Shown here piece by piece: positions 1 through 64,000 of a stretch of DNA of 64,000 bases. Location: assembly GCA_041650715.1 (NCBI GenBank), contig JBAZKQ010000001.1, positions 454,945 through 518,944 on the forward strand. The letters are read 5' to 3'. The translations under genes and the position numbers were made by a program. The notes below the pieces were generated by a model that saw nothing but the letters and a program-made list of their open reading frames with translations, was not told the DNA's origin and made no database searches. Numbering within the stretch: the first letter of the stretch is position 1; each line of letters opens with the position of its first letter. The DNA comes from Patescibacteria group bacterium. Its GTDB lineage: Bacteria > Patescibacteriota > Patescibacteriia > Patescibacteriales > UBA12465.

Positions 1-1919
1 TGGCGTTTAATGAGAAGGAAGCGACCGAAATGGCGATTAAGTTTTATAATAAGATGTCGCGTCTTGAGTACGTCGCGGGCGGATCAACCAATATCAACGC
101 CGGACTCTTCTCGCCGCGCCTGAGCAATTGTTTTATTCTTGATATGGAAGATAATATCGGCCATATCGGCAAGACCGTTTCCGATGTCATGAAGCTATCC
201 AAGGCGACCGGCGGTATCGGACTCTCGGTCACAAAACTCCGCGCCAACGGTTCTCCCATTAATACCAATAATACTTTCTCTTCCGGACCGATTCCCTTCT
301 TGAATATTATTGACTCCACGATTCGCGCGATTTCCCGCGCCGGTAAAAAAATGGGGGCGCTGTGCTTCTATATGGAAAACTGGCATATTGATTTTCCGGA
401 ATTCCTCGACTTAAAACAAAACGCCGGTGATGATTATCGCCGCACGCGAACGGCCGATACAGCGGTTTGGCTTTCAGATGAATTTATGAAACGGGTTAAA
501 GCCAAGGATTGGTGGTATTTATTTGACCCCCAAGAAACGCCGGGCTTAATCGAACTCTACGGTGAGGCTTTTAGTAAGCGCTACGGCGAATATATTGCAC
601 TTGCTGAAGCGGGTAAAATGAGAGTATTCCGAAAAATAAAAGCCGATGAACAATTCCGTAATATTATAACTTCCCTCCAAGGAACATCTCACCCCTGGAT
701 AACCTGGAAAGATACGATTAATACGCGCGCCCTAAATAATAATACCGGCACAATTTATAGCTCTAATCTCTGCACGGAAATTACGCTCCCAGCGAATAAG
801 GATAACGTCGCTGTCTGTAATTTATTATCTATTAATCTGGCTCAGCATTTAAGCAACGCTAAAATTGATTGGGCACGGCTTGAAGACAGTGTTATTCTCG
901 GAGTGCGCCAATTAGATAATCTGGTTGATATTAATCAGCCGCCTATTCCGGAAGCGATTAATTTTGATAAAAATAACCGCGCGCTTGGGATGGGCGTAAT
1001 GGGTCTGGCCGATCTCTTTGAGCAGCTTGATCTGGCTTATGATAGCCCAGAGGCAGCAGCGCTGACCGATGAAATAATGGAATTCATTAGCTACCACGCT
1101 ATTTTAACGAGCTGCAAATTAGCGCAAGAAAAAGGCAGTTATGCTAACTTCGCGGGTTCGGCTTGGTCGCAAGGATTTCTGCCCTTCGACACTTTAGCCA
1201 AACTTGATAAAGACCGGGGAGAAATTTTACAGGTTAGCCGAGATAAAAAACTTGACTGGGAAAAGATTCGCCCCTTAGCCAAAACGGGAATGCGCAATTC
1301 AACCCTGCTCGCGATTGCCCCGACCGCCAATATCGGCTTAATTGCCGGCACCTCAACCGGAATCGATCCCCGCTTCGCACAAATATTTAGCCGCAATACT
1401 TTATCGGGTAAATATTTAGCGCTTAACTTCAATCTCGTTAAGGCTTTAAAGCGTTTAGATCTTTGGGAAACGACCAAGGAGCAGATACTGGTTGACCAAG
1501 GAGACCTAAGCGCGATTACAGAAATTCCAGAAAACATTAAAAATATTTATAAAGATTCCTTCTCTGTGAATTCCGATTCTTTTATTAATGTGGCCGCCCG
1601 CGCCCAAAAATGGGTTGACCAGGCGATTAGCCGCAATATGTATTTAAGCACGCGCGATACTAATGAAATCATGAGTATTTATATTAAAGCTTGGGAAAGC
1701 GGACTCAAAACTACCTATTACCTACACATGAAACCCCGCCACACGGCTGAACAAAGCACGGTGAAAGTTAATAAGGCTGATTCTATGGGCCGTAAAGGTT
1801 TTGGTGCGCTCTTGGCCGATAAAGCGGAGACAATGAGCGAAAAAGCAGCGACTGTTGCCCCGATACTCGCTTGTCCGACTGATCCGCAGGAACGCTTGCT
1901 TTGCGACAGTTGCCAATAA
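1..1919 (+). CDS. nrdA: Class I ribonucleotide reductase large (alpha) subunit, C-terminal ~639 aa; 5' end lies outside the window
   Basis: The frame is open from the window edge (codons before the M at 30 read AFNEKEATE with no stop). It has the SNLCTEI active-site motif, APTANIG and a C-terminal CDSC redox tail. nrdB follows directly. Confidence 0.9.
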   Translation, partial: AFNEKEATEMAIKFYNKMSRLEYVAGGSTNINAGLFSPRLSNCFILDMEDNIGHIGKTVSDVMKLSKATGGIGLSVTKLRANGSPINTNNTFSSGPIPFLNIIDSTIRAISRAGKKMGALCFYMENWHIDFPEFLDLKQNAGDDYRRTRTADTAVWLSDEFMKRVKAKDWWYLFDPQETPGLIELYGEAFSKRYGEYIALAEAGKMRVFRKIKADEQFRNIITSLQGTSHPWITWKDTINTRALNNNTGTIYSSNLCTEITLPANKDNVAVCNLLSINLAQHLSNAKIDWARLEDSVILGVRQLDNLVDINQPPIPEAINFDKNNRALGMGVMGLADLFEQLDLAYDSPEAAALTDEIMEFISYHAILTSCKLAQEKGSYANFAGSAWSQGFLPFDTLAKLDKDRGEILQVSRDKKLDWEKIRPLAKTGMRNSTLLAIAPTANIGLIAGTSTGIDPRFAQIFSRNTLSGKYLALNFNLVKALKRLDLWETTKEQILVDQGDLSAITEIPENIKNIYKDSFSVNSDSFINVAARAQKWVDQAISRNMYLSTRDTNEIMSIYIKAWESGLKTTYYLHMKPRHTAEQSTVKVNKADSMGRKGFGALLADKAETMSEKAATVAPILACPTDPQERLLCDSCQ

Positions 1920-1974
1920 GAAACAAACGATAAAGAGATTAAAAATAAATAAATTAATTATTAACAATAAATAT

Positions 1975-2961
1975 ATGATATTAGGAAAACCTCTCAATGA
2001 GGATATGCAACTCCGGCCCATTAAATATCCCTGGGCATATGAATTATATAATCAAGCGGTCGCTAATACTTGGTTTCCGCACGAAATCGCGCTCGGCGAA
2101 GATTTGGGCGATTGGAAAAAAATGACGGAAGACGAAAGGCACGCCGTCGGCTTTCTCATGAGTTTCTTTAATCCGGCTGAATTAATCGTCAACCGAACTT
2201 TGGCTCTTGGCGTATACCCCTATTTAAAAGCGCCCGAAGCCCATTTATACCTGGCGAAACAAATGTGGGAAGAGGCTAACCATTGTATGGCTTTTGAATA
2301 TGTTTTAGAAACTTTCCCGCTTGACCGTGAAACCGTCTTCCAGCAGCATCTCGAAACTCCGTCCATTAAAGCCAAGGAAGATTGGATCGCTCAATTTTTA
2401 CTGAGAATGAATGAGACGAGCTTAAATATCGAAACAACCGAAGGTAAGAAAGATTTTGTACGTAATTTAATCGCCTATAATATTGTCATGGAAGGAATTT
2501 GGTTCTATAGCGGTTTTATGGTCGCGCTCAGTTTTCGCCAGAGAAATCAGCTGAAAAATTTTGGATCCTTAATCGATTGGGTCGTGCGCGACGAAAGTTT
2601 GCATCTTAAATTCGGCATTAATTTAATTCTCACGATTTTAGAAGAAAATCCGGATATCGTGACACCGGAATTTAGCCAAGAACTGCAGGGCATAATTATC
2701 GACGGAGTTAATCTCGAAACAAGTTATAATCAAGACATGTTTCCGCGCGGCATCTTAGGTTTAAATGCCGACTACGTTAATCAATATGTGCAATATGTGG
2801 CTGACCGCCGTTTGGAAGAATTAGGCTTCAAGGCGCATTACAATGTGAGCAACCCGGCGAAATGGATGGCGACGGCAACCGACACCCTCGAGCTCGTGAA
2901 CTTCTTCGAAACCCAAAATACTAATTATGAGGTGGATGGACGAGCTGGTCAAAATAAATAA
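1975..2961 (+). CDS. nrdB: Ribonucleotide reductase small (beta) subunit with class Ic-type substitutions
   Basis: Ferritin-like R2 motifs are present: ERHAVGFLMSFFNPAELIVN, EEANHCMAF, EGIWFYSGF, RDESLHL. I moved the start from 1855 to the ATG at 1975 (MILGKP) because that ATG has the local aataaatatATG start context and 1855-1919 overlaps the nrdA tail. Confidence 0.9.
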   Translation: MILGKPLNEDMQLRPIKYPWAYELYNQAVANTWFPHEIALGEDLGDWKKMTEDERHAVGFLMSFFNPAELIVNRTLALGVYPYLKAPEAHLYLAKQMWEEANHCMAFEYVLETFPLDRETVFQQHLETPSIKAKEDWIAQFLLRMNETSLNIETTEGKKDFVRNLIAYNIVMEGIWFYSGFMVALSFRQRNQLKNFGSLIDWVVRDESLHLKFGINLILTILEENPDIVTPEFSQELQGIIIDGVNLETSYNQDMFPRGILGLNADYVNQYVQYVADRRLEELGFKAHYNVSNPAKWMATATDTLELVNFFETQNTNYEVDGRAGQNK

Positions 2962-3008
2962 AAAAAGGGGGCTCTTTTCATAAAACCTTAGTTTTATGAT
3001 AGAACCCC
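2961..3008 (-). terminator. Intrinsic terminator read on the minus strand
   Basis: Minus strand reads GGGGUUCUAUCAUAAAAC-UAAG-GUUUUAUGAAAAGAGCCCC followed by U7. The plus-strand reading has no U-run after the hairpin. Confidence 0.6.
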
Positions 3009-3137
3009 GACACGCGCGTGTCACTCAAGCTCCGGATATTTTCCAGTAATCTGCCGCCCGTTGGCCGTAACCAGCGTGACCGCCCAAAGGAAAAGTCCTT
3101 CATTGCTCAAGCATTAAGCAAGCCGTAGCTTAACTCT
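2962..3137 (-). ncRNA. Candidate ~175-nt small RNA of unknown class, convergent with nrdB
   Basis: It is bounded by a TTGACA-17-TAGCAT promoter and the U7 terminator and contains no ORF. Its 5' UUAAGCUACGG can pair with the 3' CCGGAGCUUGA. Internal hairpins are UUGCUU/GAGCAA, AAGGA/UCCUU and GACAC-GCGC-GUGUC. Confidence 0.4.
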
Positions 3138-3143
3138 ATAAAA

Positions 3144-3172
3144 ATGCTACAATAATTCTCCTATTTTGTCAA
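3144..3172 (-). promoter_or_regulatory. Sigma-70-type promoter for the candidate sRNA
   Basis: Minus strand reads TTGACA (3172-3167), 17-nt spacer, TAGCAT (3149-3144). Confidence 0.45.
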
Positions 3173-3214
3173 TCTATAAAAAATGCGCACAAAAAAACCC
3201 AGCGCAAACTGAAT

Positions 3215-3793
3215 TTAATTATCTTTATTATTTATCGGCGGTAGCTGAGAGGGCGGCGATAAATTATTGGTTGGAGGACTATATAATATTTTTAATTTTT
3301 CGAGTCCGCGATGCAATTGGACGGCAATTGTTTCCTTTGATTGCCCGGTAATAAGCGCCATCTCTTTAAGGGTGAGCTCTTGGACATAGCGCATTTTCAT
3401 GACTTTTTGATATTTTTCCGGAAGTTGCGCAATCAAAATCATCGCTCGCTTACCGTCAAGCATATTCACTAAACGATCAGAATTATCTTCACTCGGCTGA
3501 AGTCCATTTGCCATTAACTCATCGAGTGAGCTTGTTTTCCGTTTTCGGTATTCATCGATAATCAAATTTTTAAGAATATGGTAAAGAAAGCTCTTCATAA
3601 TATCTATTTTCCCTCCCCTGACAAGATAGGACCAGGTTTTTCGAAAAGTATCCTGGACAAGATCTTCACTCGTGGCCTTACTTTGCACCCTAAACAAGGC
3701 GTATAAACTAAGCTTTTTTCCGTAGTTTTCGTGAGCTACGGTCATTATCGCTCTTTGTTTTGTTTCCTGTTTTGGCGTCATATCATTGCTCAT
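3215..3793 (-). CDS. ECF (sigma-24 family) RNA polymerase sigma factor
   Basis: Region 2 reads DLVQDTFRKTWSYL...FLYHILKNLIIDEYRKR. Region 4 HTH reads LPEKYQKVMKMRYVQELTLKEMALITGQSKETIAVQLHRGLEKLK. Confidence 0.85.
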   Translation of the reverse strand: MSNDMTPKQETKQRAIMTVAHENYGKKLSLYALFRVQSKATSEDLVQDTFRKTWSYLVRGGKIDIMKSFLYHILKNLIIDEYRKRKTSSLDELMANGLQPSEDNSDRLVNMLDGKRAMILIAQLPEKYQKVMKMRYVQELTLKEMALITGQSKETIAVQLHRGLEKLKILYSPPTNNLSPPSQLPPINNKDN

Positions 3794-4165
3794 TTTAATA
3801 AGCCGTAATAGCTTCTAATATATTACGTAATTATTACAGCAATACATCTTCTCGGGCCCAAATATTCATATTTCAAGGTATTAAATCGTCTTTTCTAATG
3901 TCTAATTAATTACAAACTTATTACAACTATTAATTAATCAGCCCATTTACTTGGGCCTTAAGTATAGCTCTATATCACCATAATAGATAGTCACCGGATA
4001 GTCGTAATGTATTTGTGGCTGCAACGGCTTATTTAATACAAAGTAGCCCTCTCTACTTTAAATTAATTAAATCGCCTAATAATATCGAGGGGTCGACCTT
4101 ATTATTAAGCCATGCTTGATTTCTAATTAAAATAGAGAGTAAATCTTAATATAAATAATAATCAT

Positions 4166-4882
4166 ATGAAAAAAATTTTTTTGCTGGCGTCTCTCGCGAT
4201 TATGATCGCACTGGGTATTTCTGCCTTGCCGGCTGCTACGAAAGCTGAGGGTATGAGTACGAAACTATCTGAGGATATGGGCACAAAACTGAGTGGCCGC
4301 ATCTTAATCGCCGTTCAAGCTAACGGCGAGACCTGGTATGTTAATCCGATTAATCAACAGCGGTATTTTCTCGGCCAACCGCTTGATGCCTTTAGTATCA
4401 TGCAACAATTAGGCCTGGGTATTTCCAACTCTGATTTCGATTCATATAACGGCACCGCTCCCATGAGACTATCGGGATTAATTTTACTTAAAGTTCAGTC
4501 GCATGGCGAAGCTTATTATGTAAATCCAGTTGATTTAAAAATGCATTATTTAGGCACACCGAGTCAAGCTCTCGCCTTAATGCGCAGTCTCAGCCTCGGG
4601 ATTACCAATGTTGATTTGAATAAAATGGCGATCCAAGAAAACTGGAACATTAGTATCAATGACTCGACATTTAGCCCCAAGGTTTTAACAGTGAAAAAAG
4701 GCGCGATGGTTACCTGGACAAATAACGAAAATACATCCCACACAGTAACTTCGCTTAATAACTTCAACTTTGGCGAAATCGCTCCCGGAAAAACCTATAG
4801 CCGGATGTTTAATGTTGTCGGCACCTATAATTATTATTCCCTTAACCAAAGTAGTATGACCGGAACTATTATTGTTCAATAA
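4166..4882 (+). CDS. Secreted protein with two internal ~55-aa repeats and a C-terminal cupredoxin-like domain
   Basis: Signal/anchor MKKIFLLASLAIMIALGISALPAATKA. The repeats are LSGRILIAVQANGETWYVNP... and LSGLILLKVQSHGEAYYVNP.... The C-terminus reads FSPKVLTVKKGAMVTWTNNENTSHTVT...GTYNYYS...MTGTIIVQ with no Cys ligand. Confidence 0.6.
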   Translation: MKKIFLLASLAIMIALGISALPAATKAEGMSTKLSEDMGTKLSGRILIAVQANGETWYVNPINQQRYFLGQPLDAFSIMQQLGLGISNSDFDSYNGTAPMRLSGLILLKVQSHGEAYYVNPVDLKMHYLGTPSQALALMRSLSLGITNVDLNKMAIQENWNISINDSTFSPKVLTVKKGAMVTWTNNENTSHTVTSLNNFNFGEIAPGKTYSRMFNVVGTYNYYSLNQSSMTGTIIVQ

Positions 4883-4944
4883 GACCAGTAATCACTTGCT
4901 ATTCAGGAATCGCTCAGGATGAATTTCTTGAGCGATTTTTTGTA

Positions 4945-5553
4945 ATGATTTCTGATTTGCCACGGCTTATTAATATGAAAACAATAAAAAAAACAACTAA
5001 AAAACCAAATAAGGCAATTTCCTATGAACATTTTTTTGAGAAAGCTTGGCAAGATAGTTGGACCTATATTAAAACCGTAGTTGATGTTATCCGGGAGCCG
5101 ATATTAATTCTCAATAAAGACTTTAAAGTATTAGCAGCTAACGACCCTTTCTACCACATGTTTCAAGTCGAACAAAAGGATACGGAAAATAAGATCATCT
5201 ATGAGCTCGGAAACGGGCAATGGGATATTCCGAGTTTACGCAAACTGCTGGAAAATATCCTGCCCAAAAATACCTTTTTTAAAGGCTTTGAAGTTTCACA
5301 TAATTTTCCGATAATTGGCAATAAAATCATGATTCTTAACGCCCGCCAAATTCATTTTAATGAAGATGATAAAGCAACCAAAGTCTTCCCTTCTATTATT
5401 CTGCTCGCAATTGAGGACATTACGGAAATGATGCTCATTGCCGAAACCCTATCTGGCCATACAAAAAACCTCGAAGATAAACTCACGAAGCGAACCGAAA
5501 AATTAGAAGAATATATTAAAAAGTTAGAAAAAGAAATTAATAAACTTAAATAA
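4945..5553 (+). CDS. PAS-domain protein with a C-terminal coiled coil
   Basis: PAS-like core: ILILNKDFKVLAANDPFYHMFQVEQKDTENKIIYELGNGQWDIPSLRKLLENILPKNTFFKGFEVSHNFPIIGNKIMILNARQI. The tail is K/E-rich and heptad-like. The real start may be M at 4975. Confidence 0.6.
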   Translation: MISDLPRLINMKTIKKTTKKPNKAISYEHFFEKAWQDSWTYIKTVVDVIREPILILNKDFKVLAANDPFYHMFQVEQKDTENKIIYELGNGQWDIPSLRKLLENILPKNTFFKGFEVSHNFPIIGNKIMILNARQIHFNEDDKATKVFPSIILLAIEDITEMMLIAETLSGHTKNLEDKLTKRTEKLEEYIKKLEKEINKLK

Positions 5554-5568
5554 TAGATCAATAAATTT

Positions 5569-6024
5569 ATGAAAAATAAATTAATAATTGGCATTATCAC
5601 CGTGTTTATCTTCGCCTCTGCCGTTTCTACGGTTGGGGCACGTCAATTTGAAGTTGGCGTAGCGGAAAAATCGGGCAGCAGTTCTATGGTTCAAGTGGGC
5701 GATGCCTCGGTAAACCGGGAAACGCCGAGTGCCAGCGCTTCGGCCTTAATTGCAGCGGACAACAGAAGTACCTTAGAAACCTTTCTATTTGGTCCGAGCG
5801 AAAAGAATCTTAAGGCTGTTAAAACAGAGCTAATTGTGACTAATAGCAATCTTGCCCAATTAAAATCCCTGCTCAGTATCACCATGGATGACGCCGGAAT
5901 AGTCGGACTTAATGCGCAAATAAATGATCTTGAATTTAAAAAAGCGCTGCTCGAAGAGCATATCGCTACTCAAGAAAAAACTTTTAGTGTCTTAGGCTGG
6001 TTTAAAAAATTATTTACAAAATAA
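5569..6024 (+). CDS. Secreted hypothetical protein
   Basis: ORF with N-terminal hydrophobic signal MKNKLIIGIITVFIFASAVSTVGA and the aataaatttATG start context. Confidence 0.5.
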   Translation: MKNKLIIGIITVFIFASAVSTVGARQFEVGVAEKSGSSSMVQVGDASVNRETPSASASALIAADNRSTLETFLFGPSEKNLKAVKTELIVTNSNLAQLKSLLSITMDDAGIVGLNAQINDLEFKKALLEEHIATQEKTFSVLGWFKKLFTK

Positions 6025-6035
6025 ATAATAATCAT

Positions 6036-6392
6036 ATGAATTCATATAACTCACCCTCAACTAAACCTTTATACCGGGGCACCCAAATTGTCTGGTATAT
6101 TTTAGGACTACTCGAAGCGCTCCTCGCCTTTCGTTTCATCTTAAAACTGCTGGGGGCCAACCCTCAAGCCGGTTTCAGTAGTTTTATCTATAATGTCAGC
6201 TATCCTTTCGCGGCACCCTTCCTTAATGTTTTCCGCGTTAATCGGGTTGGCGGCAGCGTATTTGAGTGGACCACGCTACTGGCAATTTTGGTTTATGGCT
6301 TAATCGCTTCGGCGATTGTTAAGATGTTCTTTATGAGCAAAACTGTCTCGACCTCGGAGGCAGCGGCGAAACTGAATGCCGAGGAAAAATAA
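6036..6392 (+). CDS. YggT-like small integral membrane protein
   Basis: YRGTQIVWYILGLLEALLAFRFILKLLGANP...PFLNVF followed by a second TM segment. The 20-nt start context is identical to that of the gene at 4166. Confidence 0.5.
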   Translation: MNSYNSPSTKPLYRGTQIVWYILGLLEALLAFRFILKLLGANPQAGFSSFIYNVSYPFAAPFLNVFRVNRVGGSVFEWTTLLAILVYGLIASAIVKMFFMSKTVSTSEAAAKLNAEEK

Positions 6393-6479
6393 TTTATTAA
6401 TTTTGCGTATTATTTTATAATTGTCGACCATAATATTTTTAATTAAATTGGTCGATACTAATTAAATTACAATAAACAT

Positions 6480-6626
6480 ATGACAAACGACAAAGATTTA
6501 AAAGATGAAAAAGTTTTAGAAGAAGAAAAGTCAGCGCGCGAAGCGGAGGAGAAAGCAGCGGAAGCTAATAAAGAAGCGGCCGCCGAACACGAGAAAGAAG
6601 CCGAAAAACATACTAACAACAAGTAA
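6480..6626 (+). CDS. Small (48 aa) K/E-rich hypothetical protein, below the ORF-track cutoff
   Basis: ATG at 6480 with aataaacatATG context and TAA at 6624-6626. Translation: [48 protein letters not shown]. It fills an otherwise empty intergenic gap. Confidence 0.4.
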
Positions 6627-6637
6627 TACATAAATAT

Positions 6638-6892
6638 ATGGGAATCATTCTTTGGATAATATTTGGTGGCCTGGTAGGTTGGATTGCGTCTTTAATTATG
6701 AAGACCGATGCGCAACAAGGCATTGTCTTGAATATTGTCGTCGGCGTTCTGGGCGCGGTTATTGGCGGTTGGATTATGAGCGCTATCGGCCAAAGCGGAG
6801 TCAGCAGTTTTAATCTCTATAGTTTCCTGGTTGCCTTACTTGGCGCCATTGTTTTGATCTGGATAGTAAAAATGGTACGGAGCAATAAATAA
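6638..6892 (+). CDS. GlsB/YeaQ/YmgE-family (transglycosylase-associated) membrane protein
   Basis: [21 protein letters not shown]... followed by Gly-rich TM helices, 84 aa. Confidence 0.8.
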
Positions 6893-7007
6893 CGGTTTGG
6901 GTTAGAGTATATAGTTTTATAGCAAAAAAAATAGGTCATGGGGGCCTATTTTTTGTTACAAACATATTTATTAAAAAAGGAAGGTCTTAGCGAACCCTCC
7001 TTTGACT

Positions 7008-7493
7008 TTAGATATCTGTTTGTAAGACATCAAAATATTGAATAATTAGCTTCGCCATTTCGATGTTGGCGAGCTCCCCCGTATTTATCATCTTATCGAT
7101 ATGTTTCCGATCCGTTTCAATGTGCCGAGCACGACCGAATTCGTTCAGATTATTCTTTTTGAGGGGTGCAAAATAATAGGACATTTTATCGTTTACTTTA
7201 TCCCTAAATTCATTTAGACACCATTCCCGTTTTCCCGAGGCGAGATCTTGAGCTAATATTTCGGCCTGTTCCCCGAAAGTAAGATCGTTCCATATACTTT
7301 TGTGGCGCCTTTGAGCATAGATAAGTAGGAATATTCCGCTGCCGAGCGATGTTATTATTATCCAATAGATAATTTCTAATTCATCGCTTTCAATATATTC
7401 TTTAGTCAAAGACCAAAGGAACGCAGCTACCCCAATGATTAATAATAAGCGGCCAAATATTTTAACCCGTTTAAAAAATAGTTCATCCTTCAT
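7008..7493 (-). CDS. Hypothetical membrane protein
   Basis: ORF with two N-terminal TM segments (LLLIIGVAAFLWSL, IIYWIIITSLGSGIFLLIY). Confidence 0.5.
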   Translation of the reverse strand: MKDELFFKRVKIFGRLLLIIGVAAFLWSLTKEYIESDELEIIYWIIITSLGSGIFLLIYAQRRHKSIWNDLTFGEQAEILAQDLASGKREWCLNEFRDKVNDKMSYYFAPLKKNNLNEFGRARHIETDRKHIDKMINTGELANIEMAKLIIQYFDVLQTDI

Positions 7494-7510
7494 GGTATTT
7501 TGTTTTTGTG

Positions 7511-7750
7511 TTATTGGTTCTGTAAATTATTTTTTATTATATTGGCGACGGCCAAAACGCGAGGATAAATTGAACGTCTGTTTACGGTATGACGCTTTGT
7601 GTACGCCAGAACTTCCCGGGTCAATTTTTCATTATTTATAACGCGAAAAGCGAACATTTGCTCTTTATCCTCTGCTTTCATTTCCACCGGATAAAACTCA
7701 ATGACATTGCCCTGACTATCGGCATAACTCAATTCTGACTGCTTTTTCAT
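7511..7750 (-). CDS. Hypothetical small protein
   Basis: 79-aa ORF directly downstream of a consensus promoter at 7801-7829. Confidence 0.45.
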   Translation of the reverse strand: MKKQSELSYADSQGNVIEFYPVEMKAEDKEQMFAFRVINNEKLTREVLAYTKRHTVNRRSIYPRVLAVANIIKNNLQNQ

Positions 7751-7800
7751 TGCTTTTGTTTTGATTTATATTTTGTTTATTAAAGGTCTGGTAATTTTTT

Positions 7801-7829
7801 AATATATAACATAATCGTGCTTGTGTCAA
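7801..7829 (-). promoter_or_regulatory. Sigma-70 promoter, copy 1 of a repeated promoter module
   Basis: Minus strand reads TTGACA-17-TATATT. The flanks are near-identical to 8324-8352. Confidence 0.55.
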
Positions 7830-7899
7830 TTAAAGAGCCGCCACTGGTGTGACGGCTTTAATCATGAAAATTTTAATCAATTAGGCGTTTGACGCTCAC

Positions 7900-8211
7900 C
7901 TAGTCAATTATTTGGCAGAGGCCGAGATCGTGTTGGTCATCATAGGCCAAACGACCACCCGGTCTTTTTGCCAAGGCAATGGCATGCTTTCTCGCTACTT
8001 GGTCGATGATAGAAGGGTCATCAACCGTCACTCCAATTTCGCGGAGTTCCTGCTCCAATAGGTCTGGCATGGCCCTGGTGACGACGCAGGGACGAGCGCT
8101 TTCGCGAGCGCTTGTCTGATAAGTTGAATTTGAACCCTCGATTTCCCGTAGCATTCGGGCATCGCCTGTGTGGTGTAGAATAATCAACGTGGCATTCTTT
8201 CTTTCTTGCAT
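7900..8211 (-). CDS. Hypothetical protein
   Basis: 103-aa ORF, visibly more GC-rich than its neighbours. It has its own promoter (8324-8352) and a hairpin (about 7838-7862) downstream. Confidence 0.45.
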   Translation of the reverse strand: MQERKNATLIILHHTGDARMLREIEGSNSTYQTSARESARPCVVTRAMPDLLEQELREIGVTVDDPSIIDQVARKHAIALAKRPGGRLAYDDQHDLGLCQIID

Positions 8212-8323
8212 AGTTCTGCTTTTTTTGGTTTCTTGGTTAGTAAATTTAGAGAATTGGTATAAAGGCTTAGAAAGTCTGGCAAAGACCTAAAAAGCCAAAT
8301 TTTTAAAGATCATACAACTTATT

Positions 8324-8352
8324 AATATATAACGTATACGCGTTTGTGTCAA
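8324..8352 (-). promoter_or_regulatory. Sigma-70 promoter, copy 2 of a repeated promoter module
   Basis: Minus strand reads TTGACA-17-TATATT. Compare ttaatatataacGTATACGCGTttgtgtcaat here with ttaatatataacATAATCGTGCttgtgtcaat at 7798. Confidence 0.55.
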
Positions 8353-8487
8353 TAACTAAGGCTGGCACTGACATATAAATAGAGTGATTCCCCCACTTAT
8401 AAATTGAATTTAGGCCAAAATAATGCTAATATTTAGACACAATACAATATAAAAGCTTTAAATATTTAATTTTTAAATTAATTATCT

Positions 8488-9348
8488 ATGAACAGCGAAA
8501 ATATTTTTGCCAAACAAATAGATAGTCCGGACACATCCGAGGGCCAACTTGAGAAATTAAAACCGGTTGAGCCTAATCTCGAAGATAAATATGCCATTAA
8601 TCAATTTAATGATTACTTAGAGGACGAGCTGCGAGCTTTGAATTTAAGCTTTAGCCCGGTCGCCCCGGAGAGCATCAAGATATACCGCCGGGATGATTTT
8701 GAAAAAATTAAACCTGACGCAGTAGCGCGCGAAGCCTTGCTGGCCGCTGGAATTTGTTTTGGCCAGAACCAAGAGATAATTATAAAGAGAACGACTTCTT
8801 CGGAGCAGTACCATGATTTATTGCATGGTATGATCAAGCATTTCTTGGCAGATCGTAATTTACAGCAAACAGGAGGTGCTATTTCGCAGAACGAAAACGC
8901 CACGACTGGTTTTGCCAATGGCATAGCCGAAAATTTAGCCGTAGAAATTTTGAATAAGCACCGCAGCGAATTATTAGCCAATTTGCCCAGTCTAAGTATT
9001 AATTCATCTCGGGCGCAAATGGCTAAAAGTAATTTTTTTAGAAACATAAGTGCCGAAGGTGCTTTTGTTAATTCACTAATAAAAAGGGGCGCCTTTAAGG
9101 GAGGTTCGGACCCGGAAAAACTTTGGCAATCGCTAAAACAAGAATTTTTACGAGGCGGACTTGAAAATTGCCGGGAAATAGAAAATATTTTTGGGACCGG
9201 TTCGCTAAAAATACTGGCCAAGCGTGGACAAGGAGCAGATATCGATTCTTTGGTTTATCGCTATTTTATGTCCGATGACGAAATTGAGAGAGACAGAATT
9301 AAGGAAAAGCTGCAAACTCCCGCCCCAGCCGTGCGCCAAGCGGCCTAA
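8488..9348 (+). CDS. Hypothetical protein
   Basis: 286-aa ORF with no motif I can recognise. Confidence 0.5.
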   Translation: MNSENIFAKQIDSPDTSEGQLEKLKPVEPNLEDKYAINQFNDYLEDELRALNLSFSPVAPESIKIYRRDDFEKIKPDAVAREALLAAGICFGQNQEIIIKRTTSSEQYHDLLHGMIKHFLADRNLQQTGGAISQNENATTGFANGIAENLAVEILNKHRSELLANLPSLSINSSRAQMAKSNFFRNISAEGAFVNSLIKRGAFKGGSDPEKLWQSLKQEFLRGGLENCREIENIFGTGSLKILAKRGQGADIDSLVYRYFMSDDEIERDRIKEKLQTPAPAVRQAA

Positions 9349-9389
9349 AACATGAAATAATTATATAATTATTCATAAATACATCTATA

Positions 9390-10103
9390 ATGAGACTTAT
9401 TTTTAAAATAGATAAGAAGTACGACGAGGCAATGATTCTTGATATTATTCCCCGTGACGCGAAAAAGAATAAACCAGAATTAGCCGAGCTATTACGCATC
9501 GATATTGAAGAATTAGCTGATGTTTTGCAAAATAAAAAACTCTCCTTGAAAAAGGCGGTTAGCATTTTAGTGAATAATAAATATAAAAGAATATCGGCTT
9601 ATTTAAAAAGTTCCGCCCTGGATTATCAGAAATCCTGGGATAAAATGAATGATGATTTTTTTAAATTAGTATCCACCAAGACCGGACAAGCTTGGAAATA
9701 TAAAAAATATTATTGTATTATAAGCGCTTATCGCGAAGGTATTAGTAGCTGGGGCGGCAATATCGTTGCTCGTCGTTGGTCTATAAATGCTGATGTCCAA
9801 AGAAGGATGACAGCTCATGAAATAGTCCTCTCTCATTTTTGGACAATGTTGGAAAACAATAATATTTCTCGAAAATGGCCAAATAAAAAGAAATGGCAAT
9901 ACTCTGAAATATTTTCCTGGTGTTTGCTGGGGCTTGATAAAGACTTTATTATTTTTTGGCCCTGGCTTTTAAAAAAAGACCTATTCCCCTTGAATCATCA
10001 GTATCATGATTTAGTCCCGCTTCAAATCAAACTAAAAGATCTATATTTTAAAAGTAATAATTTTGTTGATTTTTTTGAGAATGCTATTATTAGCGGGAAA
10101 TAA
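9390..10103 (+). CDS. Hypothetical protein
   Basis: 237-aa ORF with no motif I can recognise. Confidence 0.5.
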   Translation: MRLIFKIDKKYDEAMILDIIPRDAKKNKPELAELLRIDIEELADVLQNKKLSLKKAVSILVNNKYKRISAYLKSSALDYQKSWDKMNDDFFKLVSTKTGQAWKYKKYYCIISAYREGISSWGGNIVARRWSINADVQRRMTAHEIVLSHFWTMLENNNISRKWPNKKKWQYSEIFSWCLLGLDKDFIIFWPWLLKKDLFPLNHQYHDLVPLQIKLKDLYFKSNNFVDFFENAIISGK

Positions 10104-10141
10104 AAAAGGCGCTTCCCTTTTTATTTATTGGTTTGCTATTT

Positions 10142-11452
10142 TTATTTAAACCATAAATTCCCTCCCAGATGCCAGACGGAAACGGAAGAGATGCCGGCGG
10201 CTTGAATAACTTGCAACTTCTTAGTCATACTAACTCCGTCCTGATAAAAATAAACATTATTACCGTTCCGCCAAGTCATCTCAAACGAGTTTGGATCCCT
10301 TTGTGCTGTGGAAAATCCCGGCTCTTTTTTTATCTGCTCATAAGTCATGAGCGTAAACTTCTGCGTGCCAATAGTTCCTTTATAGCCGTAGGCAGGAATT
10401 CCGACCGAAAGCTTCGCCTTATTGGGAAATCTTCCCAGGGTCCATTTAATGGTGTTCTGTAGCCAGGAGATGGGCGCGATCGGCTCTCCGGAGCCCTGGT
10501 CATACTGATAGTCATAAGTCATGACTACCAAGCGATCAACGGGCAAAGCATTAAAATCGGCATAGCGCCAAACATACCAAGCCTCTTCAACCGCATTCGA
10601 AGTGGCCGGACCGTCCACGATTAATTTCTTCTTTTGGGCATGCAGAGCGTTCCCTAATTTCGTGATAAATTGCTTATACTTTAAATAAGTCGGTGCCGAC
10701 CAGCCGCCGAAGTCTTCAAAATCAAGTTCAATACCGGTGATATTATTATTAACGGTAAAATCAACCAAGGTTTTTATATCAGTATTGTCTTGAAGTGCAG
10801 CCGTGAGAAATTGATCCATAACACTCGCATCAGCCGATGATACGGTCGCGTATTGCTCCTGAGAATATTTTTTAAGACTGGACACATTGGCCGCTGAATA
10901 GCCGTTACATGCCCCTTTATTCTCCGGTATTAAAATAAGTTGCCCGCTATCACCAAGCTTAAAATACTCCGCTTTCAGGATCTTGATTTTTCGCCCGTCG
11001 CTATACTCCGTCTTGGCGCTGCAACTCTGCCCGCCCGGATAAATCCAAGCCATTAATTCCGTGGACTTAAATGACGGAGCGGCCGGGGCCGTCGCGATAA
11101 CTTTGCTGCTTGAGGTAAGGTTCGCCATGGCGGCCGTTGAGATTGTCTTTTTTGGGGCGACACTTGGCGTTAAATTTGCCTTTGGCGGACTTGAAGCTGC
11201 TGCTTTTATGGCCGGCGGCTTTTGCACAAGCGTATTCTGCGCAAGCGGCTTTTGCACAAGCGTATTCTGCGCTACCTGATTTTTAGTTATTGGAGTTTGA
11301 GCTACCGGAGTTTGAACTATTGAAGTTTGCCCGGTCGAATTTTGCGTCGACGGTGTAAATACTGGTCGATTTAGGGCCAAGCGATAAAGGAAAAGACCCC
11401 CTAAAATCAGGGCTCCAAAACCGAATGAGACAATATATATTGATTTTGACAT
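10142..11452 (-). CDS. Membrane-anchored GH18-like (chitinase-fold) protein, paralog 1
   Basis: N-terminal TM anchor, low-complexity Q/T/P linker, then ITGIELDFEDF (the GH18 DxxDxDxE region with D-x-E retained). It shares the WIYPG...C...EY.DGR block and the SVWH.GGNLWF C-terminus with 13356-14798. Confidence 0.7.
   Translation of the reverse strand: MSKSIYIVSFGFGALILGGLFLYRLALNRPVFTPSTQNSTGQTSIVQTPVAQTPITKNQVAQNTLVQKPLAQNTLVQKPPAIKAAASSPPKANLTPSVAPKKTISTAAMANLTSSSKVIATAPAAPSFKSTELMAWIYPGGQSCSAKTEYSDGRKIKILKAEYFKLGDSGQLILIPENKGACNGYSAANVSSLKKYSQEQYATVSSADASVMDQFLTAALQDNTDIKTLVDFTVNNNITGIELDFEDFGGWSAPTYLKYKQFITKLGNALHAQKKKLIVDGPATSNAVEEAWYVWRYADFNALPVDRLVVMTYDYQYDQGSGEPIAPISWLQNTIKWTLGRFPNKAKLSVGIPAYGYKGTIGTQKFTLMTYEQIKKEPGFSTAQRDPNSFEMTWRNGNNVYFYQDGVSMTKKLQVIQAAGISSVSVWHLGGNLWFK
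11216..11272 (-). repeat. 30-bp in-frame tandem duplication in the linker of GH18 paralog 1
   Basis: cggcttttgcacaagcgtattctgcgcaag occurs about 1.9 times, encoding QNTLVQKPLA/QNTLVQKPPA. Confidence 0.8.
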
Positions 11453-11456
11453 ATTA

Positions 11457-12896
11457 TTATTTCATTAAATTTAAATTATCTTTAGAAAGAAAGACATCTT
11501 CTTTGGAAAGAATCATTTCGTCGCGAGAAAGAATAATTTGTTCTTTAGGTTCCTCCGCAAAGACGCCCTCCCTTTTCCAGACTTGCCATTCTACCTCTTC
11601 TTTCTTTAGATAACTCATGAAGGTTTTTATCAGGGCGCTAAACTCGACGAAGGTGCTGGCATAAAATAAGAGCCAGCCGATCGGCGCCAATATCAGTAAG
11701 CGGGCCCGCTTTTTGACGCGGCGGTCAAACAAGATCTGGACCATGAACATCGAGGTCACGACAATAATTCCCGAGAGGAAAGAAGAATAATCATTAGTCA
11801 GATAGGAATAAATATAAACAAAGATGATAAAAAATAACTCCATGAATAACTGCATATCACCAAAAATCGCCAAAGGAAGAATAAACCAGGAAAGAAATTT
11901 CTTATGAATTTTATTGGTGCTAAAGAACATCGGCTGGTAATCCATAAAGGTTTGGAGCCGGCCCCGTTTCCATCTTAAGCGCTGCTTCATCAGGCTTTTT
12001 AGGTCAGATGCCCCTTCGGTGTAGACAACGGCATCTTCAGCGTAGACGATTTTAAAACCGGCATACTGGATGCGGAAAGTCAGATCGATGTCTTCGGTAA
12101 TATTGGTCACGCTATAGCCACCGATTTCCTTAAATATACTTTTCCGAAAAGCTCCGGCCGCACCGCCGATAATATAAATTGATCCGAGAATCGAATCACA
12201 TTTCTTAAAATAAAAAGAAAAAAGAAATTCCAAATACTGGACTACGCCCAAGATAGTTTGCGTATTGCCGATTTTTACATTACCGACCGCGGCCATTACC
12301 TTGGGGTCTTGAAAATGATTAACAAAATTCTCGATGGTGTCCGGCGGCACAAAGCAATCGGCGTCGATTGAGATAATAATTTCTCCCTTCGCTCGGGAAA
12401 TTCCCTTGTTTAAAGCGTGCCCCTTGCCCGGGGTCTTTTCTTTCAGACAAACAATCTTAATATTATTTTCCGAGCTTCCTTCAATCGAATTTTCATAGTC
12501 TTTAATTAAAGCTTTAACATTATCATAGGTATTATCAGTCGAAGCATTATCGATTACGATTATTTCCAGATTTTTATAAGTACTCTCGAGTAGCGCCCGA
12601 ATAGTTAGCAGGACGCCCGTTTCCTCGTTGCGCGCCGGCACCAACACGCTTACCTTTTCCTTAAAGCCTCCGGTTTTTAGCATCTTGCGTTTACGATAGG
12701 CGAGCACCGCATCATACCAGGGGCTAATGACCATGTAGATAAAGTATTTGATGAGGAGAATAGTCGCAAAGCTGACGATAATAAAGCGCAAGAAAGGAAA
12801 ATTATAGTTCTCGTTCGGTGCCAAAAAGTAAACCGACAGAATAATTCCGACTGTTAAGATATAAAGGAAAAAATAGACAATAAATTTTTTAAACAT
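11457..12896 (-). CDS. Processive family-2 glycosyltransferase (NodC/PgaC/chitin-synthase-like polysaccharide synthase)
   Basis: VLVPARNEE, IISIDADC (DxD), TEDIDLTFR and QRLRWKRG (QxxRW), with N- and C-terminal TM helices. Confidence 0.85.
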   Translation of the reverse strand: MFKKFIVYFFLYILTVGIILSVYFLAPNENYNFPFLRFIIVSFATILLIKYFIYMVISPWYDAVLAYRKRKMLKTGGFKEKVSVLVPARNEETGVLLTIRALLESTYKNLEIIVIDNASTDNTYDNVKALIKDYENSIEGSSENNIKIVCLKEKTPGKGHALNKGISRAKGEIIISIDADCFVPPDTIENFVNHFQDPKVMAAVGNVKIGNTQTILGVVQYLEFLFSFYFKKCDSILGSIYIIGGAAGAFRKSIFKEIGGYSVTNITEDIDLTFRIQYAGFKIVYAEDAVVYTEGASDLKSLMKQRLRWKRGRLQTFMDYQPMFFSTNKIHKKFLSWFILPLAIFGDMQLFMELFFIIFVYIYSYLTNDYSSFLSGIIVVTSMFMVQILFDRRVKKRARLLILAPIGWLLFYASTFVEFSALIKTFMSYLKKEEVEWQVWKREGVFAEEPKEQIILSRDEMILSKEDVFLSKDNLNLMK

Positions 12897-12900
12897 ATAT

Positions 12901-13104
12901 TTATGATTTAATATGTTTAAAGTAATTCTCTAAAAGCTTGGCCGCCAAGTTAGAGAGAATTATCACACTCAAAAATATAGTCACCAAGCGATAAGCGGTA
13001 ACGGTAATCTCAGGAAAAAAATAACTATAAAAAAGGATCAGCAAGAGGAGGAAAGTCAGAAAAATAAGCAGGCTATCTATAAATTTTGGAATATTTTTAT
13101 GCAT
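12901..13104 (-). CDS. Small two-TM membrane protein upstream of the GT2 synthase
   Basis: 67 aa and almost entirely hydrophobic, 4 nt upstream of the GT2 start. Confidence 0.5.
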   Translation of the reverse strand: MHKNIPKFIDSLLIFLTFLLLLILFYSYFFPEITVTAYRLVTIFLSVIILSNLAAKLLENYFKHIKS

Positions 13105-13355
13105 ATAATATTTTTAAGTACCCCGGTAAATTCTATATTAAAACCAGGAAAGCCCCTCTCCATTCTGAAAAGGGGCTAAATTATCAATTTACGTGCGCTA
13201 ACGCCTAACTAAATATATACGCATTTCGCAATATTTTTTTTCGGTAATTTTTCAGAAAAACAGACCTAAAGAAAAACGAGCGGTTTTACCCGCTCGTTTG
13301 TTAATTTTCGCTAATTTATCAATACTTAAGCTAAGTGCAGCATTTTATTTGGCTC

Positions 13356-14798
13356 TTAACGAGAAAACCATAAATTCCCGCCTATGTGCCAAACGGAAAC
13401 ATTTTTTATGCCCATAGCTTCAATTAAGGCCTTTTTACGATCAAGCGTTGAGGCCGCTTGGACAGAATAATAGGTGTTCCCGACCTGCCAAGTTTCTTCC
13501 CCGTCCGCGCTTAGCGTCCGCGTAGAGAAGCCAGGATAGGTCATTGACTGGCTATAGGTATCAATTATCGGATTATAGCTTCCCAGCGTGCCATGATAGC
13601 CATAGGCCGGAATACCGACAATTATTCTATTTATATCTAAACGCGCTTTCGCCCAATTAACAACCTTCGCTACCCAGGCCTCCGGCGCAACCGGCTCCCC
13701 GACGCCAAAATCATATTGGTAGTCGTAAGCCATGATCGCGATATAATCGATGGCTGTAAAATCTTCATACTTAAACAAAAAATAACTCTGATAAGTCGGA
13801 TCGCTAATAGCTGGCGCATCAATCATTAATAATTTTCCCTGAGCGTGCAGGCTGGCCTGGAGGGCCGTTGTAAAATTACGATAATTCGCGTAATCAGTAG
13901 CGGTCCAATCGGAAAAATTTTCCCAGTCAATTTCCACGCCGCTAAAACCAGATGCGACAGTAAAATCAGTTAAGGTATTAATGGCAGAGGTTCTGAGGGC
14001 TGAAGAAGCTAAAAGCTTACGAAAATTCGCAATGCTCCCTGAGACAGTTACGTATTGATGATTGGAATGAGCCTTAATGTCGGCCGCATTAGCAGGACTA
14101 TAGGCATTACAGCCATCGCTACTTACCGTTAACTGGCGAAGTGCGCCTGTGCTTTGCACAGTATAGTATTCCGGCTTGAGCGTATCGATATTTCGGCCGT
14201 CAGTATATTCCTTGGTGCTTGAACAAGCCGGTTCACCCGGATAAATCCAAGCTTGGGTATCTCCAGCCGCTACAAGCGGAAGAGTGGTCGTGCTAACAGG
14301 AGCAATCGGATCTATTTCAACCACAGGAACGACCGGCTCGATTGCGTTTGCCGATATTAAAGTAACTGCCTTGCTTACGCAAGAATCTTTGGCGCCTGTC
14401 GCGGAAGCGCAAGCTTCACCGAACATCTGGTCACCTGCATTCGAATTGTTTTTAATAGTTACGGAAAATGAATAAACCTGGTTGCGAGCCATATTACCTA
14501 CGAACCAATAATAGTCCGAGGCGGTCGGCGCCGGACTGGAAGCGACGTAATCTTCGTTAGCCGCGTAATATATAGAAACGCCTGCGCCCGCGCAAGAAGT
14601 CGTGCCGACGTTTTTCAGAGAATAGCGATAAGTGACGCTACCCCCCGCCTGTAGACTCGTGCTCGATGGAGTCGAGCTAAGGTTAAGAGAACATTTTGCT
14701 CTATTTTTAGCGGCCTCAGCCGTTAGAGGTGAGCTGGTCAATATTAAAAAAAACGATAATAATACAAAAAAAACTACAAGTTTAGTTCTATGAATCAT
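13356..14798 (-). CDS. Secreted GH18-like (chitinase-fold) protein, paralog 2, with an N-terminal Ig-like domain
   Basis: Signal peptide ...SSPLTAEA. A beta-rich N-domain is followed by FSGVEIDWENF (the canonical DxDxE core). It is a paralog of 10142-11452. Confidence 0.75.
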   Translation of the reverse strand: MIHRTKLVVFFVLLSFFLILTSSPLTAEAAKNRAKCSLNLSSTPSSTSLQAGGSVTYRYSLKNVGTTSCAGAGVSIYYAANEDYVASSPAPTASDYYWFVGNMARNQVYSFSVTIKNNSNAGDQMFGEACASATGAKDSCVSKAVTLISANAIEPVVPVVEIDPIAPVSTTTLPLVAAGDTQAWIYPGEPACSSTKEYTDGRNIDTLKPEYYTVQSTGALRQLTVSSDGCNAYSPANAADIKAHSNHQYVTVSGSIANFRKLLASSALRTSAINTLTDFTVASGFSGVEIDWENFSDWTATDYANYRNFTTALQASLHAQGKLLMIDAPAISDPTYQSYFLFKYEDFTAIDYIAIMAYDYQYDFGVGEPVAPEAWVAKVVNWAKARLDINRIIVGIPAYGYHGTLGSYNPIIDTYSQSMTYPGFSTRTLSADGEETWQVGNTYYSVQAASTLDRKKALIEAMGIKNVSVWHIGGNLWFSR

Positions 14799-15082
14799 AA
14801 TTTGATTAATTATTATTTACAAAGAAATAACGCCTAATATAAGCGTTATTCAATCTTTTTGGCGGCTAATATATTTTTCTAATTTAAGAATGTATATCTT
14901 AAACGTGTGAAAAAAAGATTATTCGCACATAAATTATGCAATCATTTTATGATACAAATTTTCATTAGTCAAGAAGCAAATAAAAATGGAATAACATTAG
15001 CTAATTTTAGGATTGTCTTTCGAACGATATGTTTTTAGGGTTTTAAAATATGTTCCCGTTATTAAGATTAATCGAGACAAAT

Positions 15083-15115
15083 AAAAAACCCCGAAACTTT
15101 ATTAGTTCCAGGGTT
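15083..15115 (-). terminator. Intrinsic terminator, copy 1 of a twin
   Basis: Minus strand reads AACCCUGGAAC-UAAUAAA-GUUUCGGGGUU followed by U6. It is about 90% identical to 21860-21891. Confidence 0.7.
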
Positions 15116-15134
15116 ATTGATAAACATTAGTTAT

Positions 15135-15605
15135 TTAAACTTTCAAATTCAGGAGTATCTGCAGACTTTTTTCGGCATCCGAACGGACATCCGCGTCGCT
15201 ATCAAAAAAATCATATATTTTCCAGATTACTTCACGGGCATCCCACAATTCAATTTCGTCACCAATACGCAGACCAAGTTTAGATTTGTTCTTTTCATGA
15301 TCTTTAAAATAAAAATGATAACTTGTTTTTAACTTGGCAGAATTATCATCTTCGGCAATTGCAAGCCAGAAGGCGATACGGTCAGTGTGAATTGTAGCTG
15401 CAAAAAGTGTGAAATCGCTAAAATAGTTTCCAAACAATTGATCATTCATGTAACCATCAATTGTTTCGCCAGCTGGAGCAACATCTTCAAAATGACGAAA
15501 TTCAACCGATAGGTCTTTTTTGTCTTTCCAGTCATTTTTAATGCCCCTGAAAACACATTGGATCTTTTTAATTTCCGTTTCGACACTAAATTTTTCTCTA
15601 ATCAC
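15135..15605 (-). CDS. Hypothetical protein with a GTG start and a strong SD
   Basis: AGGAGG (15618-15613) lies 7 nt before the GTG at 15605. The ORF-track start at 15665 falls inside the promoter and was rejected. Confidence 0.55.
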   Translation of the reverse strand: MIREKFSVETEIKKIQCVFRGIKNDWKDKKDLSVEFRHFEDVAPAGETIDGYMNDQLFGNYFSDFTLFAATIHTDRIAFWLAIAEDDNSAKLKTSYHFYFKDHEKNKSKLGLRIGDEIELWDAREVIWKIYDFFDSDADVRSDAEKSLQILLNLKV

Positions 15606-15655
15606 GTTATTTCCTCCTATTTTAAGGTTAATAATAATTGTTAAGGTAATAAAAA

Positions 15656-15684
15656 ATAATACCACAGTGTATTAGTTTTGTCAA
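15656..15684 (-). promoter_or_regulatory. Consensus sigma-70 promoter, module copy a
   Basis: Minus strand reads TTGACAAAACTAATACACTGTGGTATTAT (TTGACA-17-TATTAT), followed by the shared ATTACCTTAACAAT 5'UTR box. Confidence 0.65.
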
Positions 15685-15706
15685 ATCCTCTGTTATCGGG
15701 ATCTTC

Positions 15707-15769
15707 GGAATATGCTTTATAATTTAATGAGTGCTTAAACAAAAACGAGCCTGACTGACTCGTTTTTTT
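15707..15769. repeat. Remnant of the HNH-gene 3' end plus its terminator (copy 1 of 3)
   Basis: ggaatatgctttataatttaatgagtgc...aaaaacgagcctgactgactcgttttttt matches 19128-19189 and 20447-20508. Confidence 0.75.
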
Positions 15770-15785
15770 ATTAAAGTTAAATATT

Positions 15786-16319
15786 TCAAATTGTTTGTTT
15801 TGCGAGCGGCATCTTTTCTAAAATTTCAGTTACTAAGCCAAGCGCTTTCGCTTCCTCCGTTGTTAAAAAAGTACTATTTTGCATAAGATTTCCAATCTCA
15901 GCTTCGGTCTTCCCCGTCTCCTGAGAAATAATGCTTATGCTCTTTTTTAACAATTCTTTAAATGTAATTAAAGCTTCATCGTGATTATGCAGGGTGGCGG
16001 TTTTGTGCCCACTTGTAAATATGCCTTCATGGAGCAAAAAACGACAACCGTTTATTGCAATTCTTTTGCTGCCGGCCGAAAAAATAACATTAGCCGCGGA
16101 GTCGATCTGACTAAAAGCAATCATTTCAATCTCAATAGGCAGGGCTTTTAGATAAGAGTAGATTCTAATAGCCGAGTCAATATCTCCTCCCCCAGAAGAA
16201 ATAATAATCTTTAGTCTTTTTATATTAGAACTATAGAGAGCATTATTAACCCACACGATTAGATTTTGCGCTATATTCGTGTCGATGTCCCCGGTTATTG
16301 TGTACCATTGTTCTTCCAT
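15786..16319 (-). CDS. Stand-alone ClpP/S14-fold serine protease-like protein
   Basis: IIISSGGGDIDSAIRIYSYLKALPIEIEMIAFSQIDSAANVIFSAGSKRIAINGCRFLLHEG aligns with ClpP INSPGG...GQAASMG...MIHQP. No clpX is adjacent. Confidence 0.65.
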   Translation of the reverse strand: MEEQWYTITGDIDTNIAQNLIVWVNNALYSSNIKRLKIIISSGGGDIDSAIRIYSYLKALPIEIEMIAFSQIDSAANVIFSAGSKRIAINGCRFLLHEGIFTSGHKTATLHNHDEALITFKELLKKSISIISQETGKTEAEIGNLMQNSTFLTTEEAKALGLVTEILEKMPLAKQTI

Positions 16320-16497
16320 ATGTTTATGATTTATGTATTTTCATTCCTAAATAGCCCATTTATCGGCTACTTAAAGTTTACACCCCTAATTAGAGCATTT
16401 CAAACCAGGGGGTGGATAACTTTATTATTTAAAAAATTTGCCCAGACAAATAAAAAAAGGCATGTTTAGAGGATGCCTTTTGTGCTGCCGAATCATT

Positions 16498-16710
16498 TTA
16501 ATAATGTAAATTTTTGTAACTTTGTTTTTTTAAATATTTGCCCATATGATAGATGAAAGCAAATACTGCCACTATCGCAAATGCACCAAGCGCAATGCAC
16601 TTAACAAAATCACTGTAATCTTTTGGCGTTTTTTGCCAAATATCAATGTCGATAAACGTAAGAAATAAGACTTCAACGGCGAAAATCATCAGCCAGATTA
16701 GATGTTTCAT
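16498..16710 (-). CDS. Small two-TM membrane protein
   Basis: 70-aa hydrophobic ORF with its own promoter and terminator. Confidence 0.45.
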   Translation of the reverse strand: MKHLIWLMIFAVEVLFLTFIDIDIWQKTPKDYSDFVKCIALGAFAIVAVFAFIYHMGKYLKKQSYKNLHY

Positions 16711-16760
16711 TGTTCTTCTGATTTATGGTTTATACTATATGATTGTTAAGGTAATTAAGA

Positions 16761-16789
16761 ATAATGCCATGGGGTATTGGTTTTGTCAA
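16761..16789 (-). promoter_or_regulatory. Consensus sigma-70 promoter, module copy b
   Basis: Minus strand reads TTGACAAAACCAATACCCCATGGCATTAT, then the ATTACCTTAACAAT box shared with 15630-15684. Confidence 0.6.
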
Positions 16790-16912
16790 TAGTAGTTGGT
16801 AATTTGCGCATACGTATGTTAATTTCCATAGCTGCCAGGTTCACATAAAGAAAAAACCCTACGATAAACTGTTAGGTTTTTTCGTAGGGTTAACTTGAAA
16901 GCATGTTTTTGT

Positions 16913-17395
16913 TCAGACATCTCTTTTTAAGCGACGCCCAAACTGGAAAGGGCTACTGAAGTCAGCACCGCCATCATCGACGTGTCCCGGGATTGCCTTT
17001 TTAGTCATTCCGGACACAATAGGTTCACTGCCGGGTTGTACCAATTTATAGTCGACCCCTTTAATTGCCCAATAACTTTTTTTGAGCAGTTCAAGATCTT
17101 TGCTAAAAAGTATGCTATCACTTTGGCCGGGGACAAAATATATATCACCCAGTTGAACACACAATATCTCACCATTGGAGATTAACAATTCCTTTTGAGC
17201 ATCAATCAGGTTTACCTTATTTTCATTTGCCTCATAACAGGCCTCAAATAACATACGGCCTGAATACAAATTTTCGCCAACAATCATATTTTCGACAAAC
17301 ATTTCATAGCTGTCAGCGAGGTAACACATAGACAAGGTCTTGTTTAGATTGACATAACTTTTCGCAAGTTCATTCAAAAGATTACTAATTTTCAT
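16913..17395 (-). CDS. Hypothetical protein
   Basis: 160-aa ORF with its own promoter (17443-17471) and terminator (about 16850-16893). Confidence 0.5.
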   Translation of the reverse strand: MKISNLLNELAKSYVNLNKTLSMCYLADSYEMFVENMIVGENLYSGRMLFEACYEANENKVNLIDAQKELLISNGEILCVQLGDIYFVPGQSDSILFSKDLELLKKSYWAIKGVDYKLVQPGSEPIVSGMTKKAIPGHVDDGGADFSSPFQFGRRLKRDV

Positions 17396-17442
17396 GATAT
17401 AACGGATTTTAAGGTTCGACTTATGAATTTATACTATAAATA

Positions 17443-17471
17443 ACTATACCACAAGATACATTATTTGTCAA
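17443..17471 (-). promoter_or_regulatory. Consensus sigma-70 promoter
   Basis: Minus strand reads TTGACA-17-TATAGT. Confidence 0.6.
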
Positions 17472-17551
17472 TAGAGTCATCGTGTCTAATTCGAAACTAA
17501 AATCATAAAAAGAGCCCTTCTTTCGATAGGGCTCTTTGTTGTAATAATGTT

Positions 17552-18406
17552 TCAATTCATCACATTACCGGTGAATTTTACACCAGCGGGAAAATGACTT
17601 ACAAAAACTTCTTTAATTTCCGGAAGCAATTCATCCCAGCTGAATGCTTTTCCCTTTTCAAGATTAAAATCATATGTATTTTTATGATCCATACATAAGG
17701 GAAAGGGTTCGCCGGCCATTTGAGTGGAAATACCATTAATTTCGAAAAGTGCTCTTCCCAGATCTAAATGCTTTATAGTTTGTACCTTTAGGTTGAACGT
17801 CAAGACATGTCGATTTGGTACCAACTCAACTATAACGGTCTGTTGTTCAAAAAGCCATTTGTATTCCCTGTTCAGACGGAGAAAAATAAATCTCAGTATT
17901 GAATCCTGCAAATCATCAAACTTACTGGCGGCTGATTTGGTAATCAATAATTCATGTGATTTACTGAAATCCAGATCCGTCAATTGCGGAACGTAATTTT
18001 GCATCGCCTTTAGTGTAAAGGCACTAAACATGTGCGGTAATGAAGTGGCGAAGATTAGTTGATCCTTATCTCTTTCTTTTCTGTTGGAGCGGCCTTTGAG
18101 AACCCTGATGCTGAAACTCCTGTTTTTAATATTGTAAAAAAGATTGCTTTCCTTTTCATCAACAATAAAGTCTCCCGGATCGACAGAAATAATTTTTTCC
18201 TCTTTTGTCTCATTAACGGGAACGTCCAAAACGAGAGGCTTGGGGCTAATTTCTACGGGAACTTCGGCGCTAATCTCTACTTTCTTTTTGTTAGAAATGT
18301 TGAGACGCTGCATGATCCGATAAAATAGGTCAGTACAACTTTTAATAAACCCGGCCCAGGTTAACGACTGGAACCACAAAACTAACTTACTTGATGATGT
18401 TTTCAT
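17552..18406 (-). CDS. Hypothetical protein
   Basis: 284-aa ORF preceded by a long structured 5' UTR. A terminator (AGAGCCCU.../AGGGCUCU plus U5) lies at about 17508-17545. Confidence 0.5.
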   Translation of the reverse strand: MKTSSSKLVLWFQSLTWAGFIKSCTDLFYRIMQRLNISNKKKVEISAEVPVEISPKPLVLDVPVNETKEEKIISVDPGDFIVDEKESNLFYNIKNRSFSIRVLKGRSNRKERDKDQLIFATSLPHMFSAFTLKAMQNYVPQLTDLDFSKSHELLITKSAASKFDDLQDSILRFIFLRLNREYKWLFEQQTVIVELVPNRHVLTFNLKVQTIKHLDLGRALFEINGISTQMAGEPFPLCMDHKNTYDFNLEKGKAFSWDELLPEIKEVFVSHFPAGVKFTGNVMN

Positions 18407-18538
18407 TTGTTAAAGTACCATTTTTGAGTCCCAGTACCATACGGGACTATTCTTACGACCGCCGCAAGAACGCGGATTTGATTGCTTCGCAGCCATTAAG
18501 GGTATTTTCTTTGCCCCATAATTCCAACCATTAGGAAT
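18407..18538 (-). promoter_or_regulatory. Structured ~130-nt 5' leader of unknown class
   Basis: It lies between the promoter at 18545-18573 and the ATG at 18406 and is more GC-rich than its flanks. Hairpins are AUUCC/GGAAU, GCU-GCGA-AGC, CCGC-GUUCUU-GCGG and AGUCCC-GUAUGGUACU-GGGACU. AUGGUAC occurs twice. Confidence 0.35.
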
Positions 18539-18544
18539 GACACC

Positions 18545-18573
18545 ATAATATCATATAATATGATAATTGTCAA
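18545..18573 (-). promoter_or_regulatory. Consensus sigma-70 promoter
   Basis: Minus strand reads TTGACA-17-TATTAT. Confidence 0.6.
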
Positions 18574-18613
18574 TATCTGGATAAAAGGGTATTAATTTAG
18601 TCGATTACAGCCA

Positions 18614-18642
18614 TTGACAAAACTAATAAATACTGTTATACT
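18614..18642 (+). promoter_or_regulatory. Consensus sigma-70 promoter of the HNH gene
   Basis: TTGACAAAACTAATAAATACTGTTATACT (TTGACA-17-TATACT). Its first 15 nt match the module at 15684 and 16789. Confidence 0.65.
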
Positions 18643-18660
18643 GCCCAGTTAATTAAATTT

Positions 18661-19143
18661 ATGCTTACTATTTTATTCTTAATCGCTATTTCCTCAATTG
18701 TTTTTGGCTATTCTCTGCCCGGCCGAAAAAATAGCTTAATTCAATTTAGCGTCGATCTAAGTGACGCTTGTTTTGCGAATCATTATCATATTCAATACTC
18801 GGAGCTTTACGATACCCTGGAAAAAGAAAAGGAAATCTTCGATATCTTGGCTAAGACGGAAACCTATAAAATGAAGGGCTACGTTTACTTTAGCGGCACC
18901 CTTATTTCTGTCCACCGCTGGATAATGGAGGAATATATCCTTAAACACGAAATGCGCCCCGGCCAAGTAGTCCATCACATCAACGGCGACAAAGCAGATA
19001 ATAGAATTAAAAATCTTCAGCTTTTCAATTCTCAAGAGGAGCATAGTCAACATCACCAAAATATCCAGAATAATTTTGGTACCTGGTATATTCGAATGCC
19101 GGAGTATGCAAATTATCAGAAATTCCTGGAATACGCTTTATAA
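18661..19143 (+). CDS. HNH endonuclease (free-standing, homing-type)
   Basis: VVHHINGDKADNRIKNLQLFNSQEEHSQHH is an H-N-H core. Decayed copies lie at 15707 and 20305. Confidence 0.8.
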   Translation: MLTILFLIAISSIVFGYSLPGRKNSLIQFSVDLSDACFANHYHIQYSELYDTLEKEKEIFDILAKTETYKMKGYVYFSGTLISVHRWIMEEYILKHEMRPGQVVHHINGDKADNRIKNLQLFNSQEEHSQHHQNIQNNFGTWYIRMPEYANYQKFLEYAL

Positions 19144-19189
19144 TTTAATGAGTGTATACACAAAAACGAGCCTGACTGGCTCGTTTTTT
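19128..19189. repeat. HNH 3' end plus bidirectional terminator (copy 2 of 3, the intact one)
   Basis: ACGAGCC-TGAC-TGGCTCGT hairpin flanked by A5 and T9. It is shared by the convergent genes ending at 19143 and 19190. Confidence 0.75.
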
Positions 19190-19654
19190 TTATAAAGAGA
19201 AATCTTCAATAACAATCTTTTTCGTCTTCATCAGCTTGGCAAAAGCATCGGGACGCTTCATTAATTCTTCCATATTCTTAGGTACCACCTGCCAACTCAG
19301 CCCATATTTATCTTTGAGCCAGCCGCACTGTTCTGATTCCGGTACTGCAGACAGTTTTTCCCAGTAGTAATCAATTTCTTTCTGGTTATCGCAGGGGATT
19401 AAAAAGGAAACCGATTCATTGAACTTAAACTCGGGGCCAGCGTTAATGGCCGTGAAGCGATTACCACTTAGTTCAAAATCTATCGATAAGACCTTGCCCG
19501 CCAGATTAAGTTGAAAATCAGCCAAACCTTCCGCGGCACTCTTTGGATAATAGACTGTTGAGATAACTTTACTGTTCGGAAATACTGAAATATAAAAATC
19601 GACTGCCTCTTTGGCCTTACCGTCAAACCAAAGATTGGGTGTAATATTTTTCAT
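19190..19654 (-). CDS. VOC/PhnB-like (3-demethylubiquinone-9 3-methyltransferase domain) protein
   Basis: ITPNLWFDGKAKEAVDFYISVF...CGWLKDKYGLSWQVVP. Confidence 0.75.
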   Translation of the reverse strand: MKNITPNLWFDGKAKEAVDFYISVFPNSKVISTVYYPKSAAEGLADFQLNLAGKVLSIDFELSGNRFTAINAGPEFKFNESVSFLIPCDNQKEIDYYWEKLSAVPESEQCGWLKDKYGLSWQVVPKNMEELMKRPDAFAKLMKTKKIVIEDFSL

Positions 19655-19673
19655 ATAAATTTTACTTAATTAT

Positions 19674-19820
19674 TTAAACTACTTTTTTCCCCTGGATTAG
19701 GTGCACGATGATAACAATGAGGGCGATAACTAATAAAATATGGATGAAGCCGCCCAAAGTATAGGAAGTAATTACGCCCAATAACCAGAGAGCAATCAAA
19801 ATTATCGCAATTGTCCACAT
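19674..19820 (-). CDS. lmo0937-family small membrane protein (48 aa, below the ORF-track cutoff)
   Basis: MWTIAIILIALWLLGVITSYTLGGFIHILLVIALIVIIVHLIQGKKVV. ATG at 19820 and TAA at 19676-19674. Confidence 0.65.
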   Translation of the reverse strand: MWTIAIILIALWLLGVITSYTLGGFIHILLVIALIVIIVHLIQGKKVV

Positions 19821-19834
19821 ATATTTATAATTAT

Positions 19835-20041
19835 TTAATTATCTTTTTTTATATTAACTTTTTTGTTTTTCACTGGCGGGACTTTATAGCCTTTTTGCCT
19901 TGCCTCGGAAATACCGATAGCGACCGCCTGCTGACGACTTTTTACAACCCGACCAGTGCTCCCGCTTTTTAATTCCCCACGCTCATATTCTTTCATTACT
20001 TTAGTTATTTTATTTTTTGCCTTTGGTCCGTATTTTGCCAT
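19835..20041 (-). CDS. Small basic conserved hypothetical protein
   Basis: MAKYGPKAKNKITKVMKEYERGELKSGSTGRVVKSRQQAVAIGISEARQKGYKVP. Confidence 0.55.
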   Translation of the reverse strand: MAKYGPKAKNKITKVMKEYERGELKSGSTGRVVKSRQQAVAIGISEARQKGYKVPPVKNKKVNIKKDN

Positions 20042-20304
20042 ATATATTTATATTTACTTTTGATTTGTTTTACGAAACCGGTCTGAAAGGCCCTCGATAT
20101 AGTCCGGAAATGGTCACAAACTACTTTATTATTACGAATTTAAATGTAAATTTGTCACTTTAAGGTCGCCTATTTTTAAAATGTAATTTATTATAGCTTT
20201 TGCAATAAAAAAATAGACTAATATTAGTCTATCTTATGATTGTAGCGAGTAGTAGATGAGGTTAGAAAGAATGCGGCTAATAATAGATAAGATTTTAAAC
20301 TCTG

Positions 20305-20508
20305 AATTTTAGTTTTTTTTGGCTATTCTCTGCCCAGCCGAAAATCTTTTATATCCTGGCCAAAATGTAAACCAATAAAATGTATGGGTATTTTTAGTGC
20401 TTGGTATATTCGAATGCCAGAGTATGCGAATTATCAGAAGTTCCTGGACTATGCTTTATAATTTAATGAGTGCATAAAAAAACGAGCCTGGCGAGCTTGT
20501 TTTTTTTA
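20305..20508 (+). pseudogene. Decayed HNH endonuclease copy with internal deletions removing the catalytic core
   Basis: Collinear blocks match 18693-18730, about 18841-18890 and 19083-19189, including the terminator. The HNH motif region is absent and no intact ORF remains. Confidence 0.75.
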
Positions 20509-20570
20509 TTAAGTAGATTTTTTAGCTAGTACCAAAAATTTACTTAAGTCTTTTAGATTTATCATAATTC

Positions 20571-21116
20571 TTAGTTTATAACATAATCCCACCCGGGTTT
20601 CCAAGCTTTGATCTTTCGCCAATCATCAGCAAAAGCCTGTTCCCATGTTTTATTTTTTAATAATACATCTAAAGCTAATTGTGGCGCCTTATGCGCAACA
20701 ATAGCGATAGACTTATCATCATAATTTTCTTTTAGAAAACCAATAAAACTTTGCAGTCTTTCTCTAACATCTTCATAGGACTCGCCTTCAGGAAATCTGT
20801 CGATAATATTTTTCTCTTGCATTGGCTCAACAATATCCGAAGAACTGCCATTAAACTTGCCGTAATTGCACTCTCTTAATCTTTTATCAGAAATAATTTC
20901 TATTTTATCTTTGAATGTCAGTTCGGCTGATTGCACCGCTCGTTTTAAATCTGAACAAAATACGACATCAAAATGCCGATCTTTAATTTGATCGATTAAA
21001 TCAATTGACTGTTTAATACCTTTTTCAGAAAGCCCAACATCAGACCAACCGGAAGAAATATTTCTTTCGTTGTCAGTCGTAGTGCCGTGAACAAAATAGG
21101 TAATTTTTACACTCAT
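20571..21116 (-). CDS. Histidine phosphatase (phosphoglycerate mutase-like) family protein
   Basis: ITYFVHGTTTDNE...GWSDVGLSEKGIKQ...RLRECNYG...IVAHKAP. The usual RHG is VHG here. Confidence 0.65.
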   Translation of the reverse strand: MSVKITYFVHGTTTDNERNISSGWSDVGLSEKGIKQSIDLIDQIKDRHFDVVFCSDLKRAVQSAELTFKDKIEIISDKRLRECNYGKFNGSSSDIVEPMQEKNIIDRFPEGESYEDVRERLQSFIGFLKENYDDKSIAIVAHKAPQLALDVLLKNKTWEQAFADDWRKIKAWKPGWDYVIN

Positions 21117-21120
21117 ATTT

Positions 21121-21777
21121 TTATTTACGATTAATGATTACCTCACTCACCTCCATATTTTTCGGTAAATCTAGCGTCTGTTTTAAGGCTAAAGCCACAT
21201 CCTCAGCTTTCATCCAGCCACTGCCGTCTCCAGTATTGTCTACCCCCGTTGCCTTGGCAAATAACTTTGTCTTAAAACCACCTGGGCAAAAACTTATTAC
21301 TCTCGATTTAGTTCCCTTTAATTCAAGCTGCAAATTAGCGCTAAAACCACGCATTGCCCATTTAGACGCGCCATAAATTGCCTGATCAGTATAACCCTTG
21401 AAGCCAACCGTCGACGCCACATTAACAATATCGGCTTCGTCTGTTTTTATTCTTTCAATTAAATTGGAGACCAGTAGTATGGCCGCTTTAACATTGACGG
21501 ACATGAGGCGATCAAATTCGGCGCCGGTAATTTCCCCGAGCTTTTGTACGGACATCACAGCAGCACAATTAATAAGCGCCTCTATTTTTTCGTCAATTTT
21601 TAATATTTCCTGCACGGTCTTTTTTATTTCTGATTCATTTGCTAAATCGCAAAGAAGATTAAGCGAAGCAAACTCCGATTTACGGCGCGATATATTTACA
21701 ACCGTTTTCCCCGATTCTTTATAAAGCTTGGTGAGTTGTAATCCTAAACCATCACTAGCCCCGGTAATGATAATCAT
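21121..21777 (-). CDS. Short-chain dehydrogenase/reductase (SDR)
   Basis: IIITGASDGLGLQL (TGxxxGxG) and YGASKWAMRGF (YxxxK). Confidence 0.85.
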   Translation of the reverse strand: MIIITGASDGLGLQLTKLYKESGKTVVNISRRKSEFASLNLLCDLANESEIKKTVQEILKIDEKIEALINCAAVMSVQKLGEITGAEFDRLMSVNVKAAILLVSNLIERIKTDEADIVNVASTVGFKGYTDQAIYGASKWAMRGFSANLQLELKGTKSRVISFCPGGFKTKLFAKATGVDNTGDGSGWMKAEDVALALKQTLDLPKNMEVSEVIINRK

Positions 21778-21859
21778 AATAGTCCTATTAATTTTATATA
21801 ATAATATTATAGCCCAATTATTGGTAAAAATAAAAGAAGAACGGCTAGTTTGGACAATT

Positions 21860-21891
21860 AAAAAACCCTGAAACTATATTAGTTCCAGGGT
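21860..21891 (-). terminator. Intrinsic terminator, copy 2 of a twin
   Basis: Minus strand reads GACCCUGGAAC-UAAUAUA-GUUUCAGGGUU followed by U6. It is near-identical to 15083-15115. Confidence 0.7.
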
Positions 21892-21908
21892 CAAATTAAT
21901 TTTGTTCG

Positions 21909-22298
21909 TTAATTCCAACTTAAACTTTTCAAGTTTCCAATATGAAAGTTTAATAGATAAGGCGCAACCAAAGTCATGACGTAATTCTTAAATAACGTTT
22001 CTTGATCATAATCTACAATATTATTCCATTCTTTTTCATCCCAGAAGCGGATTGTAATCACGGTCTGCCCATGAACAAAATAGATAATAATCCCCTTTTC
22101 ATCGTTAATTATTAACTCTTTTTCTTCTTGGACAGTTTTACTCTTACCAAGCAGGCCCATGATTCCAGCCACTTTTACTCTCTGCGGAGCGGACAGATAA
22201 TTTATGGTTACGGAGGTTACTTTCTTTTTCGAAATTTGATCTAAAGGAAGCTCCTCTCCATTGCATAAAAATGTTGGCATTTTTTCAAAAATTTCCAT
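21909..22298 (-). CDS. Hypothetical protein
   Basis: 129-aa ORF with its own TTGACA-17-TATAGT promoter. Confidence 0.5.
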   Translation of the reverse strand: MEIFEKMPTFLCNGEELPLDQISKKKVTSVTINYLSAPQRVKVAGIMGLLGKSKTVQEEKELIINDEKGIIIYFVHGQTVITIRFWDEKEWNNIVDYDQETLFKNYVMTLVAPYLLNFHIGNLKSLSWN

Positions 22299-22342
22299 AC
22301 TGCTATTTTTAAAGGTCGATTAACTATTTTATCAATAAAGAA

Positions 22343-22371
22343 ACTATATCATATATTTATTAAATTGTCAA
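22343..22371 (-). promoter_or_regulatory. Consensus sigma-70 promoter
   Basis: Minus strand reads TTGACA-17-TATAGT. Confidence 0.6.
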
Positions 22372-22470
22372 TAGAGAAAGGTAATGTGCACACACATATG
22401 GCAGTTTTCCAGCCAATATGCCAAAATTTGGCTATATTTAAGCACATTGCCCCCTATTATTGACTTATTA

Positions 22471-22499
22471 TTGACTTTTTATTTAAAATATGTTATATT
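22471..22499 (+). promoter_or_regulatory. Sigma-70 promoter of the radical-SAM gene
   Basis: TTGACT-17-TATATT, preceded by a second TTGACT 11 nt upstream. Confidence 0.55.
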
Positions 22500-22543
22500 T
22501 AGAGGAATTTAGTCCTTTACCAACTCTATAAAATCCATCTGAA

Positions 22544-24484
22544 ATGAAAAAAATAAACCCCTTTTTCCGCATTTTTTTGGCCTTCGTAACTATTTTTGCC
22601 TTGCTCTTAATTAACTTCTCTTTTACTTTCTCGCGAAAGTATATCGAAGTTAAGGGATTAGATAGAGCGGATTTAGGTACTTCGGCTTGTATGTGTGTAC
22701 AACTGCCAGGCAAAGAGGCAATATCGATTCGAAGCGAAAAAAATATCCGCTTTTACGACGTTGACTCTTGCCGAGTCGGCATACGCCTTCCGGGATATTT
22801 TAATCCAAATTCGGAAGACGGTGCACCAATGTATTCTCATTTCCCCAAAAGGGATATGACGGTAAAATTCCAATTAATCGAGTATGTATTACCGCAACCA
22901 ATCCGTATAACAGAAAGTAAAAATAATAATCACAAAGATTTTACTTTACGTTTTATGGCGGTGTCCGCACCTCAATGGGTTTCGTCCGGGAACATATCCA
23001 GTAGCTATGCTCTTGATAGTCGAACGCCCTTTAGCCTCCAGAATGCTGTCAGGCTTGGAGCGAGAGACGCACTTTCTGGGGCAAGTATCTGGTCGCAATC
23101 TAATTGGTCTCAGAGACATCTGCTTGAAGATTCAGTATTTCTGATGAATTATTTCGATGAAGAAAAATCTGTGTTTACTTATAAATTAATTTCAGTAAAA
23201 CCACAGATTCTATTTATTGGATCCATGACTCTTCCCTTTCCAGGAGCTATCGAATTAGCTAAGATTGCTAAGCAAAAACTGGGAAATAATGTATTTATAG
23301 TTCTCGGCGGCAAGCATGCTATTGAGACTGTGTACTTTTCCCAAGGTGAGATTAATCACCATCCCGGTTCACCCGCATTACTAATGCAGCAAGGTGATAT
23401 CCCTCAGGTATTTGATTTAGTTGTTTCTGGCGATGGCGAGGAGGTAATTCAAAAGATTGGCGATGTTATTGGTGACGATGTCCTCTGCGGGCGTAATATT
23501 CAAAACTTCTCAGTCTATCAAGAATACTTCAAAACCCTTCGCGGAAATTTCCTCCTTTCCTGGATTGACCAAGGAAAAATCCAAACACTGAAAAGCCAAA
23601 ACAAGTCTCTTGATTACAGCTCCTTAACTTCTCCTGTTTCGCTCTTCGGCGTTAATTCGCAATTCCCTGTTTTCGGAAAAGAATTTACCGCTCACGTTTA
23701 CAGTGATATGGGAAAAGGATGCTTGTGCAATTGTTTCTTCTGCTCGGAGGGATCAAGAATTAATGGTCCCATTATTCAATCAGGTAGCCCGGCTCGCAGA
23801 CTCTACCAGCAACTGAAAGATGCCAGCGAACAAAACGTTTCTATGAGCGCTTTCGTCGAAGATTCTATTCTTCTCATGGGACTACCGAGACATCTTAACG
23901 AGTTGGCTAATCTGCTCGAAGAGAGACCACTTGATATCATCTTTGGCGGTCAATTCACAGTAGATAATTTACTCAATCCAAAAATTCAAGAAGCGATAAT
24001 AAGGCTGAAGAAACTTGGCTTGGTTTATATCTACACCGGCATGGAAACGATAAATGAGGATATGGCTACTCAAATGAGTAAAAATAGTGACAAGAAAAAC
24101 TCCTGGCTCGAAAGAACCGAAAAAGCAGTTTCCTTTGTCAGTAGTCTTGGTCTAAAACATGGTTTGTCCATACTTTGGGGTTTGGGCGAAACTCAAAGAA
24201 ACCGCTCAGAGCAACTTAATGTCATTTCATTATGGCAAACAAAGTACAGTAATCCGGTCGTAGTCAGTCCAAATTGGGCAACCCAACATCCCCTGTTCAA
24301 TCAGTCTACCTTCAACTATGTCGACTGGGGTACAGCCAGAAAGAGTCCCTATCTTCCCTACTTCATCCAATTGTTCGGAGAAGCCTCAGAAGAGTACCAA
24401 CTAGCCAACGCCAATCTTCCGACTATAGAAGAACTAAAAGAGCTGCGAAGTAAATTCACAGCTCTCAATATTCAAAATGTTTAA
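22544..24484 (+). CDS. B12-binding-domain radical SAM protein with a ~200-aa N-terminal extension
   Basis: CLCNCFFC (Cx3Cx2C) cluster motif. A Rossmann-like B12-type domain lies upstream (ILFIGSMTLPFPGAIELAKIAKQKLGNNVFIVLGGKHA). The N-terminus has a hydrophobic segment plus about 180 aa of unrecognised sequence. Confidence 0.8.
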   Translation: MKKINPFFRIFLAFVTIFALLLINFSFTFSRKYIEVKGLDRADLGTSACMCVQLPGKEAISIRSEKNIRFYDVDSCRVGIRLPGYFNPNSEDGAPMYSHFPKRDMTVKFQLIEYVLPQPIRITESKNNNHKDFTLRFMAVSAPQWVSSGNISSSYALDSRTPFSLQNAVRLGARDALSGASIWSQSNWSQRHLLEDSVFLMNYFDEEKSVFTYKLISVKPQILFIGSMTLPFPGAIELAKIAKQKLGNNVFIVLGGKHAIETVYFSQGEINHHPGSPALLMQQGDIPQVFDLVVSGDGEEVIQKIGDVIGDDVLCGRNIQNFSVYQEYFKTLRGNFLLSWIDQGKIQTLKSQNKSLDYSSLTSPVSLFGVNSQFPVFGKEFTAHVYSDMGKGCLCNCFFCSEGSRINGPIIQSGSPARRLYQQLKDASEQNVSMSAFVEDSILLMGLPRHLNELANLLEERPLDIIFGGQFTVDNLLNPKIQEAIIRLKKLGLVYIYTGMETINEDMATQMSKNSDKKNSWLERTEKAVSFVSSLGLKHGLSILWGLGETQRNRSEQLNVISLWQTKYSNPVVVSPNWATQHPLFNQSTFNYVDWGTARKSPYLPYFIQLFGEASEEYQLANANLPTIEELKELRSKFTALNIQNV

Positions 24485-24496
24485 TTAAGTGTTCCC

Positions 24497-24526
24497 AGCG
24501 ATACTCTAACCGGTATCGCTTTTTTA
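24497..24526 (+). terminator. Intrinsic terminator of the radical-SAM gene
   Basis: AGCGATAC-tctaaccg-GTATCGCT followed by T5. Confidence 0.7.
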
Positions 24527-24528
24527 TT

Positions 24529-25632
24529 TTATAAAAGAGTAACAAGTTGTTTTAGTTGCTCGGCGGTCGTTTGCGGCGTTAGTGATACTCTGAGCCCTGA
24601 TATTTCAGGCTCCTTAATACTATAACCGATATTGGAGGAAATTATATACCCTGATTTACGTAAATCATTGATTTTTTTCTCTACCAAGCTTCTCTTCCAG
24701 GGGATAATAGCGATATGTGGCGCCTGGGCTTTTTCTTCTAAAACTGAAAGGTTTTTAGTTTTTAAAAATAGCTTTAACTCATTCCTGTGCTTGCTTGTTA
24801 TTTTAGGATTAATAATGAGCTTTTTTAGAGCAGAAATAGATGAATAAACTTCACGGCAAAATTTAATTGGATCAATGCTCCAAACATTTATTAAAAAATT
24901 ATTAATTAACGCTTTACTAACCCAACAGAAAGCAACGAGTGGTTCAGCGCCAATAAACTTTGAACTGGTCCCGATATATACATCCGAGAGACTTTTAGCT
25001 TTAACCGGCATGGCCCCAATAGCCTGGGCGCCGTCAACTATAATGATATTATTTGGATTAATTTTCTTAATTTCTCTATACAGTTTCTGACTGGCAATAA
25101 TTTCACCAGTTAAGCGCGAAACATGGGAAAATATTATAATAGCATCCTTCCTGCCTATTTTTTTGGCTGGATTATTAATCAAATCAGCGGGATCAATAAT
25201 ATTAATTTTCCTTTTGATAAATGCGACTTCTTCTTGCCTGGCGTAGTTGGGATAAGTAGTTTCGTGAGTTGGCAAAGTCCCAATTTTAAAAAGGGTCTTG
25301 AACCATCTTATTTCGTGTGAACAAATATATATCTCGTAATTAGTCTTATTTAATATCGGCAAAAGAACATTAATAAGCGAGGTCGTAATATTTTGCGAAA
25401 AAGCTAAAAAGTCATTAGGAGTAGCCCCTAAAATTTTTCTGATTTCTTTTTCAAGTATTTTAGAATTATTAAGCGCAGAGCGGCGACTGATTTTTTCAGT
25501 AATCATCGGTGGCCTAATGCCTTCCGCTTGGTTTAGATAAATTGGGGTCATATTAACTAAATTTAATAACGTTAGAATTGATATTTTATTTAATAAACTT
25601 ATTTTTAAAATTCCGAGTTTAAGGGGACGCAA
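24529..25632 (-). CDS. Class V (cysteine desulfurase/IscS-fold) PLP aminotransferase-like protein
   Basis: IIIVDGAQAIGAMPV and GTSSKFIGAEP (PLP-Lys region). The homology-consistent start is MTPIYLNQAEG at 25551. The longest ORF starts 2 nt after the upstream stop. Confidence 0.7.
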   Translation of the reverse strand: MRPLKLGILKISLLNKISILTLLNLVNMTPIYLNQAEGIRPPMITEKISRRSALNNSKILEKEIRKILGATPNDFLAFSQNITTSLINVLLPILNKTNYEIYICSHEIRWFKTLFKIGTLPTHETTYPNYARQEEVAFIKRKINIIDPADLINNPAKKIGRKDAIIIFSHVSRLTGEIIASQKLYREIKKINPNNIIIVDGAQAIGAMPVKAKSLSDVYIGTSSKFIGAEPLVAFCWVSKALINNFLINVWSIDPIKFCREVYSSISALKKLIINPKITSKHRNELKLFLKTKNLSVLEEKAQAPHIAIIPWKRSLVEKKINDLRKSGYIISSNIGYSIKEPEISGLRVSLTPQTTAEQLKQLVTLL

Positions 25633-25634
25633 AC

Positions 25635-26612
25635 TTAAATTCGATTTAATTTCTTAGCATATTCAATCATTTTCTTACTTTTGCCGTAATCGGTAAACAT
25701 TAACTTAGGATTAGGCACGAAACCATAGCGCCATAGATCAAGCCTATCCGCGTCCCAGCATGTTTGAATCGTTATATCATCACTTTCAGCGTTGTGTTTA
25801 TTATGTAGGCTCAAGGCCTTAATGAGTTGCTCAAACTGCCTTGGCGTTAAACTTACTAATTTAGCTTCGACTAGTTCCTTTAATAAAACAGCTGCCCGCA
25901 CTCCATGGTCAGGATCATCATCTTCATTTTCCCTTCTGGCATCATGTAAGTAAGCAAACAAGGAAATAACATTTTTATCGGCTGCATTTTCCTTAGCAAT
26001 CTTTAAGCCAAATTTTTCGACTCTTTTCCAGTGGCAAAGCCCGTGGACTGAGTTTTTAGGTAAAACGAGACCACGTGTAAATATTGAATTACTTATAATT
26101 TTGCTTATTCCTGTTACATTACCCCCAATTAAATTTGCGAAAGGCAATTTCCCTTCATGGCCGTGTTTAAAATATTTAAGTAATTTTCTTTCCGTTTCAG
26201 ATGGCTCATCATCCTCTTTCCAATAAACTCCCATGTCCCCGGGATTAGCTATTTGCCATATATATCTACCACCATAATGTGCAATGTTATGCCCTAACCC
26301 AAATAAAATATATTGCTTTATTCTTCCTCTTAGGTTTGCGCCCGTACAATCACCACCCGCCTTACCAATATATATAATCTGTTCTTCGCCATCTTTAAAC
26401 GTTACCCATTTAGAAATAAGCTTTTCAACTGAGACATTTGTTATTCTCTTGCGCCATGGCTCAGGACCACTGCCCGGATCCTTGAAGTCAGGCATTCCAC
26501 TTTTCTTATATACAACGACATATACCCCCTTCGTCTCTGGGGCGTCGGAACACTTGCCGATATCTTTTAATAACTCCCCAACCGTATTTAAATACTTGAA
26601 TTTTTCTAACAT
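25635..26612 (-). CDS. GIY-YIG-like nuclease domain fused to an HD-domain phosphohydrolase
   Basis: N-terminal half: KGVYVVVY...IIYIGKAG...LRGRIKQY...ETERKLLKYF...LPFANL. C-terminal half: HWKRVEKFG...AYLHDARRE...DHG...WDADRLDL. Confidence 0.6.
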   Translation of the reverse strand: MLEKFKYLNTVGELLKDIGKCSDAPETKGVYVVVYKKSGMPDFKDPGSGPEPWRKRITNVSVEKLISKWVTFKDGEEQIIYIGKAGGDCTGANLRGRIKQYILFGLGHNIAHYGGRYIWQIANPGDMGVYWKEDDEPSETERKLLKYFKHGHEGKLPFANLIGGNVTGISKIISNSIFTRGLVLPKNSVHGLCHWKRVEKFGLKIAKENAADKNVISLFAYLHDARRENEDDDPDHGVRAAVLLKELVEAKLVSLTPRQFEQLIKALSLHNKHNAESDDITIQTCWDADRLDLWRYGFVPNPKLMFTDYGKSKKMIEYAKKLNRI

Positions 26613-27592
26613 ATAATTACTTTAAGGATAGATGTATTTTTCCTTAAATTCATTTCTAATTTCCCGCCAATGGGCAAGGTCAACATCGGATCGGTGTGCC
26701 CAAAATCAACATTGGCTAAAACAGGAATATTTCTTAATTCAGTTCTTGAATTAATAATGTATTTAATTTTTTTCAGATCCATCTCGCATTTAAGCGGAAA
26801 ACGGCCAACAATTATTCCTTTTATATGTTTAGAATCCGGCAAATGCAATACTGACTGAAGATTGCGGCAGAACTCACCGAAACAATCTTCGCCCGCCAAA
26901 TCATCATCTTCAATTAACAATATCGAATTTTTTAAACTTGGCATAAACACTGTCCCCTGCAGTAAATTTAAAGAACACAGGTTACCGCCGATTATTGTTC
27001 CGCTCGCCTTGCCTTCGTTAATTATTTTATATCCCTTATTAGTATAGAAAGTCCGATTTTCCTGGTCATGGTACCATTTATCATCACTCCATTTTTTGCT
27101 TGGAGAAATTATATATTTTTCGGACGAGAAAAGTGCTTTCTCAAAATATTCCAAGGTGTAATCTAAACCCATCTTCATACCAAACTTAAAATAATTCGGA
27201 CCGAAATATGTCGTCATCCCCGTCTGGCGATAAATGGCGTTCAGTAAAACCGTGATGTCCGAGGAACCGATTATCGGTTTTGGATTGTTCTTGATAATTT
27301 TCCAATCAATGTGGCTCAATAAATCATTTGAATTATAGCCGCCGGTCAAACAAATAATTGCCTTTATACTCTTATCTTTAAAGGCATTATGTAAATCATT
27401 AAGTCTGTCCTGCAAAGAAGATGTCCCGTATAAATTAACCTTACCAGAGTTCTTAGCGTATTTAATACTAAGCCCAAAGTATTTTTCGAAATTAACTCTG
27501 GCCAGATTAAAGACTGCCGAATCCGTTTTTAGCGACCCCGAAGGAGAAATAACCATGACCGAGTCGCCATTATTTAATTTGAATTTGCTCAT
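26606..27592 (-). CDS. S66 LD-carboxypeptidase / MccF-like serine peptidase
   Basis: VISPSGS, IIGSSDITVLLNAIY (nucleophile Ser), LIEDDD, VDFGHTDP. Confidence 0.8.
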   Translation of the reverse strand: MSKFKLNNGDSVMVISPSGSLKTDSAVFNLARVNFEKYFGLSIKYAKNSGKVNLYGTSSLQDRLNDLHNAFKDKSIKAIICLTGGYNSNDLLSHIDWKIIKNNPKPIIGSSDITVLLNAIYRQTGMTTYFGPNYFKFGMKMGLDYTLEYFEKALFSSEKYIISPSKKWSDDKWYHDQENRTFYTNKGYKIINEGKASGTIIGGNLCSLNLLQGTVFMPSLKNSILLIEDDDLAGEDCFGEFCRNLQSVLHLPDSKHIKGIIVGRFPLKCEMDLKKIKYIINSRTELRNIPVLANVDFGHTDPMLTLPIGGKLEMNLRKNTSILKVIIC

Positions 27593-27650
27593 ACGTGTTT
27601 TTAACAGAAGTTATTATCTATATTTAATTATAACACTCGCGCCGAAATAA

Positions 27651-28232
27651 TTATAACAAAGTCTTCTCTGCTTGTTGATATACATGACCGAGCTCATCGA
27701 CTATCGGATTATCCAATTTCGCTTTTAGGACCTTAAATATTTCCTCATATAACCAGAGCTTCTTCTCTTTCGGGGAGTTAAAATGTGCCCAAAGCTCTTC
27801 GCCCTTTTCCCTGTAAGCGTTAATCATTGACTGAAGATTATGAATTTTGTCGGCTGCGCAAACTATTAACGATTCCTCACTATCATCATAAAGTCCGTCT
27901 AAATATTTTTGCTTTCTTGCCTCCCAAGTTGCCTTTTCATCACTTTCAACGTTAGGATCTTTATCCTCACTTACCCCCTGAACAATCTCGGCCACCTTTT
28001 CGCCAAAATCTCGTTTAAGGTCTTCGTAGTAGTAACCTTTAACGTCCTCCAGAACGTCATGGAGCAGGCCACCAATGATTATATCTTCGTCTTCGGTATA
28101 ATTACTCAATATCCAGGCAACCGAGAAGGGGTGGCTGATATAGGGCAAATCATCATCACCCTTGCGCGTCTGCCCGAGATGCAGACGGCTCGCTAAATTA
28201 ACTGCTTTTTGTATTCTTGGACTTAATTTCAT
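27651..28232 (-). CDS. Small alarmone hydrolase-like HD protein (RelA/SpoT hydrolase domain only)
   Basis: AVNLASRLHLGQTRKGDDDLPYISHPFSVAWIL...GLLHDVLEDV...DKIHNL. Confidence 0.8.
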   Translation of the reverse strand: MKLSPRIQKAVNLASRLHLGQTRKGDDDLPYISHPFSVAWILSNYTEDEDIIIGGLLHDVLEDVKGYYYEDLKRDFGEKVAEIVQGVSEDKDPNVESDEKATWEARKQKYLDGLYDDSEESLIVCAADKIHNLQSMINAYREKGEELWAHFNSPKEKKLWLYEEIFKVLKAKLDNPIVDELGHVYQQAEKTLL

Positions 28233-28710
28233 ATTCGTATTCGCTTAAATGATTAATAATGAAGTTGGCAGCATTAATTATGTTCTTCTTGTTTCTTAAC
28301 ATATTTCCGCCCGATTCATAAAATAGAACTGGGGCTGCACCATTTATTTCTTCCGGCCTACTTACCATTGAAGTTATAAAGGCATTTAGATGGCTTGACT
28401 GGTCAGACAATACTCCGGTTATTCTTCCCAGTCTAATGCCAATATGCTCATTAGCAACTTTATATCTCGTTACTCCCGGATCGAATATAAAGAGCGCGAA
28501 TTCTTCACAGACTTCTAGTGCCTGGCTCCGAATAAAATCTATGCCTCTAAAATACTCTCCTATTATAGCATTTATTTCCATTAAAGCTTTCGGGGCGAGA
28601 CTAAGGCGCGGTAATTCTTTCGCCATGTAAAGCAGATTGTCGCAAATCTCGTTAATCTGCCAATAGATTTCCGAACTCTTTTCTTTCATTTTGTTTTCGA
28701 TATTTTTCAT
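28198..28710 (-). CDS. Hypothetical protein, first gene of the leader-controlled operon
   Basis: AGGAGG (28724-28719) lies 8 nt before the ATG at 28710. The GTG at 28719 in the ORF track is part of the SD. The 3' end overlaps the HD gene by 35 nt. Confidence 0.55.
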   Translation of the reverse strand: MKNIENKMKEKSSEIYWQINEICDNLLYMAKELPRLSLAPKALMEINAIIGEYFRGIDFIRSQALEVCEEFALFIFDPGVTRYKVANEHIGIRLGRITGVLSDQSSHLNAFITSMVSRPEEINGAAPVLFYESGGNMLRNKKNIINAANFIINHLSEYEYEIKSKNTKSS

Positions 28711-28738
28711 ATTTATCACCTCCTTACTAGCTTAACCA

Positions 28739-28927
28739 CAAAAAAAGCGGCTAAGAGATTTCACCAAAAGATATAAATATCTCTATAGTTGAAATCTCCC
28801 AACCGCCTTAACGATTAGTCATTTATTTCATCTGGCTTGCCGCAGATTTCCCAGCTTGCCTATCCGCTTATAGCGGAAGAAATAAATGGCGCCTTTATCC
28901 TTAGCGCGAAGTAGGGTTGTTAATTAT
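28739..28927 (-). promoter_or_regulatory. Structured leader RNA (riboswitch or attenuator candidate, class unknown) ending in an intrinsic terminator
   Basis: A 10-bp closing helix CAUUUAUUUC/GAAAUAAAUG (28888-28879 with 28829-28820) encloses a 3-way junction (UCCGC-UAUAA-GCGGA; CUGG...CCAG). A 17-bp terminator stem plus U7 follows (28806-28739). The GAAAUCU inside the junction equals the terminator 3' arm. Confidence 0.5.
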
Positions 28928-28933
28928 GTTAGT

Positions 28934-28962
28934 AGTATAGCAAAAATAAGCATTAACGGCAA
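28934..28962 (-). promoter_or_regulatory. Sigma-70 promoter of the leader and operon
   Basis: Minus strand reads TTGCCG-17-TATACT. Confidence 0.5.
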
Positions 28963-29071
28963 GTTTACTAACTTAAGTATGTAATACAGCGGGGCTCCGC
29001 AGATTACATATTTACGGAATTATTTAATATATATCCGGCGATCAAGATAAGCCTGGATAAACTAAGCAAAA

Positions 29072-29794
29072 TTAAGTTAACGACCACGTCCAACTAGTTC
29101 TATAAACGACCTTATTATCTTTTGATGTCCAAATTCTTTTCTCCCACATATCAGTTTTCGGATCACCTCCAAATTTACTAGATTCATTCATGTCTTTATA
29201 AACATCCTCGCCTATATAAATATGATATTGACCTTCAGAAAGAGATGACAGTTTCACCGCATAATTAGTGGCATTACCAACCCAAACTAAATCATTGTTA
29301 TTTTCACCTCTAATACCGCCCCTTACTATTAAAACTTTTCCGACCTCTATTCCTATCCCGAAATCAAATTCTAGATCACTCAATTGATTATTATTACTAA
29401 AATAGGTATCTAATTTAGGCTTTAAAACTTTTAAACAAAACCAGCTCATTTGCATAGCTGCTTTTGCTGCATTAGTTCTTTTTGACCCTCCGCTAAAAAC
29501 AATTAAAACACCGTCACCGTTAAAGCTTCTCAATTCTCCATTATTAAACTTTGCAATTTTTGCAACTCCATATAAAAACGATTTATACATTTTTGCGGCA
29601 GTAGTTCTCCTGAAACCGTCCACAATTTTTGTAGACTCTCTAATATCAATAAACAACATCGCCAATTCCATCTCCCTACCTTTTTTACCAAATTCCAAAT
29701 CTCCAACATCAGGCACAACAGTGCCTTGAGTTATTTCATAGTTACCATCAAAAAAATCATCAACAGCTTTTTCTATATCGGCCTTATTACTCAT
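29072..29794 (-). CDS. Stand-alone class III nucleotidyl cyclase (Pycsar PycC-like)
   Basis: MELAMLFIDIRESTKI (metal Asp), FNGDGVLIVF (second metal Asp), VWVGNATNYAVKL. It is 240 aa with no sensor domain and lies 3 nt after the small TM protein gene. Confidence 0.75.
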   Translation of the reverse strand: MSNKADIEKAVDDFFDGNYEITQGTVVPDVGDLEFGKKGREMELAMLFIDIRESTKIVDGFRRTTAAKMYKSFLYGVAKIAKFNNGELRSFNGDGVLIVFSGGSKRTNAAKAAMQMSWFCLKVLKPKLDTYFSNNNQLSDLEFDFGIGIEVGKVLIVRGGIRGENNNDLVWVGNATNYAVKLSSLSEGQYHIYIGEDVYKDMNESSKFGGDPKTDMWEKRIWTSKDNKVVYRTSWTWSLT

Positions 29795-29797
29795 ATG

Positions 29798-30292
29798 CTA
29801 AAAAATTTTTACAAGAAAAAAAATGAAAATAATTATAAATGACAAAATAAAAATTGACACAGACTCTGAAAAAAATTTTAATTTTTTATTCACTATTAAA
29901 GAAGAAATATATATCTGATCTAGCAAATCATCTTTATAATCATCATCGTCATAAGCGATCATTTTTTCTTTATACTTTTTTAAACTGTTTTTTGCGATTG
30001 AGCCAAAATAAATCATAGACTCTTTACCCGTGCTAACTTTAACTGTCGGTAAAATCGAAAAAATTGTTTTTAATACACTATAAAAACACAGTATTAATAC
30101 TAATATCAATATAACGATATCGAAGCAGCTTACATTTTTAATATATGAAACAAATTTTTCAAAGTCAGTGCTGGAAATAATTATAGTTAAACAGACACCC
30201 TGAAAAGCAAGCCAAATACTTGACTTTTGGTCAGCGGATCTTATCCATTCATGTATTACACTTAAATTATTTTCCAAGTTTTCCTTATTCAT
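29798..30292 (-). CDS. Small three-TM protein (Pycsar PycTM-like effector candidate)
   Basis: 164 aa. N-terminal IHEWIRSADQKSSIWLAFQG, then three hydrophobic helices. It sits between res and the cyclase with 3-nt gaps. Confidence 0.5.
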   Translation of the reverse strand: MNKENLENNLSVIHEWIRSADQKSSIWLAFQGVCLTIIISSTDFEKFVSYIKNVSCFDIVILILVLILCFYSVLKTIFSILPTVKVSTGKESMIYFGSIAKNSLKKYKEKMIAYDDDDYKDDLLDQIYISSLIVNKKLKFFSESVSIFILSFIIIFIFFLVKIF

Positions 30293-30295
30293 AGT

Positions 30296-32977
30296 TTATT
30301 TTGAATAAATATCTATAAAAGACTGATAGTTATCAATCTCCTTATAATTAACCTTTATAACTTCAAAATGCTTTTTAGCGGATTCTATTTTCGCTTTTTC
30401 TGTTGGACGTAAATTATCAATGTCACCCTTAGTTTCAATCACAAAATACACCTTTTCACTTTCGTTTCCTCTTAGGTCACGCTTAGCTGTAACTATAGCC
30501 CAATCAGGATTATAACTTCCAACAGGAGTCTCAACCTTATACCAATTAGGCATCTTAATAAACAACTTAATTTGTTCATCATGTTCAAGGTCTAGGGCAA
30601 AATTCATTTCTACATCAGAATCATGAACAATGGCATCGTAAATAGACCTAGTAACTGGCAAGGTAGAATCCTTATAGCTTTCAAGCGTTTTAAATTCCTC
30701 TACTTTATAAGAATCAGAAATTACTTCATAGCTCACTTGCTCAACATAGGTCTTTACAAGTTCCTGTTTAATAATTTTACTTGCCTCAACAATGAAACGA
30801 TCAGGATTATTGAAGAAGGCCTCCCAATTATTTGCTTTAAGCACTATATCGGCAACAGTAGCCCGAGTAAGACGAGTTTGTGTCTTAATTTCGGAGATAC
30901 AGTCAATCGTTCTGCTTTGTGTGGCCACTATTTCGCCTGATTCGGACCCCAGAGCAAGAGATTTAACTCCTTCCACGGATATATTGATACCAGCACGCTC
31001 AACGCGAATGTGGGGCTTTTGTAGTCGAATCTCAGAAACAGCCTTTGCGGAATTAGTAATTAGTGATTCCGTGTTTACTTTTACTAAGTAACGAGTCTTT
31101 TTTGAAATACGGTCCCACAATTCCTTAAAGTTTTCATCTTTTTGAAAACCGGGCTTAAGTACGATCTTGCTGCGCTGTTTTGCATTGTAAGGCAACTGAG
31201 GTGTCTTATAAATACCATCTTCTTGGAATTCTGCCTGCAAACTTGCGACGTAGTCGGCATAACTTATATTGGCGATAACTGAAAGTAAGTTAATGTGCCT
31301 ATCAAAAATACGATCACCGTCTTGATTGACGCAAAGACGCATGCCGCGACCAATCTCTTGCCGCTTCTTCATGGTTGAAGTTGTTTCGTTTAAAGTACAG
31401 ATATTAAACACATTAGGATTATCCCAACCCTCTCGGAGTGCTGAATGGGAGAAAATAAACTCGACAGGCTCAGAAAAAGACAAAAGACGTTCCTTATCCT
31501 TCATGATAAGCTCATAGGCTTCATCATTTTTCTCAATAGCTGATTCTTGTTCAACAAAACTACCATCCTTCTTTTTCGCAAAATATCCGGTATGAAGTGA
31601 ATCAGTGGAATTCTGCCCTAGCGTAAACGTGTCTTTTACTTTTGATAATTCTTCTGTAAATATCTTACGAATTAATCCATCAGCGCCGGCATAGTTTGCA
31701 ACTTTATCAATAAAGAAAAGACTAAGCACTTTAATATCAGAGTCTTTATATTTTTGTTTTTTCTCAATGTGAAGTCGGATAGTCTCAGAAATTTGTCTTC
31801 GCCATATATCTTCCTTATTTTGATTAATTGCAGTCCCTCTAGAAAGAATAAACCCATTGGTAAAATGTACTTTACCCTCAGAGCCAAACTCAGGCGCATC
31901 AGCATCTATATTCGAAACCACATATCCGCTATAAGCCTTGTTATTAGTTATATTTACAAGATCATCTCCTTTTTTTAAATTAATCGCCTTAATTTTTCTA
32001 TTACCATCACCATCTGCAAATGCGAGTTCAGCTTTTGCTTTAATGCCACTGGCGGTTTTTGCTGGTTTCGCTTCAACAAAAACCATATGAGGAGTAGAGC
32101 TACCACTATCGTCATCCGTTACAGAGAAAACCTCTATTTTTTTAACAAGACCTAACTGGTAAGCGTCATATGGGGTAAGCTGATGAACAAGGTTATATAG
32201 ATTTTTATGAGTAGCAGAATAACGCAAACGGAATAATGCATTGAAATTTTCAAGAGCTTTCTTTGTTGCTTCACCCTCCATATTTTGAGGCTCATCAAGA
32301 ATAAGGATTGGATTAGTCTTTTTAATAAACTCGATTGGTTGTTCGCCTTGCATTTGGTCCCGGACACCATAAAGAACATTAGCATCTTTATTAAACGCTC
32401 CAACTGTCATGACCATGATATTAATCACACTGCTATCAGCAAAATGACGAACTTGAGATATATTCTTTGATTTGTATTCATAAAATCTAAAAGGGGTATT
32501 TGCATACAATTCTTTGAAGTGATCTTCGGTAATTTTGAGGGTTTTAATAACACCCTCGCGGATAGCAACGGAAGGTACTAAAATAATAAACTTCTTCCAG
32601 CCATACTTTTGATTAAGCTCAAAGATAGTTCGCAAATAAACATAAGTCTTACCCGTACCGGTTTCCATCTCAATTGAGATGTCTTTAACATTCGCTTCAA
32701 GACCGATAGGTGATCCTTCTTCAGTAAGTAAAGCAAAACCATCTTCGGTTAAAAGTTTATCCCCACCTGAGATTGCTAAATTTTGCGCTTTTTGACAATT
32801 CTGAATGTTTTTTAATATATCGTCATCTGATAAAGTCATTAGATTTGGATAAATACCAAATAAACCAGCTCCAGCTATAGTCTGTTCTGTAGTTTTTTCT
32901 TGCCCATCAAAACAATCAACTACTGAGTTGATGGCTTGTAATTGGAATTCTTGGTTTGGGTCAAACTTAAATTTCAT
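30296..32977 (-). CDS. res: Type III restriction enzyme Res subunit (SF2 helicase plus PD-(D/E)xK nuclease)
   Basis: METGTGKTYVY (Walker A), ILDEPQNM (motif II), SALREGWDNPNV (motif VI), C-terminal YNPDWAIV...YFVIETKG. Confidence 0.9.
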   Translation of the reverse strand: MKFKFDPNQEFQLQAINSVVDCFDGQEKTTEQTIAGAGLFGIYPNLMTLSDDDILKNIQNCQKAQNLAISGGDKLLTEDGFALLTEEGSPIGLEANVKDISIEMETGTGKTYVYLRTIFELNQKYGWKKFIILVPSVAIREGVIKTLKITEDHFKELYANTPFRFYEYKSKNISQVRHFADSSVINIMVMTVGAFNKDANVLYGVRDQMQGEQPIEFIKKTNPILILDEPQNMEGEATKKALENFNALFRLRYSATHKNLYNLVHQLTPYDAYQLGLVKKIEVFSVTDDDSGSSTPHMVFVEAKPAKTASGIKAKAELAFADGDGNRKIKAINLKKGDDLVNITNNKAYSGYVVSNIDADAPEFGSEGKVHFTNGFILSRGTAINQNKEDIWRRQISETIRLHIEKKQKYKDSDIKVLSLFFIDKVANYAGADGLIRKIFTEELSKVKDTFTLGQNSTDSLHTGYFAKKKDGSFVEQESAIEKNDEAYELIMKDKERLLSFSEPVEFIFSHSALREGWDNPNVFNICTLNETTSTMKKRQEIGRGMRLCVNQDGDRIFDRHINLLSVIANISYADYVASLQAEFQEDGIYKTPQLPYNAKQRSKIVLKPGFQKDENFKELWDRISKKTRYLVKVNTESLITNSAKAVSEIRLQKPHIRVERAGINISVEGVKSLALGSESGEIVATQSRTIDCISEIKTQTRLTRATVADIVLKANNWEAFFNNPDRFIVEASKIIKQELVKTYVEQVSYEVISDSYKVEEFKTLESYKDSTLPVTRSIYDAIVHDSDVEMNFALDLEHDEQIKLFIKMPNWYKVETPVGSYNPDWAIVTAKRDLRGNESEKVYFVIETKGDIDNLRPTEKAKIESAKKHFEVIKVNYKEIDNYQSFIDIYSK

Positions 32978-32982
32978 AATTA

Positions 32983-34800
32983 TTAAATGGTTTTCAGATC
33001 AAGGTTAAGCGCTAAATTAGCAGCCATCGTGTCGTCCAAAGCGCCCTCAAGACAGATAAATAATTTATCTTTATACAATTTATCAGTAAGCGCTTTTACG
33101 GTTTCTGGGGTAAGTTTTCTTTCAAGACAAACAAAAAAATGCTGTTCACCATCGGTAATTTGATAAACATTATTCTTACCAAGTAAAATTTTATCAACCT
33201 TACTATTCAGCGACAAACCCTCTTTTACGATATTCTCATAGATGATACTAATATCATTTTCCTTATCAAACAATTGGCTTTGTTTTGCTTTATCCAAATA
33301 GGTAATAAATGCTTGTTGATTCTCTTCGGATGACTTTTGAGGATTAAAAACAAAAGTATTTTCAGGGTAGTTTGATTCGGAAAGTATAAAAAACTTAAAA
33401 CCTGAATTAATAGGTTTTGGATTTTTACCATAGCCATTAATAACATTTTTAATTCTAGTTTTAGTGATATCTAGAATTGTTTTAAAACCATACTTATAGC
33501 CTAGAGTATCTGTGTCTATTTTTTCGGGCAACTGCACAGTAATAAACTTACGATTGCCACCATCCAGTTCGTTCTGTGCTAAAACAGCATGAGCGGTCGT
33601 ACCTGATCCAGCAAAAAAATCAAGAATAATATCATTTTGGTTATTTTTTGTAGTATGAAAAATAAGTTTTTGTATCAAAGCTACAGGCTTTACGGTCTCA
33701 AATTCATGAACATCCGTGCCTAAAACTTCTGTCAATTCTGATTTACCCGTTTCAGCAGTCCCATAAGTATCTTTATCAAAAAAATGGGACCAAAAAGGAC
33801 TAAACCTTTCAAGGTTTTCATCATCAGGTCTTATTCTGAAGTATGCCTTGCCGTCAATCACTTCTACATCTCCTCGTTCTTGAAAGAATTGCACAGTATC
33901 AACTCCAACTTTCCACTGAAAACCATCTCTAGGAGAAACTCCAAGAATTGGATAAATCATTGACTGTCTTCCTCTCATGCCTATGGCAGACATTTCTTCG
34001 ACAACTTTTAATCGATACCACCCCTTGTCATCGTTTTTATCATAAACCTTCTGACCGGTTATCTCGAGATTAAACCTCATCTTTTCATTCAGTTTTTTGT
34101 AACTCAAAACATACTCTGTTTTTGATTGAAATTGTTCTCGTGCCGTCTCGGTGTTTTGTGCCTTAGTCCTTTTTTCCCAAGTAATTGTTCCTATAAAATT
34201 TTCTTCCCCAAAAATCTCATCCATTAACATTCTTAAATGATGAACTTCATTATCATCAATTGATACAAAAATAACGCCATCCTCGCGCAAAAGGTTCCAA
34301 GCTAATTTTAGACGAGGATACATCATGGAGAGCCAGTCGCTGTGATAGCGTCCGTTAGTTTCTTTGTTAGTTGTTGTGCTCTCTCCAGATTCGGTCTTTT
34401 GACCTGTTTGTTTAAGATAATTATCAAGCGGTGAACTAAAATCATCATTGTATACAAAATCGTGACCGGTATTGTAGGGCGGATCAATATAAATCATTTT
34501 TACCTTTTCAAAATATGCTTTCTGCAAAAGTTTTAAAACCTCGAGATTATCTCCTTCAATAAAAAGGTTCTCAGACTCATCCCATTTAATACTTTCTTCC
34601 GGCTTAGGATTAAGAGTTAACCTGCTAGGAATTAAAACGCTTTTAATAGCATTGCTTTTGCCGGCCCAGGTGAAAGAAAACTTATCGGACAAATTAATTG
34701 ACTGTGAACTTAGCTCCTCAATATATTTTTGTAAATTCAAAGACTTCTCAAAAAGTAAGTCGTCAGAGGTTAAATTAATTTTTGTGGGTTTTTTATTCAT
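32983..34800 (-). CDS. mod: Type III restriction-modification Mod subunit (beta-class N6-adenine/N4-cytosine DNA methyltransferase)
   Basis: IYIDPPYNTGHDF (DPPY) lies before ILDFFAGSGTTAHAV (FxGxG). It is directly upstream of res. Confidence 0.9.
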   Translation of the reverse strand: MNKKPTKINLTSDDLLFEKSLNLQKYIEELSSQSINLSDKFSFTWAGKSNAIKSVLIPSRLTLNPKPEESIKWDESENLFIEGDNLEVLKLLQKAYFEKVKMIYIDPPYNTGHDFVYNDDFSSPLDNYLKQTGQKTESGESTTTNKETNGRYHSDWLSMMYPRLKLAWNLLREDGVIFVSIDDNEVHHLRMLMDEIFGEENFIGTITWEKRTKAQNTETAREQFQSKTEYVLSYKKLNEKMRFNLEITGQKVYDKNDDKGWYRLKVVEEMSAIGMRGRQSMIYPILGVSPRDGFQWKVGVDTVQFFQERGDVEVIDGKAYFRIRPDDENLERFSPFWSHFFDKDTYGTAETGKSELTEVLGTDVHEFETVKPVALIQKLIFHTTKNNQNDIILDFFAGSGTTAHAVLAQNELDGGNRKFITVQLPEKIDTDTLGYKYGFKTILDITKTRIKNVINGYGKNPKPINSGFKFFILSESNYPENTFVFNPQKSSEENQQAFITYLDKAKQSQLFDKENDISIIYENIVKEGLSLNSKVDKILLGKNNVYQITDGEQHFFVCLERKLTPETVKALTDKLYKDKLFICLEGALDDTMAANLALNLDLKTI

Positions 34801-34839
34801 ATTATTTCTATTTTTTGAAAATTTAATACTATAAAAACC

Positions 34840-36567
34840 CTAAGACTTTAGATATATGTCTACCAAGGTTTGAATAATTTTATTTATCTTAAATTTCTTC
34901 AATTCATCCTTATCGGTTAAATAATCATGATTGTTATGCACTGAAGAATTCACGGCCTTACGAAATATAGAAACATCTGTATTAAACGTTTCTATTTTAT
35001 CCTTCACGCCAGGTGAAGTAAAATTAGTACGGTTATCATACAAATTTGCTATCAAATGAGAGAAATTCAACGTCCTGCCTTGACCTGTATTAAACCATAA
35101 ATCTGGCTGTTTTGGATATTTTTTCTCCAAGATATGAGTAACTAAGTTTTCTATTATCTTTCTGCACATCCAAAAAGATGCATTAGGGTAGTTCTTTTCA
35201 TGACACTCATTTGCTTCGTAAACAATTTGGTTATAATGAGTACTAGGGAATCCAGTTTTTACATCAATAAGTTGCGTTGATTTATCAGGACGATTACTTG
35301 TAGTAACTTTTGATTTCTGAACTTTTATTGTTTTAATTTTGCTCTTCCTAGCATGACCTTTAACTCGCCCTTTTTCTTGAGCATTTCGTAACACAACAAA
35401 TTCTCTGATGGCAGTTGTAACAAAATCAATCAAATCATAATACTCTGAATTATTTATGACGCCCTCTCTGGTAGTAGTATCTTCAATTTGAGGATTGTTA
35501 GCTTTGTTTATTGATACAGTGCTAAAAATTTGAGTATTTCCAGGTATATCGGAAGCATTTCTAGACCATTGATCTAGCCCTATCCAATCTGCCTCTTTAT
35601 CTCCGTATGGCTTAACTCTAAAATGGTCACGATATAATTTTATTCCACCATATTCATTTAACACTGAGCGAATATATTCTAAATCCTTGCTAACAATCTC
35701 CGCGCCAGTATTTCTTTTCCAGCTATCTGGTGTTTTATAATAAAAATATAATTCAAATTTAGCATCACCACACGACAGCCCCTTACTTAATTCCTTTTTT
35801 TCTTTCTTAATTAATTTACCGAGTTTAAAAAACTCGAAGCTAAAAATTTTTTTCTTTGTTAGGCTTACTTTAAATGAATAAGCCGATTTATCAAAAAAAT
35901 CCTTCTTAATTTTTGGTAAATCAACACTTTTATCGCCTATATTCTCTTTTATTTTAAACTTTTTAGGAGGATCAATCGGGGAAATTAACAAATTTAAATC
36001 TCGTAACAATGACTTTATTTTATCTTTATCGTTCCAACTGCCTTTTAATTCTTTTATCTCTAAAGACGTACCGTGAGGCACTTTGTTTTTCGCCATTTTC
36101 CATGTCTCAATATCAATATCAGTTGCCTTACTGCTATCAGAAAATTTACTCCAATCGAATTCTAGCTCATACCCATTTTTTTCCAGTTTCGATTTTGTAG
36201 ACAAAATCATTTTATGTCCCAGGCTATGAGAAGCAAATCTGCCTATACCCTTCGCGCCTACTGGGACCCTGTGATAAATATCTGTTTTTGTAATCGTCTT
36301 TTTATGTGGCGATCCTATATCCATGAATCGATCTTTAATATCAGATAATCCCATCCCAATACCGTCATCGCTTATTTTAATAGATGCGTTATGTTTTTCT
36401 TTGTCTAAAAAATCAACGCCCACAGTAGTACTATCAGCGTCATAGGCGTTTTTTATTAATTCTGCTACGGCGACATTAGGATTTGATATTGATTCCTCGC
36501 CTAGCTCAGTAATTATATTACCATTAAATGTAAATCGAAAATTGCTAATTTTTTCTCTGTCCGGCAT
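34840..36567 (-). CDS. GHKL (HATPase_c_3 / MORC-like) ATPase with a C-terminal helical domain
   Basis: ELIKNAYDAD (N box), ISDDGIGMG (G1), GAKGIGRFA (G2), transducer-like GIKLYRDHFRVKPYGDKEADWIGLD. The C-terminal ~130 aa resemble DUF4145-type helical domains. Its start lies 1 nt after the dcm stop. Confidence 0.75.
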   Translation of the reverse strand: MPDREKISNFRFTFNGNIITELGEESISNPNVAVAELIKNAYDADSTTVGVDFLDKEKHNASIKISDDGIGMGLSDIKDRFMDIGSPHKKTITKTDIYHRVPVGAKGIGRFASHSLGHKMILSTKSKLEKNGYELEFDWSKFSDSSKATDIDIETWKMAKNKVPHGTSLEIKELKGSWNDKDKIKSLLRDLNLLISPIDPPKKFKIKENIGDKSVDLPKIKKDFFDKSAYSFKVSLTKKKIFSFEFFKLGKLIKKEKKELSKGLSCGDAKFELYFYYKTPDSWKRNTGAEIVSKDLEYIRSVLNEYGGIKLYRDHFRVKPYGDKEADWIGLDQWSRNASDIPGNTQIFSTVSINKANNPQIEDTTTREGVINNSEYYDLIDFVTTAIREFVVLRNAQEKGRVKGHARKSKIKTIKVQKSKVTTSNRPDKSTQLIDVKTGFPSTHYNQIVYEANECHEKNYPNASFWMCRKIIENLVTHILEKKYPKQPDLWFNTGQGRTLNFSHLIANLYDNRTNFTSPGVKDKIETFNTDVSIFRKAVNSSVHNNHDYLTDKDELKKFKINKIIQTLVDIYLKS

Positions 36568-36568
36568 A

Positions 36569-37819
36569 TTAAAAAAATTTAATTAATTTATTAGCAATCA
36601 ACGACGATAGCATAGGCGGTACCGCATTTCCAATTTGTTTGTATTGAGCAGATCTACTTCCTTCAAATATAAAATCATCAGGAAATGTCTGAAGACGAGC
36701 CGCCTCTCTAACTGTTAGCGATCTATTCTGCTCAGCATCTGGATGTATATAATAATGTCCATCTTTTGATATGTGCGCTATAACAGTATGACTGCTGGCC
36801 GCAGCACCATCAACAACTTTAAACCTATCTAAAAATCCCGTCTGGTTCTTGTGAGTCTTTAATTTATTTGGCAGTTCATTATATTTTATATTATGACCAT
36901 TATTCTTCTCCTTAACCGCCATCTTGTAGATAGTCAGGTCTTGTTTGTTATTTGGTCGCGCAGCATGACCCAGCAAAACTCCGAAATTATTTGTAATACC
37001 CAACTTATCTAATATCTTAGATTTACTTTTAAACTTAGTCGCGACAGAACCTTCTCCGGACTTTAATTTTGGTAGATCTAATAAAAAATCACTAACTTTA
37101 TAGTTTCTGTCTACTTTGTCAAAAACTGGATATGATTTTAAATTAGCCTTGGAATTCCAACCTATAAGAATAACCCTTCTTCGTTCCTGAGGAACGCCAT
37201 ATTCAGCGGCATTCAATATGCTAAATTCGGTGTTGTAACCGGCAGCTTTCATCGCTAGACGCATACTATTCAAATACATTCCCTTACCAGAACTTAATAG
37301 ACCGGGAACATTTTCGAAAATAAAAACCTTCGGTTTAAGAGCCTTTAAAAATTCCACATAATACTGATATAGAAATTTTCTAGGATCGCGTTTCATGTGT
37401 TTCCTGTCCGACCCTCTCCCAATATGTGAATACGCCTGACAAGGCGGCCCACCAATAATAATATCTAAATCGGCACCGTTAAGTCTTTCTTTTACTTCAC
37501 CAATTAACTGAGCATAATTGTCACGACTTATTTTTTCCTGAATAACAGAATCTATCTCTTTATTTAATTTATATTTGCTAACTATTTCTTCCCTAGTTTT
37601 TTCTCCTAACAGATATTTTTTATACTCCTCTAGTTTTCCTTTCTTTCTTAAAGCATGATAAACCATTCTCGTTCGAATCGTCTCGCAAGCCTCTTTATCC
37701 ATTTCAATATGCGCCACAATATCACATCCGGATAAAATAAAACCTTCAGAAAAACCTCCGACTCCGGCAAAAAGGTCTAACACCATTGGCTTTTTAGTTT
37801 GCGATTTTTTTTTCTTCAT
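36569..37819 (-). CDS. dcm: DNA (cytosine-5) methyltransferase
   Basis: LDLFAGVGGFSEGF (I), GGPPCQAYS (IV), FIFENVPGL (VI), QERRRVILIG (VIII), TVREAARLQTFPDDF (IX), GNAVPP (X). Confidence 0.95.
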   Translation of the reverse strand: MKKKKSQTKKPMVLDLFAGVGGFSEGFILSGCDIVAHIEMDKEACETIRTRMVYHALRKKGKLEEYKKYLLGEKTREEIVSKYKLNKEIDSVIQEKISRDNYAQLIGEVKERLNGADLDIIIGGPPCQAYSHIGRGSDRKHMKRDPRKFLYQYYVEFLKALKPKVFIFENVPGLLSSGKGMYLNSMRLAMKAAGYNTEFSILNAAEYGVPQERRRVILIGWNSKANLKSYPVFDKVDRNYKVSDFLLDLPKLKSGEGSVATKFKSKSKILDKLGITNNFGVLLGHAARPNNKQDLTIYKMAVKEKNNGHNIKYNELPNKLKTHKNQTGFLDRFKVVDGAAASSHTVIAHISKDGHYYIHPDAEQNRSLTVREAARLQTFPDDFIFEGSRSAQYKQIGNAVPPMLSSLIANKLIKFF

Positions 37820-37871
37820 CCTAAATAATAATTAGGTTATAATAATCAGCATCCATAATCTTTATTATTTA

Positions 37872-37900
37872 ATTTTACAATTTTAAAACCACAAAGTCAA
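37872..37900 (-). promoter_or_regulatory. Sigma-70 promoter of the dcm-led defence operon
   Basis: Minus strand reads TTGACT-17-TAAAAT. Confidence 0.5.
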
Positions 37901-37923
37901 AGAAAATTTATATTTGTCAACAC

Positions 37924-37954
37924 AAAAAAATAAGCTAACATTAGCTTATTTTTT
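37924..37954. terminator. Bidirectional hairpin terminator after the tRNA
   Basis: A7-TAAGCTAA-ca-TTAGCTTA-T6. Confidence 0.65.
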
Positions 37955-37959
37955 GCTTG

Positions 37960-38270
37960 CTCCCAGGGTCGGATTCGAACCGACGACCAATTGGTTACAC
38001 TTATCCACTAATTTCTTAATGGGGTGGACTATATCATCATCCTTAAATTAAGGATGCGAGGCGCTTCGGGCCATCTTGCGATGGACCTACTCCCTTTCAG
38101 GATAGTCTCTGAACCTTCCATGACCTCCATGGCTTGGCTGCTGATTACCATATCCATATGGATTTAGGCTTCCAGACAATTCACCTCGTTTTCGGTGCTG
38201 ATTACTCAGCAGAGCTGCGTTTAGAACTACGTGTTCACAGCCAACTGCGCTACCGCTGCGCTACCTGGGA
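37960..38270 (-). tRNA. tRNA-Asn(GUU) interrupted by a group I intron (exons 38270-38237 and 37997-37960; CCA not encoded)
   Basis: 5' exon: TCCCAGG-TA-GCGC-AGCGGTA-GCGC-A-GTTGG-CTGT. 3' exon: TAA-CCAAT-TGGTC-GTCGG-TTCGAAT-CCGAC-CCTGGGA-G. Together they form a 72-nt cloverleaf with anticodon loop CUGUUAA and G73. Confidence 0.8.
37998..38236 (-). ncRNA. Group I self-splicing intron (239 nt, no ORF)
   Basis: P1 GGCUGU/GCAGCU has a U-G wobble at the 5' splice site, and the terminal nucleotide is G. GNRA hairpins are GCUGA-GUAA-UCAGC, CCAUC-GCAA-GAUGG and CCAUUAA-GAAA-UUAGUGG. Core strings AUGGUAAUCAGCAGCCAAGCC, UUCAGAGACUAUCC and GAUAUAGUCC resemble those of the Tetrahymena, Azoarcus and Anabaena introns. 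Confidence 0.8.
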
Positions 38271-38280
38271 ATATAACGTT

Positions 38281-38308
38281 ATTTTAGCAAATATGAGGAT
38301 TATGTCAA
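38281..38308 (-). promoter_or_regulatory. Sigma-70 promoter of the tRNA gene
   Basis: Minus strand reads TTGACA-16-TAAAAT, ending 10 nt before tRNA position 1. Confidence 0.55.
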
Positions 38309-38395
38309 ACTCTCCTTATTTTCTTTATATTCCGTCCATTTTCTGTTATAATAGGCTGGTATTGACCCATATTCGGGGTCCTAAAATATAATAAT

Positions 38396-40744
38396 ATGCC
38401 TAAAAAAAGACTCTTTTCCCTTTATGCCCTCATTATTATTGTCGTCGCGGCCGGCCTATTCTTAATATTACGGCCTCATAAATACACGCCGACGCCGATC
38501 GAATCTAATCAATCAAGCCAAGGCGCTACCTCAACCACAGAAGCGCTAAATGAGCCCAATATCGGCTTTACTCCGACTTATCAGGAAAACGCCACGCCTC
38601 TCGCTCAGGTGCCTAATTATGAGGCAATTAAAGCTAAATATGGCCTCACTCTTTCCCCGGCTCAAGAAAAATACCTGGATAAAAACCGCTTTCTCCTCAT
38701 AAACTATGACTCCGTACCCTTCTTTAAGTCCGGCCTGAACTTTGACCAATGGCTTGTCGACTCTGATCGGATGGGCGGCGGCTCTATTTATAATCGTAAG
38801 CCGGAAGACAGCGTACTCGTAACGCCCGATACGGTTCTTCATGCTTACCATAAATATTTTGAATTAACCTTAGAAGAATTGGAGCAGCATGAACTAAGCC
38901 AAGCCTTGGGTGATTTCCTAACCGGTCTTCACGCTAATCTCGCCACGGCCGTTAAAGATAGCCAAGGCGAAATTAAAACCCGCTATCAAAATCTTGAGGC
39001 CCAAATCGTTTTGGCCCAAGTATTGTTTGAAAATAAAAACGCGGCCAAGCCAAGCTATTTTAATAGTCCGGACGAAGAAGTGAAATATAGCGAAGCGGAC
39101 AAAACGATTGACTCGCTCGCTAATGCTAATCTCCTTTTAACTAAATATTCCAGCGACCTAACGCCGGAACTAATTAACGCGATTAAATCTGATCTCACTG
39201 AAATCTATGCCGCCAAAAATATCGGCGCTTCCCCGCTCTTTAAGCAATACGACGAACAAATCAAAACTGACTACACGCAATTTACGCCCCGCAGCCACTA
39301 CGCGAAGAATTCGACTTTACGCGCCTACTTCCGCACGATGATGTATCTGGGCCGGAGTAGTTATTTACTCCATAGCGATTTGGCCATCGCCGATACTAAT
39401 TTACTCGTGAAACAAATGGCGCTGAAAAATGGCGCGGCCGCGCCGCTCGACTCCTGGCAGAAAATTACCACTATTACCGATTTCTATGCCGGCCAAAGCG
39501 ACGACCTGACTTATCCGGAGTGGCAGGCTTATGAAGCGAGCCAACTCGGTGCGAATACTAATTCTGACGCCGCCCTGACTTCAGCCGACAATATTGCGAA
39601 ATTAAAGGCCAATCTTGATAAGCTCCGAAAACCAAAAATATTATCCGATGTTATAATCGACGAAAATATCGCAGCGCGCGATAAAGCGAGTCTACTTAAT
39701 CAGTCCCTATCTTTCCGCGTCTTCGGCCAGAAATTTTCTTTCGACGCTTCTATTTTAAACGATCTCACCGCCGGACAAGAAAAAACTGAAGTTAAATTGC
39801 CTTCAATGCCTTCGGCTCTATTTGTCCCCGCCGTTCTCGGCGATTTACGCGCGGAAACTTATGTCGCTAAATTCCTGGAAACGATTGGCTTTAACGCCGC
39901 TGAAGTAGCCGGGTTCACGACAAAACTTGAGCTGAAAAAAACTGCCCTCAAAACAGTCCCTGAATCAGACTGGTATCAATCTTTAGGCAGCTCCTGGCTT
40001 TATGTGCTCGGCGCGCTCACCCATAATTACGGCGTGAATTATCCGCTTTATATGCAGTCCCGCTCATTTCTCGATAAGCAGATTCAAACTTTCCTCGGCT
40101 CATACGCCGAACTCAAGCACGATACCCTGCTCTACGCGAAACAAAGTTATGCGGAACTCGGTGCCGGTGGCGAAGATCAACCGCTCCCGCCTATTGTTAA
40201 GGGATTCGTGGAACCGAATCTCGAGTTCTTGAATAGATTCAATAAATTAATTGAGCGCACCGAAACGCTCTATACCGCCAATAATCTATTTACTAATCAA
40301 AGCGCAATGGAACGTTTAGGACAATTCAAAAAAATCTCCGCCTTATATACAAAGATTGCCGAGGCTGAGTTGCGCGGCCAAGCGATTAGCGACGACGACT
40401 ATGAAACTTTGCGCACGACTAAATTAGCTTTTATGGCCCAGCCTTTTGAAGCGGTCGACCCGACAGAAACTTCCGGCCAAACCGCATTAATTGCCGATAT
40501 CCATACCGATATGGTCAGCGGACAAATTCTTTACGAAGCAACTGCCAAGCCCTATTTAATGCTCGCGATTGTCGGTAACGAAAATGCCCCGCGCGTCGTC
40601 GCCGGTTTAGTTTATAATCATTACGAACTGACGGATCCAATTGGCACGCGCTTAACGGATGAAAATTGGCGCAATCGCGTTTATAAGGATAATAGTCTTT
40701 TACCAGCCAAGAATTTTTGGTACGACTCTATTCTCGTTAAATAG
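38396..40744 (+). CDS. Large membrane-anchored/secreted protein, DUF3160-like
   Basis: N-terminal TM segment LFSLYALIIIVVAAGLFLIL. The FTPRSHYAKNSTLRAYFRTMMYLGRS block resembles, from memory, the DUF3160 signature. 782 aa. Confidence 0.55.
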   Translation: MPKKRLFSLYALIIIVVAAGLFLILRPHKYTPTPIESNQSSQGATSTTEALNEPNIGFTPTYQENATPLAQVPNYEAIKAKYGLTLSPAQEKYLDKNRFLLINYDSVPFFKSGLNFDQWLVDSDRMGGGSIYNRKPEDSVLVTPDTVLHAYHKYFELTLEELEQHELSQALGDFLTGLHANLATAVKDSQGEIKTRYQNLEAQIVLAQVLFENKNAAKPSYFNSPDEEVKYSEADKTIDSLANANLLLTKYSSDLTPELINAIKSDLTEIYAAKNIGASPLFKQYDEQIKTDYTQFTPRSHYAKNSTLRAYFRTMMYLGRSSYLLHSDLAIADTNLLVKQMALKNGAAAPLDSWQKITTITDFYAGQSDDLTYPEWQAYEASQLGANTNSDAALTSADNIAKLKANLDKLRKPKILSDVIIDENIAARDKASLLNQSLSFRVFGQKFSFDASILNDLTAGQEKTEVKLPSMPSALFVPAVLGDLRAETYVAKFLETIGFNAAEVAGFTTKLELKKTALKTVPESDWYQSLGSSWLYVLGALTHNYGVNYPLYMQSRSFLDKQIQTFLGSYAELKHDTLLYAKQSYAELGAGGEDQPLPPIVKGFVEPNLEFLNRFNKLIERTETLYTANNLFTNQSAMERLGQFKKISALYTKIAEAELRGQAISDDDYETLRTTKLAFMAQPFEAVDPTETSGQTALIADIHTDMVSGQILYEATAKPYLMLAIVGNENAPRVVAGLVYNHYELTDPIGTRLTDENWRNRVYKDNSLLPAKNFWYDSILVK

Positions 40745-40771
40745 AACTCTCTTTCAATTAAATCTTGCAAC

Positions 40772-42598
40772 ATGAAAATAAGAAAAGTCTTTTTCATTAT
40801 CGTGGCATTTTTTGCCCTGACGACAATCTTAACTGCTCTTTTATTAATTAAGGAAAGGCCAGATTTTCGTGTTGCCTCAGATTTATCAGATTCAAAAGAG
40901 CCGATTAGCGCGCAATATACCGAGTCCTCTTTTTTCCTGTCCGCTATTAAACAAAATAAAACTGCACCGTCTTTAGATACGGTCAGCGGTCTCATCGTGC
41001 CTCATCATTTGCTCGCTAAAGACATGATTGCTTCTGCCTATGCTTATGCTTCATCCGGAAAACATTCAACTATCGTTCTCCTTAGCCCGGATCATTTTTC
41101 GGCCGGAAAATCAGAAGTTTCCGTCAGCGAACGTGATTTCGCGACTGTATTTGGCATAGTCGCGAGTGATAAAAAAATTGCCGGTGAATTAAAGAAACTG
41201 CCCTTTGTCGGCGAGGGTGATTTTTTCTATCGCGAACATGGCCTGCAGGCCGAGCTCCCTTTTATTAAATATTATTTCCCGAACGCCAAAATTATCGCCC
41301 TCACTTTTAAGCCGACAACTTCTCAAGATAAACTTGATCAAATAATTAGCGTCTTGGAAAAAAATTTGCCGGACGATTCTTTAATAATTCAAAGCACTGA
41401 TTTTTCGCATTATTTGAGTCCGGCACAAGCCGCGCGCGAAGATACGGAATCAATCGCGATGATTATGAGCGGAGATGCGCCCCAGTCTTTAGATCTCGGC
41501 CAACCAGCCAATCTTGATTCGAGTGCCGCTCTATATATTCAAACCCGTTTGCAAACCGAATTTTTTAAGACTGAACCGAATATCTTAGAACATAAAAATT
41601 CTCAGGACTATACGACCGAACCAGTCGACTCTTCAACCAGCTATCTAACGGTCGCTTATAAAGCGGAAACACAAATGACTGGTGCTGCAATGACTGGTGC
41701 TGCAACAACGACGGATGAAAACTTAAGCCCGGACAAAAAATATGGCAATGCCGAATTTATTTTTGTCGGTGATATTATGCTCTCGCGTTATATCGGCGAA
41801 CTCATGGCTAAGCGCCAAGATTTTAATTTTCCTTATGAAAAAATAAAAACTGATTTAGCCGGCGCCGATTTATTATTCGGAAATTTAGAAGCACCGGTTT
41901 CAACTCGGGGTGAATCAGCCGGTGCCCCTTACCCTTTCCGCGCCGACCCGCTTGTCCTGTCGGGATTAAAGGATTCCGGCTTTAGCGTTCTCTCCGTTGC
42001 GAATAACCATGCCTTTGATTATAAGTTAGCCGCGTTTAGCGATACCCTAAATAATTTAAAAAACGCCGACCTCGATTATACGGGCGGCGGGTTTAACTTT
42101 AGCGAAGCACGCGCGGGCGCACTTATGGAAATAAACGGTATTAAAACGACGCTTCTCGCCTATACCGACTTAGTGCCTAAAAGCCAAGCGGCGACGGATA
42201 ATCGGGCTGGTCTCAGCTATCTTGACGAGGCGCAAATGGTAAAAGATATTAAGGCGGCAAAAGCTAAATCAGATTTAGTTATCGTTTCTTTCCATTGGGG
42301 CCAAGAATATCAAACTCATTCTAATCAGCATCAACAGAAAATTGCGGCTGAAGCCGTTGCGGCCGGGGCAGATTTAATCGTCGGCCATCACCCGCATGTC
42401 CCTCAAGAAATTAGTGAAATTAATGGCGTTACTGTCGCTTATAGTTTAGGTAATTTTGTCTTCGACCAGAACTTTTCGCCTGAAACGAGGAGCGGCTTAA
42501 TTCTTTATGTAAAAATTGAAAATAAAAAAATCATCTCCGTCGAACCGGAGACGATAAAATTCACAAATAATTATCAGCCCTATATAACCCAAAAGTAA
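40772..42598 (+). CDS. Fusion of a Memo/AmmeMemoRadiSam-B-like domain and a CapA-family metallophosphatase domain
   Basis: N-terminal half: GLIVPHHLLAKDMIASAY...IVLLSPDHF...QSTDFSHY. C-terminal half: FVGDIMLSR...NLEAPVS...SVANNHAFDY...SFHWGQEY...GHHPH. A TM anchor sits at the N-terminus. Confidence 0.7.
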   Translation: MKIRKVFFIIVAFFALTTILTALLLIKERPDFRVASDLSDSKEPISAQYTESSFFLSAIKQNKTAPSLDTVSGLIVPHHLLAKDMIASAYAYASSGKHSTIVLLSPDHFSAGKSEVSVSERDFATVFGIVASDKKIAGELKKLPFVGEGDFFYREHGLQAELPFIKYYFPNAKIIALTFKPTTSQDKLDQIISVLEKNLPDDSLIIQSTDFSHYLSPAQAAREDTESIAMIMSGDAPQSLDLGQPANLDSSAALYIQTRLQTEFFKTEPNILEHKNSQDYTTEPVDSSTSYLTVAYKAETQMTGAAMTGAATTTDENLSPDKKYGNAEFIFVGDIMLSRYIGELMAKRQDFNFPYEKIKTDLAGADLLFGNLEAPVSTRGESAGAPYPFRADPLVLSGLKDSGFSVLSVANNHAFDYKLAAFSDTLNNLKNADLDYTGGGFNFSEARAGALMEINGIKTTLLAYTDLVPKSQAATDNRAGLSYLDEAQMVKDIKAAKAKSDLVIVSFHWGQEYQTHSNQHQQKIAAEAVAAGADLIVGHHPHVPQEISEINGVTVAYSLGNFVFDQNFSPETRSGLILYVKIENKKIISVEPETIKFTNNYQPYITQK

Positions 42599-42611
42599 AA
42601 TCATCATTCCG

Positions 42612-42650
42612 CAAAAATAAAACCGCCTCTTCTGGCGGTCTTATTTTATA
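42612..42650. terminator. Bidirectional terminator between convergent genes
   Basis: ACCGCC-tcttct-GGCGGT flanked by A-rich and T-rich runs. Confidence 0.6.
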
Positions 42651-42692
42651 TTTTTTATTTTGGCTCCTGATGATTTTAAATTCTTCAATTTT

Positions 42693-44009
42693 TTAATAAT
42701 CTCTCAATTTCTCGAGTCCCTTAAACTTCCGAATCTTCTCGAGGGCTTTGGATTCGATCTGGCGGATACGTTCGCGGGTAACTTCAAATTCCTGACCAAC
42801 CTCTTCTAAGGTATGAGCGACGCCATCAACGAGTCCAAAACGCATTTCTAATATTTTTTGTTCGCGCGGTGAAAGCTGCGCCACAATATTTTTTACATAG
42901 TCCCTCAAAAGCTGTAAAGCGGCTGCCCTGTCCGGCGTTACGTTTTTTACGTCTTCGATAAAATCTTCAAGAGTCGAATCTTCTTCGTCGTCGCCGATAG
43001 TTGTTTCGAGCGAGATGGTATCCTGAGAAATTTTCATAATATAACGGACCTTCTCAATTTCTTCGCCCATCTCCGCTGCAATTTCATCGGCCAAAGGTTC
43101 CCGTCCTAATTCCTGAATTAAGTTTCTCTGCACCTGTTGGAATTTATTGATTGTTTCGACCATATGGACCGGAATACGAATGGTGCGCGACTGATCGGCT
43201 AAAGCGCGCGTAATCGCTTGGCGAATCCACCAAGTCGCATAAGTTGAAAATTTATAGCCCTTGCGATATTCAAATTTTTCGACAGCGCGGAATAAACCGA
43301 TATTGCCTTCCTGAATTAAATCCAAAAGACTCATGCCTTTCGCGCCGGCAAATTTCTTCGCAATCGAAACAACCAAACGTAAATTCGCTTCAATAATTCT
43401 CTTCTCCGCTTCTTTATCACCCTTCTCTTTTCGTTTCGCGAGTTCAACTTCCTCGTCGCCGGTCAGTAAGGCGACTTTCCCGATCTCCTTCAAATACATC
43501 TGAATCGAGTCAGCACTTAATTTTGATAAATCAATATTCATCGCGTTCTGATGCGCGAGGGCTCGCCCGGTTAAAGCCGGTTCATTCGCTTTCTTTTCCG
43601 CCATATCTAAAATTCGGCCGGAATCTTCCGCAATCCGAATCCCGTTCTTCTGCAAATCACCCAAAAAGACGTCATAGTCATAGACGTATTCTTCCACTTC
43701 CGGAAATAAATATAAAAGCTCAGTTTCGGTAATGAAACCGCGCAGACGTCCCTTATCGATTAAGCGCTGCATCGCGGCGTCGGAAGGTTTCGCGACCACG
43801 CGCGCTTCTTCTTTGACGTGTTTTACAACCTTAAGCAATTTCAACTTGGTCTTCGGTGCTTTCTTCTCCGTCTTTTTCGGCGCACTCTTACGCAAAACAA
43901 CCGCTTTTTTCAACGGTTTAGAGACCTTCGCTTTCGGCTTAGTTTTCAGGGTCGTCATTTTTGTTTTCTTTGTAGATTTTTTAATTTTTTTTGGCGCTGG
44001 CTTAGCCAT
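42693..44009 (-). CDS. rpoD: Primary RNA polymerase sigma factor (sigma-70) with a Lys-rich N-terminal extension
   Basis: [43 protein letters not shown], and the region 4 sequence [23 protein letters not shown]. Confidence 0.95.
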
Positions 44010-44017
44010 ATAAATTT

Positions 44018-45844
44018 TTAACCTAAATTAATTTTTTTAATCTCGTCGGTCAAATTCATGAGTTCTGCCATTAGTATTTCCAAATCCGCCTGGCGTTCTT
44101 CTTTTTCCGCCGCGGCGATTAATTTTTCGAGTTTTTTAATTTTCTTCTGGCAACCGTACTTTTTCAAATCAACCATGATCTTAATGATTTCCGCTTTCGC
44201 GCTGACGGCATCAAAGCTATAAAAATCCTTCTCCCCCAGAAGGATTAATTTATCGAGTAATTTTTCTGCGCTTTCACCCTGTTCCTCTAAATAATTCCGG
44301 AAGGAAACATATTCTAAAGAAGCAGTCTTATTATAATAGATTATCAGGTTCTTGTAAAACCCGGCGGCACCATTTCCACTTAAATTTTCCGGCTCCAGAT
44401 TACTCGCACAGTAGCCGATATGGTCGCTGAACTTAACGAGGAGCGCCAGCAATAATTCGCTGAGCCGATCTTCGCGGGAATGATATTCGCTTTTAGCTTC
44501 TTCTTTTCGGCTCGCTGCGGCCGGCGTTCTTTTCAGTTTTTTTTGCCAGGCGAGAAATTCCTCGCGGCTGTCGCCTTCAGAAAATCCGAGTTCCTCACTG
44601 ATTTTTTTTAACCAATAACCCTGCTCGGTTTGGTTATGGACCAAATCAATCATGATAAACATGCTATCGCGCACCTTTGTTTTATTATCCAGTATTTCCA
44701 AATCTAAATCGGCGCTTACTTTTTGAAAATAATATTCAAGCATCGGTTGGGCACTTTCGACTGCCAGTTTAAAATCATCGGGGTTATTGCGCAGACATTC
44801 ATCCGGATCCTTGCCGTTAGGCAAAGTGATAATTTTTAAATTTAACTCTTGCGCGAGCACTTCGCGGATTCCTCGGTCAGCCGCCATCTGTCCCGCTTTA
44901 TCCATATCAAAGGCCAAAGCGACATTATTCGTAAATCTTTTAATAAGGGCAACTTGCTCGGTCGTTAGCGCTGTTCCCGAAGAGGCAACCACGTTATTAA
45001 AGCCGTGCTGATGGCAAGAAATGGCGTCCATTTGGCCTTCAACCACGATTGCCAGGTCTTCTTGCCTAATCGCGGTTTTCGCCTTATTTAAGGCAAATAG
45101 GACCCGGCTTTTATCATAAACCGCAGTCTGGGGACTATTAATATATTTGCCCATTTTTTCGGTCTTTTCCTTCGCCGGATTAATACGCGCGGTAAAAGCA
45201 ATTAAGTTATTATTGACGTCCCAAATCGGGAACATAATGCGATCCCGGAAACGGTCATAATAGCCGCTCCCCCGCGTACCCGTACCTTCTTTCTTAATAC
45301 TGAGGCCAGCCGCACTAATTTCTTCGTCCGTATATTTTTTGCCGACCAGGGGTCGGGCTTTTAAAAAATCATATAAATTACTCCAGGCGTCGGCACTATA
45401 ACCGAGCTGCCACTCGCGCAAAGTTTCTTCTTTCAGGTCACGGCCAACTAAATAAGCGCGCGCGGCTTCCCCACTCTTCGTCCCGAGTAAATGCGCATAA
45501 TACTTTCCGGCGAGCTCAAGCACATCAAGCAGACGATTCCGTTGCGAATAAGTTTCCGCATTTTCATATTTCAAAACCACGCCCGCTTTCGGCGCCAAGA
45601 GACGCAATGTTTCCATAAAACCCAAGCCTTCTTTTTCCATTACAAAAGCAAAAACATCGCCGCCCCGGCCACAGCCAAAGCAATGCCAAATCTGCTTATC
45701 CGGCGAAATCACAAAAGACGGCGTCTTCTCGTTATGAAAAGGGCAAAGCGCCTGAAAGTTCGCACCGACGGCTTTCACCGGCGTGTATTCGCGAATCACT
45801 TCGACGATATCCAATTTAGATTTTATTTCTTCGGACTGTCCCAT
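44018..45844 (-). CDS. dnaG: DNA primase
   Basis: Zn finger [26 protein letters not shown] and TOPRIM VVEGQMD...DMDKAG. It lies directly upstream of rpoD. Confidence 0.95.
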
Positions 45845-45850
45845 AGGTAT

Positions 45851-46180
45851 TTAAATTAAAAAATCCGGCAGGAGTAACGCTTTAAGGCGGGCCATTTCTC
45901 GTTCCACAACTTCCCCGTCGTACTCCGCGTTATGGCGCGCTTGGCCGGCATAGCCCGGTCGTTTCTGATCTAAATGTAAATTAAAAGTAACGATTTCTTC
46001 TCCACTCGCCGTCTTTTGCACAGTAAAATAAATATGGAAGCGCGGATAAAAGTCGCGCATCAAACGCCGGGCGAAACTCGCTTGGCCGTCTTCACGCTCT
46101 GGAATAAAAGTATAACCGGCGGCTCTAAGCCACATCTCCGGCGCTTGTCCCAACAATTTTTTGTTCGTGCTTAATTTCAT
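45851..46180 (-). CDS. Conserved hypothetical protein
   Basis: 109-aa ORF. Its annotated start overlaps the upstream gene by 56 nt, so the real start may be the internal M (MWLRAAGY). Confidence 0.5.
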   Translation of the reverse strand: MKLSTNKKLLGQAPEMWLRAAGYTFIPEREDGQASFARRLMRDFYPRFHIYFTVQKTASGEEIVTFNLHLDQKRPGYAGQARHNAEYDGEVVEREMARLKALLLPDFLI

Positions 46181-46643
46181 TTTTTCCGAGTTTAAAGATT
46201 ATGGATTTATAAATTATATAATTATAGAAACCGATGGCAAGATTGACCGCAACCTGCGCGAGCAAGTACCAGATGCCGAAACGATTAACGAGCAGATGCA
46301 TGAAGACACCGTTTAAATTCAAACCGATAAAAGCGTTAAGAATATAGAGAACAAATTGATGGGCCGCTTTCTCCTGACTGAAATTGCGGAAGGTCCAGAA
46401 TTTCTGGAGCGTGAAACTAACGACGAAGGAAACGATGAAGGCCAAACTCGTGGAAAAAACCAAGGGCCATTTTAAAACACCATGGAAAATAAATAAAAGA
46501 ACAAGATCGGTGATACTGGCTGAGGAACCGGCGATAAAAAATTTTACCGCGCCCTTACGCGAATCACAAAGACAATAAGCTTTGGGAAAACGCATGGCGA
46601 GAAAATTGCGAAACTGAAAATATAAACGATTTAAATGGGGCAT
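46125..46643 (-). CDS. GtrA-family membrane protein
   Basis: FFIAGSSASITDLVLLFIFHGVL plus four TM helices. Confidence 0.75.
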   Translation of the reverse strand: MPHLNRLYFQFRNFLAMRFPKAYCLCDSRKGAVKFFIAGSSASITDLVLLFIFHGVLKWPLVFSTSLAFIVSFVVSFTLQKFWTFRNFSQEKAAHQFVLYILNAFIGLNLNGVFMHLLVNRFGIWYLLAQVAVNLAIGFYNYIIYKSIIFKLGKNEIKHEQKIVGTSAGDVA

Positions 46644-46675
46644 AATTTAATTATTGTCAAAATCTTATCAGCGCC

Positions 46676-47545
46676 TTAAGGACGCCACTCATAATTATTA
46701 AAAACCCAATTGACCAAGTCTTTGCTTTCCCGGAAACGCTCATTCTTGCCGGAACTATTTAGGACTGCTGAGATCACTTCCCGACCGTCAGCGCCTTTGA
46801 AGCGGCCGACAAAGCAATAACCGGCGCTATCAGTGAATCCAGTTTTCCCGCCCATGATAATGAAAGGATTTTCCGCAGAATCAAATAATAAATAATCAGT
46901 GGATTCAATTAATTTTTCTCGTCCGGCAACCGTCGTAAATTTGAAATCTTTGGTTTCCGTCGCGGTGCTAATTTCAGGAACGTCGAGAGCCGCTTTCGCG
47001 AGCAGCGCGACTTCGCGCGCCGTTGAAACATTATTTTCGCCGAGGCCGACCGGATCGACAAAGCTGGTTTTCTTTAGTCCGAGCGCGAGTGCTTTCTCAT
47101 TCATTTTTTTGACAAACTCTGGCTCGCTTAGTCCGCTCGCATGCACAAGCGCTAAGGTCGCACCGTTATCGGAAGCAATTAAACTGGTTTTAAAAAGCTG
47201 TTTAATCGTCACTTCGTCTCCCGGCCAAAGATTTAAAACTCCGCCTTGGACTTGGTCGGCGGCCGTAATCGTATAAGTCGTGTCCCAGCCCGGATTATGT
47301 TCGATGAATACCAGAGCCGTCATTAGTTTCGTAATGCTGGCAATCGCCTGAGGTTCATCGGCATTTTTTGTGTAAAAGAAGTCGCGCCCGGTCGCCGATA
47401 GTACTGCGCCTTTGTCCGCCGGTAAATTCAAAACTGTGGCGAGCGGATTAAGACTTAAAACCGGACCGCTAACAGAAAGCTGTGCGCCCGTGTCGGAGCG
47501 CAGCAAAAGAATGGTAACTAATATATTTAATAACAAATGCCACAT
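46676..47545 (-). CDS. D-alanyl-D-alanine carboxypeptidase (S11, PBP5-like)
   Basis: SITK (SxxK), SDN, KTG (GGKTGFT), with an N-terminal signal. Confidence 0.85.
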   Translation of the reverse strand: MWHLLLNILVTILLLRSDTGAQLSVSGPVLSLNPLATVLNLPADKGAVLSATGRDFFYTKNADEPQAIASITKLMTALVFIEHNPGWDTTYTITAADQVQGGVLNLWPGDEVTIKQLFKTSLIASDNGATLALVHASGLSEPEFVKKMNEKALALGLKKTSFVDPVGLGENNVSTAREVALLAKAALDVPEISTATETKDFKFTTVAGREKLIESTDYLLFDSAENPFIIMGGKTGFTDSAGYCFVGRFKGADGREVISAVLNSSGKNERFRESKDLVNWVFNNYEWRP

Positions 47546-47556
47546 TTAATTTTTAC

Positions 47557-48111
47557 TTAATTAGTTTCTGTTTCTAAAACCATTTCAATCGTCGTATTAA
47601 CGGTTTCATCCGCTTTCAGTTTAGAATAATCCGGTAAATCACCGACACTGCCCAGACCCAAGAAACGAACGAAATCATGCGTTACGGTATAAAAATTTTC
47701 GTCTCTCGTCTTATCGTATTTTTCTTCAATCAGACCGCGCAAAAGTAAATTGCGAATAATGAGACTGCAATTAACGCCGCGAATTTTTTCGAGCTCAAGC
47801 TTTCCAATCGGACCGCGATAGGCAATAATCGTGAGCGCTTCAAGACTCGGCTGGGATAATTCCCCGCTCGTTTCATCCTTTAAAAATTCCTGAACAAGCG
47901 CCGAGTTTCCGGCTGCCGTTGTCAGTTGATATTGATTATTGTTTTTAATGATACTGAAACCCCGCTCCCCGGCACCGTAATCCGCTTCGAGTTCGGCGAG
48001 CGCCGCTTCAACTTCTTTCGTCTTCGCGTTCGTTAAAACGGCCAGCTCCTTTACGGCGAGCGGCTTAATCGCGACGAATAGTAATGATTCAAGTTGTGAC
48101 TTTAATGACAT
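47557..48111 (-). CDS. scpB: Segregation and condensation protein B
   Basis: LESLLFVAIKPLAVKELA...EALTIIAYRGPIGKLELEKIRGV. It lies downstream of scpA. Confidence 0.9.
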   Translation of the reverse strand: MSLKSQLESLLFVAIKPLAVKELAVLTNAKTKEVEAALAELEADYGAGERGFSIIKNNNQYQLTTAAGNSALVQEFLKDETSGELSQPSLEALTIIAYRGPIGKLELEKIRGVNCSLIIRNLLLRGLIEEKYDKTRDENFYTVTHDFVRFLGLGSVGDLPDYSKLKADETVNTTIEMVLETETN

Positions 48112-48123
48112 ATAAATATTTAT

Positions 48124-48861
48124 TTACTCTGCTGCCGCGTCAGCTTGGTAGCGGCTAATATGAATTTCGCTGAAGAGCTCATCTTGCTCGAACATTAATT
48201 CTTTTTGTTTGGCGAGCTCGAGCACGGCCAGGAAACAAACAATCACTTCAGTTTTATTCTGGGCCGTGGCAATGAACTTGGAAAAATTTATTCTAACTTT
48301 ATCGAAAATCATTTTCTTGATTAAAATGATGCGATCTTCAATGTTTATTTTTGGTTCCAGACGTGTTTCCGGCAATTTTTCTTCCTGATGTTTTTCGAGA
48401 TTCGCGAGCAGACGTACAAAAATATCCCGCATCATGACTGCATTTACTTTTAGCGGGGCGGCAAAAACCGGCAAATTAAATTGCTGGCGGCGATTTTTTA
48501 GCATCGGCGGGAGATAGAGAAAATTTTTCGCGGCGATAGTCTCCTTTATCTTTTGGCTGGCCGCCACGAATTCTTTATACATGCGCAGCTGCTTCTCTAA
48601 ATCGTCGACCTCTTGCGCGTCTTCGGCCGTATATAAATAAGGGAGTAGCGCTTTGGATTTAATGAATAATAATTTAGCAGCCACGACTAAAAAATCCGCC
48701 ATCTCGTCGGCATCAATCGCTTCCGCGCCGCGGATATAGTTAACATATTCATCGGCGATTTTCGCCAAATTAATTTCCGTGATATCCATTTCCTCCGACT
48801 CGATGAGAGACAGGAGCAAACCGAGAGGTCCGGAAAATTTTTCTTGGGTAAATTCAATCAT
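48124..48861 (-). CDS. scpA: Segregation and condensation protein A
   Basis: FSGPLGLLLSLIESEEMDITEINLAKIADEY...FLAVLELAK. Confidence 0.9.
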   Translation of the reverse strand: MIEFTQEKFSGPLGLLLSLIESEEMDITEINLAKIADEYVNYIRGAEAIDADEMADFLVVAAKLLFIKSKALLPYLYTAEDAQEVDDLEKQLRMYKEFVAASQKIKETIAAKNFLYLPPMLKNRRQQFNLPVFAAPLKVNAVMMRDIFVRLLANLEKHQEEKLPETRLEPKINIEDRIILIKKMIFDKVRINFSKFIATAQNKTEVIVCFLAVLELAKQKELMFEQDELFSEIHISRYQADAAAE

Positions 48862-48863
48862 AA

Positions 48864-49829
48864 TTACTGAACAATTGGAGCCGCTGACGGCGTTTTCATA
48901 GTCGCGTCGGCTTTAATTACATTCCAGAGATTACCTCGCAAACACTGGTAACCGGTGCCGTGATATTGGCTGCTTGGATTAACCGGCATACTATAGGTCA
49001 CTTGACCGCGGCCGTTATCGCTTTGCAAACTATCGGTCCGAAAAGTCGCGCAGAACTGAAAATCTTTATCATTTAATTTTTCATAAACGATCGGTGTTTT
49101 TGTTTCCGGGTCAGATAAAGCGCCGGGATCAAGATAAAAATTATTCTCGCTCGTGAGTTGGTCGATTGAATCCGGTAATTTTTGGTAGCGGTCATAATAG
49201 GTATTAACTCCACTTTCGAGACTCGAAATATTATTAACGACAATTTGGTCTAAGCGTCGGGCGCGGGCCGTTTTCGGAGATTCAACAAAGAAAAAAGCGG
49301 AAATAAAAGCGGCGATAACGAGCGCCAAGGAAATATAGAAAAATAAACGTGTAGTTAAATCCTTGCGGCTCATGTCCTCACGCTTGATGTCGTAGAAATA
49401 AAAGGAAAATACAGCGGCTGCTAAAACAAAGATGGAGGCCGCCTTAAGAACGAAACGGCTCGTCAGTTCGCCCGATAAGAAATTATTAATGATGCCGATA
49501 AAAACGCCAAGAATAATAAATGAGGATACTAAAATAATTAAATAAGTTAACCAGCGGCGGACACCGGAGTCTTTATCGATTTCGTTTTTGCGCAGACCCT
49601 TGAAGATTAAGCCGGAAAGAAAATAGAAAATAGGCGCCGCGATAATCAGCGCGGAAATTGCAAACTTCAACTGGCCGTCAGAGTTGCCGACATATGAATT
49701 CAAAGCGTCCGGTACGGTCTTGTCGATAATGCCGAAAGCGATTAGGCCGACAGAAATCGCCATGAAGATTAAAGCGACGAGCGAAAGCAGATAGTAAAAA
49801 GCGTACTTCGCGTTTTGTTTGTTAGTCAT
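48864..49829 (-). CDS. Multi-TM membrane protein with an extracytoplasmic C-terminal domain (DUF5671-like)
   Basis: Five or six N-terminal TM helices and a ~130-aa soluble tail. The family assignment is tentative. Confidence 0.5.
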   Translation of the reverse strand: MTNKQNAKYAFYYLLSLVALIFMAISVGLIAFGIIDKTVPDALNSYVGNSDGQLKFAISALIIAAPIFYFLSGLIFKGLRKNEIDKDSGVRRWLTYLIILVSSFIILGVFIGIINNFLSGELTSRFVLKAASIFVLAAAVFSFYFYDIKREDMSRKDLTTRLFFYISLALVIAAFISAFFFVESPKTARARRLDQIVVNNISSLESGVNTYYDRYQKLPDSIDQLTSENNFYLDPGALSDPETKTPIVYEKLNDKDFQFCATFRTDSLQSDNGRGQVTYSMPVNPSSQYHGTGYQCLRGNLWNVIKADATMKTPSAAPIVQ

Positions 49830-49870
49830 ATAATAATTGTTATTAATTACGATATCAATTTAAATTAAAT

Positions 49871-49959
49871 TATACTTTTGGAGCGCCTGTAATTTCGTCA
49901 AGAAAAAATATGCTTTAGCTTATTTTTTCCCCAGAAATTACCGAAGCGGAGAAAGTATA
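49871..49959. repeat. Palindromic intergenic element, copy A
   Basis: The core cttttggagcgcctgtaatttcgt...gaaaaaata-tgctttagct-tattttttc...cagaaattaccgaagcg is about 90% identical to 53645-53719. It has nested inverted repeats plus the flanks TATACTTT/AAAGTATA. Confidence 0.75.
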
Positions 49960-49966
49960 ATTTGAT

Positions 49967-51358
49967 TTAGAATTCCGCATTCTTCGGTGTACGTGGGAAA
50001 GGAATGACGTCGCGAATATTGGCCATGCCGGATAAATACATGATTAAGCGCTCAAATCCCAAGCCATATCCCGCGTGTTTTACCGAACCGTATTTACGTA
50101 AATCAAGATACCAAGCATAGTCTTCTTTTTTGAGGCCCATCTCATCCATTCTTTTCTCAAGCATATCAAGCCGTTCTTCGCGCTGCGAGCCACCGATAAT
50201 TTCACCGATACCGGGAACGAGCAAGTCAACCGCGGCGACGGTTTTTCCGTCATCGTTCATGCGCATATAAAAAGCTTTGATGTCTTTCGGATAATCGGTT
50301 AAGAATACCGGACCGCCGACTACCTCTTCGCAGAGATAACGCTCGTGTTCAGTTTGTAAATCAATTCCCCATTTTACCGGATACTCAAATTTCTTGCCGG
50401 ACTTTTCTAAAATCTCAATGCCTTCCGTATAAGTCATGCGGCGGAACTCGGAATTAATTAATTTAGTTAAACGCTCAAGCAAAGTCGGATCAATAAATTT
50501 ATTGAAAAATTCCATTTCTTCCGGCAGTTCTTTGAGGACATAGGAAATTAAATATTTAATCATTTTCTCTTCCATGTCCATATCATCATTCAAATCGGCG
50601 AAAGCCATTTCCGGTTCCATCATCCAAAACTCGGAAGCGTGCCGGGTCGTATAGGAATTTTCCGCACGAAAAGCCGGCCCGAAAGTATAAACCTTATCAA
50701 GCCCCATCACGAGCGCCTCGGCATTAAGCTGACCACTCACAGTCAGCCCCGTTTTCTTACCAAAGAAATCTTCTTTATAATTTATTTCTCCTTTATCATC
50801 TTTTGGTACATTTTTTAAATCCAGGGTTGTTACCTGAAACATTTCACCGGCGCCTTCAGCATCGCTTGTCGAGATAACTGGAGTTTGAATATAAGTAAAA
50901 CCTTGTTCTTGAAAAAATTTGTGAATGGCGAAACTTAAAGTTGAGCGTAAACGAAAGACAGCCGAAAAAGTATTGCTACGTCCGCGCAAATGCGCAATCG
51001 TGCGCAGAAATTCAAAACTATGTTTTTTCTTCTGAAGAGGATAATCTTCGGCGGCGCGTTGAATAATATTTATGGTTGTCGCTTTTAATTCAAAAGCTTG
51101 CCCGGCCGCGGGAGACTCAACGAGTTCGCCTTCAATTTCGAGTGATGAACCAATCGTAATTTTTTCTACTTCGGAAAAATTACTTAAATCAGATGCAAAA
51201 ACAATTTGTAAACCCTTAAAGAATGATCCATCGTTTAATTCAATAAAACCGAAATCTTTAGAGCTCCGTGAAGTCCGCACCCAACCGGAAACGAGAATAT
51301 TTTTACCTAAATATTCTTTCGTATCGCGATATAATGATTTGATAATTATTTTAGACAT
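49967..51358 (-). CDS. asnS: Asparagine--tRNA ligase
   Basis: Class IIb: [37 protein letters not shown]. 463 aa. Confidence 0.9.
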
Positions 51359-51414
51359 ATAAATTTAATTAATTTTTCCCCGAAGTTAATTGCGCTTTCT
51401 CATTATGGTTTAAC

Positions 51415-52731
51415 TTATGGATTCAAGCGCTTAACGTCGCGCGGTAAGAAGCAAGCTTCCTTAATACTACCGAGTCCCATGAGCTTCATCACGATTCGGC
51501 CCGGGCCCATACCGATACCGCCGTGATTTGGGCAGCCATAGCGGAAGAAATTAATATAATCTTTTAATTCTTCTAAATTCATGCCTTTTTCAATCGCCTG
51601 TTTTTCGAGGACTTCAACGCGGTGTTCGCGCTGTGAGCCCGTCGTAATTTCGAGGCCGCGATAAAGCAGATCGAAACTCTTCGTCAGATTATTATTATCC
51701 TCATGGCGCATATGATAAAAAGGGCGCGCGGCAATCGGATAATCGGTGACGAAAACAAAGTCATGATTCATTTCCTCTTTGATAATTAGGCCTAATTCTT
51801 TTTCTTCTTCGGTTGAGAAATCCCAATCCTTTTCGCTCTTAATTCCCTTCGCCGCTAATTTCTGTTTCGCTTCCGCGAGAGTAATGCGCGGGAAAGGCTG
51901 TGCCGGCACTTCAATATCAAGCCCTAAATCTGTTTTAACTTTTTGAAAACCGGAGACAAGCAAGCCCTCTTCTGTATCCATTAAATCGGCATGTGATTTA
52001 ATATAAGCCATTTCAAAATCCCAACCCGTGAATTCAGTGACATGGCGCGTGGTAAAAGATAATTCCGCGCGGAAAACCGGACCGCAGCAAAATACTTTTT
52101 CAAAGCCCGATGCAATCGCCATCTGCTTGTAAAACTGAGGAGACTGAGAAAGATAGGCTTTACGATCAAAATATTTAACTTCAAAAACTTCCGAACCGGT
52201 TTCAGATGAGGTGCTCATGAGGCAGGGGGTATTAATTTGGAGAAAATCATTTTTGGAAAAATATTCGCGGAAACCTTCTTCGAGCTTAGACCAGACTTTA
52301 AAAATCATTTGATTCTCTTCACGGCGTAAATCAAGCCAGCGCCAATCAAGACGATTATCTAAATTCGCTTCATTATCCGCTTTAGCTAAAACCGGGATCG
52401 GTAATTCCTCTTCAGCAAGTGAAATTAGAGTGACGCCCGTTGCCGCTAATTCAAAATCTTGAACCGGGTTCGGATCGTTTTTTTTCATCGGTTTCGCCTG
52501 TAGAGTTCCAGTTACTTCAATCACGCTCTCCAGATTCAATTTTTCCGCTAAATTAAAATTATCGTTATTGCCGTCACTATTCGACACAAAAACAACTTGG
52601 ATTAAACCGCTGATATCGACGAGATCGATAAACACCAGGCCCTTATGCAGGCGTAAATTCCGCACCCAACCGGTAACGGTCACTTCGCCCTGGCCTTGTT
52701 TTTTGGCTTCGGTAATTTTAATTCTTGGCAT
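51415..52731 (-). CDS. aspS: Aspartate--tRNA ligase, archaeal/eukaryal-type (438 aa)
   Basis: FRAELSFTTRHVTEFTGWDFEM, TGSQREH, GGIGMGPGRIVM. Confidence 0.9.
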   Translation of the reverse strand: MPRIKITEAKKQGQGEVTVTGWVRNLRLHKGLVFIDLVDISGLIQVVFVSNSDGNNDNFNLAEKLNLESVIEVTGTLQAKPMKKNDPNPVQDFELAATGVTLISLAEEELPIPVLAKADNEANLDNRLDWRWLDLRREENQMIFKVWSKLEEGFREYFSKNDFLQINTPCLMSTSSETGSEVFEVKYFDRKAYLSQSPQFYKQMAIASGFEKVFCCGPVFRAELSFTTRHVTEFTGWDFEMAYIKSHADLMDTEEGLLVSGFQKVKTDLGLDIEVPAQPFPRITLAEAKQKLAAKGIKSEKDWDFSTEEEKELGLIIKEEMNHDFVFVTDYPIAARPFYHMRHEDNNNLTKSFDLLYRGLEITTGSQREHRVEVLEKQAIEKGMNLEELKDYINFFRYGCPNHGGIGMGPGRIVMKLMGLGSIKEACFLPRDVKRLNP

Positions 52732-52823
52732 ATAACTAAATTAGCTCCGTTCTCCTTGGCGGAGCCGGATTTTATAAAAATTTACTTATTTAACTACTTC
52801 AATTTTAACCGATTATGAGCTTT

Positions 52824-53573
52824 TTAGCAATGAAAATTCAGGAAATTCTGCGTTAAAATTGACAATTCTTTTATTATCTTCTTGTCTAATTTTAGCTTTT
52901 TGGCCAGATCTAATTTATTGTCTAAAATAAAGCGCATTAATTTAATACAATTATCTGATATTGTCAATAATTCAGCCACACTAACGCCTTCGGTTGTTCT
53001 TTCTTTCTCCAGACAAGCGCCGCAAATTATCCCGCCGTTTTTTAAGTTGAAATAATTAAGACCTGCTTTGACGGGTTGGCGGCAATTTAGACATTCATAC
53101 ATTTCCGGTTTATAGCCGAGTTCAGTCATTAATTTAAGAGCAAAAAAAGCAAAATAAAGTTCCCCGCTCTCTGGGGAGAACTCGGCGTCTGGATAATTAT
53201 CTAAAACTTCGAGCCAGCGGCTAAGTAAGAGAAAAAGACGTTCATCCGGCTGCGCGTCGCGTACTAAGCGGCTAAACCAGCGCAAAGCGCGCCCGGCAAA
53301 AAATATTTTATTTAAATTATCTTTAATATTTAAATAAGCATTTTTTGTTATGGCGCTCCCCACATAATCAAAACCTCGTCCTTTGATTATTAAAATATCG
53401 GCCAAACTCATCGGTTCTAAGTGTCCGGCTAATTTTGATTTAATTTTCTTAGTGCCGCGCGCAACCAGCGAAAACTTGCCGAAATCGCGCGTATAGACCG
53501 TAACTAAAGAATCGCTCTCGCGGTAAGCGGAGCGATTAAGAATAATTGCCTGTGAATGTTTGGTTTCATCCAT
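52824..53573 (-). CDS. recO: DNA repair protein RecO
   Basis: N-terminal OB region (AIILNRSAYRESDSLVTVYTRDFGK) and a Zn motif CLNC...CGAC. Confidence 0.85.
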   Translation of the reverse strand: MDETKHSQAIILNRSAYRESDSLVTVYTRDFGKFSLVARGTKKIKSKLAGHLEPMSLADILIIKGRGFDYVGSAITKNAYLNIKDNLNKIFFAGRALRWFSRLVRDAQPDERLFLLLSRWLEVLDNYPDAEFSPESGELYFAFFALKLMTELGYKPEMYECLNCRQPVKAGLNYFNLKNGGIICGACLEKERTTEGVSVAELLTISDNCIKLMRFILDNKLDLAKKLKLDKKIIKELSILTQNFLNFHC

Positions 53574-53603
53574 AATGATAATAAAGATAGGGACATACCT
53601 TCT

Positions 53604-53742
53604 TCGCTTCGATGATTTCTGGGGAAAAAAGGAGACAAGGAAACTTTTTTGGAGCGCCTGTAATTTCGTAGAGAAAAAATAGGCTTTAGCTTATTTTTTC
53701 CACAGAAATTACCGAAGCGAAAAAAAAGATTTCCTTGGCTCC
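53604..53742. repeat. Palindromic intergenic element, copy B, with extended outer arms
   Basis: It has the same core as copy A (53645-53719). Outer inverted repeats are ggagacaaggaaa/tttccttggctcc and cgcttcgatgatttctg/cagaaattaccgaagcg. Confidence 0.75.
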
Positions 53743-53755
53743 TGTGAAAAAAGTA

Positions 53756-54136
53756 TTAATTACTATCCAAATAGTCTTGCAAAATTATCGTGGCGGCGAT
53801 TTCATCGCGTTCCGCCTTATCTTTTTTTTCGCCGCTGAGCGCATCAGCCGCGAGCGAACTTAGGCGTTCGTCTAATAATTCAACCGTTTTCCCGCTTTTT
53901 TCCCTTAGTTTTTCCACAAAATCAAGCCAAGCCGGATTATTGGCCGCTGCCCCGCTCATTTTTTTCGGACTACCGATAACAACCACGTCAATTTCTTCTT
54001 CTTCAATCACGGCCAAGAGCTCGTTAAGACTGGCTACGGTTTTAAACGGCAAAGCCAAAGAAGTCTCCTCGTCAGCGAGAGCCAAGCCAATTCGCTTTTC
54101 ACCCCAATCAACACCGATATATTTTTTTGACTCCAT
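53756..54136 (-). CDS. ruvX: Holliday junction resolvase-like RuvX/YqgF
   Basis: YIGVDWGEKRIGLALAD...VVIGSPKKMSG...DERLSS. Confidence 0.9.
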   Translation of the reverse strand: MESKKYIGVDWGEKRIGLALADEETSLALPFKTVASLNELLAVIEEEEIDVVVIGSPKKMSGAAANNPAWLDFVEKLREKSGKTVELLDERLSSLAADALSGEKKDKAERDEIAATIILQDYLDSN

Positions 54137-54172
54137 ATAATTATGAGTGCGAGAGCTAATTAATAAGCGTAA

Positions 54173-54227
54173 CTATTTCGTTAATTTGCACTATTCCGTT
54201 AATTTGCTCTATTTCGTTAAAATTTCG
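54173..54227. repeat. Three tandem ~18-bp copies of the map 3' end
   Basis: ctatttcgttaatttgca / ctattccgttaatttgct / ctatttcgttaaaatttcg. The third copy is the last 6 codons of map. Confidence 0.8.
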
Positions 54228-55039
54228 TAGCCCTTCTCCGTGACCGCGATCGTATGTTCAAAATGCGCGCTCAAAGAATTATCGGCGGTTATAACCGTAT
54301 AACCGTTGCGGGCAATTTTAACCCGCCAGCCGCCGGCATTAATCATCGGTTCAATCGCGATTACCATTCCGACCCTAAGCACCATATTCTCCAAAGCGTC
54401 TTCATTGATTTCAAAATTAAAAACATCCGGTCCTTCGTGTGAGAAGTAGCCGACGCCGTGCCCGACCAAATCGCGTACTACGCCATAGCCATGGCTTTCG
54501 GCATGAGTCTGCACCGCTCGCGCGATATCATTAATCGTATTCCCCGGTTTAACCATTTTTATCCCGCGGTAAAGACATTCCTCAGAAACTTGTAGGAGTT
54601 TTTTTGTTTCTTTATTAATACGTCCGGCCGGTACAGTCGTACACATATCGGTATAAAAGCCGCCGCCTTTAGAGTGTTTATTTATGGGCGCCTTAAATTT
54701 TTCTCTGAGCTCGCTCGTCATCGGCCATTCCATGCCGATATCAATATCGACGATATCACCGTCTTTAACTTCCCGGTTCGGTAAAGACGAGCCGTGAACA
54801 ACTTCGTTATTTATCGAAATACAAAGCGTCGACGGAAAAAATATTCCGCCCCCCATGGGATAATTTTTAAAAGCCGGCCGACCGCCGATTTCTCGAATTA
54901 ATTTATCCGCCAATTCTTCCAAGGCTGCCGTCTGTAGTCCCGGCTTCACTTCCTTGGCCAGGCGCGCCAAAATAGCGCCCAAACGCGCGCCGCCTTCTTT
55001 GATTATCCGAATCTCTTCCTTTGTTTTTATATAAACCAT
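54209..55039 (-). CDS. map: Type I methionine aminopeptidase
   Basis: VVHGSSLPNREVKDGDIVDIDIG, VGHGVG, AIEPM, FEHT. Confidence 0.95.
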   Translation of the reverse strand: MVYIKTKEEIRIIKEGGARLGAILARLAKEVKPGLQTAALEELADKLIREIGGRPAFKNYPMGGGIFFPSTLCISINNEVVHGSSLPNREVKDGDIVDIDIGMEWPMTSELREKFKAPINKHSKGGGFYTDMCTTVPAGRINKETKKLLQVSEECLYRGIKMVKPGNTINDIARAVQTHAESHGYGVVRDLVGHGVGYFSHEGPDVFNFEINEDALENMVLRVGMVIAIEPMINAGGWRVKIARNGYTVITADNSLSAHFEHTIAVTEKGYEILTK

Positions 55040-55057
55040 AATAATTTTAATTAATAA

Positions 55058-55984
55058 CTAAGCGCTCGTCTTCTTTAAAGATTTATTCGACCGTACGGAC
55101 AGAAACAGGAAAATACCGAGAAGTAGGAACATATTAAGCGGGGCCAACCAGAACGGAAATTCATGGCCAAAACTTTCTAAAACCATAATCGCGCCCAGTA
55201 CGCCAATCGCATACATCGCGCCATTTTTCAAAAATTCATATTTAGAAATCAGATCAATGCCGCGCACCGTAAATTCACGGACGACGAAGGCACCGAGACC
55301 GTTGCCTAAAATAATCAAGGGGACGGAAACGGTAAAAGCGAAAGCGCCGATAACGCCGTCAATCGAAAAAGAGGCATCTAATACTTCCAGATATAAAATT
55401 TTACTCCAAGCGCCCATCGCCGGATCCATCAATTTCTTCTCCTGTGTTTCCGCATTCTTTTTAAAACCATCCGTAATAAAAAAGGCCGATACGCCGATAG
55501 TAGCCGCGAGCGCCAAAATCGGATCTTTTTGCAGAGAAAAATAGACGACGCCCGTGGTAATAAGCGAAGCAAGCGCATAAAACCAAGCACCCTGCCGGTG
55601 GATAAAACCCTCAACTAAAAAAGCGTATTTCTTCTCTTCCAAAAACAGCCAAGCCAAGAAAACCAAAAACAGATAAATCCCACCGCCGAGCAGTAATAGG
55701 GGCTTGGAATGTTCAATATAAGCCTTAATTTCCGGCGAATTGGAAAAAGTCGCGGTGACAACCTGCCAAATCCCCAGGCTGGGATTCGCAATCCAAACAA
55801 TCACAAAAGGCAAAAGACCGCGCACCACAAAAACGGCGAAGAGGAGTCCCCAGAATAAAAAAATCTTCCGGTATTTCTCCGGCATGGTTTTTAAAATATG
55901 GGCATTAACGACCGCATTATCAACACTGGAAATAATTTCGAATAAGCAGAGCCCGAGAATGATGGTGAGGAATGTAAAAAACAT
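55058..55984 (-). CDS. DUF475/TerC-like integral membrane protein
   Basis: EIISSVDNAVVNA...LDASFSIDGVIGAFA, with about eight TM helices. Confidence 0.7.
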   Translation of the reverse strand: MFFTFLTIILGLCLFEIISSVDNAVVNAHILKTMPEKYRKIFLFWGLLFAVFVVRGLLPFVIVWIANPSLGIWQVVTATFSNSPEIKAYIEHSKPLLLLGGGIYLFLVFLAWLFLEEKKYAFLVEGFIHRQGAWFYALASLITTGVVYFSLQKDPILALAATIGVSAFFITDGFKKNAETQEKKLMDPAMGAWSKILYLEVLDASFSIDGVIGAFAFTVSVPLIILGNGLGAFVVREFTVRGIDLISKYEFLKNGAMYAIGVLGAIMVLESFGHEFPFWLAPLNMFLLLGIFLFLSVRSNKSLKKTSA

Positions 55985-55991
55985 AATGATT

Positions 55992-56609
55992 TTAATTTAA
56001 ATTTATTGTTTCGTGATGAATGGCTGAAGTCACCGGCGGAACCGGTGCAGACTGGTTCGGTACGGGTTGATTAGAAGGGCCGCTCGGACCGGAGACGCCA
56101 GTTCCGGTTGTGAGACGTTCTTCAATCGCACTGGCCCGATTATCTTTCACTTGATTCTGATTAAAGTCTGAATCGCCGCGATTAATATGCGGCTTAGCGC
56201 CCATCTCTGGCTTAGCACCCATGGTCGGCTTGCCGGGCATAGTCGGCTTACCGACTTGAGTCTTCTTCTTTAATGCGCGATCAAGCATTTCCCGCCGCGA
56301 TATTTTTTCCGGTTCCGCTTTCTCGTTCTGCGCCGGGGTCGCTTCAAGGCGGTCAAAAATGCGCCTCACATCACGCTTTGCTTCATAATTAAGCTTAACC
56401 GAACTCTGACCGGATTCTGACTGCAGACGACGCATGGCGTCAGCGGCCTTAAAGCGGCCGCCCTTAATGGCAGCGCTACTGGTCTCAATGATCTTACTAA
56501 TCGGGGTGCGCAAATTCTTTAAAGCGCCGAATTTAGTCGCGGACCCAAGATTTTGGCGGAATTTCCCCAAACTAAAATTGCTGCCGCCACTAATATTATT
56601 TAAACTCAT
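55992..56609 (-). CDS. Hypothetical low-complexity protein
   Basis: The start was moved to the ATG at 56609 (MSLNNISGG). It removes the overlap with the upstream gene and has the local ttATG context. It contains GKPTMPGKPTMGAKPEMGAKP repeats. Confidence 0.5.
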   Translation of the reverse strand: MSLNNISGGSNFSLGKFRQNLGSATKFGALKNLRTPISKIIETSSAAIKGGRFKAADAMRRLQSESGQSSVKLNYEAKRDVRRIFDRLEATPAQNEKAEPEKISRREMLDRALKKKTQVGKPTMPGKPTMGAKPEMGAKPHINRGDSDFNQNQVKDNRASAIEERLTTGTGVSGPSGPSNQPVPNQSAPVPPVTSAIHHETINLN

Positions 56610-56613
56610 AATT

Positions 56614-56910
56614 TTATTTCTTAAAACTTTCCAGGAGTTCCTTGATTTGGTCCAAATCATTATAAGTTAAACCGAGTTTAAGACGATTCTGATAGAGGTG
56701 GTGGAGATCATGGCGAATTGTCAGGCTTGAGGGATAGGCGTGATCGATTAATTTCTGCTTGTACTTCTTAATCAAATCCATGATAAGCTCTCGATTTTCG
56801 CTGTCCAAATTCTTATAATTCGGGTTGGTGCGCATCAAGCGATCAAAGCGCTGATCAAGATGATAATCATTCTGTCCTTTTAAGTCTTCGGTTATATCTT
56901 TAAGGTCCAT
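56614..56910 (-). CDS. Hypothetical protein
   Basis: 98-aa ORF between secY and the low-complexity gene. Confidence 0.5.
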   Translation of the reverse strand: MDLKDITEDLKGQNDYHLDQRFDRLMRTNPNYKNLDSENRELIMDLIKKYKQKLIDHAYPSSLTIRHDLHHLYQNRLKLGLTYNDLDQIKELLESFKK

Positions 56911-57012
56911 AAATTTAAATTAAGTGATTATAAGCTAAATATAACATAAACAGGCACAAAACAAAAGGCTCAACCCGCCTGGATTGAGCCTTAATATCAG
57001 AGCTTTTTTAGT

Positions 57013-58284
57013 TTAGAGACCGTCATACTCACGCATAGTGAGCTGAGATTCAATCTGTTTAACCGTATCAATAACCACGGAAACAACGATTAAGAGACTG
57101 GTACCGCCAACCGAGAAAGCTTGGACGCCGGTAAAATAGCGCATAATCAATGGTAAGACCGCAATTAAACCCAAGAACAAAGCGCCGACCAGGATAATTT
57201 TATGAGTTGTATTAGCTAAATAATCGCTGGTAGTTTTGCCCGGGCGGATACCAGGAATAAATCCACCCTGCTTCTGTAAATTTTCTGCGATTTGGGAAGG
57301 ATGGAAAATAACTTCGGTATAAAAATAAGTAAAAGCAAAAACCAAAAGGAAATAAATAATTCCGTAAAATAATTGATTATTAAACAACTGAATAGTCGAG
57401 GCAGCGGCGTTAGCAATCCAAGCGGTTTTCGCATGAATTAAAAACTGGGCAATCATGGACGGAAATAGCACAATCGAAATCGCGAAGATAATCGGGATAA
57501 CGCCAGCCATATTGACGCGTAAAGGTAAATGCGTGCTGGTACCGCCGAAGGTGCGATTGCCTCTAATTTGCCGCGCATACTGCACCGGAATATTGCGCTG
57601 TCCTTCGTTAATGATAACAACGCCGATAACCGTAATAACACCAATAACGACAAAGCCCAAAAGCATAAATAATTGCGTCGAATCAAAGGTAATAAAAATC
57701 TGTTGAACAACCTTCGGTAAACCGGAAACAATACCGGCAAAAATTAAAAGTGAAATACCGTTACCGATTTTCTTTTCGGAAATAAGTTCACCAATCCACA
57801 TCAAGAAAATAGTCCCGGCGCTGATAGTAATGATAATAACAGCAAAATCAAAGGGAGCAACCGGCCCTAAAATACCGGCCGAACCGCGGCGGAGTAGCGT
57901 AATCATGCCGTAGGCCTGCATGGCCGCGAGCGGCACAGTCAACCAACGAGTCCACATATTAATTTTTTGCTGACCGGCTTCTTCTTTCTGCATTTCTTCA
58001 ATTGACGGCACAATCATGCCTAAAAGCTGAAAAATAATGGAAGAGGTAATATAGGGGGCGACACCCATCATGACGATGGAAAAAGTTTCCATACCGCCGC
58101 CGGAGAATAAATTCATCATTCCCAAAATCTGATTATTGGCGAATAAATTTTTCAGAGCGACCGCATTAACACCCGGAATCGGAATATGTGCAGCCAGACG
58201 AAAGACAACCAGCATCCCCAAAACAAAGAGGATATTATTTCTTAAATCCTTGGCTTTCCAAATTTGTTCTAATTTGTCGAACAT
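57013..58284 (-). CDS. secY: Preprotein translocase subunit SecY
   Basis: Ten TM helices, GVAPYITSSIIFQLL and GTIFLMWIGELISE. It follows rplO. Confidence 0.95.
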   Translation of the reverse strand: MFDKLEQIWKAKDLRNNILFVLGMLVVFRLAAHIPIPGVNAVALKNLFANNQILGMMNLFSGGGMETFSIVMMGVAPYITSSIIFQLLGMIVPSIEEMQKEEAGQQKINMWTRWLTVPLAAMQAYGMITLLRRGSAGILGPVAPFDFAVIIITISAGTIFLMWIGELISEKKIGNGISLLIFAGIVSGLPKVVQQIFITFDSTQLFMLLGFVVIGVITVIGVVIINEGQRNIPVQYARQIRGNRTFGGTSTHLPLRVNMAGVIPIIFAISIVLFPSMIAQFLIHAKTAWIANAAASTIQLFNNQLFYGIIYFLLVFAFTYFYTEVIFHPSQIAENLQKQGGFIPGIRPGKTTSDYLANTTHKIILVGALFLGLIAVLPLIMRYFTGVQAFSVGGTSLLIVVSVVIDTVKQIESQLTMREYDGL

Positions 58285-58295
58285 ATGTTCAAAAT

Positions 58296-58709
58296 TTATT
58301 TAATTTGGCCTTTGACCGGTGCGCTCGAACCAACTTTTTCGAAAGTAACCTTAACGGTTAATTTCTCCTTACCTAAAATTTTAACCGGCAATTCGGCCGA
58401 GCTGATTAACTTCTTTTCGAACAAAGTTGTCGGGTTAACAATTTCGTTATCTTTAAAATTATTGTTAATCGCTTTAACACTTACTACTTGGTTTTTCGGG
58501 CGATGTGATTTAAAACCGCGAACCTTCGGGATCGAGAGCAATTGCTTCTTCATACCCAAACGTTTCAAGCCGGTAACACCAGAACGTGATTTCTGCCCTT
58601 TCAAACCGCGGGTACTATAAGTACCGTGGCCTGACGCGTTGCCGCGACCGACCCGCTTATTCTTCTGGGAAGAGCCCTTGGCTTTTTTAATAGTATTAAG
58701 TGATAACAT
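58296..58709 (-). CDS. rplO: 50S ribosomal protein L15
   Basis: RVGRGNASGHGTYSTRGLKGQKSRSG. Confidence 0.95.
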   Translation of the reverse strand: MLSLNTIKKAKGSSQKNKRVGRGNASGHGTYSTRGLKGQKSRSGVTGLKRLGMKKQLLSIPKVRGFKSHRPKNQVVSVKAINNNFKDNEIVNPTTLFEKKLISSAELPVKILGKEKLTVKVTFEKVGSSAPVKGQIK

Positions 58710-58729
58710 ATTGATTCAATTAAAAAATA

Positions 58730-59404
58730 TTATTTTTTTTCTTCTTTCGCCTCGTCTTTATTAGTTTTTTCTTTTTTATTTTCATCCTTAACTTCCGGAC
58801 GGCGTAAACGGCGCAGGGCTTCAATCGTGCAACGCGCATTATTGATTTTATTTTTTGAGCCCAGGGCTTTACTGGTAACATTTTTGACGCCGGCTAATTC
58901 TAAAATAATACGAGCGACACCGCCGGAGATAACACCGCGTCCTTTTTTGGCCGGTTTAAACATCAAACGCGCTGCACCCATTTTCAAATTTATTTCATGA
59001 GGAATAGTTTCGTTTACCATCGGCACGTTAACCATAGTTTTTTTGGCGCGATTAACCGCTTTATTAACGGCCATCGTGACATCAGCTCCTTTGCCGAGTC
59101 CAACACCGACATTACCTTTCTTGTCGCCAATGGCAACGCAAGCGCGAAAATTCATTCTTTTGCCGCCGGCCATAACACGAGTTACGCGAGCAACCTCAAG
59201 AATGCGCTGTTCCATATCATCCTTCGGTCGATCATCGCGACGATCGCCGCGTCTGGCTCCACCGCGATAGCCACCGGCACCACCGGCACCACCGGCGCCA
59301 GGACGTTTAGCGCCACCGTAGATATCGGTCGCCACTGTGGCGGCTGCTCCGGTTGCGACTGCTTTCGCTTTATTTTCGGTTGTTGTTGTTTTAATTTCAG
59401 ACAT
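58730..59404 (-). CDS. rpsE: 30S ribosomal protein S5 with a Gly/Arg-rich N-terminal and a K/E-rich C-terminal extension
   Basis: RVTRVMAGGKRMNFRACVAIGDKKGNVGVGLGKG...GVISGGVARIILELAGV. Confidence 0.95.
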   Translation of the reverse strand: MSEIKTTTTENKAKAVATGAAATVATDIYGGAKRPGAGGAGGAGGYRGGARRGDRRDDRPKDDMEQRILEVARVTRVMAGGKRMNFRACVAIGDKKGNVGVGLGKGADVTMAVNKAVNRAKKTMVNVPMVNETIPHEINLKMGAARLMFKPAKKGRGVISGGVARIILELAGVKNVTSKALGSKNKINNARCTIEALRRLRRPEVKDENKKEKTNKDEAKEEKK

Positions 59405-59415
59405 ATTTATATAAT

Positions 59416-59769
59416 TTAAAATTGCAGACCGCCTTCACGCGCTCCTTCCGCTACCGCTTTAACGCGGCCATGGTATTTATAGGAGCTGCGATCAAATACG
59501 ACCTTAACAATATTTAAAGCTTTCGCTTTGCTGGCGATCAGTCCGCCTAATTCTCGGCCTAAATCAATCTTCGCGGCCTTCTTCTTTAACTCTAAAGTTG
59601 AAGCGCTCGCTAAAGTCTTGCCGCCTAAATCATCAATCAATTGCAAAAACATCCCGCGGTTTGAGCGAAAAACGCTTAAACGTGGCACCTCTGGCGTTCC
59701 GGAAATAGTGGAACGAACCCGAGCGTGGCGACGAATATTTTTCTGAGTCTTGGCCTTATTTTTATCCAT
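59416..59769 (-). CDS. rplR: 50S ribosomal protein L18
   Basis: [35 protein letters not shown]...[19 protein letters not shown]. Confidence 0.95.
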
Positions 59770-59796
59770 ATAATTAAATCTTTGTTGATAAGAAAA

Positions 59797-60342
59797 TTAT
59801 TTACCTTTTGACGCGGCTTTACCGGCCTTACGTCTGATAATTTCATCTGAATATTTAATTCCCTTTCCCTTGTACGGTTCCGGTTTTCTGATTTTGCGAA
59901 TCTGGGCAGCCGTTTCACCGACTAAAGCCTTATCCGCGCCGCTTAAAGTAATAACATTGCCTTCGACTGTCGCAGTGATTGTGGCCGGTAATTTAAATTC
60001 AACCGGATGAGAAAAGCCGAGCGCCATATTCAATTGGCCCGGAACAGAGGTTGCGCGATAACCGACGCCGTTGATTTCCAGTTTCTTCACAAAACCTTCG
60101 CTCACGCCGATAACGCAATTGCGAGTCAAACTCCAAACGAGTCCCCACATCGCACTGGCATTTTTCGCCGCGCGATCATAAGGAGCAACAATAACTTCGT
60201 CACCCACAACCTTAACTTCAACCATTGGGTTGGCGGCAACTTTCAATTCACCTTTCGGTCCCTTGAAAAGAGTTTCGCTGGCATTAACCGTTACCTGGAC
60301 GCCCGCGGGGATTTTAATTGGCAATTTTCCTAAACGTGACAT
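59797..60342 (-). CDS. rplF: 50S ribosomal protein L6
   Basis: MSRLGKLPIKIPAGVQV...GVGYRA...KGKGIKY. Confidence 0.95.
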   Translation of the reverse strand: MSRLGKLPIKIPAGVQVTVNASETLFKGPKGELKVAANPMVEVKVVGDEVIVAPYDRAAKNASAMWGLVWSLTRNCVIGVSEGFVKKLEINGVGYRATSVPGQLNMALGFSHPVEFKLPATITATVEGNVITLSGADKALVGETAAQIRKIRKPEPYKGKGIKYSDEIIRRKAGKAASKGK

Positions 60343-60360
60343 ATAAAATATTCTTATTGA

Positions 60361-60771
60361 TTAATAAATTTCACCTAATACTTCGCCGCCGATATGCTGC
60401 TTTTTAGCTTCTTTATTGGTCATTAGGCCTTTCGAGGTCGAAAGAATAGCCATCCCGTAATTATTCAAAACGGTCGGAATTTCATCCTTGCCCACATAAA
60501 TACGTAAACCGGGTCGGCTGATTCTCTTAATAGAGCCGATTTGAGGCTTACCGTTCTTGCGGTATCTCAATTGAATTTTCAGTTCATCAAAATTATTATG
60601 CTTGCCTTCCAAGCCGCCCGCTATTACCGAGAAATTCTTTACCCAACCTTCAGCCTCCAAAATTTTGGCTACTTCCAGTTTGATTTTAGAAATCGGCATA
60701 ACGACTTCCGTTTTCTTAACGGCGGAAGCGTTTCTAATTCTTGTGAACATGTCTGCGATGGGATCCATCAT
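60361..60771 (-). CDS. rpsH: 30S ribosomal protein S8
   Basis: DPIADMFTRIRNA...GGEVLGEIY. Confidence 0.95.
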   Translation of the reverse strand: MMDPIADMFTRIRNASAVKKTEVVMPISKIKLEVAKILEAEGWVKNFSVIAGGLEGKHNNFDELKIQLRYRKNGKPQIGSIKRISRPGLRIYVGKDEIPTVLNNYGMAILSTSKGLMTNKEAKKQHIGGEVLGEIY

Positions 60772-60797
60772 ATTTTTAGTAAATACTTAATAACTTA

Positions 60798-60983
60798 TTA
60801 CCAGCTGGATTTTGTAATACCCGGTAAATCACCGTTGTCCGCTAATTCCCGGAAACAAATACGGCATAATTTAAAATCGCCCATAAAGCCGTGATTACGG
60901 CCGCAACGCCAGCAGCGATTTATCTTACGCGTCGAAAACTTTGGTTTTCTTTTTGCTTTTACAATTAATGCAGTTCTTGCCAT
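60798..60983 (-). CDS. rpsZ: 30S ribosomal protein S14, type Z (zinc-binding)
   Basis: 61 aa, with [23 protein letters not shown]. Confidence 0.95.
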
Positions 60984-60994
60984 AGATATTTAAA

Positions 60995-61540
60995 TTATTT
61001 GCTGTCTTTTTTAAACGGGAAACCAAGCGCGCGGAACAGTTCCAAACCTTCTGCCTTGGTTTTGGCGGTAGACGCCAAACAAATTTCCAAACCGAATACA
61101 TTGTCGACATCTTCCACGTGAATTTCCGGGAAAGCGACATGTTCTTTAAAACCGACTGTCATGTTGCCATTGCGATCAACCGATTTTTCACTGATACCGC
61201 GGAAATCGCGGACGCGCGGGAAAGTAATGTTCACTAATTTATCGGTAAAATCATACATCCGAGCACCGCGTAAAGTTACTTTGGCGCCGATAGTAAGTCC
61301 TTCTCTGATTTTGAAAGCGGAAATTGATTTTTTAGCTTCGGTAAAAACCGGCTTTTGGCCGCTGATTCTCGTTAAGCCCTTTTCCACGCTCGCCATGAAT
61401 TCCTTTTCTTTGGCGTGGTGACCGAAACCAACGTTTAAAACAACCTTGGTGAGTTGCGGTACAAGAAATTCATTCTTATAACCGAATTTCTCCGATAGGG
61501 TCTTGGCTATTTCTTTTTTATATTTCTCTTTTAATCTCAT
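60995..61540 (-). CDS. rplE: 50S ribosomal protein L5
   Basis: MRLKEKYKKEI...ITFPRVRDFRGIS...GNMTVGFKE. Confidence 0.95.
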   Translation of the reverse strand: MRLKEKYKKEIAKTLSEKFGYKNEFLVPQLTKVVLNVGFGHHAKEKEFMASVEKGLTRISGQKPVFTEAKKSISAFKIREGLTIGAKVTLRGARMYDFTDKLVNITFPRVRDFRGISEKSVDRNGNMTVGFKEHVAFPEIHVEDVDNVFGLEICLASTAKTKAEGLELFRALGFPFKKDSK

Positions 61541-61552
61541 ATAATATAATTA

Positions 61553-61876
61553 TTACTCGATTGTTTCCTGGCATTTTTTACAAACCCGAAATTTCTTCGC
61601 TTTGCCGTCTTCCGTCTTAATGGTCTTATGGCCAATCTTAGTGGTCTTGCCACATTTCGGACAGACGAGCGCAACGTTAGATACATTGATGAAAGCCGGG
61701 AATTCGATTCTCTGCCCCTTTTCATTACTACGATTCGGACGTAAATGTTTGATTAATAAATTTAAGCCTTCAACGCTCACGCGGCCCTGGGTCGGTGAAA
61801 CTTGCAAAACCTTTCCGGTTTTACCCTTATCTTTGCCGGCCAATATTTGGACTTTGTCGTTCTTTTTGATATTCAT
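61553..61876 (-). CDS. rplX: 50S ribosomal protein L24 with a four-Cys C-terminal knuckle pair
   Basis: KOW domain: KKNDKVQILAGKDKGKTGKVLQV. C-terminus: CPKCGKTTKIGHK...RVCKKCQETIE. Confidence 0.9.
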   Translation of the reverse strand: MNIKKNDKVQILAGKDKGKTGKVLQVSPTQGRVSVEGLNLLIKHLRPNRSNEKGQRIEFPAFINVSNVALVCPKCGKTTKIGHKTIKTEDGKAKKFRVCKKCQETIE

Positions 61877-61896
61877 ATTTTTCTTTATCGTATAAT

Positions 61897-62271
61897 TTAC
61901 AAAACCTCAGGAGCGAGCGACGCGATTTTAACGAAACCGGCCTTTCTCACTTCACGCGCCACCGGACCGAAGATACGAGTTCCTTTCGGGTCTTTCTTTT
62001 CCGCGTCGGTAATTATAACCGCGGCGTTATCGCTGAAACGGACATAAGAACCATCGGCGCGGCGAATTTCTTTACGGGTGCGCACAACTACCGCCTTGAC
62101 CACGTCGCTTTTTTTAACAGCCGCGTGAGGGACAGCGCTTTTCACAGCCGCGACAATAATATCGCCGACATGAGCGTAGCGTTTCTTATAACCGCCTAAA
62201 ACACGGATGCACATAATTTCTTTGGCACCGGAATTATCAGCTACTTTTAAATAAGTTTGAACTTGTATCAT
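61897..62271 (-). CDS. rplN: 50S ribosomal protein L14
   Basis: [27 protein letters not shown]. Confidence 0.95.
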
Positions 62272-62297
62272 ATATTTGTATCTTCAATCTAGAGTTA

Positions 62298-62570
62298 TTA
62301 CTTAAGAACACGCCAACGTTTATCGCGACTGAGCGGGCGGCATTCGATAAAAATAACTTTATCGCCGATCTTATGCTCATTCTTTTCGTCATGGACTTTA
62401 TATTTCTGGCTGACAACATAACGCTTTTTATACTTCGGATGAACTTTGACCGTTTCAACTTTAACCACGATAGTCTTATCGTTTTTGTCGCTGACCACTA
62501 CGCCGTTAAATTTCTTAACGATAGTCGCGGGTTTAACGCTTGCGGTTGTTTCAATTTTTTTAGCGGGCAT
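62298..62570 (-). CDS. rpsQ: 30S ribosomal protein S17
   Basis: FNGVVVSDKNDKTIVVKVETVKVHPKYKKRY...IECRPLSRDKRW. Confidence 0.95.
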   Translation of the reverse strand: MPAKKIETTASVKPATIVKKFNGVVVSDKNDKTIVVKVETVKVHPKYKKRYVVSQKYKVHDEKNEHKIGDKVIFIECRPLSRDKRWRVLK

Positions 62571-62571
62571 A

Positions 62572-62775
62572 TTATTCTTGTTTATTTGATAACGTTAAAA
62601 TCTGGGCGATAAGATTTCGCACCACGCGGATTTCGCGGATATTTTTCAACTGCTTATTAGAATCCTTAAAACGTAATTCCCGTAATTTCTCCCGGTTCAC
62701 AGCTAATAAGTTTTGCAGTTCTTTTTTATCTTTGGTTTTTAATTCTTTAAATTCCATATTATTTTTATTCGGCAC
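62572..62775 (-). CDS. rpmC: 50S ribosomal protein L29
   Basis: ELKTKDKKELQNLLAVNREKLRELRF. Its position between L16 and S17 fits the usual order. Confidence 0.9.
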   Translation of the reverse strand: MPNKNNMEFKELKTKDKKELQNLLAVNREKLRELRFKDSNKQLKNIREIRVVRNLIAQILTLSNKQE

Positions 62776-62781
62776 TTTTAA

Positions 62782-63189
62782 TTACTCCTTGCTAATAAAT
62801 TGGGTCTTCACCGGTAATTTATAGCCGGCTGATTCCATCGCTTTCTTCGCGGTGGCCTTATCGAGCCCCTCCATTTCAAACATAATCATACCCGGTTTGA
62901 TGATCGCGACGTAATAGTCAACGGCACCTTTACCTTTACCCATCGGGATTTCACCGCCATGAGCAGTGACTGGTTTATCCGGAAAAATGCGAATCCAAAT
63001 ACGACCGCCTTTTTTGACATATTTAGTCATGACGCGGCGAGCCGCTTCAATTTGGCGAGAAGATACCCAGCAAGCGCTCATCGCTTTCAAACCATAGCTA
63101 CCGAAACTGATATTCAAATTACGGCTGGCTTTACCGCCACGGCGCCGTTTCTGATCTTTTCTCCATTTAGTTTTCTTTGGCATTAACAT
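62782..63189 (-). CDS. rplP: 50S ribosomal protein L16
   Basis: MPKKTKWRKDQKRRRGGKASR...RIFPDKPVTAHGGEIPMGKGKG. Confidence 0.95.
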   Translation of the reverse strand: MLMPKKTKWRKDQKRRRGGKASRNLNISFGSYGLKAMSACWVSSRQIEAARRVMTKYVKKGGRIWIRIFPDKPVTAHGGEIPMGKGKGAVDYYVAIIKPGMIMFEMEGLDKATAKKAMESAGYKLPVKTQFISKE

Positions 63190-63213
63190 ATAACAGACTT
63201 TATTTTATATATT

Positions 63214-63891
63214 TTAGTTGGCAATCACTTCGCCTTTTTGCGTTTCTTTTTCAAATACTTCACCTTTATAAATCCAAACTTTGATTCCAATCGCACCATA
63301 AGTAGTATGAGCGGCGCCACGAGCGTAATCGATATCGGCGCGAAGCGTCTGTAGCGGAACTTTGCCGGTCACTAGTTTTTCCCGGCGGGCAATTTCTGCA
63401 CCGTTTAAACGTCCGGAAACAACTACTTTTACACCCATCGCTCCGGCGCGCTCAGCGCGGCCAATCGCCTGCTTCATGACTTTACGGAAAGGCATTCTCT
63501 TTTCCATATCCATAATCATCGACTGCACCATAATCTGGGAACTTAAATTCGGTCGGTTCGCCTCTTTGATATTCAAAGCGATTTCACCCATGCGGAAATT
63601 CTTTAAAAACTTGGTATGTAATTTAGCTTTTAATTCTTCAACACCGTTACCACCGCGGCCGATAATTAAACCCGGCTTGGCTGTCGAAACAGTGATTTCA
63701 ATTTTATTGAGACTGCGGATAATTTCAACCTTATCGATGCCCGCTTCTTTAAATTCGCGAATCATGTATTTGCGAACCAGAACGTCCTGACGAACATTTT
63801 GAATATATTTCTCGCCGCTCTCAAACCAAACAGAGGCCCAAGTCTTGGTGATGCCCATGCGTAGAATTTTTGGATTTACTTTTTTACCCAT
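63214..63891 (-). CDS. rpsC: 30S ribosomal protein S3
   Basis: MGKKVNPKILRMGITKTWASVWF...LIIGRGG (KH domain)...SGRLNGAEIAR. Confidence 0.95.
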   Translation of the reverse strand: MGKKVNPKILRMGITKTWASVWFESGEKYIQNVRQDVLVRKYMIREFKEAGIDKVEIIRSLNKIEITVSTAKPGLIIGRGGNGVEELKAKLHTKFLKNFRMGEIALNIKEANRPNLSSQIMVQSMIMDMEKRMPFRKVMKQAIGRAERAGAMGVKVVVSGRLNGAEIARREKLVTGKVPLQTLRADIDYARGAAHTTYGAIGIKVWIYKGEVFEKETQKGEVIAN

Positions 63892-63929
63892 ATGTATTAA
63901 TAGTCAATTAAATAACCCTTATATATTTA

Positions 63930-64000
63930 TTATCCTGACTTGCGTCTAAACATCTTGCTTGAGAAACCTTTGCCACCTTCGTTCTTGGCGTGGGTGTGAT
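63930..64000 (-). CDS. rplV: Probable 3' end of the 50S ribosomal protein L22 gene; the rest lies outside the window
   Basis: The open frame to the window edge reads ...HTHAKNEGGKGFSSKMFRRKSG* with the stop at 63932-63930. Its position upstream of rpsC matches the conserved S10-operon order. The sequence is too short to confirm. Confidence 0.5.
   Translation of the reverse strand, partial: HTHAKNEGGKGFSSKMFRRKSG

Follow-up and report, generated by a model that had tools for sequence, protein, structure and literature searches.

Does the gap upstream of the minus-strand operon that starts at position 28710 hold a regulatory RNA, and if so, what might that RNA control? The window (i.e., the whole 64,000-nucleotide stretch of DNA analyzed, from a Patescibacteria group bacterium) contains a gap of 361 nt at this point (28711–29071), to which the initial annotation had given a length of 352 nt, and within which it had proposed a structured leader of no known class, built around a terminator and an antiterminator. 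The features of this leader and of the adjoining gene start are as follows:

28962–28740, minus strand: leader element, comprising the promoter, P0, the three-way junction P1/P2/P3, P4, and a 17-bp terminator with U7, in that order
28934–28962, minus strand: promoter, with a −35 box TTGCCG (28962–28957), a 17-nt spacer, and a TG-extended −10 box TATACT (28939–28934)
28889–28907, minus strand: P0 hairpin, GCGCU-AAGGAUAAA-GGCGC, abutting the 5' end of P1
28820–28888, minus strand: three-way junction domain, consisting of P1, P2, P3, and joining segments
28888–28879 with 28829–28820, minus strand: P1, 10 bp, CAUUUAUUUC paired with GAAAUAAAUG
28877–28863, minus strand: P2 hairpin, UCCGC-UAUAA-GCGGA
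28862–28861, minus strand: J2/3, UA
28860–28834, minus strand: P3, with the conserved helix GGC-AA-GCUG / CGGC-AA-GCC
28843–28851, minus strand: L3 loop, GGAAAUCUG, whose heptamer GAAAUCU (28850–28844) is the complement of AGAUUUC in the terminator 5' arm
28833–28830, minus strand: J3/1, AGAU
28799–28818, minus strand: P4 hairpin, candidate antiterminator, CUAAUCGU-UAAG-GCGGUUGG, sharing its 3' strand with the base of the terminator 5' arm
28790–28806, minus strand: shared strand GCGGUUGGGAGAUUUCA, serving as terminator 5' arm, as P4 3' strand (28806–28799), and as putative pseudoknot 3' strand (28797–28791)
28740–28806, minus strand: intrinsic terminator, a 17-bp stem and apical hairpin (28806–28747, −32 kcal/mol) with U7 (28746–28740)
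28806–28790 and 28763–28747, minus strand: terminator arms, 5' GCGGUUGGGAGAUUUCA and 3' UGAAAUCUCUUAGCCGC, respectively
28708–28724, minus strand: SD AGGAGG (28724–28719) and ATG (28710–28708) of the first putatively regulated gene

The TTGCCG-17-TATACT promoter, the 10-bp helix, the UCCGC-UAUAA-GCGGA hairpin, and the 17-bp terminator with U7 ending 15 nt before AGGAGG had all been named in the initial annotation and were found at these positions; P0 and P4 had been overlooked. The minimum free energy of the leader was −75 kcal/mol, as compared to −50.9 ± 4.5 kcal/mol for shuffled sequences (z = −5.3), and none of 200 shuffles was as good. The window promoter scored 9 of 12, with the TG extension, and at the equivalent position in homologous loci the −35 boxes are TTGACT/TTGACA-like and the −10 boxes are TATAAT/TATACT. 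Comparison of loci indicated that each leader copy has its own promoter upstream, and that the sequence 5' of this promoter differs from locus to locus. As expected of an attenuator, a conserved stable hairpin and U-tract follow the transcription start and precede the first ORF: all 35 distinct copies have the terminator hairpin followed by at least four U residues, mostly U5–U8, with weak tracts in three (L011, L017, and L019). In window-type loci, U7 is separated from the ATG by about 30 nt, and there is no space for a second promoter between the U-tract and the SD; the downstream genes at these loci therefore depend on read-through.

Pattern scans recovered the leader in 15 species-representative genomes and about 31 metagenome contigs, yielding the 35 distinct full-length copies, mostly from the ultra-small bacteria of the Patescibacteria/CPR. 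These copies span several CPR lineages, Omnitrophota, and MAGs labelled Gammaproteobacteria. A covariance model, with a low effective sequence number of 1.88, gave exactly one strong match per locus (98–165 bits) and none in control loci; the window leader scored 157.7 bits (28740–28914, minus strand), and no further copy was found within the window. Nucleotide identity between leaders was 80 to 87%, as compared to 61 to 73% for adjacent coding sequences. In searches of the whole window with Rfam 15 at gathering threshold, the leader was unmatched, the only match being a group I intron elsewhere, and at E ≤ 10 the leader region returned only sub-threshold miRNA-type matches to the terminator hairpin. 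Five other representative copies gave nothing at E ≤ 1, and no family overlapped the leader at gathering threshold in 18 related loci. None of the purine, ykkC/guanidine-I/ppGpp/PRPP, c-di-GMP-I/II, ZTP, fluoride, preQ1, T-box, or SAM families reached gathering threshold, and the earlier designation of the leader as unclassified thus held up in the Rfam comparison. A literature search returned no relevant described motif and no native regulatory RNA specific to Patescibacteria/CPR. Searches of phages and plasmids by blastn gave no match to the leader, and a viral origin was rejected, the three IMG/VR pattern matches being unrelated GC-rich sequences. The leader is a real, previously uncatalogued structured RNA.

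Among the 35 copies, compensatory changes were observed at 10/10 pairs of P1, 4/4 pairs of P2, and 3/3 pairs of inner P3. Pairing was possible in 97% of cells, as compared to 28 to 50% for slid partners, double changes occurred at 17 pairs, and 0/500 shuffles reached any of these measures. P1, P2, and P3 were recovered independently by RNAalifold. P0 is present in 33/35 copies, directly abutting P1 in 30 (0-nt gap), and also covaries (pair 2, CG/UA/UG; pair 3, GC/UA/CG/AU/UG). Had the 10-bp helix and junction been neither conserved nor covarying in relatives, the structured leader would, by the criterion set beforehand, have been refuted; the opposite was seen. Junction nucleotides were invariant, in part by construction at J2/3, P3, and J3/1, parts of which were fixed by the search patterns, and L2 was free to vary in length and sequence. 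Invariant junction and loops, covarying stems, and occurrence in diverse organisms together describe an aptamer-like fold. Two further details of the initial annotation, a CUGG/CCAG helix and a doubled GGCAAGC, are present in the window but are not kept in homologues. CUGG/CCAG was rejected as P3, since 14/35 copies have lost its U-A pair and the column concerned covaries instead within GCUG/CGGC. Pairing of L3 AUCUG with J3/1 CAGAU, and of CCAG with UUGG, was likewise rejected; their complementarity is conserved, between invariant segments, yet neither pairing can be reconciled, sterically or structurally, with the covarying P3.

Downstream of the junction, terminator pairing was possible in 92% of cells (39–54% for slid controls), with double changes at three pairs, and the terminator base covaries. 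The two arms behave differently: the 17 nt of GCGGUUGGGAGAUUUCA are near-invariant, although this strand lay outside both search patterns, whereas the 3' arm varies (GU to or from GC/AU). Three pairing options exist for GCGGUUGGGAGAUUUCA, namely the variable 3' arm (terminator), CUAAYCGY (P4), and L3 GAAAUCU (pseudoknot), and such alternative pairings of one strand are, as read from the sequence, the geometry of a switch. We infer that both P4 and the pseudoknot form. P4 was predicted in 35/35 copies at −6.5 to −20.9 kcal/mol (−7 to −11 kcal/mol in 33), and in 27/35 transcripts ending before the 3' arm it had a pairing probability of 0.9 or more. In one copy (L051), a C-to-U change in the shared strand is compensated both in the P4 partner and in the terminator partner, and two others (L017 and L046) carry insertions in the P4 loop. 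As for the pseudoknot, the window has GAAAUCU in the P3 loop and again in the terminator 3' arm, and the complementarity of this heptamer to AGAUUUC, central to the original proposal, is conserved in 34/35 copies, with both sides invariant and thus no covariation proof. The heptamer was kept in every real match, though the metagenome pattern had left the loop interior free. Its seven pairs with the arm can form in 99.6% of cells, with two A-to-G changes (giving G-U) and a central A-A mismatch in L051 as the sole mismatch; the duplex energy is −8.5 kcal/mol. The strands of P4 and the pseudoknot are invariant or so rich in G and U that any transition is tolerated, and covariation therefore cannot prove either helix. 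Two other candidate pairings were rejected, namely the P1 3' strand as arm partner (UGAAAU with AUUUCA), which the window has but homologues do not conserve and whose strand on inspection covaries instead with the P1 5' strand, and ‘GACUAA’ with UUAG of the 3' arm, because the 3' arm is variable there.

The genes that follow the leader in the window are:

28198–28710, minus strand: first gene, 170-aa protein (p170), function not assigned, predicted four-helix bundle
27651–28232, minus strand: second gene, HD_4 small-alarmone-hydrolase-like, overlapping the first gene by 35 nt

No Pfam, NCBIfam, or PADLOC match was obtained for p170, and only two homologues were found among 5.8 billion proteins. 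Its AlphaFold model is a four-helix bundle (pLDDT 83) with no significant match in the PDB, where only generic ferritin/Dps-like folds were returned (E > 0.04, TM about 0.33). Homologues of p170 follow the leader in L001, L002, L010, L025, and L037. The second gene product matched Pfam HD_4 at 65.6 bits (cut-off 27.2) and, by structure entry, RelH of C. glutamicum (PDB 7qoc/7qod; E 2e-35, residues 3–182), RelH of L. levettii (1e-28), MESH1 (about 1e-10), 7qoe, and Rel/SpoT hydrolase domains; from these matches, it resembles a RelH-type small alarmone hydrolase (SAH). In 27/35 distinct loci, or 27 of the 32 with enough sequence, the leader is followed by an HD_4 homologue as first or second gene; the other five have no HD_4 gene downstream. 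The link to an HD gene drawn in the initial annotation is a strong general association, of the consistent kind with functionally related genes that is expected of a riboswitch. The other first genes belong to a few recurrent small families without assigned function, first genes as a whole spanning at least three unrelated small families. The leader is always upstream of the cassette and in the same orientation. The converse does not hold, as the leader was absent near six HD_4 homologues found by protein similarity (59–76% identity; P0115, P0110, P0097, P0058, P0070, and P0082), and the link between leader and HD_4 is therefore one-way. p170 and HD_4 are the only neighbor genes common between loci; neither Pycsar nor the S66 peptidase, aminotransferase, or radical SAM gene is kept beside the leader at other loci, and an association with any of them was rejected. 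A single p325 homologue is located downstream of the leader in L025, at a distance of about 6.5 kb.

In the model we propose, the leader, probably a cis-acting transcription attenuator, would govern read-through into a small cassette, which in the window comprises the 170-aa protein and the RelH-like SAH. The transcript, started from its own promoter, would fold P0, then the P1/P2/P3 junction, and then P4, leaving two mutually exclusive fates for GCGGUUGGGAGAUUUCA. Pairing with the 3' arm would yield the −32 kcal/mol terminator with U7 and stop transcription about 30 nt before the start codon. Alternatively, the first half of GCGGUUGGGAGAUUUCA would be held in P4 by CUAAUCGU while its second half, AGAUUUC, pairs with L3 GAAAUCU as a pseudoknot, removing the site of terminator nucleation and allowing RNA polymerase to read through. 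A signal bound at the junction/pseudoknot core may stabilize the latter fold, which would constitute an ON switch. This signal would most likely be a small molecule, making the leader a riboswitch of a new class. We consider the chances that the leader is a small-molecule riboswitch to be about even and, given a riboswitch, ON logic to be reasonably likely; direct ligand binding, the ON direction, and the identity of the ligand are deduced. Because of the near-constant SAH linkage, the first ligand candidate would be a hyperphosphorylated nucleotide, i.e., (p)ppGpp, (p)ppApp, or a related product. An alarmone-type ligand is nonetheless doubtful and, as in the initial annotation, speculation. 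The overall explanation that we narrowly favor is a riboswitch-like transcription attenuator, probably an ON switch, before an SAH cassette.

This arrangement is reminiscent of several known systems. The ZTP (pfl motif) and fluoride riboswitches are pseudoknot-completed ON switches in which the distal strand is also the terminator 5' arm. The proposed model is alike in that a distal 3' strand would pair with an upstream loop, the same strand is the terminator 5' arm, and the pseudoknot would permit read-through. However, there is no sequence or structure similarity to either and no Rfam match, P0, the three-way junction, and the extra P4 are particular to the present leader, and its pseudoknot is without covariation support. 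The ppGpp and PRPP riboswitches (ykkC subtype 2 variants) are also transcription-terminating leaders and would share the ligand class if the guess above is right, but their fold is unrelated, with no match even at E ≤ 10. Moreover, ykkC-type ppGpp/PRPP riboswitches act on genes of amino-acid or purine biosynthesis and transport, whereas the present leader precedes an alarmone hydrolase and small proteins in CPR bacteria. Like a T-box, the leader is long, lies 5' of its genes, is driven by a promoter of its own, and has an invariant block that is the 5' side of the terminator and would be reused in the antiterminator; unlike a T-box, it has no Stem I/specifier architecture, T-box model match, or tRNA link, and its putative antiterminator is a simple hairpin plus a loop pseudoknot. 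In purine-type riboswitches, as here, a terminator follows a compact three-way junction that is closed by P1 and holds two hairpins, but the junction sequences are unrelated, no Rfam match was found, and L3 here matches a downstream strand. Free variation of L2 excludes L2–L3 kissing of the purine type.

The same attenuator could respond not to a small molecule but to a protein or a macromolecule such as tRNA, which would stabilize or disrupt the P4/pseudoknot fold; we regard this as possible, if rather unlikely. In its protein version, the co-transcribed alarmone hydrolase could autoregulate, as HD_4 alone among the genes accompanies the leader at most loci and so is the one common trans factor at hand. 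L3 and the arm contain similar invariant blocks, GGGAAAUCU and GGGAGAUUU, respectively, that could be protein half-sites, and the module looks mobile, lying in the window in a low-GC island beside Pycsar and R-M genes. To our knowledge, however, HD_4/SAH enzymes are not RNA-binding regulators, and the five loci with the leader but without downstream HD_4 argue against such a partner. None of the first genes is a universal partner either, given their unrelated families, and an invariant junction and loops with freely covarying stems fit metabolite riboswitches.

A riboswitch of OFF logic is improbable. Here, UCUYYC (the P1 5' end, J1/2, and the P2 5' start) would pair with GGGAGA of the arm as antiterminator in the absence of ligand, and ligand would lock P1/P2, freeing the arm for the terminator. 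The complementarity is conserved, with pairing possible in 98% of cells, as compared to 26 to 66% for slid controls, and an aptamer strand competing for a terminator arm is the most common riboswitch design. The helix would nevertheless comprise only 6 bp across about 100 nt, with no covariation, and would leave the invariance of GCGGUUGG, AUUUCA, and L3 and the conservation of P4 unexplained; a hydrolase turned off by its own substrate would also, by inference, be unusual logic.

The strong promoter, very strong terminator (−32 kcal/mol), and unusually high sequence conservation, terminator 5' arm included, could also be those of a free-standing small RNA of about 190 nt acting in trans, e.g., as RNA partner or antitoxin of the cassette, with read-through incidental. 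Conserved sequence does continue past the U-tract in many loci. We judge this reading very improbable, as window-type loci require read-through for expression of their genes, one strand is common to mutually exclusive helices, and the leader always precedes the cassette, co-oriented with it. Chance hairpins can be dismissed, as can the alternative offered in the initial annotation, a plain terminator of the upstream Pycsar operon: the leader does lie 3' of the PycTM-PycC pair, but 35 distinct homologous copies covary, all 47 related loci lack homologues of PycC and PycTM, neighbors other than p170 and HD_4 are not common to loci, the leader has its own promoter, and a separate hairpin (about 29010–28980) already follows the cyclase gene.

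Returning to the riboswitch-like attenuator, its broadest extension is unlikely, namely that the leader represents a first mainly Patescibacteria/CPR riboswitch class in which a hyperphosphorylated nucleotide turns on SAH and accessory small proteins as detoxification or immunity. The ligand would then be (p)ppApp, (p)ppGpp, or a molecule made by a toxic alarmone synthetase, the synthetase being either delivered by a competitor or phage-triggered.

Regulation in Patescibacteria/CPR is almost unexplored. At about 170 nt, the leader is a compact, well-defined element, and its expression platform is clear. The CPR genetics field reports a want of inducible gene-control parts (PMC11665869), one of which the leader could provide. 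If the leader binds a metabolite, it would be a new riboswitch class, and its regulon, SAH together with three small-protein families, would reveal the signal that these reduced bacteria monitor. If that ligand is an alarmone, the leader would provide the first link between an RNA sensor and alarmone degradation; should the detoxification or immunity reading be true, it would be an RNA sensor of alarmone poisoning carried on mobile defense-island cassettes.

Reading of the minus strand of the window recovered all of the sequence features that the initial annotation had named for the leader, although the intergenic gap measures 361 nt and not 352 nt. Folding of the 225-nt leader gave a minimum free energy of −75 kcal/mol, as compared to −50.9 ± 4.5 kcal/mol in dinucleotide shuffles (z = −5.3).

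Features of the leader in the window
28962–28934, minus strand: TG-extended promoter (TTGCCG, 17 nt, TATACT), from sequence
28907–28889, minus strand: P0 hairpin, from sequence
28888–28879 with 28829–28820, minus strand: P1, perfect 10-bp helix closing a three-way junction
28877–28863, minus strand: P2, junction hairpin
28860–28834, minus strand: P3, junction hairpin
28818–28799, minus strand: P4, predicted small hairpin, one A after P1
28806–28747, minus strand: terminator, 17-bp stem with apical hairpin, −32 kcal/mol
28746–28740, minus strand: U7 tract directly after the terminator stem
28710, minus strand: ATG, preceded by AGGAGG 15 nt after U7

With Rfam 15 at gathering thresholds, the leader was unmatched, the sole match in the whole window being a group I intron elsewhere; at E ≤ 10, the leader region exhibited only far-sub-threshold miRNA-type matches on the long hairpin. 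Five other leader representatives gave no match at E ≤ 1, and no family was placed over the leader at 18 related loci. Judged by these sequence searches, the leader is not a known RNA family and lies outside every Rfam model, and no description of such a leader was found in the literature searched.

Both contigs with homologues of p170, the 170-aa protein encoded first after the leader, also carry the leader (∼90% mean column identity, MAFFT), with compensatory changes already visible. Copies were retrieved by two sequence patterns, by which divergent members are missed and part of the invariance is imposed. The P3-region pattern identified 17 loci in species-representative genomes, 15 of them genuine, with hosts (by record title only) among Uhrbacteria, Falkowbacteria, Staskawiczbacteria, Niyogibacteria, Parcubacteria, and Peregrinibacteria/Peribacteria, together with a single MAG of Omnitrophota and four that bear a Gammaproteobacteria label. 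These four, titled “uncultured Gammaproteobacteria” (loci L008, L010, L013, and L018), carry the leader with CPR-like cassettes, the 170-aa and HD_4 proteins of L010 being homologous to those of the window; either these titles are mistaken, perhaps, or the cassette may spread by horizontal transfer. The second pattern, leaving the L3 interior free, matched 41 metagenome contigs, ∼31 of them genuine. Pattern matches in IMG/VR proved to be unrelated sequences, and phage and plasmid collections contained no leader match. Alignment A2 comprises 35 distinct full-length copies, many of them related (effective sequence number 1.88). A covariance model built from these copies gave exactly one strong match per locus (98–165 bits; 157.7 bits at 28740–28914, minus strand, in the window), and covariance-model and copy searches returned nothing in unrelated loci or the rest of the window. 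Between the window and p170-type relatives, the leader is 80 to 87% identical and the two coding sequences only 61 to 73%.

RNAalifold recovered P1, P2, P3, and the terminator base from the alignment. In the annotated structure 97% of cells pair, versus 28 to 50% with partners slid by 1 to 3 columns, and double-sided changes occur at 17 pairs; none of 500 shuffles reached any observed measure. Compensatory changes were detected at 10/10 pairs of P1, 4/4 of P2, and 3/3 of inner P3 (GCUG/CGGC). The CUGG/CCAG helix originally proposed did not hold, its U-A pair being broken in 14 of 35 copies and its U column covarying with another partner. P0 is present in 33 of 35 copies with several pair types, directly abutting P1 in 30, and L2 varies freely in length and sequence. 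Invariant elements are the junction strands J2/3 (UA) and J3/1 (AGAU(G)), outer P3 (GGC/GCC), L3 GGGAAAUCUGC, GACUAA, and the 17-nt GCGGUUGGGAGAUUUCA; TAGGCAA, GGG, GC, and GCCAGA[TG] were fixed by the patterns and are invariant by construction, whereas neither GACUAA nor the 17-mer was constrained, nor was L3 among the metagenome copies.

The terminator is 92% paired across copies, with compensations at its base, and a hairpin followed by at least four U occurs in 35/35 copies (U5–U8 in most; weak in L011, L017, and L019). Its 5′ arm is fixed, while its 3′ arm drifts (GU to or from GC/AU, with some mismatches). A strand serving several partners is expected to freeze, which would account for the frozen 5′ arm, and three partners are identifiable. 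The first is the terminator 3′ arm. The second, CUAAYCGY just past P1, would form P4, which is predicted in 35/35 copies (−6.5 to −20.9 kcal/mol; −7 to −11 in 33), has a probability of at least 0.9 in 27 of 35 transcripts ending before the 3′ arm, and carries loop insertions in L017 and L046. In L051, where the shared strand has a C-to-U change, both the P4 and the terminator partner have a matching G-to-A change. The third is the L3 heptamer GAAAUCU, complementary to AGAUUUC (7 bp, −8.5 kcal/mol); 32 copies are identical, two have A-to-G changes giving G-U, and L051 has a central mismatch. P4 and this putative pseudoknot would jointly use the whole 17-mer and stack on each other, and the terminator competes with both. 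UCUYYC (P1/P2 5′ side) and GGGAGA make up a fourth complementarity, which shows no covariation although 98% of cells could pair.

Each copy has a sigma-70-type promoter 35 to 50 nt upstream of P0. At loci of the window type, the U-tract lies only ∼30 nt from the start codon with no promoter between, and the downstream genes therefore depend on read-through. An HD_4 homologue is the first or second downstream gene at 27 of 35 distinct loci (jackhmmer, window HD_4 query); three of the remaining eight are truncated by contig ends, which makes the count 27 of 32 among loci that can be evaluated. Before or in place of HD_4 stand a few small uncharacterised families without Pfam assignment: a 170-aa family (six loci), a ∼103-aa “DDNFH...FGEDPW” family, and a ∼130-aa “QCHLW...CxxCGQLY” family. 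The leader-HD_4 link runs one way, as the leader is missing from six HD_4 homologues that a protein-similarity search retrieved. Upstream of the leaderless HD_4 homologue of L066 is an AT-rich short-repeat array (2815–3005; TAGTAT.., TTCGTATCTATGAA twice).

Conservation runs 5 to 40 nt past the U-tract (e.g., L008, L013, L021, L031, L033, L038, and L055; 28739–28725 in the window). Many loci have a second hairpin starting in or just after the U-tract with a GGUC(R) loop, some have an AACGGC-NNNGA-GCYGUU hairpin ahead of the start codon, and G(G/A)YUAAGCUAG(U/A)A immediately precedes the Shine-Dalgarno sequence at loci of the window type; this may be a further, possibly translational, regulatory layer. 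SAM-I riboswitches (RF00162, 56–63 bits) lie immediately downstream of HD_4 on the same strand in L009 (2291–2397, minus), L010 (6456–6562, minus), and L015 (3318–3406, plus), and another was seen by eye in L066 (∼2250–2440) ahead of a 125-aa gene that is itself followed by HD_4. Their apparent targets are tiny uncharacterised proteins, namely the 125-aa product in L066, a Cys-rich 109-aa protein, and a 96-aa “YYTILGTGYG” family. In CPR genomes, alarmone-hydrolase genes have both the new leader and SAM-sensing RNAs clustered around them; no SAM riboswitch lies in the window. L011 carries a DUF3800-IX RNA (RF02968, 55.8 bits; 3033–3096, plus), on the strand opposite the leader and ∼2.8 kb away from it.

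In the window, the p170 coding sequence runs 35 nt into the following gene. Family-library searches gave p170 no assignment, a search of 5.8 billion proteins returned only two homologues (62% identity), and its predicted structure, a four-helix bundle (pLDDT 83), gave no informative match in a fold search. The second gene encodes the 193-aa HD_4 protein, whose closest solved structures are RelH of Corynebacterium glutamicum (7qoc/7qod, E 2e-35) and the Leptospira levettii enzyme (7qoe), both small alarmone hydrolases (SAHs; PMC9293644), followed by Rel/SpoT hydrolase domains and MESH1. Further downstream are S66 LD-carboxypeptidase-like, HD-containing 325-aa, and aminotransferase-like genes.

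The leader sits in a low-GC stretch (∼14000–38000; 0.32–0.39, 0.41 at the 5′ edge; flanks 0.38–0.44 on the 5′ side and 0.40–0.45 on the 3′ side) that has a sharp edge at the 3′ end only and resembles a defence or mobile island. The family-library check of the genes listed below covered the Pycsar pair only.

Genes of the low-GC stretch, in order, ahead of the leader and its cassette
36569–37819: C5 DNA methyltransferase-like gene
next in order: ATPase-like gene, 575 aa
32983–34800: type III-like mod
30296–32977: type III-like res
29798–30292, same strand as the leader: PycTM, by family libraries
29072–29794, same strand as the leader: PycC, by family libraries (E 3e-80)

A stable hairpin without a U-tract (AUGUAAUCUGCGGAGCCCCGCUGUAUUACAU; 28980–29010, minus) lies between the PycC stop codon and the leader promoter and may be what actually marks the 3′ end of the Pycsar operon. 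A tRNA gene sitting exactly at the 3′ edge of the island is split by the group I intron (RF00028, 88.6 bits; 38005–38234, minus; flanks ∼37930–38270); ARAGORN found no tRNA in the intact sequence and found one upon excision of the intron. The exons are CCCAGGUAGCGCAG...GUUGGCU(GUGAA) and ...CCAAUUGGUCGUCGGUUCGAAUCCGACCCUGGGAGCA, and which anticodon results depends on where exactly splicing occurs.

The usual computational grounds for nominating a riboswitch are all present in the leader: its stems covary, its junction and loop nucleotides are invariant, its gene association is consistent, and its expression platform is an intrinsic terminator, one strand of which is shared. The leader is very probably a transcription attenuator, and the odds are about even that it represents a new class of small-molecule riboswitch. 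Attenuation might instead depend on a protein or an RNA. A second alternative is OFF logic through UCUYYC, based on its complementarity to GGGAGA, and a third is that the leader is an independent sRNA. Chance hairpins and a terminator of the upstream operon are excluded; no further neighbour of the leader in the window is kept at related loci, where PycC, PycTM, and the S66, aminotransferase, and radical SAM genes are absent, and the leader is therefore not the Pycsar operon’s terminator.

ZTP and fluoride riboswitches are ON switches completed by a pseudoknot, as the leader would be; T-box leaders share its frozen terminator/antiterminator strand, and purine riboswitches its three-way junction, although no L2-L3 contact is possible in the leader because L2 is variable. 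Since it fails every Rfam model, the leader belongs to none of these families.

We infer P4, the pseudoknot, the switching direction, and the ligand. If the leader is a riboswitch, an ON switch is somewhat favored, in which the bound state would block terminator nucleation by keeping P4 and the L3 pseudoknot in place. The linkage to an SAH gene puts (p)ppGpp, (p)ppApp, or related nucleotides first among candidate ligands; an alarmone-type ligand of this kind is nonetheless speculative and rather unlikely. ON logic would fit a hydrolase induced by its substrate.

Follow-up and report, generated by a model that had tools for sequence, protein, structure and literature searches.

A class III nucleotide cyclase and a small membrane protein are encoded directly behind a type III restriction-modification (R-M) operon in the genome of a Patescibacteria group bacterium (contig JBAZKQ010000001.1). 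Do these two genes form a defence system of their own, and what ties them to the restriction genes? We examined this question in the 64,000-nucleotide stretch of DNA around them, referred to here as the window, for which an original prediction had read the two genes as a Pycsar-like pair. The comparisons described below make it very probable that the two genes encode a Pycsar abortive-infection system, in which a PycTM effector is matched with a minimal PycC akin to the clade B enzyme BcPycC, and that they stand at the end of an acquired six-gene defence island. Both predicted open reading frames were confirmed:

29072..29794, minus strand: PycC-type class III nucleotide cyclase, 240 aa (PADLOC, Pfam, 7R65, AF2)
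29798..30292, minus strand: PycTM-type membrane effector, 164 aa (Pfam, PADLOC, NCBI name, hydropathy, AF2)

The predicted cyclase resembles BcPycC

All of the sequence motifs named for the two proteins were found: LFIDIRESTKI, NGDGVLIVF and GNATNYAVKL belong to the cyclase, IRSADQKSS to the membrane protein. Profile searches matched residues 1-238 of the 240-aa cyclase to the PADLOC PycC model PDLC02367 (3.4e-80, 267 bits), and BcPycC itself gives its best matches to the same two PADLOC PycC models as this enzyme. In Pfam, only Guanylate_cyc was matched (residues 42-203; 25.2 bits, cut-off 21.9) and no sensor domain was found, in agreement with the sensor-less architecture first proposed for the enzyme, which also carries an N-terminal extension. 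A search of NCBIfam returned no family for the cyclase or for the PycTM protein.

Among PDB sequences, the best match was 7R65 (BcPycC), aligned over its full length with 31% identity (1.7e-29), compared with 3e-5 for the best ordinary cyclase. The AF2 model of the cyclase (pLDDT 88.7) likewise has 7R65 as its top fold match (TM-score 0.84/0.88), followed by 8JSZ, the uridylate cyclase of Anabaena (TM-score 0.79), whose match by sequence is marginal (E 0.01). The metal-binding aspartates D50 and D94 align with D52 and D96 of BcPycC, and the transition-state residues N177 and K181 align with its N...K motif; D50, D94, N177 and K181 are invariant or nearly so across the cyclase alignments, and F48, D50, N92, G93, D94 and G95 are invariant among 23 cyclase homologues. 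By profile, alignment and predicted fold, the enzyme is assigned to the PycC family and groups, as had been proposed, with Pycsar rather than housekeeping cyclases. We term it clade-B-like rather than a member of clade B; the base-selecting residues of BcPycC differ in it. The clade definitions used here are those of secondary papers and the PADLOC models.

The subfamily to which this cyclase belongs is concentrated in Patescibacteria (CPR). Its cyclases are 65-76% identical across phyla, whereas the effectors paired with them are merely 26-41% identical. In the phage and plasmid collections searched, only distant relatives were found, with less than 40% identity.

The membrane protein is a candidate PycTM effector

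The protein encoded upstream of the cyclase passes the Pfam PycTM family PF18967 (6.9e-13; 49.4 bits against a cut-off of 27.2), the check that had been suggested for it, and matches the PADLOC PycTM model PDLC02364 (6.3e-31); its NCBI entry, MFA5131267.1, is named "Pycsar system effector family protein". Three transmembrane helices had been ascribed to it. Two of these stand out as strong hydrophobic segments (about residues 56-80 and 143-164), the third is weaker (about 24-41), and related effectors carry the PADLOC label '2TM'. In its AlphaFold model (pLDDT 82), which is all-helical, long helices span residues 3-41, 56-80 and 116-163; hydropathy and model together predict two or three membrane segments. 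A search of the PDB with this model gave no significant fold match (best E 0.8). The conserved effector motifs, described as cytoplasmic, are HEWIRSADQK, IYFG and QIYISS.

The original prediction was correct that the membrane protein lacks a cyclic-nucleotide-binding (CNB) domain. It regarded this as atypical, however, which does not hold for the family: the precomputed Pfam matches of homologues of the PycTM protein show PF18967 only and no CNB domain, in keeping with the all-helical predicted fold. We also considered a CBASS assignment, as PADLOC '2TM' effector models match the protein (5e-19). These matches are weaker than those to PycTM, and where CBASS would have a CD-NTase (cGAS/DncV-like) the adjoining gene encodes a class III cyclase; the assignment was rejected.

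The two genes form a conserved pair

As had been noted, gaps of 3 nt separate both PycTM from the cyclase (29795-29797) and res from PycTM (30293-30295); the junction sequence places the res stop codon 3 nt ahead of the start of PycTM. In nearly all relatives with enough flanking sequence, the TM gene is found directly upstream of the cyclase, and this pairing spans phyla. The architectures of the related loci are TM-cyclase (44 loci), cyclase'-TM-cyclase (15 loci) and TM-cyclase-cyclase' (3 loci). The effector-first order of the window had been singled out as unusual; the order itself is right, but it is the rule in this clade (44 + 15 loci), about 60 related loci share it with annotated Pycsars of plasmids, and it has been called typical in the literature (PMC13069673). 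Because the pair recurs in dozens of independent loci, chance pairing is not an issue.

Where it was checked, the second cyclase of the 15-locus architecture is of the AnPycC-like clade D type (6e-70 to 8JSZ in one such locus, L041). The arrangement of a clade D, cUMP-type cyclase and a cyclase of the window's type around one effector suggests that the two share a signal.

These data bear on the simplest alternative, that of a housekeeping cAMP or cGMP cyclase that happens to lie next to an unrelated membrane protein. The Pfam Guanylate_cyc match is indeed weak and generic (25 bits), and the names that JGI and NCBI give the cyclase are generic too. Yet the Pycsar-specific profile scores far higher (267 bits), ordinary cyclases superpose on the cyclase model with a TM-score of only about 0.6, compared with 0.84 for BcPycC, the partnership with PycTM is kept across phyla, and the genes sit in a compositionally foreign defence island, which together leave this explanation with hardly any probability. 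The Pycsar assignment was already present in the original prediction and is borne out by the PycC and PycTM profiles and by 7R65 as best match in both sequence and fold. In a Pycsar system of this kind, a phage that escapes restriction would lead, through some cue, to activation of the dimeric cyclase, whose substrate would be a pyrimidine NTP; most likely it would convert UTP into 3',5'-cUMP. Activated by the cyclic product, PycTM would damage the membrane and stop the infected cell before phage release.

The pair closes a six-gene defence island

The genes and other features surrounding the pair are as follows:

28994..29071, minus strand: 78-nt tail past the cyclase stop codon (blastn homology with loci L028, L029 and L030 ends at 28994)
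30296..32977, minus strand: type III restriction subunit Res, 893 aa (Pfam ResIII, DEAD and RE_endonuc; PADLOC REase_III 1.2e-237)
32983..34800, minus strand: type III methyltransferase Mod, 605 aa (Pfam N6_N4_Mtase 6.7e-36; PADLOC MTase_III 3.5e-150)
34840..36567, minus strand: GHKL-ATPase protein, BbrUII/HgiDII restriction-enzyme-like, 575 aa (Pfam HATPase_c_3 4.2e-21; PADLOC REase_II 4.4e-15)
36569..37819, minus strand: C-5 cytosine DNA methyltransferase, 416 aa, first gene of the island (Pfam DNA_methylase 2.9e-67)
37872..37900, minus strand: promoter-like site TTGACT-17-TAAAAT upstream of the first island gene (consensus scan)
37959..38270, minus strand: tRNA-Thr(UGU) gene with a 239-nt group I intron, left flank (Rfam Intron_gpI, 88.6 bits, E 2.7e-23; ARAGORN intron mode)

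The island thus reads, in order, C5 methylase, GHKL restriction-like ATPase, type III Mod, type III Res, PycTM and PycC, with the first two genes forming a type II-like R-M system and mod and res predicted to be a type III R-M pair in one operon. The GHKL protein also matches the NCBIfam family restrict_BbrUII (3.3e-25), below its cut-off and over the N-terminal part only. The GC3 of the six genes is 0.25-0.29, compared with 0.42 ± 0.06 for the other 46 open reading frames, and core genes are found on both flanks; as part of the Pycsar reading as a whole, we consider it highly likely that the island was acquired horizontally by this Patescibacteria genome. A separate arrival of the Pycsar pair and the R-M genes was considered on the basis of composition and set aside, all six genes having GC3 values in the same range. 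Repeats flanking the island were also considered as att sites and rejected, the direct and inverted matches being short and either AT-rich or terminator-like.

At the far end of the island, the 78-nt tail is followed by four different downstream contexts after the shared boundary at 28994, and we take this position to be the right-hand boundary of the shared unit because the flanks diverge at the end of the tail. Secondary structure in the tail is not significant (z -0.3 to -1.8), and a terminator scan found no terminator directly after the cyclase. Promoter-like sites in the region are as frequent as expected from shuffled sequence, with the site at 37872..37900 being a weak candidate for the start of a six-gene transcript. 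Judged from spacing alone, the pair is most likely transcribed together with res. In addition, because both gaps are 3 nt long and no Shine-Dalgarno sequence precedes either start codon, the pair is probably coupled translationally to res.

The cyclic nucleotide product

According to published work, PycC enzymes of clades A-D make cUMP and clade E alone is reported to make cCMP, and the residues that select the pyrimidine base in BcPycC are Y50, D94 and R97 (PMC11224242). The equivalents of these residues in the present cyclase are F48, N92 and G95, all three invariant in 23 homologues. Just one of the three positions is thus conservatively kept (Y50 to F48). We agree with the original prediction that the class of product cannot be read from the sequence, with two of the three specificity residues different; because of these changes, the product could differ from cUMP.

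Our best guess for the product is nevertheless cUMP, judging from the relatives of the enzyme: its closest solved relatives by sequence and fold, 7R65 and 8JSZ, are cUMP synthases, the clade E structure 8JSF is a far weaker match (E 0.015), and in the loci checked the subfamily occurs around one effector together with clade D cUMP-type cyclases. The same architecture might instead use another second messenger, either cCMP or a purine cyclic nucleotide as in Pucsar (cGMP), which we regard as the less probable outcome though one to be reckoned with. It would fit the invariant N92 and G95 at the BcPycC D94 and R97 positions; moreover, in the cCMP-making EaPycC the second metal-binding Asp has R142 and Q144 close by (PMC11224242), and N92 too is an amide residue. 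The abstract of a 2026 preprint on Pucsar describes Pycsar-related cyclases that make cGMP and are accompanied by TM or TIR effectors (bioRxiv 10.64898/2026.08.12.744502). With cUMP kept as the best guess, the altered base-selecting residues of this subfamily and the unusual conservation of its cyclases make the product worth measuring.

Recurrent association of the cassette with restriction genes

The mod-res-PycTM-PycC order and the identical 3-nt gap recur in at least eight contigs from other samples, with 86-87% DNA identity. The cassette formed by PycTM and PycC is about 1.2 kb long; homology begins 8-11 nt before the PycTM start codon, and in the cases examined the upstream gene takes its final codons, stop codon included, from the cassette. 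Cassettes that are 80-89% identical at the DNA level follow different nucleases and also a TPR protein gene, and one further cassette follows a DnaJ gene. In one locus (L036), the res gene is 92% identical to that of the window, the cassette is gone and a different gene takes its place. Separately, in locus L044 a perfect inverted repeat of 96 nt bounds the R-M-plus-Pycsar unit; it reaches the end of the contig and may be an assembly artefact.

We then counted upstream neighbours on the same strand and within 30 nt among 54 evaluable, non-identical related loci. As a raw count, 14 of them have a gene for a restriction-type nuclease as their immediate upstream neighbour, and these 14 are part of 19 tight upstream junctions in total. 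When near-identical neighbours were removed, tight junctions were found upstream in 12/38 and downstream in 4/36. The upstream nucleases fall into seven unrelated families (two non-orthologous type III Res, type I HsdR, MvaI/BcnI, GmrSD-HNH, GHKL and pPIWI-nuclease-like). For the nucleases of type I, type II, type III and GmrSD-HNH, a check of the preceding gene showed it to be the matching methylase. In 8 further loci the nearest upstream neighbour is LexA-like and in 2 it is CapP/M78-like, either co-oriented or divergent, and these neighbours point to DNA-damage-linked control. The joining of the pair to the R-M operon, as originally described, is therefore real and conserved in close relatives, but its description as atypical is not upheld, given the other R-M types found here and an earlier precedent (PMC13069673).

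One idea for this association is that the pair is a functionally coupled back-up of restriction, its trigger or dosage depending on the restriction enzyme; it could fire if restriction is inhibited or overwhelmed, in the manner of the PrrC-EcoprrI paradigm, or it could sense DNA damage or cleavage products. The 14 of 54 loci with a tightly placed nuclease of one of seven families, the LexA-like and CapP/M78-like neighbours and the synergy seen in a published Pycsar-Thoeris hybrid operon (PMC13069673) would all agree with such coupling. Against it, no class of defence genes is commoner than R-M and the frequency given here is a raw count, R-M neighbours are absent from many loci, and the res of L036 indicates that the R-M system does not need the cassette. 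Furthermore, because similar cassettes follow unrelated genes, including the TPR and DnaJ genes, guarding of one specific enzyme through direct protein contact is unlikely. Taken together, we judge functional coupling to be improbable. Equally speculative is the broader proposal that the clade behaves as a portable tail module of R-M operons, repeatedly captured behind nucleases from five or more unrelated R-M types (I, II, III, HNH/GmrSD-like) and placed elsewhere beside LexA- or CapP-like regulator genes. If that link reflects function, and not co-transfer alone, the trigger or expression of the cyclase would be tied to restriction activity or DNA damage, and the long-standing question of Pycsar activation would be opened to direct testing.

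Returning to the window itself, the two-gene Pycsar system is as such an ordinary one, one more Pycsar that the NCBI pipeline already recognises, and it is the recurrent tie to restriction operons that gives the locus its moderate interest. A cassette that is joined to the 3′ end of many unrelated restriction genes, and is replaceable there, speaks to the modular assembly of layered immunity. Such layering, with restriction first and abortive infection second, may give a handle on what triggers a Pycsar cyclase. With this locus, a predicted abortive-infection system is also documented for a bacterium that is ultra-small and probably depends on a host.

Comparison with known systems

PrrC is an anticodon nuclease encoded within the EcoprrI type Ic R-M locus, whose R-M enzyme both restrains and triggers it by direct contact. 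The present pair resembles it in being a putative abortive-infection effector unit encoded behind an R-M operon, as a second line after restriction. It differs in that near-identical cassettes follow unrelated nucleases, making specific contact unlikely, and its signalling chemistry is unrelated.

Among Pycsar systems, the closest comparison for the cyclase is the clade B BcPycC-PycTIR system of Burkholderia cepacia LK29, represented by PDB 7R65 (Tal et al. 2021, as cited in PMC11224242 and PMC9117128). Besides the full-length alignment, fold match and shared PADLOC models described above, both cyclases are minimal, with a single domain and about 230-240 aa, and share their N- and C-terminal extensions, and the effector-first order is also found in annotated plasmid relatives of the window cyclase that carry CNB-domain or TIR effectors. 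In contrast to the PycTM membrane protein found here, however, the BcPycC effector is a CNBD-TIR NADase, and the Y50, D94 and R97 of that cyclase are replaced in ours. The AnPycC-AnPycTM system of Anabaena sp. (clade D, PDB 8JSZ; PMC11224242) is closer in its effector, since it too combines a cyclase with a small TM protein; its cyclase is similar in predicted fold, and an AnPycC-like cyclase precedes PycTM and a window-type cyclase in the checked loci of the 15. The window nonetheless has neither a clade D cyclase nor a zinc ribbon, and the similarity in sequence is marginal.

Finally, a published precedent for the shared operon is Liu-DS6, a Pycsar-Thoeris hybrid whose two systems were shown by experiment to act in synergy, with co-transfer put forward as an added benefit (PMC13069673). 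In both cases the PycTM gene comes first and the cyclase second, within an operon common to a second defence system. That partner is Thoeris in Liu-DS6 and restriction-modification here, the cyclase there belongs to the distant clade F whereas ours is BcPycC-like, and the host there is a gammaproteobacterium, as compared with the Patescibacteria bacterium of the present locus.

The Pycsar pair and its junctions

The ORF list reproduced every coordinate of the original prediction, which had placed a cyclase gene and a small membrane-protein gene directly behind the res gene of a type III restriction-modification (R-M) operon:

32983-34800, minus strand: mod
30296-32977, minus strand: res
29798-30292, minus strand: membrane-protein ORF, 164 aa (PycTM)
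29072-29794, minus strand: cyclase ORF, 240 aa (PycC)

The 3-nt gaps noted at the res/TM and TM/cyclase junctions are likewise present, reading ...TAA act ATG... and ...TAG cat ATG..., respectively, on the minus strand. No Shine-Dalgarno sequence precedes the start codon of either PycTM or the cyclase; the gene next downstream of the cyclase carries a strong one (AAGGAGGTG). The motifs described for the two proteins were all found. As for the three proposed TM helices, hydropathy supports two strongly hydrophobic segments (~56-80 and ~143-164), while the third (~24-41) is weaker.

The membrane protein matched the Pycsar effector family in both Pfam (PF18967, 49.4 bits, cut-off 27.2) and PADLOC (PycTM, 6.3e-31). 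Its predicted structure is all-helical (pLDDT 82) and has no significant neighbour in the PDB. The proposed lack of a cyclic-nucleotide-binding domain holds, in that the model contains no such fold and the homologues carry PF18967 alone.

The cyclase passed the Pfam Guanylate_cyc threshold narrowly (25.2 bits, cut-off 21.9). Its assignment to the Pycsar type is supported by two PADLOC PycC models that cover the whole protein (PDLC02367, 3.4e-80; PDLC00766, 5.3e-66), and these are also the best models for BcPycC, the clade B cUMP synthase from Burkholderia cepacia (7R65; PMC11224242). Among solved structures 7R65 is the top sequence match (1.7e-29, cyclase residues 6-238 against 6-228, 31% identity), whereas ordinary adenylate cyclases score 3e-5 or worse. 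An AlphaFold model of the cyclase, built with 23 homologues as input (pLDDT 88.7), gave the same ranking, with 7R65 as the best fold match (E 2.5e-23, TM-score 0.84/0.88) and the Anabaena uridylate cyclase 8JSZ second (TM-score 0.79), against a TM-score no higher than ~0.6 for generic class III cyclases. The metal-binding aspartates D50 and D94 are conserved, as is the N177/K181 pair.

Effector-first order and three-gene loci

Relatives of the cyclase were gathered from genome contigs (27 loci), contigs with specific homologues and metagenomes (70 loci), and gene orders were counted over 77 non-identical loci.

Gene orders among the 77 non-identical loci (cyclase', second cyclase gene)
TM-cyclase: 44/77
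cyclase'-TM-cyclase: 15/77
TM-cyclase-cyclase': 3/77
TM-cyclase'-cyclase: 1/77
cyclase-cyclase': 1/77
cyclase alone: 13/77, the majority truncated by a contig end

Given these counts, and since most lone cyclases are cut by contig ends, the effector-first order that had been considered atypical is the rule in this clade. Both orders occur in annotated plasmid Pycsars: CNBD/TIR genes (Xanthomonas euvesicatoria) or a CNBD gene (Sulfitobacter) precede the cyclase, and in Streptomyces the cyclase precedes the effector. A TM-first pair has been called "a typical Pycsar system" (PMC13069673).

One PycTM gene lies between two cyclase types in loci L006, L008, L015, L017-L019, L021, L037, L038, L041 (4694-6726), L043, L062, L070, L079, L085 and L089. 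In most of the three-gene loci checked, the upstream extra cyclase is of clade D, like the Anabaena enzyme AnPycC (8JSZ; 6e-70 for that of L041), with a K-G-D-G motif and a C-terminal Cys zinc ribbon; downstream lies a cyclase of the window type. Both cyclase genes follow the TM gene in L023, L071 and L040. These arrangements suggest that two sensors feed a single effector or that the cyclase is a heterodimer. The extra clade D-type gene is absent from the window, where res takes its place.

The cyclase family is modest: of 1.84 billion cluster representatives, 72 match at E <= 1e-30. Less expected were the strong conservation of the cyclase subfamily, which is 65-76% identical across Patescibacteria, Acidobacteriota, Ignavibacteriales and Gammaproteobacteria, compared with effectors only 26-41% identical at those loci, and its concentration in Patescibacteria (CPR), which hold ~15 of the 27 genome loci.

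Repeated joining to restriction operons

Also less expected was how often the cassette has been welded onto restriction operons. Enough upstream sequence was available at 54 of the 77 loci, and in 14 of these the cassette directly follows, in the same orientation and at a distance of no more than 30 nt, a restriction-type nuclease gene of one of seven families:

type III Res of the window type
non-orthologous ResIII enzyme, ~770 aa (L041, L079)
type I HsdR (L062)
MvaI/BcnI (L044, L049, L059, L065, L066)
GmrSD-HNH (L002, L045)
GHKL ATPase (L013)
pPIWI-nuclease-like protein (L009)

Nuclease genes account for 14 of the 19 tight upstream junctions in the 54 loci and, once near-identical neighbours are removed, tight neighbours number 12/38 upstream against 4/36 downstream. 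At the loci with type I, II or III enzymes or with GmrSD-HNH, the gene preceding the nuclease is the expected methylase (HsdR is preceded by HsdM and HsdS, MvaI/BcnI and the 770-aa Res each by an N6_N4 methylase, and GmrSD-HNH by an EcoRI-type methylase), and the order methylase, nuclease, Pycsar was invariable in the cases checked. Different upstream genes precede cyclases that are at least 85% identical; such loci share DNA homology of 80-89% over ~1.22 kb, starting 8-11 nt before the TM start and taking in the stop codon of the upstream gene, whichever gene that is. This repeated joining is suggestive only, because R-M genes are very common.

Where an R-M neighbour is absent, the Pycsar module often has a LexA-like repressor gene or a CapH/CapP-like regulator pair beside it. 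The nearest upstream neighbour, co-oriented or divergent, is LexA-like in L008, L017, L018, L019, L021, L023, L085 and L089 and CapP/peptidase-M78-like in L040 and L070 (HTH plus peptidase M78), which hints at DNA-damage-responsive control of this Pycsar clade.

Separately, in L044 a 96-nt perfect inverted repeat (1649-1744 and 4815-4910, the right arm reaching the contig end) bounds the methylase-MvaI/BcnI-PycTM-PycC unit, and the flank sequence is directly continuous downstream of the cassette in L045. The unit could be truly invertible or mobile, or the repeat could be a fold-back assembly artefact.

A swap site behind res

The mod-res-PycTM-PycC order and the 3-nt gap are kept, at 86-87% DNA identity, in no fewer than eight contigs of other samples (cyclase 94% identical). 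The res gene of another contig, L036, is closer to that of the window (92% DNA identity) than those of the Pycsar-bearing relatives, yet its homology ends ~35 nt into PycTM. A 16-codon remnant is followed by a gene for a different small single-TM protein in place of the cassette (L036:6154-6598; weak DUF4760 match, 19 bits, below cut-off). The cassette is therefore exchangeable, the R-M genes persist without it, and the position behind res behaves as a swap site. At the other end, homology among the Pycsar-bearing relatives stops 78 nt past the cyclase stop codon (window 28994), beyond which four different contexts occur.

The same res-PycTM-PycC junction, with a cyclase 94% identical to that of the window, occurs on CAYYQX010000018.1 (L001/L034), binned in a 'Muribaculaceae' MAG. 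Because the window derives from Patescibacteria and this contig spans only 1980 nt, it is probably mis-binned.

The defence island and its surroundings

The pair ends an island of six co-oriented genes running from 37819 to 29072 (C5 methylase, GHKL BbrUII/HgiDII-like protein, mod, res, PycTM, PycC). Its genes have a GC3 of 0.25-0.29, compared with 0.42 +/- 0.06 in the other 46 long ORFs of the window. Core genes flank it, among them those for DnaG and RpoD at one end; at the other end lie genes for a SpoT-like HD protein and an S66 peptidase. The left end adjoins a tRNA-Thr gene.

Other features of the neighbourhood are as follows:

34840-37819, minus strand: second restriction system, the first half of the island, comprising a C5 cytosine methylase and, 1 nt away, a GHKL (HATPase_c_3) protein similar in its N-terminal part to restriction enzymes of the BbrUII/HgiDII family
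37925-37954: perfect 14-bp hairpin plus T-run
37959-38270, minus strand: tRNA-Thr(UGU), missed by the default tRNA scan and recovered by ARAGORN in intron mode; the island begins ~140 nt downstream
38000-38238: 239-nt group I intron in its anticodon loop (Rfam RF00028, 88.6 bits, E 2.7e-23)
38308-38281: strong promoter-like site
~28715-28927, minus strand: candidate RNA leader of cis-regulatory, riboswitch- or attenuator-like character; the 170-aa ORF that follows it (28198-28710) overlaps the SpoT-like HD hydrolase gene (27651-28232)

The candidate leader would form a multi-stem domain, with a ~30-bp hairpin and a U7 run after it (MFE -75 kcal/mol, z = -5.7), and matched no Rfam family. It is near-identical in the relatives L112 and L113, in which protein identity is only 62%, and shows compensatory changes in seven base pairs, from just two independent lineages.

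Mechanism, product and relation to known systems

The best-supported reading is that the pair is an ordinary Pycsar system. An infection cue would switch on homodimeric PycC, which would produce a cyclic pyrimidine mononucleotide; PycTM would respond by damaging the membrane, so that infection is aborted, as summarised for Pycsar in PMC11224242 and PMC12489823. Its position behind res probably allows co-expression with a first-line defence and joint transfer of both layers.

The product is most likely cUMP, on three grounds: cUMP production is reported for clades A-D (PMC11224242), both of the closest solved structures belong to cUMP synthases, and PycTM is shared with clade D cUMP-type cyclases in the three-gene loci. 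This assignment is uncertain because the base-selecting residues of BcPycC (Y50, D94 and R97; PMC11224242) correspond to F48, N92 and G95 in the window, invariant in the subfamily, and because Pycsar relatives producing cGMP are reported in the abstract of a 2026 preprint (Pucsar, bioRxiv 10.64898/2026.08.12.744502).

The pair belongs to a known kind and is already flagged by automated annotation. Both exact proteins are in public databases, assigned to a Patescibacteria MAG with an 809-kb contig; the TM protein carries the NCBI name "Pycsar system effector family protein", while the cyclase is labelled a generic adenylate/guanylate cyclase. The literature searched yielded no description of a Pycsar system within an R-M operon or from Patescibacteria. 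There is precedent for operons that combine Pycsar with a second defence system, in that a clade F Pycsar is joined with type IV Thoeris and synergy between them has been shown (PMC13069673).

Follow-up and report, generated by a model that had tools for sequence, protein, structure and literature searches.

A tRNA-Asn(GUU) gene split between anticodon positions 35 and 36 by an IA-type group I intron on a contig assigned to Patescibacteria

The stretch of DNA analyzed here (the window) covers 64 kb of a 758-kb host contig with a GC content of 39.9%. On its minus strand lies a pre-tRNA gene (38270..37960) composed of two tRNA halves that are separated by a 239-nt insert. The 5' exon (38237..38270, minus strand, 34 nt) supplies the 5' strand of the acceptor stem, the D arm, the 5' strand of the anticodon stem and residues C32, U33, G34 and U35. 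The insert occupies 37998..38236 (minus strand) and is followed by the 3' exon (37960..37997, minus strand, 38 nt), which supplies U36, A37 and A38, the 3' strand of the anticodon stem, the variable loop, the T arm, the 3' strand of the acceptor stem and the discriminator G73. This division into a 34-nt half, 239 nt and a 38-nt half agrees with an earlier sequence-only reading of the window. The terminal CCA is not encoded in the gene. A putative sigma-70-type promoter (38281..38308, minus strand), consisting of TTGACA, a 16-nt spacer and TAAAAT with a TG before the -10 box, matches the consensus at 11 of 12 positions and ends 10 nt upstream of tRNA position 1. On the other side of the gene, an AT-rich 9-bp hairpin (AAUAAGCUA / UAGCUUAUU) followed by a U-tract (37924..37950, minus strand) can be read directly from the sequence and is a likely intrinsic terminator. 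A terminator scan of the locus called no GC-rich terminator, and it missed this hairpin because the stem contains only two G-C pairs. If both elements are used as predicted, the tRNA would form a single-gene transcription unit.

In its default mode ARAGORN found no tRNA at all in the unspliced 64-kb window. When the 239 nt from 38236 to 37998 were removed, the same program reported a perfect 73-nt cloverleaf, consistent with the claim of the sequence-only reading that the tRNA is complete only without the insert. That the insert is a group I intron, as had been suggested, is supported by the Rfam model Intron_gpI (RF00028), which matched 38234..38005 (minus strand) at 88.6 bits against a gathering score of 50 (E = 2.8e-21). 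The match spans model positions 1-253 of 253, and RF00028 was the only Rfam family above threshold in the 64-kb window. A Pfam search of the ORFs within the intron and of the overlapping plus-strand ORF returned no family match, in keeping with the earlier statement that the intron carries no homing-endonuclease ORF.

To place the intron in a comparative setting, species-representative genomes were scanned for the P7' core followed by a gap and a tRNA 3' half starting with TAA, which gave at least 120 loci. The 5' halves were rebuilt for each locus from acceptor-stem and anticodon-stem complementarity alone. Among the matches listed, the 5' half ends in CTGT in 92 sequences including the window (at least 91 besides it), and it is these that we refer to as the family. 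Their introns, among the same matches, fall into two length groups of 197-352 nt and 437-723 nt, and at least 60 species-level genomes hold the intron without a homing endonuclease. The scan also recovered split tRNAs of other kinds. If the 5' exon is taken to end in U and the intron in G, six actinobacterial loci (L002, L008, L026, L045, L066 and L115; Microbacterium, Agromyces) would be tRNA-Lys(UUU) genes interrupted at 34/35, and three others (L029, L065 and L105) would be tRNA-Arg(UCU) genes interrupted at the same position.

A secondary structure was drawn up manually, using the window sequence together with the Rfam alignment, and was mapped onto a MAFFT alignment of 36 ORF-less relatives. 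The fold comprises P1, P2, P3, P4, P5, P6/P6a, the P7 pseudoknot, P7.1, P7.2, P8, P9.0 and P9, and every pair in it is a standard pair in the window sequence (all elements on the minus strand). The internal guide sequence GCAGCU (38213..38218, intron nt 19-24) forms P1 with exon residues G30-U35 and is followed by P2 (38196..38211, intron nt 26-41), a 6-bp hairpin with a GUAA tetraloop in which 6/6 pairs have changed on both sides. The P3 5' strand (38188..38182) opens the region at 38113..38188 (intron nt 49-124) that holds the P4-P5-P6/P6a domain with its conserved GGUAAUCAGCAGCCAAG core; the helices here, placed with the Rfam alignment, are 75-100% paired, most of them with compensatory changes. 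The P7 5' strand, GAGACUA (38103..38109, intron nt 128-134), pairs with 38031..38026 to give the pseudoknot helix that is the seat of the guanosine-binding site. Between P7 and the P3' strand lies a covarying 35-nt insert (38068..38102) that forms P7.1 (38102..38091, GAAA loop; 97.7% paired) and P7.2 (38087..38068, GCAA loop; 87.8% paired, with 7/7 pairs changed on both sides). The segment at 38026..38063, supported by the Rfam alignment and by covariation, then contains the P3 3' strand (38063..38057), the P8 hairpin (38055..38039), J8/7 (38038..38032) and the P7 3' strand UAGUCC (38031..38026). The intron closes at 37998..38025 with P9.0 (A38025-U37999 and C38024-G38000) around P9 (38022..38005, GAAA loop) and the terminal G37998. 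The three GNRA-capped hairpins recognized earlier are thus P2, P7.2 and P9, and the GAAA loop on P7.1 adds a fourth.

Across the 36 relatives the intron fold is 88.1% paired, as compared with 33-43% when the partners are slid by one to three columns. Both sides have changed in 51 of the 72 intron pairs, and 0/500 shuffles reached the observed values. Taking the structure from one member of the alignment favours the fold somewhat, but the margin is large, and the fold is far beyond chance. P3, P4, P6 and P8 covary; P7 is 100% paired across its six pairs but invariant, which leaves it beyond the reach of a covariation test. For the tRNA cloverleaf formed across the intron, pairing reaches 99.5%, and 13 of its 21 pairs show compensatory changes; its acceptor and anticodon stems, each made of strands from both exons, are formed in 36/36 relatives, again with compensatory changes, indicating that the two halves evolve as one tRNA.

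An arrangement with P7.1 and P7.2 between P7 and the P3' strand defines the IA subgroup. The tRNA introns of Azoarcus and Anabaena belong to IC3, which has a compact core without these hairpins. The window intron has both hairpins and is of IA type by this architecture. The likeness to the Tetrahymena, Azoarcus and Anabaena cores, all IC, that the sequence-only reading invoked was therefore misplaced. An IA assignment is in line with the work of Nakagawa et al. (mSystems 2026, PMC13011429; preprint July 2025, 10.1101/2025.07.03.662931), in which 25 of 28 introns at position 35/36 were classed as IA and no Patescibacteria tRNA intron was assigned to IC.

The identity of the tRNA depends on the exact splice sites because excising the 239 nt in a shifted frame leaves an equally perfect cloverleaf. 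In two frames the 5' exon ends in U and the intron in G. The first, CUGU/...GUG/UAA, gives the anticodon GUU (Asn) with the intron at 35/36, and the second, CU/GU...AAG/UGUAA, is shifted by 2 nt and gives UGU (Thr) with the intron at 33/34. The intron mode of ARAGORN (-i) chose the second, calling tRNA-Thr(tgt) i(33,239) on the unspliced locus. The earlier assignment to Asn(GUU) at 35/36 proved correct, although it is less self-evident than was implied given this call; it is backed by evidence at both splice sites, in the exons and in uninterrupted homologues.

The 5' splice site is marked by the guide GCAGCU (38218..38213), whose pairing with GGCUGU includes a U·G wobble, as had been proposed. 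Across the family, the introns carry a conserved GCAGC(U/C) motif close to their start. The first four bases of this motif pair with C32-U35, including the U35·G wobble, and these inner pairs (U·G, G-C, U-A and C-G) are invariant in 36/36 aligned relatives. In the window P1 is 6 bp long. Pairs 5 and 6 are kept inconsistently in the family, with pair 5 unpaired in 16/36 relatives, and P1 is only 4 bp in many of them. In the Asn frame a P1 of at least 4 bp is found in 95% of the ORF-less introns compared to 57% of shuffles, while the corresponding values in the Thr frame are 42% and 37%. The Thr frame has no fitting guide: its best P1 in the window is 3 bp, and the family mean is 3.7 as against 3.3 in shuffles. 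No convincing P10 helix could be defined; at best it would have 3 bp (GUU/AAC), in competition with the P1-loop hairpin.

Two other candidate guides were considered and set aside. An unrestricted search of the first 100 nt of the intron returned GCAGCCAA (intron nt 96-103), which is complementary to the anticodon arm at 8/8 positions; it was rejected because it is part of P4'/P6, and the search was repeated within the first 60 nt. The first 6-bp match there was GUAGUU (intron nt 7-12), which would form three wobble pairs and was passed over in favour of the family-conserved GCAGCU. The complementarity between the core string GCAGCCAA (38134-38141, minus strand) and the anticodon-arm sequence UUGGCUGU (38237-38244, minus strand) nevertheless exceeds the real P1 in length and might favour misfolding in competition with it. 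Relatives show this complementarity only if GTTGG is the sequence of their anticodon stem.

At the 3' splice site the decisive element is P9.0, the helix that docks the terminal G. Its strands are the dinucleotide that follows the P7' strand (GAUAUAGUCC) and the dinucleotide immediately upstream of the terminal G, which pair in 92/92 family members among the matches listed and do so in at least nine combinations (AC/GU, AU/AU, AA/UU, GC/GC, GG/CU, GU/AC, AG/CU, GA/UC and UC/GA). In the window P9.0 consists of A38025-U37999 and C38024-G38000, which places the terminal G at 37998 and not at 38000; in the Thr frame P9.0 would be out of register. That the last intron base is a G, as the sequence-only reading had it, holds for G37998 and for 92/92 family members among the matches listed. 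The introns of 29 of these 92 end in ATG, TTG, CTG, GCG, ACG, TCG or GAG and not in GTG, and there the Thr frame loses its terminal G or yields another anticodon. Among the 92 sequences listed, the frame that fits the whole family is 35/36 only. The exons agree: position 1-72 is U-A in 92/92 (the window and the family members among the matches listed) and the discriminator is G73 in 92/92 among those matches, as in the intron-less Asn genes described below. The U1-A72 pair, G73 and the terminal intron G were not imposed by the search pattern.

Uninterrupted relatives provide a separate line of evidence on exon identity. We scanned metagenomes for uninterrupted genes with the exact anticodon arm of the window, leaving the three anticodon bases free. 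The 135 intron-less matches (120 contigs) carried TTT in 106 cases, GTT in 26, CTT in two, CAT in one and TGT in none. The joined exons of the window are identical at 71/72 positions to one of the intron-less GTT genes (L191) and at 70/72 to four others (L196, L179, L159 and L137), and at no more than 59/72 to the Lys genes. An identity of 70-71/72 to the GTT genes indicates that the exons are those of a tRNA-Asn, and that the predicted ligation product is what the uninterrupted relatives encode.

An asnS gene (49967..51358, minus strand; 681 bits against a cutoff of 414) lies approximately 11.7 kb from the tRNA, matching the distance of about 12 kb noted earlier. It is adjoined by a gene for an archaeal-type non-discriminating AspRS (aspartate--tRNA(Asn) ligase; 466 bits against a cutoff of 353), the pair occupying 49967-52731 (minus strand). 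With both genes present, the genome may possess the direct as well as the indirect route to Asn-tRNA-Asn. Directly 3' of the tRNA are two restriction-modification gene pairs (30296-37819, minus strand), one encoding a type III endonuclease and an N6/N4 methylase and the other a BbrUII/HgiDII-like enzyme and a C5 methylase. No repeat of the tRNA 3' end, which might mark an integration site for these genes, was found within the 64-kb window. On the other side (37960-45844), the closest relatives among the matches listed have dnaG, rpoD and tRNA-Asn in the same order as the window, with 0.5 to 4.4 kb of variable DNA between rpoD and the tRNA; the genes in this segment of the window are a DUF3160 gene and one for a Memo/PGA_cap fusion. 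Neither the restriction-modification genes nor the DUF3160 gene occurs next to the tRNA-Asn of these relatives.

The dnaG-rpoD-tRNA-Asn arrangement is common to the nearest intron relatives among those matches (L062, L068 and L058), with RpoD approximately 90% identical. The window RpoD and DnaG are 91.6% and 68.6% identical, respectively, to those of L062, which is labelled Patescibacteria. Two close relatives, L058 and L109, are labelled Gammaproteobacteria, and their RpoD is 82-90% identical to that of the window. Contigs named 'uncultured Gammaproteobacteria bacterium' (L058, L109, L009, L073, L079 and others) carry the intron as well, so that the labels conflict. Shared gene order and RpoD identity favour a possible Patescibacteria origin for the window, against which stand the labels of some close relatives.

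We conclude with high confidence that the locus is a tRNA-Asn(GUU) gene split at 35/36 by a 239-nt IA-type group I ribozyme without a homing-endonuclease gene, in a predicted transcription unit of its own. What the analysis itself shows is the match to the group I model, the covariation behind the fold, the junction, exons of Asn identity and homology to a published intron. The window intron is probably active as a catalyst, by analogy with a homologue of 74.7% identity for which self-splicing at 35/36 has been demonstrated in vitro. A course for the reaction can be proposed. The precursor would be transcribed from the TTGACA/TAAAAT promoter and the intron would fold into P1-P9, with the guide GCAGCU pairing to exon G30-U35 and temporarily displacing the upper anticodon stem. 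A free guanosine occupying the P7 site would attack after U35, at the U·G wobble. P9.0 would then set the terminal G (37998) in the same guanosine site, and the 5' exon would attack after G37998. The joined product would have the anticodon loop CU-GUU-AA; trimming by RNase P and addition of CCA would complete the tRNA, which the AsnRS encoded 11.7 kb away could charge. On this proposal Asn decoding would depend on splicing.

Splicing might be more than a constitutive step. One reading, which would add to the main explanation, makes the intron a regulatory gate, responsive for instance to GTP or Mg2+ or reliant on a cofactor, on the supply of tRNA-Asn in a reduced genome. Such a gate is raised as a possibility by the authors of PMC13011429, and the persistence of the intron without a homing endonuclease in the species-level genomes counted above, together with the conserved dnaG-rpoD-tRNA-Asn order, could be taken in its favour. 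Both of these features fit vertical retention, and persistence could also come about because an intron is hard to lose precisely from an essential gene present as a sole copy. The sequence does not call for gating, and homologues self-splice in vitro without protein (PMC13011429). We consider a gate unlikely. An extended version holds that the ORF-less intron is kept as a guanosine-nucleotide/Mg2+-responsive RNA checkpoint on Asn decoding, in what is possibly the only tRNA-Asn gene, and that the family may reach well beyond Patescibacteria, as suggested by hits labelled Omnitrophota, Planctomycetales and Oligoflexia. Its two parts draw on conservation and on database labels, and the combination strikes us as quite improbable.

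The intron could conversely be a decayed, non-splicing relic and the gene a pseudogene, with Asn decoded by an uninterrupted tRNA-Asn elsewhere. The window is 64 kb of a 758-kb contig, which leaves room for a second copy, and the flanks are variable and hold restriction-modification genes. Against decay, the window sequence retains every core helix and each core position that is invariant in the family, the 88.6-bit model match is full-length, the promoter match is near consensus and both exons form an unblemished cloverleaf. The interrupted genes are, in addition, the sole tRNA-Asn copy in the published complete genomes (PMC13011429). Taken together this makes a relic very unlikely. Scarcely credible, finally, is a tRNA-Thr(UGU) made by excising 239 nt two bases further 5', after U33 (38239) and after G38000, since this frame has no counterpart in the 29 of 92 listed homologues whose introns do not end in GTG, and the same miscall, made for such genes by ARAGORN and tFind, was disproved by sequencing of the spliced product (PMC13011429).

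The preferred reading, a tRNA-Asn(GUU) gene with a group I intron at 35/36, has consequences for annotation. Standard tRNA finders miss the gene or call it tRNA-Thr(UGU), and the genome would then seem to be without a tRNA-Asn, which affects both completeness estimates and genetic-code inference. The P9.0 covariation, found in 92/92 sequences among the matches listed, offers a simple sequence-only rule for placing the 3' splice site and complements the published approach of BLAST against intron-less homologues (PMC13011429).

The sequence-only reading regarded an Asn host as unusual. This does not hold, as the class has already been published and, in the survey of PMC13011429, is the commonest tRNA intron of Patescibacteria. 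It was first listed by Williams in 2020 (10.1101/2020.01.27.920355) as Asn.4Ug, as cited in PMC13011429. In the survey of 95 complete Patescibacteria genomes by Nakagawa et al., 15 of the 22 intron-containing tRNA genes are tRNA-Asn(GUU) with the intron at 35/36. For the tRNA-Asn intron of GCA_016700035.1 these authors demonstrated self-splicing in vitro at 35/36 and sequenced the product, with a mutant of the terminal G serving as control. Since the family is both published and experimentally validated, the claim of novelty is not borne out; the locus is one more member of this evidently abundant family and holds no new biology.

The published Asn introns share the host tRNA and the insertion site with the window, as well as the exon context GGCTGT/...GTG/TAACCAATTGG. 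They are of the IA class, with which the P7.1/P7.2 of the window intron match. Their length is similar (ORF-less forms are 197-352 nt among the matches listed and the window intron is 239 nt), and they draw the same Thr(UGU) call from ARAGORN. The window pre-tRNA is 61-75% identical to the five pre-tRNAs of Table S3 (PMC13011429) that were compared, including 74.7% identity to the experimentally spliced pre-tRNA of GCA_016700035.1 and 73.9% to that of GCA_016699245.1, which has the same P7.1/P7.2. The window genome differs from the source genomes of the Table S3 sequences compared, and in the validated Saccharimonadia intron the region between P7 and P3' is built differently from that of the window. 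The nearest species-representative genome among the matches listed, L062, reaches only 86% identity over the pre-tRNA. L106 shares the 3' exon of the window without a difference, but its match extends over only 161 nt, at 91% identity.

HNH endonucleases (PF01844) have been reported in four tRNA-Asn introns (PMC13011429). Among the matches listed, about a third of the family introns (32/92) belong to the long group of 437-723 nt, and 28 of these 32 (L079, L010, L035, L046 and 24 others) carry a sense ORF of approximately 100-110 aa in the P1 loop with the pattern CxxC...HH...CxNCH; one such ORF matched Pfam HNH at 18.1 bits, below the threshold of 21.4. Variants of this kind (e.g. L079 and L010) have a P1 loop that accommodates an ORF of about 102 aa, whereas that of the window intron is 18 nt long and has none. 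L079 is 81.6% identical to the window over 272 nt of intron and 3' exon and 97% identical over the first 38 nt at the 5' exon. The window intron is the endonuclease-free form of the family.

More distant parallels exist in two well-known groups. The classical, self-splicing IC3 bacterial tRNA introns, found in cyanobacterial and plastid tRNA-Leu(UAA) at 34/35, in Azoarcus tRNA-Ile(CAU) and in Agrobacterium tRNA-Arg(CCU) at 36/37, resemble the window intron in being ORF-less group I introns of the anticodon loop, with a P1 formed from the anticodon stem-loop, a U·G wobble and a terminal G. They differ from it in subgroup architecture, host tRNA and insertion position. The phage IA2 introns (T4 td and Twort orf142-I2) have an IA-type core with extra helices between P7 and P3', as in the window, a likeness of subgroup architecture; unlike the window intron, they reside in phage protein-coding genes and often carry endonuclease ORFs.
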